The notes under the pieces are model-generated. The model was not told the origin of the DNA. It saw nothing but the letters and a program-made list of their open reading frames with translations, and made no database searches. Both the position numbers and the translations under genes were made by a program. Of a stretch of 6,060 nt of DNA, positions 1-6,060 are shown one piece after another (positions within the stretch are counted from its first letter, which is position 1; the number at the start of each line of letters is the position of its first letter). This stretch comes from a virus: the IMG/VR virus record IMGVR_UViG_3300020040_000006, positions 1 to 6,060 of that record; one strand, given 5' to 3'.

Positions 1-121
1 CGACGGTTACGTATCCATATGGGAGAAGAGCAAGGCATTAGAGTAAACTTCGAAGGCAATCAAATTTAATGCTGGGGTGATCGAGGCGACAACGAATAAG
101 GTAATCATTCGCGGGTGTCTC
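1..121. repeat. Terminal direct redundancy (left copy), identical to 5940-6060; a circular-contig overlap rather than a biological repeat
   Basis: Base-by-base comparison shows 1-121 = 5940-6060 with offset 5,939. The region contains the Rep 5' end (ATG at 38 = 5977) and the 3' end of the upstream ORF. Confidence 0.95.
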
Positions 122-361
122 GTCGGCAAACCAAGCAATAATAACTCGTTTCCTGCCTCGGTATGCGCCAATAGAATAGCGATAATCAATACTATTAACA
201 ACAGGAGAAAACCTGGGGCGAAAATCAAAATAATCCATAATCGAAAAGTAATACTTTGCGCTTCGAAAGACGGTACTTTCGAGCGCGAGAACTGCTCCGT
301 TACGCCGCTCGACGGCCTTAACGGCCGGGACGCTGCGCGTCTTCGAGCTCCATGGCTTCAC
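38..361 (-). CDS. Hypothetical basic small protein (107 aa from GTG at 361; 66 aa if ATG at 238), translationally coupled to Rep
   Basis: Minus-strand ORF. Its TAA stop (40-38) shares one base with the Rep ATG (38-36), giving TAATG. K+R is about 19 versus D+E about 10, including RGRKR. The start codon at 359-361 is GTG, not ATG, so the start is uncertain. I recognised no family motif. Confidence 0.55.
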   Translation of the reverse strand: MKPWSSKTRSVPAVKAVERRNGAVLALESTVFRSAKYYFSIMDYFDFRPRFSPVVNSIDYRYSIGAYRGRKRVIIAWFADETPANDYLIRCRLDHPSIKFDCLRSLL

Positions 362-402
362 TTCGCGACGTATATACCGAACAAGTTCGGTGAGTCTGAG
401 GA

Positions 403-438
403 TAAAAAAAATCCCAGGGGAGAGCGACTCCCCTGGGA
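403..438 (-). terminator. Rho-independent terminator for minus-strand transcription
   Basis: Perfect 10-bp stem: 412-421 tcccagggga pairs with 429-438 tcccctggga, with a 7-nt loop gagcgac. On the minus strand it is followed immediately by U8 (A8 at 404-411 on plus). It lies 47 nt downstream of the stop of ORF 485-808. Confidence 0.8.
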
Positions 439-484
439 GCCAGCGGGCTAAAGAATTCGGCCTCCAAGAGGACGAGTTACAACT

Positions 485-808
485 TTAGTCCCTTTTCCCT
501 TCTTCTTTCGACGTGACTTCATTGCAATCGATATCAAGGTTAAACATAAGAATGATCGTATTATCGAAGAACTCGATGCAGAAATCGGGAAGGGCCTCGC
601 AGACACCAACAAGGCCGGAGATATCCGAGTGGTCAACGTAGAGAGAATCGCTGATATGCGAACTCTTCAAATAGGGTGCAATAGGAGAATCTGCGATAGC
701 GCTGAAAGGGAGGGACTCAAATTGTCGGTCCTTGAGGTATCCTACCTGAGCGAGATCAATTTTGAGAGCCGGATTAATTCGACGAATAACAACATGAATC
801 TGTGTCAT
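485..808 (-). CDS. Hypothetical acidic protein, 107 aa; second gene of the accessory cassette
   Basis: ATG at 808-806 and TAA at 487-485. It begins 11 nt after the stop of the upstream ORF. D+E is about 17 versus K+R about 9. No recognisable motif. Contains repeat copy 526-545 (peptide FNLDID). Confidence 0.6.
   Translation of the reverse strand: MTQIHVVIRRINPALKIDLAQVGYLKDRQFESLPFSAIADSPIAPYLKSSHISDSLYVDHSDISGLVGVCEALPDFCIEFFDNTIILMFNLDIDCNEVTSKEEGKRD
526..545 (-). repeat. 20-nt repeat copy 1; viral strand reads GTTTAACCTTGATATCGATT
   Basis: 19/20 identical to 2926-2945, same orientation, offset exactly 2,400 nt. Contains the overlapping palindromes ATCGAT and GATATC, and CTTGATAT. Confidence 0.8.
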
Positions 809-819
809 AATAATATAGT

Positions 820-1137
820 TTAAAGAATAGATTTGAATTTACCGCAAAAACGACACCAAAGATTCGACTGGTCCACCCAAAAGTCGTAACCTTCCGGCGT
901 CATAGCGAACGGGAAAGACGTAGTAATGATAGCTTCGGCAGCCGCGCCTCGCAAACGGCATACACTGCGAAGTTTAATGCGCAAATTGTCGCGAAAAGAT
1001 CGATGATTCGGGTGAAATGCCTCATAATTCCTTTTATACGCAGCAAATGAATTTTGGCGAACAAGCCATTCAATGAACACGTACTCAAGAACATCGACAG
1101 AGAGGTCTGAGAGCCTGGAATTTTTGTTTGCTTTCAT
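820..1137 (-). CDS. Hypothetical basic protein, 105 aa; first gene of the accessory cassette
   Basis: ATG at 1137-1135 and TAA at 822-820. It lies 26 nt downstream of a Bacteroidota-type -7 box. Net charge is about +6. C-terminal motif TPEGYDFW...WCRFCGK includes a CxxC pair. I cannot assign a family. Confidence 0.6.
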   Translation of the reverse strand: MKANKNSRLSDLSVDVLEYVFIEWLVRQNSFAAYKRNYEAFHPNHRSFRDNLRIKLRSVCRLRGAAAEAIITTSFPFAMTPEGYDFWVDQSNLWCRFCGKFKSIL

Positions 1138-1163
1138 GGTAATATGGTTATTGGTTTACAACG

Positions 1164-1194
1164 CAAATGTACAACATGAAAAGAGAAACGCAAA
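1164..1194 (-). promoter_or_regulatory. Bacteroidota-type promoter (-33 TTTG / -7 TAnnTTTG) reading on the minus strand
   Basis: On the minus strand, TTTG (1194->1191) is followed by a 19-nt spacer and then TACATTTG (1171->1164). This is a perfect match to the Bacteroides sigma-AB consensus with canonical spacing. It sits in the largest gene-free gap (1138-1223), 26 nt upstream of the ATG at 1137. Confidence 0.6.
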
Positions 1195-1223
1195 GTTCAA
1201 AAGGTTGGAAGAATTGTTCAATT

Positions 1224-2474
1224 TTACCTCACATAACGACGGCTGGCCTTCGTGGTTCCTGCGTATCTGCCATCTTTGCCGTAAATCTCCCTACTTTCAT
1301 CGTAATCAACAGGAGCAGGGCGCTTTGTAGCGGCCGTACCGGCGATAGCCATAGCGCCAACCAAGGCAGTTCTCGCCAAACTATAGCCAAAAGCATTCTT
1401 ACTGGAGCGGTTTTGAAACCAGCGACCCGAGAGGTCTTGCTCACCTTCCGAAGCAGCGAGACCCATAAGCTTCTGATGAATCTGACGACCTGTCAGCTTT
1501 ATTGTCTTACCGGTAGGTTTGCCCTTTCCATCAACCTCGGGGACGTCTATTTCCGAATCCCAATTGATATTAAACCACTCGCGAAGATCGGCGAGGTTGA
1601 CTTTGCGTATCTCGGACTCAACATTTAAAACATCGCCAGAAGCGGCGGATTCGTAAGCGGCGGCAAAATCCCGGGCGATTTGAGCAGCGTAAACGGAATC
1701 AAAGTACTTGTCGTTGTATTTCTTGATCTGATTCGCTTCTTCAACATGCTTCGAATACATGGCGACGAAGTCTTGAAACTTATATGTAGCCATAAGATCG
1801 GCATACTCGGCGTCAGCAGTGTGGATGTCAGCCAGGGCGCGATTAAGGCGAATCAACTCAGAAACGTTATCGATGTGATGCTCCAAAGACTTCTTCTCCA
1901 AGTTATCCATCTCCTTTCGCCAGTCAGCGCTGTGAGTATTACCTCTCATGAGGTCAGCTTCGGCGTTATCGCGGTTAGCAGCAGCAGCGTTGCGATCGAC
2001 CGAGGAGCGAGCCATCATATTCTGTGCAATAGCCGCAGGATCGGAGGCTGCAAAACCACCGGGAGCAACGGGCGAGCCGCCGGAGGGGCCGGAGGCGGAA
2101 GGCATAGATGCAGAACCACCTGACATGGTAGCGTTAACGCCGACTCCGGAAGAACCTAAAACGGCGGCGGGCGTTACACCGGCCTTCAAATAACGGTCGA
2201 AAACCTTCGAGGGATCATTATAGGCATTTTCGTAATCAAACTGCTTCTGCCAATTAGCGTAAGAAAGTTCAGACTGCTTCTGCATCTGCTCGAGAGCATA
2301 CTGTTGTTGAAGCTTCATCTGTTTTTGCTGAAACTTCCACTGGCGACGAGCATTCATGCCGCCAAAAAGCTGGCCTAAAAAACCGTTGATCAGGCCGGTA
2401 GTGCCGGTAGAAGCAGCAGATTCTCCAAGGGCGCGGCCGAAAGAGGGGGAGGCAGTAGCAAAAGGGGTAGCCAT
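1224..2474 (-). CDS. VP2: Minor capsid / DNA pilot protein, VP2-like, 416 aa
   Basis: The Gly-rich hydrophobic N-terminus (TGLINGFLGQLFGG) is followed by a Q/K-rich helical segment (RRQWKFQQKQMKLQQQYALEQMQKQ). Next come a motif resembling the gokushovirus VP2 ...LKAGLNP... box (RYLKAGVTPAAVLG), a G/S/A/P low-complexity linker and a long helical region. I place the start at the ATG 2474-2472, 1 nt after the stop of the upstream ORF. The 2606 start in the ORF track would overlap that ORF. Confidence 0.75.
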   Translation of the reverse strand: MATPFATASPSFGRALGESAASTGTTGLINGFLGQLFGGMNARRQWKFQQKQMKLQQQYALEQMQKQSELSYANWQKQFDYENAYNDPSKVFDRYLKAGVTPAAVLGSSGVGVNATMSGGSASMPSASGPSGGSPVAPGGFAASDPAAIAQNMMARSSVDRNAAAANRDNAEADLMRGNTHSADWRKEMDNLEKKSLEHHIDNVSELIRLNRALADIHTADAEYADLMATYKFQDFVAMYSKHVEEANQIKKYNDKYFDSVYAAQIARDFAAAYESAASGDVLNVESEIRKVNLADLREWFNINWDSEIDVPEVDGKGKPTGKTIKLTGRQIHQKLMGLAASEGEQDLSGRWFQNRSSKNAFGYSLARTALVGAMAIAGTAATKRPAPVDYDESREIYGKDGRYAGTTKASRRYVR

Positions 2475-2475
2475 A

Positions 2476-2667
2476 CTACATGCGGATTGAATTGTTAGAA
2501 CGAATAATGTAGTCGACGCGCACCGTGTCGATGTGCACACCGCTGCGTTGCATCCTGGCCTGGGCGGAACAAGACGACAAGAAAAAAGCAGCCAAGGCAG
2601 CGACAATGGAAGAAACGAGTGTCCAAAAAGCCTTAGACTTGTAAAAGGGTTGTTTGGTATCAGACAT
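2476..2667 (-). CDS. Small predicted lipoprotein, 63-aa precursor (alternative in-frame ATG at 2778 gives 100 aa)
   Basis: From the ATG at 2667-2665 the sequence is MSDTKQPFYKSK (n-region), AFWTLVSSIVAALAAFF (h-region) and lipobox L-S-S-C (2580-2569, TTG TCG TCT TGT). This leaves a 31-aa mature peptide, CSAQARMQRSGVHIDTVRVDYIIRSNNSIRM. The TAG stop lies 1 nt before the VP2 ATG. Confidence 0.55.
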   Translation of the reverse strand: MSDTKQPFYKSKAFWTLVSSIVAALAAFFLSSCSAQARMQRSGVHIDTVRVDYIIRSNNSIRM

Positions 2668-2697
2668 AGGAATAAAATTTAAAGAACGATAGAAAAA

Positions 2698-2770
2698 TGC
2701 GCGAACTCTCCTGCAGTCGTTACCAATAACCTTCAGCAATTCACGAACTCTCGCAGAAGGGGTTCGCGCA
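2698..2770. repeat. 9-bp inverted repeat (tgcgcgaac / gttcgcgca) enclosing a duplicated cgaactctc(..)gcag motif
   Basis: 2698-2706 is the reverse complement of 2762-2770. Direct repeat cgaactctc occurs at 2702-2710 and 2744-2752, each followed by gcag. The region lies between the stop of ORF 2801-3097 and the ATG at 2667. Confidence 0.6.
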
Positions 2771-2800
2771 CGTAGCATATATCGTCAAGTAAAGGATGTA

Positions 2801-3097
2801 CTATTTTTCTTCAGAATCAGCAGGGCTTGAAGCGGACTTTGACTTATCGAGCTGAGAATCAATAAGTTCCTGACCGACCTCAAGACCGTCAAACTTATCC
2901 ATACGAGAGAAAGAATTAGGATCAAAATCGATATCAGGGTTAAACCTCTCTTCCTTCGCGAAATCGGAAGGTTCGGCTATCACATCCGGACGACCAGGAA
3001 GGACGTCGACGGACCCGGAACCGTCAAGAACGGAAAGAATACGCTGACCACGAGAGATATAGGCGGGAGCGTCCTCAAGTAACCAATCAAGTGCCAT
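2801..3097 (-). CDS. Strongly acidic 98-aa protein directly downstream of VP1; possible scaffolding-type (VP3-like) protein, function unproven
   Basis: ATG at 3097-3095, 12 nt after the VP1 stop, and TAG at 2803-2801. About 22 D+E versus 10 K+R. Serine/acidic tail SASSPADSEEK. Contains repeat copy 2926-2945 (peptide FNPDID). Confidence 0.6.
   Translation of the reverse strand: MALDWLLEDAPAYISRGQRILSVLDGSGSVDVLPGRPDVIAEPSDFAKEERFNPDIDFDPNSFSRMDKFDGLEVGQELIDSQLDKSKSASSPADSEEK
2926..2945 (-). repeat. 20-nt repeat copy 2; viral strand reads GTTTAACCCTGATATCGATT
   Basis: 19/20 identical to 526-545. The single mismatch is at 2937 versus 537. Confidence 0.8.
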
Positions 3098-3109
3098 AGA
3101 ATCAATAAA

Positions 3110-4903
3110 TTAACGATTAGACAAACGGGTTGCAAATGTTTTATTAACCAAATTCTTCTTCTGGATAGAATACGAAAGGTTGACGAAGAAATTGTCTTCC
3201 CGCTTAGAAGCAAACGGAGAGTTCACCTGATCGACATCCACGAACAAAAGGGAGTAATACTGGTTATAGCTTGCCGACAAAACACGCTGTTGAACCCAAT
3301 AAGAATAAAGAGGTACGCTGCTATCAGCGCCTTGAAATCGAGATAGTTGACCAAGAACCTCATCATACGAGGATCGAAACTCGTTAAAACACGGTTCGTA
3401 AGCCACGGCCTCCGAGGCCGAGGTGGTCCCAAAACCGAACTGGAATCCGGGAACATCCTGATAACCAATATCGTTGTAGATCGGATTAAAGTAATCAGCG
3501 CCAGTATAATGAAGGTAATCAGGGTAAACACCTGCCCAATAGTAAACAGGTCGAATACTCAACATATCGATCAAGTAGCCAGGTTCGCGAAAATAATAAG
3601 ACTGCCGACGACCGAGTCGATCGTTGAAAGCGATAGCGCCACCCTGCTGACCGAGAGGAGGCATGGAGTACGAATCATTTGCAAAATTGTTAGCACCAGC
3701 CTGATTCATAACGACTTGAACATTGACAGTCTGCGATGCACTAAATAAAAGCTTAGGTCGATCGACATGCTCAATCTTTGAAGCAAAAAAGGTTTCCAGC
3801 CAGTCGCTGTAACGAGAACCTCCAGCACCAAGCAAATCCTTGTATTCCTGAAGCCGCGAAGCGATAGCCAGTTGCGGAATAGTCGAAACGCCTGACATGG
3901 AGACGCCTTCAGAGCTACCAACGGGGAGCAACCGACTATAGCGATCGGGGTTCGAAGGTATAACGGCCATCGGATGGGCGACAAGGAACGACCCGAGTGT
4001 AGTGACAGCCGTAGTGCCAGCGTCGGTAGAAAACTGATCTGCAGGACCCGCGGTGGACAACGAAGAACTTCCGGGATAGATAGTAGAGACGGGATAGCCG
4101 TCCTTGGAGGCGGTAATCGTAGAGCCAAGGTCCGAAAGCAATATCTGGGAAAAAAGATTTCCTCTATTATACGTATTGTTCGAAGACGGCACAGCCGAAG
4201 GATAGAACTGACTCTCGAAATAAGCATCGAGGAATTCGAGGCTTCCGAATCTTTGCGAGAAAAATCTCGGCGTATCACTGAACTGAAGGACGTTGTATGT
4301 AGTACCGGTATTGTTAGGGATGAAATACCAGCTGCTGGGCCAAGCGAAAGAATAGAGTCCCCACTGGGAATAGCCGTAGTAGTTGCGGACGATATCCCAA
4401 TAAGCAAGATAAGAATCAGCAGTACACCAACCTAAAGGATATCCCAATTGAGCGGTCGAAAGGTTGGCCGACATAGGAACATTGCTGGAAGTTGCCACCG
4501 GGATAGAAGCAGGAATAATGCGTAACCAACGAAGCAACGAATTGGAATAGGGGTAGTTGTTGCCGGTAAACGGGTAGGACGCGGTCGACGCAGCGGCAAC
4601 GAAATTCAAGCTCAAATCATTCATATCGAACTTACTACTATTCGTCCTCATCTCGGGATGGTACAACTGAAGAGGCACCCAGAAACGATGCAAGCGAATA
4701 GTGTAAGGATTGAATGTAGGAACAGCGAGCGGATTGCTACGGACGTCAATACCTTGCTCAATGGATACGCGATCTCGAGCGTTGATAAAATCAATCCGCA
4801 CCGGATACAAAATACCCGGTGTACACGTAAAGGCCTTGCTCTCGGGGACATCATAGCGAGAGTAGCCGTTTACAGCGTGTGAGATAAAAGGTTGTTTTCC
4901 CAT
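3110..4903 (-). CDS. VP1: Major capsid protein, Microviridae VP1/F family, 597 aa
   Basis: Largest ORF, with ATG 3 nt after the Rep stop. The N-terminal block (SRYDVPESKAFTCTPGILYPVRIDFINARDRV) resembles the conserved microvirus capsid N-terminus (..G.L.P.....PGD-type). The protein is very rich in aromatics, Ser and Asn. The C-terminal EDNFFVNLSYSI...TRL block resembles the terminal strands of F/VP1. Size and position fit the family. Confidence 0.88.
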   Translation of the reverse strand: MGKQPFISHAVNGYSRYDVPESKAFTCTPGILYPVRIDFINARDRVSIEQGIDVRSNPLAVPTFNPYTIRLHRFWVPLQLYHPEMRTNSSKFDMNDLSLNFVAAASTASYPFTGNNYPYSNSLLRWLRIIPASIPVATSSNVPMSANLSTAQLGYPLGWCTADSYLAYWDIVRNYYGYSQWGLYSFAWPSSWYFIPNNTGTTYNVLQFSDTPRFFSQRFGSLEFLDAYFESQFYPSAVPSSNNTYNRGNLFSQILLSDLGSTITASKDGYPVSTIYPGSSSLSTAGPADQFSTDAGTTAVTTLGSFLVAHPMAVIPSNPDRYSRLLPVGSSEGVSMSGVSTIPQLAIASRLQEYKDLLGAGGSRYSDWLETFFASKIEHVDRPKLLFSASQTVNVQVVMNQAGANNFANDSYSMPPLGQQGGAIAFNDRLGRRQSYYFREPGYLIDMLSIRPVYYWAGVYPDYLHYTGADYFNPIYNDIGYQDVPGFQFGFGTTSASEAVAYEPCFNEFRSSYDEVLGQLSRFQGADSSVPLYSYWVQQRVLSASYNQYYSLLFVDVDQVNSPFASKREDNFFVNLSYSIQKKNLVNKTFATRLSNR

Positions 4904-4906
4904 AAA

Positions 4907-5977
4907 TTAAATGTTTAGTTGAAGTTTATAATGGTCTCTCCAAAACTGGAGAATGTCCATATCTAACCAAGTGGGAGGGTCAAAGTCGGGCATCTTGCGA
5001 GAAGAGGCGGAAAAACGCATTATTTGCTTTTGCTCCCACGTATACGACGCTCTACGGGATACGGAGGAATCGAGGGCGAACCGCTTAACGCACAGAGACA
5101 CAATACGCTTAACCAGAGGAGACTTGCTAAAACGTGCATAAGAATCAGCAGCGGTAATCGCGCGAGCAACCTCGTCTTCTGATTTGAGATATCTAAGATA
5201 ATAACGAGGAATCGAGTAATTATAACTAATACGCTTCTCAAAATCAAAATAAGACCACGACGAAGCACGGGCAGAAGGGCGAGGCATATAACCAAGAAAA
5301 TCACCAACGCCAGCAGATACGAATTTTCGCGTATAACGGCGATGTTGGAGGAGGCAAGATAAAGGCGTAAGGTTTCCATTTACGGTAACATATTTATCCG
5401 AAATTTCTTCGGGATTAAACTGAATCTGTTTAGTAACATATTTAACGCAGTATCGAGCGCGCTTATGAGTGGCTTTAGCTAACCACACAAAACCAAGGTC
5501 TCGAACGGCGGAACGAATAGTGTTATAAAGGACGTTTGTGCCAAACAAAAAACCGTGAAAATGCAGCCGAGGCTCATTTCCTGTTTCTGGATGAGTACCA
5601 AACTCCTGGAAAAAGGCATGCTTAAACGAATGACCGAGCTTGTGGCGGAGACGTTCGTTGAATCGGCGGATAAATCGAGACGGATCAAGCAAAGCTTCAT
5701 TGTAATATTTAGGCGATATGGTAATCGTAATAAAAACAGCCTGCTGATGCTCAGCCTTACATCGAGCAAGCTCACGCTCTAAACGCACGAACCAATCATT
5801 ACGCTGACGACGCAAGCAGTCCTCACACTTTCCACACGGAACCATCAACCATTGGCGGGCGATATCCCAAGGGCGAAGAGCAAGCGCAGACTTGGCAACA
5901 TCAGAGCCATCTCGGCAAGGGTTCTTCTTGTCAAAATAGCGACGGTTACGTATCCATATGGGAGAAGAGCAAGGCAT
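4907..5977 (-). CDS. VP4: Rolling-circle replication initiator, Microviridae VP4 / phiX A-like HUH endonuclease, 356 aa
   Basis: N-terminus MPCSSPIW and Cys cluster CGKCEDC (5836-5816). Motif I is VFITITISP. The HUH motif is LHFHGFLF, with H-F-H encoded by CAT TTT CAC at 5563-5555. The two-tyrosine catalytic motif YCVKYVTK (5452-5429) parallels phiX174 YVAKYVNK. The ORF track starts at a TTG (5998). I prefer the first ATG at 5977, which forms TAATG with the upstream ORF. Confidence 0.93.
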   Translation of the reverse strand: MPCSSPIWIRNRRYFDKKNPCRDGSDVAKSALALRPWDIARQWLMVPCGKCEDCLRRQRNDWFVRLERELARCKAEHQQAVFITITISPKYYNEALLDPSRFIRRFNERLRHKLGHSFKHAFFQEFGTHPETGNEPRLHFHGFLFGTNVLYNTIRSAVRDLGFVWLAKATHKRARYCVKYVTKQIQFNPEEISDKYVTVNGNLTPLSCLLQHRRYTRKFVSAGVGDFLGYMPRPSARASSWSYFDFEKRISYNYSIPRYYLRYLKSEDEVARAITAADSYARFSKSPLVKRIVSLCVKRFALDSSVSRRASYTWEQKQIMRFSASSRKMPDFDPPTWLDMDILQFWRDHYKLQLNI

Positions 5978-6060
5978 TAGAGTAAACTTCGAAGGCAATC
6001 AAATTTAATGCTGGGGTGATCGAGGCGACAACGAATAAGGTAATCATTCGCGGGTGTCTC
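5940..6060. repeat. Terminal direct redundancy (right copy), identical to 1-121
   Basis: Same comparison as above. The identity runs to the last base of the window. Confidence 0.95.

Follow-up and report, generated by a model that had tools for sequence, protein, structure and literature searches.

A conserved three-gene unit with a J/VP8-like peptide between VP2 and Rep in a clade of gut microviruses

What is encoded in the segment that follows VP2 in this small genome, and does it carry dispensable cargo or a part of the virion programme? The window, that is the whole stretch of 6,060 nucleotides that was analysed, is a circular microvirus genome of 5,939 nt (bases 1–121 are identical to bases 5940–6060). 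All genes are carried by the minus strand, and the gene order is VP2-A-B-J-(C)-Rep. A sequence-only reading had described positions 403–1223 as a self-contained accessory cassette of two genes with its own promoter and the genome's only strong terminator. The segment covers 821 of 5,939 nt (13.8%), in agreement with the 14% estimated before. It was compared with about 80 related genomes, and gene presence was scored in 76 loci with context. More probably than not, this segment is a conserved transcription unit of the clade that serves morphogenesis and DNA packaging at high expression, and not accessory cargo. Its features are listed below in the direction of transcription, each with the evidence for it.

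1191–1194, minus strand: −33-like TTTG box, Bacteroidetes sigma-ABfr type (full motif match and relatives)
1164–1171, minus strand: −7 box TACATTTG (TAnnTTTG; position conserved in relatives)
1146–1159, minus strand: leader block GTAAACCAATAACC, predicted 5' UTR (nearly invariant in the footprint)
820–1137, minus strand: ORF A, basic protein of 105 aa (63 homologs, dN/dS, structure model)
485–808, minus strand: ORF B, acidic alpha/beta protein of 107 aa (486 homologs, presence in all loci, dN/dS, model)
448–522, minus strand: J/VP8-like gene, 24 aa, MKSRRKKKGKGTKVVTRPLGGRIL, pI 12 (76/76 loci, codon pattern, dN/dS, C-terminal motif)
404–438, minus strand: GC-rich hairpin with T8, intrinsic-terminator-like (stem and tail, covariation in relatives)

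Transcription signals at both ends of the unit

Between the end of VP2 at 1224 and the following ATG at 1137 there is a gap of exactly the 86 nt reported earlier. It is not the largest non-coding stretch; the 209 nt from the J-like stop to ORF C exceed it. The promoter proposed for this gap is present. TTTG-N19-TACATTTG at 1194..1164 (minus strand) is the sole full match genome-wide to the sigma-ABfr consensus, which consists of −7 TAnnTTTG and −33 TTTG at a spacing of ~19 nt (PMC7366714). A sigma-70 promoter scan of the 86-nt gap gave no match. By itself the motif is weak evidence, because at least one match was also obtained in 19 of 200 shuffled sequences. Among the relatives, 75 distinct upstream regions were compared. 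An exact TAnnTTTG is found in 61, and 54 of these have the end of the box exactly 26 nt from the ATG. Of the 14 other regions, eight have one-mismatch variants at an unchanged position; the other six were anchored at a wrong start in the scan. The −33 TTTG is exact with 17–21 nt spacing in 39 of 75 distinct relatives, and 57 of 75 show a partial match. Another conserved −7 box, the second, precedes the Rep ATG by 22 nt in 50 of 80 genomes.

The leader block GTAAACCAATAACC occurs once in the genome and is the most conserved non-coding stretch of the footprint. Within it, A occupies −11, −12, −14 and −15; in the bases that follow, it occupies −3 and −6. A at such leader positions correlates with translation efficiency in Bacteroidetes, without Shine-Dalgarno sequences (PMC7366714). 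Two complete genomes have no ORF A. In one of them (L002) the −7 box and the leader block are both retained; the other (L008) has a −7 box at another spacing but no leader block. A structured element in the leader was considered and rejected (folding z-score −0.04). Boxes and spacing fit a consensus that belongs to Bacteroidetes. Searches of GTDB genomes with ORF B and VP1 for proviruses found none, so a Bacteroidota host, which the Bacteroidetes-style signals support, is still one that we infer.

The hairpin at the other end (438..412) has an 11-bp stem with eight G-C pairs and a 5-nt loop and is followed by T8 at 411..404. In the window it thus combines the GC-rich stem, short loop and U-tract of an intrinsic terminator. 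Other terminator-like sites in the genome have just 5–6 pairs each, and this is the genome's only strong one, as noted before. In the relatives, z is below −2 in 85% of 73 distinct segments, the median MFE is −23.8 kcal/mol in 48 nt and compensatory changes are found at seven of ten pairs. Many pairs are G-U, so the structure is strand-specific. A strong T-run is present in only about a third of the relatives. Two of them (L004 and L011) have no hairpin at this site because ORF C begins directly after the J-like stop.

Some relatives have two inner hairpins inserted inside the conserved one, and in the window a further multi-hairpin element of ~110 nt lies downstream of the hairpin. An Rfam search of the whole window matched no family.

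Instead of terminating transcription, the hairpin might have its main role in the plus-strand ssDNA that is packaged. It could serve there as an origin for the complementary strand, as a primosome site or as a signal for packaging, and the unit would then be open at its 3' end. The viral strand has the mRNA sense, and a strand-specific structure with many G-U/G-T pairs fits this idea, as do the weak T-run of most relatives, the inserted inner hairpins and the multi-hairpin element. Furthermore, phiX174 and G4 start their complementary strand at intergenic hairpins (G4 annotation; PMC9865509). However, the tail in the window is a textbook T8, the position a few nt past the J-like stop resembles that of phiX TJ, and roles in termination and in DNA are not mutually exclusive. 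A function mainly in ssDNA is unlikely.

The conserved promoter position and the covarying hairpin downstream support, at the level of sequence, a real unit that resembles a transcription unit. The claim that it is self-contained is not supported. The interval from VP2 to the promoter has no terminator, and the hairpin is the sole strong one of the genome; transcripts started upstream would pass through the unit and stop at the hairpin.

A small basic gene overlapping ORF B

The two ORFs of about 105 aa that had been recognized are real and under purifying selection, but a third gene at 522..448 had been missed, and the unit has three genes instead of two. The frame of this J-like gene is +1 relative to ORF B, of which it overlaps the last 38 nt. 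Its ATG and stop are kept in 76/76 loci with context, 73 of which share one and the same geometry. The codon-position entropy of 0.18/0.14/0.89 forms a pattern that continues past the ORF B stop. Within the overlap the J-like frame dominates, with substitutions of the wobble type, and dN/dS of the gene is ~0.07. Similar ORFs, together with the layout of two ORFs plus J, are also found in relatives with only 32–43% VP1 identity. Judged by this conservation, the J-like gene is a core gene of the clade. It is absent from the annotation in every GenBank record examined, and the 62-codon open J frame, used as a query against 5.8 billion proteins, found one database protein.

Ten of the 24 residues of the peptide are Lys or Arg (~42%), which gives a net charge of +10 and a pI of 12.0; eight of the ten lie within residues 2–13, i.e. 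towards the N-terminus. The C-terminus reads ...PLGGRIL. The reference proteins phiX J, G4 J, phiMH2K VP8 and Chp2 ORF8 end in YVGGQQF, YVGGTQY, MRGGIRL or MRGGIRF, so that GG-x-x-hydrophobic, as a sequence pattern only, is common to all five. With 24 aa the peptide is close to G4 J (25 aa) and shorter than phiX J (38 aa), phiMH2K VP8 (38 aa) and Chp2 ORF8 (44 aa); the size range given for J/VP8 is ~25–40 aa (PMC3091885). Tiny size, basic residues at the N-terminus and a hydrophobic conserved C-terminus are properties of the J/VP8 family (PMC3091885, PMC11281519, PMC9865509), and all of these are present. The 24-aa ORF looks like an overlooked gene for a DNA-packaging protein of the J/VP8 type. 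In their study of microvirus proviruses from Bacteroidetes, Krupovic and Forterre were unable to identify a gene of this kind (PMC3091885).

Pfam Microvir_J and PHROG profiles give no match to the J-like peptide. This result says little about a role in packaging. The accepted phiMH2K VP8, used as a control, is also unmatched whereas G4 J is found (E = 2e-16), so the profile test cannot discriminate outside the Bullavirinae.

An A/G-rich run (AAAGAAGAAGGGAAAAGGG) lies in the overlap and the J frame is open over 62 codons in the window. Both features would suit a basic peptide that is made only by frameshifting, as an extension at the C-terminus of ORF B. Yet the J-like ATG is kept in 76/76 loci, and several relatives (e.g. 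L008 and L001) have a stop in the J frame 2–12 codons upstream of the ATG, so that a shift site could hardly be accommodated. Such a fusion is extremely improbable and was rejected on account of these stops.

ORF A and ORF B

ORF B (net charge −8, pI 4.6) starts after a spacer of 11 nt behind ORF A. It has 486 homologs, is present in 76/76 loci and shows a dN/dS of 0.18. The J-like gene always follows it immediately, and only in the most distant relatives do the two genes not overlap. L002 and L008 have ORF B but no ORF A. By presence and constraint, ORF B is a core gene of the clade as well. In the microviruses that have been characterised, J-type proteins are indispensable for packaging. With ORF B and the J-like gene in every locus examined, the designation as accessory is not supported.

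ORF A (net charge +6, pI 9.6) has 63 homologs, every one on contigs of ~6 kb. It is found in 74/76 loci. Its alleles are swapped between genomes, and in distant relatives its position, the first slot of the unit, is occupied by unrelated proteins. ORF A is variable, a property that the sequence-only reading had proposed to check for the whole cassette; ORF B and the J-like gene are core. ORF A appears to be a rapidly diverging, dispensable first gene. Its CxxC motif (C95, C98) is present in the window as described; C95 is Arg in most homologs and C98 alone is invariant. A zinc site was rejected because the motif is not conserved in the homologs.

Structure models of both proteins were searched as had been proposed. 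The ORF A model (pLDDT 85) is composed of four helices and has no significant Foldseek match in the PDB (best E = 3.3). The same is true of the ORF B model (pLDDT 86.5; best match GFRP, E = 0.24, TM 0.36). In BFVD, the sole matches of the latter are uncharacterised microvirus proteins, down to 14–24% identity. Sequence-profile searches of the PDB with ORF A and ORF B yielded no matches, and neither matches Pfam Chlamy_scaf or Phage_B/C. Scans against Pfam, PHROGs, NCBIfam and PADLOC gave nothing informative for ORF A, ORF B, ORF C, a 98-aa ORF and a 100-aa ORF; for residues 69–89 of ORF A there are weak PHROG matches to families of unknown function. ORF A, ORF B and the 98-aa ORF were also aligned by hhalign with B, C, D and K of phiX/G4 and with gokushovirus VP3 and VP5. 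Every probability was below 1%, and a repetition with broader local alignments was negative, too. The statement that neither ORF resembles a core microvirus protein is borne out by these searches. Of the findings named beforehand as refuting the cassette, homology to VP3/VP5 was not detected, and both ORFs proved to be coding in the relatives. The models of ORF A and ORF B are confident and of novel fold, and similarity to a known protein could be detected for neither.

ORF B is most likely an assembly or packaging factor in the positional slot of gokushovirus VP3/VP5. Known scaffolds are helical or disordered, unlike the compact beta-rich fold of ORF B. The 98-aa ORF, which is acidic and follows VP1, is a positional VP3 candidate according to PMC3091885.

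A profile search with ORF A reaches proteins of 180–600 aa outside microviruses that have 2–4 copies of a module, F-x-[WM]-x-x-T-x-EG-x-x-FW...W. One of these multi-repeat proteins sits on a 104-kb viral contig; phage GenBank records contain none, and their database clusters yielded no names. The family module comprises ~60–90 aa, is helix-rich, ends in a-F-x-W-x-x-T-P-E-G-x-x-F-W-x6-W and occurs in tandem copies outside microviruses.

These properties bear on a divided unit, in which ORF B and the J-like gene form a core packaging operon and ORF A is a fast-evolving host-interaction gene (takeover, anti-defence or exclusion) swapped between co-circulating phages. ORF A is the most divergent gene, with a median identity to the window of 43% where VP1 has ~90% and Rep ~88%, and its alleles fall into two deep length classes of 105 and 106 aa. 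The unrelated proteins in its slot, the occurrence of its module outside microviruses and its deletion in two genomes (L002, with promoter and leader kept, and L008, with the −7 box only) point in the same direction. On the other hand, its dN/dS of 0.22–0.31 indicates purifying and not diversifying selection overall, no PADLOC, Pfam or PDB match points to an activity, and the gene is missing from just two of 76 loci. Moreover, mosaicism is genome-wide (VP1 and VP2 are also bimodal) and not specific to ORF A. A divided unit is possible, although somewhat doubtful. It appears less probable still that ORF A, as a member of a large unnamed module family, is a fast-evolving, allele-swapped host-interaction factor, that ORF B is a chaperone of assembly or packaging with a new fold, found throughout the microviruses and coupled in translation to the J-like peptide, and that both replace the functions of VP3/VP5 by unrelated proteins.

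The unit as a whole had been interpreted as an independently transcribed accessory module, or as a toxin-antitoxin or regulator/partner pair, dispensable for the virion. Its own promoter, the opposite charges of ORF A and ORF B and the lack of resemblance of either protein to known core proteins agree with this. It is nevertheless very unlikely: the unit contains a universally conserved gene of the J/VP8 type, ORF B is core and in some genomes occurs without ORF A, the CxxC varies among homologs, PADLOC, Pfam and NCBIfam revealed no domain of a defence or toxin-antitoxin system, and the unit is syntenic with the gokushovirus VP3-VP5-VP8 block.

Proposed function and comparison with known systems

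For a morphogenesis and packaging unit, the following sequence of events is proposed. A host-type sigma-ABfr promoter of Bacteroidota in the gap behind VP2 would start an mRNA near 1157, the ~20-nt A-rich leader of which would suit translation without a Shine-Dalgarno sequence. This mRNA would contain ORF A, the spacer, ORF B and the J/VP8-type ORF, with its ATG inside the 3' end of ORF B, and would end at the hairpin and T8. The second −7 box, ahead of Rep, would give rise to a longer transcript that ends there as well, since there is a single strong terminator and all genes lie on one strand. The three genes would be present on every viral mRNA and reach the highest dosage. The basic N-terminus of the J-like peptide may neutralise and condense the ssDNA, and its hydrophobic GG-R-I-L end may be anchored in the inner surface of VP1, as in J and VP8.

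The spacing of the −7 box, the leader block, the second −7 box, the J-like ORF, synteny and the covarying hairpin support a packaging unit, as do the same layout in distant relatives and the structural relatives of ORF B in other microviruses. Several observations speak against it. Similarity of ORF A and ORF B to VP3, VP5 and phiX B/C/D/K was not detected, and among the relatives their identities vary independently of that of VP1, contrary to what one would expect of proteins in contact with the capsid. To these have to be added the 98-aa VP3 candidate, the beta-rich fold of ORF B and the poor T-run in many relatives.

The clade consists of animal-gut microviruses of ~6 kb that are abundant in metagenomes and whose small genes are annotated as "hypothetical". 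If the J/VP8-type assignment is correct, it gains the small DNA-binding protein typical of characterised microviruses. The expression architecture would be compact, with two promoters, one terminator and signals for transcription and translation in the style of Bacteroidetes. The proteins most worth characterising are ORF B (core, with a predicted novel fold) and ORF A (a hypervariable member of a widespread unnamed module).

In phiX174, D/E/J form the most highly expressed set of genes, bounded by pD and TJ (PMC11527146), and inspection of the genome showed a GC hairpin 6 nt past the J stop. As in pD-D(E)-J-TJ, an internal promoter is followed here by a probable morphogenesis gene and a tiny basic packaging protein, the J start overlaps or abuts the preceding gene, and a GC-rich hairpin is located a few nt after the J stop. 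The phiX174 unit is the most highly expressed part of its genome (PMC11527146), and the same may be expected here. There are differences, too. The promoter is of the Bacteroidetes sigma-ABfr type whereas that of phiX174 is a sigma-70 promoter, neither ORF A nor ORF B is related to D or E, and the unit occupies the interval from VP2 to Rep instead of preceding the capsid gene. Furthermore, one apparent strong terminator contrasts with four leaky ones in phiX174.

The gene orders of the gokushoviruses phiMH2K (VP2-VP3-VP5-VP8-Rep) and Chp2 (VP2-VP3-ORF8-Rep) are closer. Their VP3-(VP5)-VP8 block is also positioned between the pilot protein VP2 and Rep and encodes, behind one or two small proteins, a J-like peptide with the GG-x-x-hydrophobic end. 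Sequence and profile comparisons of ORF A and ORF B with VP3/VP5 showed no similarity, and synteny alone is common. The J-like peptide is shorter than its 38–44 aa counterparts and its gene overlaps the upstream one; an extra ORF C is inserted between the J-like ORF and Rep.

Compared with J/VP8 proteins as a family, the peptide differs by the missing HMM-level match to Pfam Microvir_J, a feature shared with accepted gokushovirus VP8. Like them, it is very small, has ~42% Lys/Arg concentrated in its N-terminal half, ends in GG-x-x plus a hydrophobic residue and occurs clade-wide. The last residue is Phe or Tyr in phiX J, G4 J and Chp2 ORF8, and Leu in both the J-like peptide and phiMH2K VP8.

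Gene map of the genome and its relatives

The window corresponds to a single circular genome of 5,939 nt plus an overlap, since bases 1–121 recur at positions 5940–6060. Every sizeable ORF of the window is located on the minus strand.

Features of the genome
5977..4907, minus strand: Rep/VP4, the replication protein (matches PF23343 and phrog_942)
4903..3110, minus strand: VP1, the capsid protein (matches Phage_F and phrog_514)
3097..2801, minus strand: very acidic 98-aa ORF (net charge -12), directly 3' of VP1
2778/2667..2476, minus strand: ORF of 63–100 aa
2474..1224, minus strand: VP2, the pilot protein (matches phrog_8689)
1194..1164, minus strand: promoter motif TTTG-N19-TACATTTG
1137..820, minus strand: ORF A (charge +6)
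808..485, minus strand: ORF B (charge -8)
522..448, minus strand: J-like ORF, 24 aa (MKSRRKKKGKGTKVVTRPLGGRIL), in the +1 frame relative to ORF B
438..404, minus strand: hairpin (11 bp, loop of 5) followed by T8
238..38, minus strand: ORF C, with its TAA overlapping the Rep ATG as TAATG

The well-conserved 98-aa acidic ORF (about 85% identity) sits directly after VP1; for Bacteroidetes proviruses, Krupovic and Forterre predicted an internal scaffold resembling VP3 at this position (PMC3091885). With its n-region, h-region and lipobox-like L-S-S-C, the 63-aa product (2476..2667, minus strand; MSDTKQPFYKSKAFWTLVSSIVAALAAFFLSSC...), also well conserved (about 87% identity), resembles a lipoprotein signal peptide. 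The protein is a candidate lipoprotein for lysis or for superinfection exclusion.

Among annotated records, the nearest are microviruses of about 70–75% identity from faeces of pig, deer, civet, rodent, lemur and tortoise, with the same gene order as the window. For comparison, 68 further genomes were collected from IMG/VR. Homologs of ORF A (n = 63) and ORF B (n = 486) are all found on contigs of about 6 kb and none is named. Mosaicism relative to the window is genome-wide (L012–L080) and not confined to one gene. Identity to the window is bimodal for VP1 (about 90% or 70%) and for VP2 (about 90% or 50%), and VP1 identity does not correlate with identity at the other genes. The implication is frequent recombination between genomes that co-occur in the same sample series.

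Genes of the unit downstream of VP2

The region 1223–403 (minus strand) had been described in the sequence-only reading as a self-contained two-gene accessory cassette. The 86-nt gap after VP2, the two oppositely charged ORFs and the terminal hairpin are all present. The best reading is a highly expressed unit of the clade for morphogenesis and packaging, with a J/VP8-type gene, ORF B as a core protein of novel fold and ORF A as a variable gene in first place. What ORF A and ORF B do, we infer from position, co-expression and conservation only.

Two genes are too few. The J-like ORF overlaps the last 38 nt of ORF B and runs on for 37 nt past its end, and the conservation pattern in the ~36 nt 3' of the ORF B stop is codon-like. 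Both its ATG and its stop are kept in all 76 loci with enough context, with identical geometry in 73. Across 70 distinct DNA versions, entropy at codon positions 1/2/3 is 0.18/0.14/0.89 for the J-like ORF and 0.19/0.08/0.96 for its part past the ORF B stop. Inside the overlap, the ORF B frame gives 0.93/0.19/0.10; thus the J-like frame is the one under selection there. Its dN/dS is 0.07, compared with 0.18 for ORF B and 0.22–0.31 for ORF A. The gene is almost never called: one 39-aa "hypothetical protein" was found among 5.8 billion database proteins. Similar unannotated ORFs (MSRKNRRRKKSGRRTITQPLLGSVL, MSRKNRRRKKSGRRVVHRPLLGPVM and MKKRRGGRKSRPKGPKVVRLTLGGRTL) are present at the same place in relatives with only 32–43% VP1 identity, overlapping ORF2 in one of the three and lying downstream of it in two. 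In the distant relative L088, the J-like ORF is located about 115 nt past ORF2 without overlap.

The model of ORF B is confident (pLDDT 86.5, pTM 0.79) and corresponds to a beta-rich alpha/beta protein with no match in the PDB. Matches in BFVD are limited to uncharacterised microvirus proteins, down to 14–24% identity (TM ~0.6–0.7). ORF A is modeled with similar confidence (pLDDT 85, pTM 0.78) as a four-helix protein, likewise without a PDB match. The expected dissimilarity to core proteins was borne out: ORF A, ORF B and the 98-aa ORF have no profile similarity to phiX/G4 B, C, D and K or to gokushovirus VP3/VP5, for which the reference profiles hold 2–3 sequences each.

The label "accessory" fits ORF A at most. 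It is the fastest-diverging gene, with a median identity to the window of 43% even where VP1 reaches about 90% (ORF B ~64%, J ~90%, Rep ~88%). Its alleles fall into two length classes, it is missing from two complete genomes (L002 and L008), and unrelated proteins fill its slot in distant relatives. The CxxC ascribed to it is not conserved: C98 alone is invariant among 27 aligned homologs, most of which have Arg in place of C95. An exhaustive profile search for ORF A returned 98 proteins, some of them 180–600 aa long with 2–4 copies of a module ending in a-F-x-W-x-x-T-P-E-G-x-x-F-W-x6-W; none has a name or Pfam domain. A 104-kb viral contig (L089, IMGVR_UViG_3300045988_070924, 6001..6117) also encodes a protein with this WxxTPEGxxFW module, which therefore occurs outside microviruses as well.

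Probable promoter and terminator, and the spacer before Rep

The unit would have a promoter of its own and the same 3' end as the genome-length transcript. The promoter motif proposed earlier is present, and taken alone it is weak evidence (19 of 200 shuffles contain at least one match). Among 75 distinct upstream regions, 61 contain an exact TAnnTTTG, in 54 cases ending exactly 26 nt before the ATG. Eight of the other 14 have the box at this position with one mismatch; the remaining six were aligned from a wrong start codon by the script. The footprint consists of a TTTG-like box, a variable T-rich spacer, TATaTTTG, 4 nt and the nearly invariant leader block GTAAACCAATAACC, which is unstructured and occurs once in the genome. 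This block places A at -11, -12, -14 and -15, and the next bases place A at -3 and -6. In Bacteroidetes, where Shine-Dalgarno sequences are lacking, these six positions have been associated with efficient translation; the consensus of the Bacteroidetes promoter type sigma-ABfr is found in the same source (PMC7366714). In L002, promoter and leader are retained directly upstream of ORF B. In L008, the -7 box is retained at a different spacing and the leader block is missing.

A second -7 box TAnnTTTG (TAAATTTG) is located at 61..68 (= 6000..6007, minus strand). It precedes the Rep ATG by 22 nt, a position kept in 50 of 80 relatives, and probably serves as the Rep/VP1 promoter; coding constraint is possible because it lies inside ORF C.

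The hairpin does appear to be the only strong terminator, as no other terminator-like site in the window has more than 6 pairs, and none was found there between VP2 and the promoter. In L088 (MZ089782, 3244..3482), a long GC-rich hairpin after VP2 and ahead of a perfect TTTG-N19-TATCTTTG promoter puts a terminator-like element upstream of the unit. Most relatives have a stable hairpin past the J-like stop (median MFE -23.8 kcal/mol in 48 nt; z < -2 for 85% of the segments). It is absent from L004 and L011 because ORF C begins directly after this stop. Across 24 aligned, diverse versions, compensatory changes are seen at 7 of 10 pairs and G-U pairs are frequent, the latter indicating selection on the hairpin in the coding (viral) strand. 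The T-run, strong in the window, is weak in many relatives. One class of relatives has two small hairpins inserted within the stem.

From the J-like gene to ORF C, the spacer measures about 70, 100, 180 or 208 nt, and the structured inserts differ among these length classes. At 370..390 (minus strand), the hairpin CCGAAC-TT-GTTCGG is followed by TATATAC and is kept in relatives with covarying stems (CCGAAT/ATTCGG, CCGGAT/ATCCGG, CCGGC/GCCGG, TCGCT/AGCGA). It contains AACTTG, as in the phiX174 nick-site region, and may serve as the viral-strand origin. Between terminator and ORF C lies a GC-rich element of ~110 nt with multiple hairpins (~243..365, minus strand; GACGC-GCA-GCGTC, CGGCC-GTTAA-GGCCG and GCGCTCGAAAG...CTTTCGAAGCGC). 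It is common to MG945664 (90% identity), matches no Rfam family and is a candidate complementary-strand origin.

A mechanically listed 107-aa GTG-start ORF (38..361, minus strand) contains ORF C. The real gene is probably the 66-aa ORF C (238..38, MDYFDFRPRFSPVV...); ORF C is found in 80 of 81 genomes, and most relatives start at the same Met as the 66-aa version. Its product is basic (pI 9.1) and, by position, a candidate C/VP5-like partner of Rep. The TAATG overlap suggests translational coupling with Rep.

Comparison with phiX174 and gokushoviruses

J and VP8 are Arg/Lys-rich peptides of 25–40 aa with a hydrophobic C-terminus buried in the capsid, and structural conservation is limited to the last four residues (PMC3091885, PMC11281519, PMC9865509). 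The J-like peptide (pI 12) gave no HMM match; the accepted VP8 of phiMH2K also gives none, whereas G4 J matches. Its C-terminus, GG-R-I-L, has the same GG and hydrophobic end as phiX174 J (YVGGQQF), G4 J (YVGGTQY), phiMH2K VP8 (MRGGIRL) and Chp2 ORF8 (MRGGIRF).

The gene order is VP1-VP2-VP3-VP5-VP8-Rep in phiMH2K, VP1-VP2-VP3-ORF8-Rep in Chp2 and VP1-(98 aa)-(63 aa)-VP2-A-B-J-(C)-Rep in the window. Thus, the A-B-J block occupies the position that VP3-(VP5)-VP8 holds between VP2 and Rep in these gokushoviruses. In phiX174, D/E and J are transcribed from the promoter pD and have the highest expression of all genes (PMC11527146); the GC hairpin TJ lies 6 nt past the J stop.

What the first reader, a model, noticed from the sequence alone, without database searches (positions are those of the whole stretch)
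2476..2667. Small lipobox-bearing ORF between the capsid-module genes: candidate lysis lipoprotein in a microvirus
The 63-aa ORF has a textbook lipoprotein signal: a Lys-containing n-region, a 17-aa hydrophobic core and lipobox LSS|C. The mature peptide is only about 31 aa. It is packed 1 nt upstream of VP2, so it is probably expressed with the late genes. Outside the phiX-like bullaviruses (gene E), no lysis gene is established for gokusho/alpa-like microviruses. Very small lipoproteins are the known effectors in colicin release (BRP/lysis proteins, about 28-aa mature) and in outer-membrane disruption (o-spanins, u-spanins). An outer-membrane or lysis role, or a superinfection-exclusion role, is therefore plausible and would be new for this family.
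Basis: partly seen in the sequence, partly recalled or inferred. Interest (0 to 1): 0.7.

Follow-up and report, generated by a model that had tools for sequence, protein, structure and literature searches.

The report
Tiny conserved lipoprotein of gut microviruses
This small single-stranded-DNA gut phage carries a real, strongly conserved 63-codon gene for a very small lipid-anchored secreted peptide; nobody has studied this protein family, and it most likely acts on the host cell envelope, either to help the phage get out or to keep other phages from getting in.

Summary
Window 2476-2667 (minus strand) is a genuine 63-aa gene with a PROSITE-type lipoprotein signal. Cys33 is invariant in 120/120 homologues. 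pN/pS is about 0.1, with synonymous sites near saturation. The stop lies 1 nt before the VP2 start.

The alternative 100-aa reading from ATG 2778 is wrong. That ATG sits in a conserved non-coding element (invariant block, covarying hairpin, T-run).

The family occurs only on microvirus-sized contigs. All sampled relatives with VP1 at least 48% identical have it. It has at least two mature-peptide types on one signal peptide. It is 56-64% identical between lineages whose VP1, VP2 and VP4 are only 24-36% identical. It matches no Pfam, PHROG, NCBIfam, PADLOC or PDB entry, and I found no paper on it. GenBank carries only an automatic "lipoprotein" label.

Function is unresolved. I favour a lysis or egress role (about 0.4), because the gene stays conserved while capsid and pilot genes are mosaic. 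Llp/Cor-like superinfection exclusion is close behind (about 0.3).

The "only membrane protein" argument for lysis fails. A constrained, unannotated 119-aa hydrophobic ORF with three predicted membrane segments is overprinted in the replication gene (5020-5379).

The parts
2476..2667 (-). Lipoprotein gene: 63 codons plus stop TAG at 2476-2478
   Evidence: Third-position-dominated variation and pN/pS about 0.1. 407 homologues.
2572..2667 (-). Signal peptide, residues 1-32: n-region MSDTKQPFYKSK, h-region AFWTLVSSIVAALAAFF, first three lipobox residues LSS
   Evidence: PS51257-style rule met. SK.FWTL...A..A.F is invariant in alignment A3. Some family members carry unrelated signal peptides but keep the lipobox.
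2569..2571 (-). Cys33 codon, the predicted lipidation and cleavage site (LSS|C)
   Evidence: Cys invariant in 120/120 homologues. It is kept in complete members of all mature-peptide types and with all signal-peptide types.
2479..2571 (-). Mature 31-aa peptide CSAQARMQRSGVHIDTVRVDYIIRSNNSIRM (type A). The core G-[VI]-H-x-D-[TS]-V..D-Y is conserved; the last 4-5 residues are free to vary.
   Evidence: Asp47 is invariant across types A and B.
1224..2474 (-). VP2 (DNA pilot protein) gene. Its ATG lies 1 nt after the lipoprotein stop.
   Evidence: PHROG pilot-protein hit at 1.4e-8. Spacing is 4 nt or less in nearly all relatives examined; in L096 the lipoprotein ORF overlaps the annotated VP2 start.
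2681..2793 (-). Conserved non-coding element directly upstream. It has an invariant block TTTACTTGACGATATATGCTAC (2772-2793, containing the false start ATG 2778), a hairpin (2698-2771) and a T-rich tail (2681-2697).
   Evidence: 88% nucleotide identity to an unannotated stretch of PQ006896. No codon periodicity. 14 of 20 predicted pairs show compensatory changes. DNA fold z-score -2.4. Present in L097/L098, which lack the lipoprotein.
2801..3097 (-). Upstream neighbour: a 98-aa acidic protein in the VP3 (internal scaffold) position
   Evidence: Assigned by position only. No family hit. Conserved in relatives.
5020..5379 (-). Context, not part of the gene: a 119-aa hydrophobic ORF with three predicted membrane segments, overprinted in the +1 frame of VP4. 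It is the rival lysis candidate.
   Evidence: ATG, stop position and an immediately upstream stop are invariant in 47/47 genomes. VP4 synonymous third-position differences fall from about 0.45 to 0.09-0.24 in the 20-codon windows covering codons 201-320 and return to 0.49 afterwards. Equivalent ORFs exist in L085, L086, L088, L090 and L098.

Best explanation
SHOWN: window 2476-2667 (minus strand) is a functional 63-codon gene under strong purifying selection. Its product has every sequence feature of a signal-peptidase-II (lipoprotein) precursor.

INFERRED from the established Sec/Lgt/Lsp pathway: the precursor is exported, diacylglycerol-modified on Cys33 and cleaved before it. This leaves a basic 31-aa lipopeptide. 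[quoted passage not shown] The host is probably Bacteroidota, since no gene has a Shine-Dalgarno sequence.

INFERRED, my committed reading: the peptide binds a conserved host envelope component and contributes to host lysis or virion release. It would do this either alone, as a lipoprotein-type single-gene lysis factor (by analogy with colicin BRP lipoproteins or with periplasm-side inhibitors or activators of cell-wall metabolism), or together with the overprinted membrane protein inside VP4 (three predicted membrane segments; 5020-5379), which would supply the inner-membrane lesion. No muralytic enzyme is encoded, so lysis would have to work through host functions.

Expression: the gene lies downstream of a conserved hairpin and T-run and abuts VP2 with 1 nt between them.
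For: Gene and lipoprotein status.

Core gene of its clade: every sampled relative with VP1 at least 48% identical carries a type A or type B copy, nearly always immediately upstream of VP2.

Independent of the virion:
- The peptide is 56-64% identical to copies in lineages whose VP1, VP2 and VP4 are 24-36% identical, where it sits at another genome position.
- Within L005-L084 it is 86-98% identical, while VP2 ranges 44-95% (median 54%) and VP1 66-94%.

Lipidation matters more than the particular signal peptide: members with unrelated signal peptides keep the lipobox Cys and the mature motif.

No peptidoglycan hydrolase is present. The M15 peptidase is absent from all of the roughly 100 lipoprotein-bearing loci, and four peptidase-bearing microviruses, including the cultured phiHBP1, lack the lipoprotein. 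Peptidases are the proposed lysis genes of other microviruses (PMC3394797, PMC9239249).

Precedent: BRP lysis proteins are 47-aa precursors giving 28-aa outer-membrane lipoproteins that permeabilise the envelope through phospholipase A (PMC2896534).

Host: no SD-like motif before any gene, as in phiHBP1 of Bacteroides fragilis.
Against: There is no functional data. No sequence or structure similarity to any lysis protein was found, and the AlphaFold model is unreliable for the mature part (pLDDT about 50).

A 31-aa peptide cannot be an enzyme, and BRP-type quasi-lysis is not known to release virions.

The sister group L097-L099 shares the genome plan and the upstream element but has no such gene. 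The gene is therefore dispensable for some close relatives.

A constrained overprinted hydrophobic ORF in VP4 is at least as good a lysis candidate.

The peptidase/lipoprotein exclusivity is confounded by phylogeny and rests on few peptidase genomes.

Several interchangeable mature-peptide types on one signal peptide fit a specificity-determining function such as exclusion just as well.

The host is unknown: two genome scans found no prophage relatives.
Confidence: 0.4

Rival explanations
1. Superinfection exclusion or receptor inactivation, working like T5 Llp or T1/phi80 Cor. [quoted passage not shown] This blocks further DNA entry and protects progeny from being wasted on debris and outer-membrane vesicles.
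For: - Standalone small outer-membrane lipoproteins of lytic phages with a proven role are exclusion factors. Llp is lipidated, periplasmic, and binds FhuA from the inside (PMC9586334).
- In the main clade the gene abuts VP2, an entry and host-range determinant (phiHBP1 escape mutations map to VP1 and the pilot protein, PMC13064476). This resembles llp lying next to the receptor-binding gene (from memory).
- Several interchangeable mature-peptide types are recombined exactly at the Cys (P0137, P0145), which suggests a specificity module.
- The gene is absent from a sister group, so it behaves as an accessory gene.
- Exclusion is known to be selected in microviruses (Kirchberger et al. 2021, cited in PMC9239249; not read here).
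- A separate lysis candidate exists.
Against: - The peptide does not co-vary with the presumed recognition and entry proteins. It is 86-98% identical across genomes whose VP2 is 44-95% and VP1 66-94% identical. Type B sits in PQ006896, the GenBank relative with the VP1 most similar to the window's.
- The same type A core is used by lineages with 24-30% identical VP1 and VP2.
- There is no similarity to Llp, Cor or any PADLOC model.
- At 31 aa it is half the size of Llp.
Confidence: 0.3
2. A virion-assembly, DNA-packaging or DNA-delivery accessory that is membrane-tethered, for example a factor that positions VP2 or procapsids at the membrane. In one lineage this is reflected by 160-223-aa "long forms", in which the lipoprotein ORF runs on to the conserved basic J-like tail.
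For: - Tight coupling to the VP2 start in the main clade.
- About 29-35 of the 79 representative clusters are long forms: an N-terminal lipoprotein, a Ser-rich middle, a moderately hydrophobic stretch (median KD17 1.65), and the tail RRGGRRGK.RPK.K.IPLGGSHL.
- The window encodes that tail separately at 448-522.
Against: - An exported lipoprotein and a cytoplasmic DNA-binding tail are topologically incompatible.
- In the long forms the middle is overprinted on another, normal-looking gene (L102 3438-3761, L101 1703-2104), so the long ORF may not be one protein.
- In other lineages the gene is about 1-2 kb away from VP2.
- The lipoprotein is independent of VP2 type.
Confidence: 0.1
3. Not a lipoprotein. 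The N-terminal hydrophobic helix is an uncleaved membrane anchor that is itself the effector, as in phiX174 E or LysM-type single-gene lysis proteins, and the Cys is incidental.
For: - The h-region is unusually long (20 uncharged residues).
- In the main group it is the best conserved part of the protein (invariant S11 K12 F14 W15 T16 L17 A24 A27 F29), which is atypical for signal peptides.
- pN/pS there is 0.076 despite saturated synonymous sites.
Against: - Members with completely different hydrophobic segments keep an [AGS]-C lipobox at the junction and the same mature motifs (P0206, P0209-P0223). The constant features are therefore the Cys and the mature peptide, not the helix.
- Cys is invariant in 120/120 homologues.
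- The mature core is equally constrained (pN/pS 0.10).
Confidence: 0.05
4. The real product is the 100-aa protein from ATG 2778, as annotated in GenBank relatives and called for about 40% of database homologues. It would be non-secreted because the Cys would be at position 70.
For: - The 100-aa ORF is open in the window and in about 43 of 77 close loci.
- It is annotated in MG945455 and MG945141.
- 49 of the 120 listed homologues were called at 100 aa.
Against: - There is no codon periodicity in the extension (2.1/2.4/2.6, against 4.1/2.0/21.4 in the ORF).
- The spacing to the real start shifts frame (110-141 nt).
- A stop or a missing ATG occurs in about 34 of 77 close loci.
- In distant relatives the stretch is a separate element, up to about 250 nt upstream or terminated.
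- It folds into a covarying hairpin.
- It is present in genomes without the lipoprotein.
Confidence: 0.02

Closest known systems
Colicin lysis / bacteriocin release proteins (BRP, Kil, Cel; Pfam Lysis_col)
   Same: A very small SPII lipoprotein (47-aa precursor, 28-aa mature peptide against 63 and 31 here). It is the last small gene packed into an operon of highly expressed genes. It acts on the producer's own envelope without being an enzyme (PMC2896534).
   Different: No sequence similarity (Pfam scan). BRPs are plasmid genes of enterobacteria. They work through OMPLA and give leakage (quasi-lysis), which is not known to release virions. The peptide here is basic, with a conserved G-x-H-x-D-T-V..D-Y core. 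The host is probably Bacteroidota.
Phage superinfection-exclusion lipoproteins Llp (T5) and Cor (T1, phi80, N15)
   Same: [quoted passage not shown] They are shared horizontally among unrelated phages. They are standalone genes with no lysis partners.
   Different: No sequence similarity was detected to any family in the libraries searched; I did not confirm that those libraries hold Llp or Cor models. The peptide is half their size. It has one Cys only; Llp has a disulphide. It does not co-vary with the presumed recognition and entry proteins VP1 and VP2. No receptor is known.
Spanins: o-spanin Rz1 with i-spanin Rz, and the unimolecular spanin gp11 of T1
   Same: A small outer-membrane lipoprotein encoded by a phage of a Gram-negative host. 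The long forms in another lineage have a lipobox, a Ser-rich linker and a C-terminal hydrophobic/basic end, which is superficially the u-spanin layout.
   Different: There is no i-spanin partner, no endolysin and no holin cassette. There is no C-terminal transmembrane domain in the window's protein. It is not Pro-rich and has no periplasmic Cys for disulphide-linked dimers.
phiX174 protein E and other single-gene lysis proteins (amurins)
   Same: A small membrane-targeted protein of a phage too small for a holin-endolysin cassette. It would have to lyse by subverting host cell-wall metabolism.
   Different: E is overprinted in gene D, has an uncleaved N-terminal transmembrane domain and no lipobox, and targets MraY from within the membrane. 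Here the gene has its own reading frame and a conserved lipidation site. The library searches turned up no lipoprotein-type Sgl. The overprinted ORF at 5020-5379 is the more E-like element in this genome.
M15 peptidase accessory genes of Alpavirinae, Gokushovirinae and other microviruses
   Same: An accessory gene, not part of the VP1/VP2/VP4 core, that is exchanged between microvirus families at much higher identity than the capsid gene and sits at varying positions. Kirchberger et al. report a peptidase 74% identical against VP1 21% identical (PMC9239249). Here the lipoprotein is 56-64% identical against VP1 24-29%.
   Different: The peptidase is an enzyme with cellular and dsDNA-phage homologues. 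The lipoprotein has no homologue outside microvirus-sized contigs. The two were never found in the same genome in my sample.

Membership tests
Bacterial SPII lipoprotein precursors (PROSITE PS51257 rule) | Positively charged n-region (K/R in the first 7 residues) | tested here: met
   K5, with K10 and K12 following; net charge +2.
Bacterial SPII lipoprotein precursors (PROSITE PS51257 rule) | Uncharged hydrophobic h-region followed by the lipobox [LIVMFWSTAG]2-[LIVMFYSTAGCQ]-[AGS]-C, with Cys at position 15-35 | tested here: met
   AALAAF-FL-S-S-C33. This is the only ORF of the window that fits. The 100-aa reading would put the Cys at position 70 and fail the rule.
Bacterial SPII lipoprotein precursors (PROSITE PS51257 rule) | The lipidated Cys is conserved among homologues | tested here: met
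   120/120 homologues. It is kept with unrelated signal peptides and in all mature-peptide types.
Bacterial SPII lipoprotein precursors (PROSITE PS51257 rule) | Actual diacylglyceryl modification and Lsp cleavage (globomycin-sensitive) | not testable with these tools
   This needs lipid labelling or globomycin treatment. No SignalP or LipoP tool was available either.
Colicin lysis proteins / BRP (Pfam PF02402 Lysis_col) | Sequence match to the family profile | tested here: not met
   No Pfam hit at E up to 1 for the 63-aa or the 100-aa form.
Colicin lysis proteins / BRP (Pfam PF02402 Lysis_col) | Small lipoprotein whose expression permeabilises the producer through outer-membrane phospholipase A | not testable with these tools
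   Size and lipobox are comparable (PMC2896534), but the activity is untested.
Two-component spanin (o-spanin Rz1 type) | A partner i-spanin gene (type II membrane protein with a coiled-coil periplasmic domain) embedded in, overlapping or adjacent to the lipoprotein gene | tested here: not met
   The neighbours are the VP3-like acidic protein and VP2. No such ORF appears in six frames.
Two-component spanin (o-spanin Rz1 type) | Part of a lysis cassette with endolysin and holin | tested here: not met
   No muralytic domain in any ORF. No M15 peptidase in about 100 related genomes.
Unimolecular spanin (T1 gp11 type) | N-terminal lipobox plus a C-terminal transmembrane domain in one chain | tested here: not met
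   The window's protein ends 31 residues after the Cys and has no second hydrophobic segment. The long forms of another lineage have only a borderline hydrophobic stretch (median KD17 1.65).
Llp/Cor superinfection-exclusion lipoproteins | Sequence or profile similarity | tested here: inconclusive
   No hit to any family in Pfam, NCBIfam, PADLOC or PHROGs at meaningful E-values and no PDB sequence match. I did not check whether these libraries contain Llp or Cor models, so the negative result does not by itself exclude similarity.
Llp/Cor superinfection-exclusion lipoproteins | Blocks the phage's own receptor; the type tracks the receptor-binding protein | tested here: inconclusive
   No co-variation with overall VP1 or VP2 identity. 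However, the receptor-contacting residues are unknown and binding cannot be tested here.
phiX174 E-type amurin | Overprinted gene with an uncleaved N-terminal transmembrane domain as effector; homology to E | tested here: not met
   The gene has its own frame in an intergenic slot. The lipobox is conserved while the helix is replaceable. No family hit.

The most novel reading that the evidence does not exclude
A lipidated peptide of about 30 residues is the host-lysis effector of a large clade of gut microviruses, or one half of an enzyme-free two-part system together with the overprinted membrane protein hidden in the replication gene. This would be the first lipoprotein-type single-gene lysis factor. 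It would be a cassette that microvirus lineages with unrelated capsids exchange with each other, and an alternative to the M15 peptidase used by other gut microviruses.
Probability: 0.35. Interest if true: 0.8.

Novelty: new variant of a known kind. Interest (0 to 1): 0.6.

Why it matters
How microviruses other than the phiX174 group lyse their hosts is an old open question, and these phages dominate the ssDNA fraction of gut viromes. This work turns a single-sequence hunch into two defined targets.

The first is a family of tiny lipoproteins. It forms 79 clusters at 50% identity, is restricted to microviruses, is under strong constraint, and is horizontally exchanged.

The second is a constrained overprinted membrane-protein gene in the same genomes.

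Either outcome would be useful. A lipoprotein lysis factor would be a new class of protein antibiotic acting from the periplasmic side in Bacteroidota-like hosts. An exclusion factor would be the first dedicated exclusion gene in microviruses and would point to their unknown receptor or entry channel.

The work also corrects a recurrent annotation error: the 100-aa ORF in GenBank records and in about 40% of gene calls.

Tried and rejected
1. Family libraries. Pfam, PHROGs, NCBIfam, PADLOC and PDB sequence searches with the single protein and with a 21-sequence profile gave nothing meaningful.

2. Structure. AlphaFold2 on the family alignment gave one long helix with pLDDT about 50 over the mature part. 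I judged it unreliable and ran no fold search.

3. Host through prophages. Two scans of 185,579 species genomes, with VP1 and with a VP1 alignment, found no relative (one search failed because the alignment was too diverse). The Bacteroidota assignment therefore rests only on missing SD motifs and the gut origin of relatives.

4. Rfam search of the whole window gave no hit. The simple terminator scan does not flag the hairpin because its loop is too large.

5. The idea that the conserved signal peptide is the effector was rejected, because members with unrelated signal peptides keep the Cys and the mature motif.

6. The idea that the lipoprotein type travels with the VP2 type was suggested by PQ006896 (type B, VP2 44% identical). 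It was rejected, because type A genomes span VP2 identities of 44-95%.

7. Weak profile hits P0221 and P0222 (no Cys, two hydrophobic segments) were checked as a possible holin link. They match no family and I treat them as hydrophobic-segment noise.

8. The three extra ORFs of the lipoprotein-less sister group L097-L099 were scanned for a substitute lysis gene. There were no Pfam hits and no clear transmembrane domain.

9. Literature. No paper links microviruses with a lipoprotein or lipobox, and none describes a lipoprotein Sgl. Kirchberger et al. 2021 could not be read.
Full report
**What the window is.** The 6,060 nt are one circular microvirus genome of 5,939 nt with a 121-nt terminal repeat. 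All genes lie on the minus strand. They are:
- VP4, the replication initiator (4907-5977; Pfam REP_ORF2-G2P)
- VP1, the capsid protein (3110-4903; Pfam Phage_F)
- a 98-aa acidic protein in the VP3 position (2801-3097)
- the small ORF of the finding (2476-2667)
- VP2, the pilot protein (1224-2474; PHROG pilot protein)
- two approximately 105-aa ORFs of unknown function (820-1137 and 485-808)

The nearest GenBank relatives are unclassified faecal Microviridae from pig, musk deer, civet, rodents, lemurs and tortoise. No gene has a Shine-Dalgarno motif. The same is true of phiHBP1, the cultured microvirus of Bacteroides fragilis (PMC13064476). That fits a Bacteroidota host but does not prove one. 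Two scans of representative bacterial genomes found no related prophage.

**Checking the observation.** The ORF, its lipobox (LSS|C33), the 31-aa mature part and the 1-nt gap to the VP2 ATG are exactly as described. A strict PS51257-style rule picks out this ORF alone in six frames. However, 13% of shuffled windows also give a hit, so on its own the pattern is weak evidence.

Comparison with relatives makes the case strong:
- A word-indexed search of 5.8 billion proteins found 407 homologues, all on contigs of microvirus size. One carries the automatic GenBank name "MAG TPA: lipoprotein [Microviridae sp.]".
- In the 120 listed, the Cys is invariant and the lipobox is LAS/LSS/LTS/LGS|C.
- Across 74 distinct close relatives from IMG/VR, substitutions fall overwhelmingly on third codon positions (4.1/2.0/21.4).
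- pN/pS is 0.087 in the n-region, 0.076 in the h-region plus lipobox and 0.102 in the mature core. It is 0.455 in the last five residues. Synonymous sites are near saturation.

This is a real gene under strong purifying selection along almost its whole length.

**Which start codon.** GenBank records and about 40% of gene calls use ATG 2778, giving 100 aa. That reading is wrong, for these reasons:
- The 111-nt "extension" shows no codon periodicity (2.1/2.4/2.6) and far less variation than the gene.
- Its distance to ATG 2667 is 110, 111, 112, 115 or 141 nt in different close relatives.
- It is interrupted or lacks the ATG in about 34 of 77 loci.
- In more distant genomes it is a separate block, up to about 250 nt upstream or closed by a stop.

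It is a non-coding element at 2681-2793. It consists of an invariant TTTACTTGA(C/T)(G/A)ATATATG(C/T)TACG block, a hairpin closed by GTGCGCGrAC/GTyCGCGCA with compensatory changes in 14 of 20 predicted pairs, and the tail CATTTTTCTATCGTTCTTT. It also occurs, in the same VP3-VP2 gap, in genomes that have no lipoprotein gene (L097, L098).

**The family.** A profile search of 1.84 billion representatives found 79 clusters at E up to 1e-3, essentially all short proteins.

One signal peptide (..SKKFWTLV.AIVAALAAFF..SC) is joined to at least two well-populated mature-peptide types:
- Type A: ..G[VI]H.D[TS]V..DY.. (this is the window's type)
- Type B: ..RHYVVQSASS.KSGDTT.TTITYEQ.GN..

Rarer variants also exist. 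An Asp-[Ser/Thr] after a Gly is common to all of them. Natural chimaeras swap the signal peptide and the mature part exactly at the Cys (P0137, P0145). Other members carry entirely different signal peptides but keep an [AGS]-C lipobox and the same mature motifs (P0206, P0209-P0223). The constant features are therefore the lipidated Cys and the peptide after it. This argues for true lipoprotein processing and against the helix being the effector.

No Pfam, PHROG, NCBIfam, PADLOC or PDB sequence match exists. The AlphaFold model is not trustworthy for the mature part.

**Distribution.**
- Every sampled relative with VP1 at least 48% identical to the window's has a type A or B copy, nearly always immediately upstream of VP2.
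- A sister group has the same gene order and the same upstream element but no copy (L097-L099; VP1 39-43% identical by tblastn, 41-45% in the alignment).
- In other microvirus lineages the gene lies between VP2 and VP4 (L087, L089, L100) or directly before VP4 (L101, L102). There it is 56-64% identical to the window's protein, although VP1, VP2 and VP4 are only 24-36% identical.
- Within the window's own group (L005-L084) the lipoprotein (86-98%), VP4 (81-95%) and VP3 (78-95%) are conserved. VP2 (44-95%, median 54%), VP1 (66-94%) and orf105 (32-93%) are mosaic.
- The GenBank relative with the VP1 most similar to the window's, PQ006896, carries type B.

The gene thus behaves as a cassette whose function does not depend on the particular capsid or pilot protein. 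This is the same pattern Kirchberger et al. describe for the lysis-associated peptidase of other microviruses (PMC9239249).

**How it most likely works.**
- Shown: the gene is real and has the sequence features of an SPII precursor.
- Inferred from the general lipoprotein pathway: export, lipidation of Cys33 and cleavage. [quoted passage not shown] I base that location on the absence of acidic residues after the Cys. This rests on my memory of E. coli +2 sorting and Bacteroidetes surface-export signals and was not tested here.
- Inferred: such a peptide can only act by binding something in the envelope.

There are two serious readings.

(a) *Lysis or egress.* The genome has no muralytic enzyme. 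The M15 peptidase proposed as the lysis gene of other gut microviruses (PMC3394797, PMC9239249), and present in phiHBP1, is absent from about 100 lipoprotein-bearing genomes. Four peptidase-bearing genomes lack the lipoprotein. Tiny lytic lipoproteins have a precedent in colicin BRPs (PMC2896534). Independence from VP1 and VP2 fits a host-directed effector.

(b) *Superinfection exclusion.* The proven roles of standalone small phage lipoproteins are of this kind. Llp acts from the periplasm on FhuA (PMC9586334). The gene is missing from a sister group. The interchangeable mature-peptide types look like specificity modules.

I rank (a) slightly higher at 0.4 against 0.3 for (b). The lack of any co-variation with the recognition and entry proteins is direct evidence from these genomes, whereas (b) rests mainly on precedent.

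**An important caveat found on the way.** The argument [quoted passage not shown] does not hold.

A 119-aa, very hydrophobic ORF with three predicted membrane segments and a basic C-terminal tail (PPYPVERRIRGSKSK) is overprinted in the +1 frame of VP4 (5020-5379):
- In 47 of 47 equal-length VP4 genes its ATG, its stop (always at 119 codons) and a stop directly upstream are invariant.
- VP4's synonymous third-position differences fall from about 0.45 to 0.09-0.24 in the 20-codon windows covering codons 201-320, which are overlapped by the ORF (it spans VP4 codons 199-319). They return to 0.49 afterwards.
- VP4's own amino-acid divergence is not lower in that stretch.

This is the classic signature of a functional overprinted gene. 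Equivalent ORFs sit at the same place in relatives whose VP4 is 45-68% identical to the window's by tblastn, including one (L098) that lacks the lipoprotein. Gene callers almost never report it; only 5 database proteins exist. It has no family match. It is the more E-like or holin-like lysis candidate. It may act alone, which would push the lipoprotein towards exclusion, or with the lipoprotein.

**Comparison with known systems.**
- The protein works like a BRP or an Llp/Cor in layout, as a tiny outer-membrane lipoprotein acting on the envelope. It has no sequence similarity to BRPs, and no match that would place it with Llp/Cor.
- It fails the defining features of spanins: no partner, no C-terminal transmembrane domain, no endolysin.
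- It fails those of phiX174 E: not overprinted, and the helix is replaceable.
- I found no publication on it. The only traces are automatic labels, "lipoprotein" and, for type B, a spurious "chitin synthase regulator".

**Verdict.** I rate the finding as a new variant of a known kind (small phage-encoded envelope lipoproteins), in a virus family where none has been described. Interest is 0.6. It makes the microvirus lysis and exclusion question directly testable with two short genes, but the function remains inferential.

Noticed in passing
window 5020-5379, minus strand (inside VP4, +1 frame): An unannotated overprinted gene: a 119-aa, very hydrophobic protein with three predicted membrane segments and a basic C-terminal tail. 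ATG, stop and an upstream stop are invariant in 47/47 relatives. VP4 synonymous variation drops about 2-5-fold in the codon windows it overlaps. Equivalent ORFs occur in relatives whose VP4 is 45-68% identical. Only 5 database proteins exist and there is no family hit. It is a holin-like or E-like lysis candidate.
   Followed up: partly
window 2681-2793, minus strand: A conserved non-coding element between VP3 and the lipoprotein/VP2. It has an invariant block TTTACTTGAyrATATATGyTACG, a hairpin at 2698-2771 with compensatory changes (14 of 20 pairs), and a T-rich tail. Its ACTTGAT(A) matches the 8-mer at the phiX174 viral-strand origin nick site, CAACTTG|ATATTAAT. It could be a replication origin, a complementary-strand priming site or a transcription attenuator. 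There is no Rfam hit.
   Followed up: partly
window 448-522, minus strand (overlaps the 3' end of orf107 at 485-808): A tiny basic ORF, MKSRRKKKGKGTKVVTRPLGGRIL (24 aa). Its K/R-rich..P[LV]GGxxL tail is found in 86 of 108 loci. By size and composition it looks like the J/VP8-type DNA-binding packaging peptide. It is not annotated in any GenBank relative I inspected.
   Followed up: partly
L101 1512-2114; L102 3262-3804; proteins P0151-P0194: In another microvirus lineage the homologous lipoprotein ORF has no stop after the mature peptide. It stays open for about 130 more codons across a normal-looking gene in another frame (L102 3438-3761). It ends in the same basic J-like tail, preceded by a moderately hydrophobic stretch. 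There are 29 such representative clusters of 159-223 aa. It is unexplained whether this is one protein (a u-spanin-like layout), a read-through artefact, or a way to make the J-like peptide.
   Followed up: partly
window 1-121 and 5940-6060: The first and last 121 nt are identical. The window is a circular 5,939-nt genome cut with a terminal overlap, so ORFs near both ends are listed twice.
   Followed up: yes
VP2 (1224-2474), VP1 (3110-4903), orf105 (820-1137) compared with L005-L084: Strong mosaicism. Among genomes whose VP4, VP3 and lipoprotein are 78-98% identical to the window, VP2 ranges 44-95% (median 54%), VP1 66-94% and orf105 32-93%. This implies frequent recombination or diversifying selection on entry and recognition genes.
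   Followed up: no
GenBank/IMG relatives (for example MG945455, MG945141, MG945664, MG945730, MK765557; proteins P0056, P0125): Annotation problems. The gene is either annotated as the wrong 100-aa ORF, fused into an over-long "VP2" (MG945498), or missed altogether. Type B copies carry the spurious automatic name "chitin synthase regulator".
   Followed up: yes
window 2668-2690 and 809-830, minus strand: The sequences just upstream of the lipoprotein ATG (TTCTTTAAATTTTATTCCTATG) and of orf107 (TTCTTTAAACTATATTATTATG) share a TTCTTTAAA..T.TATT motif. This may be a common promoter or translation-initiation context of a host that does not use SD sequences.
   Followed up: no
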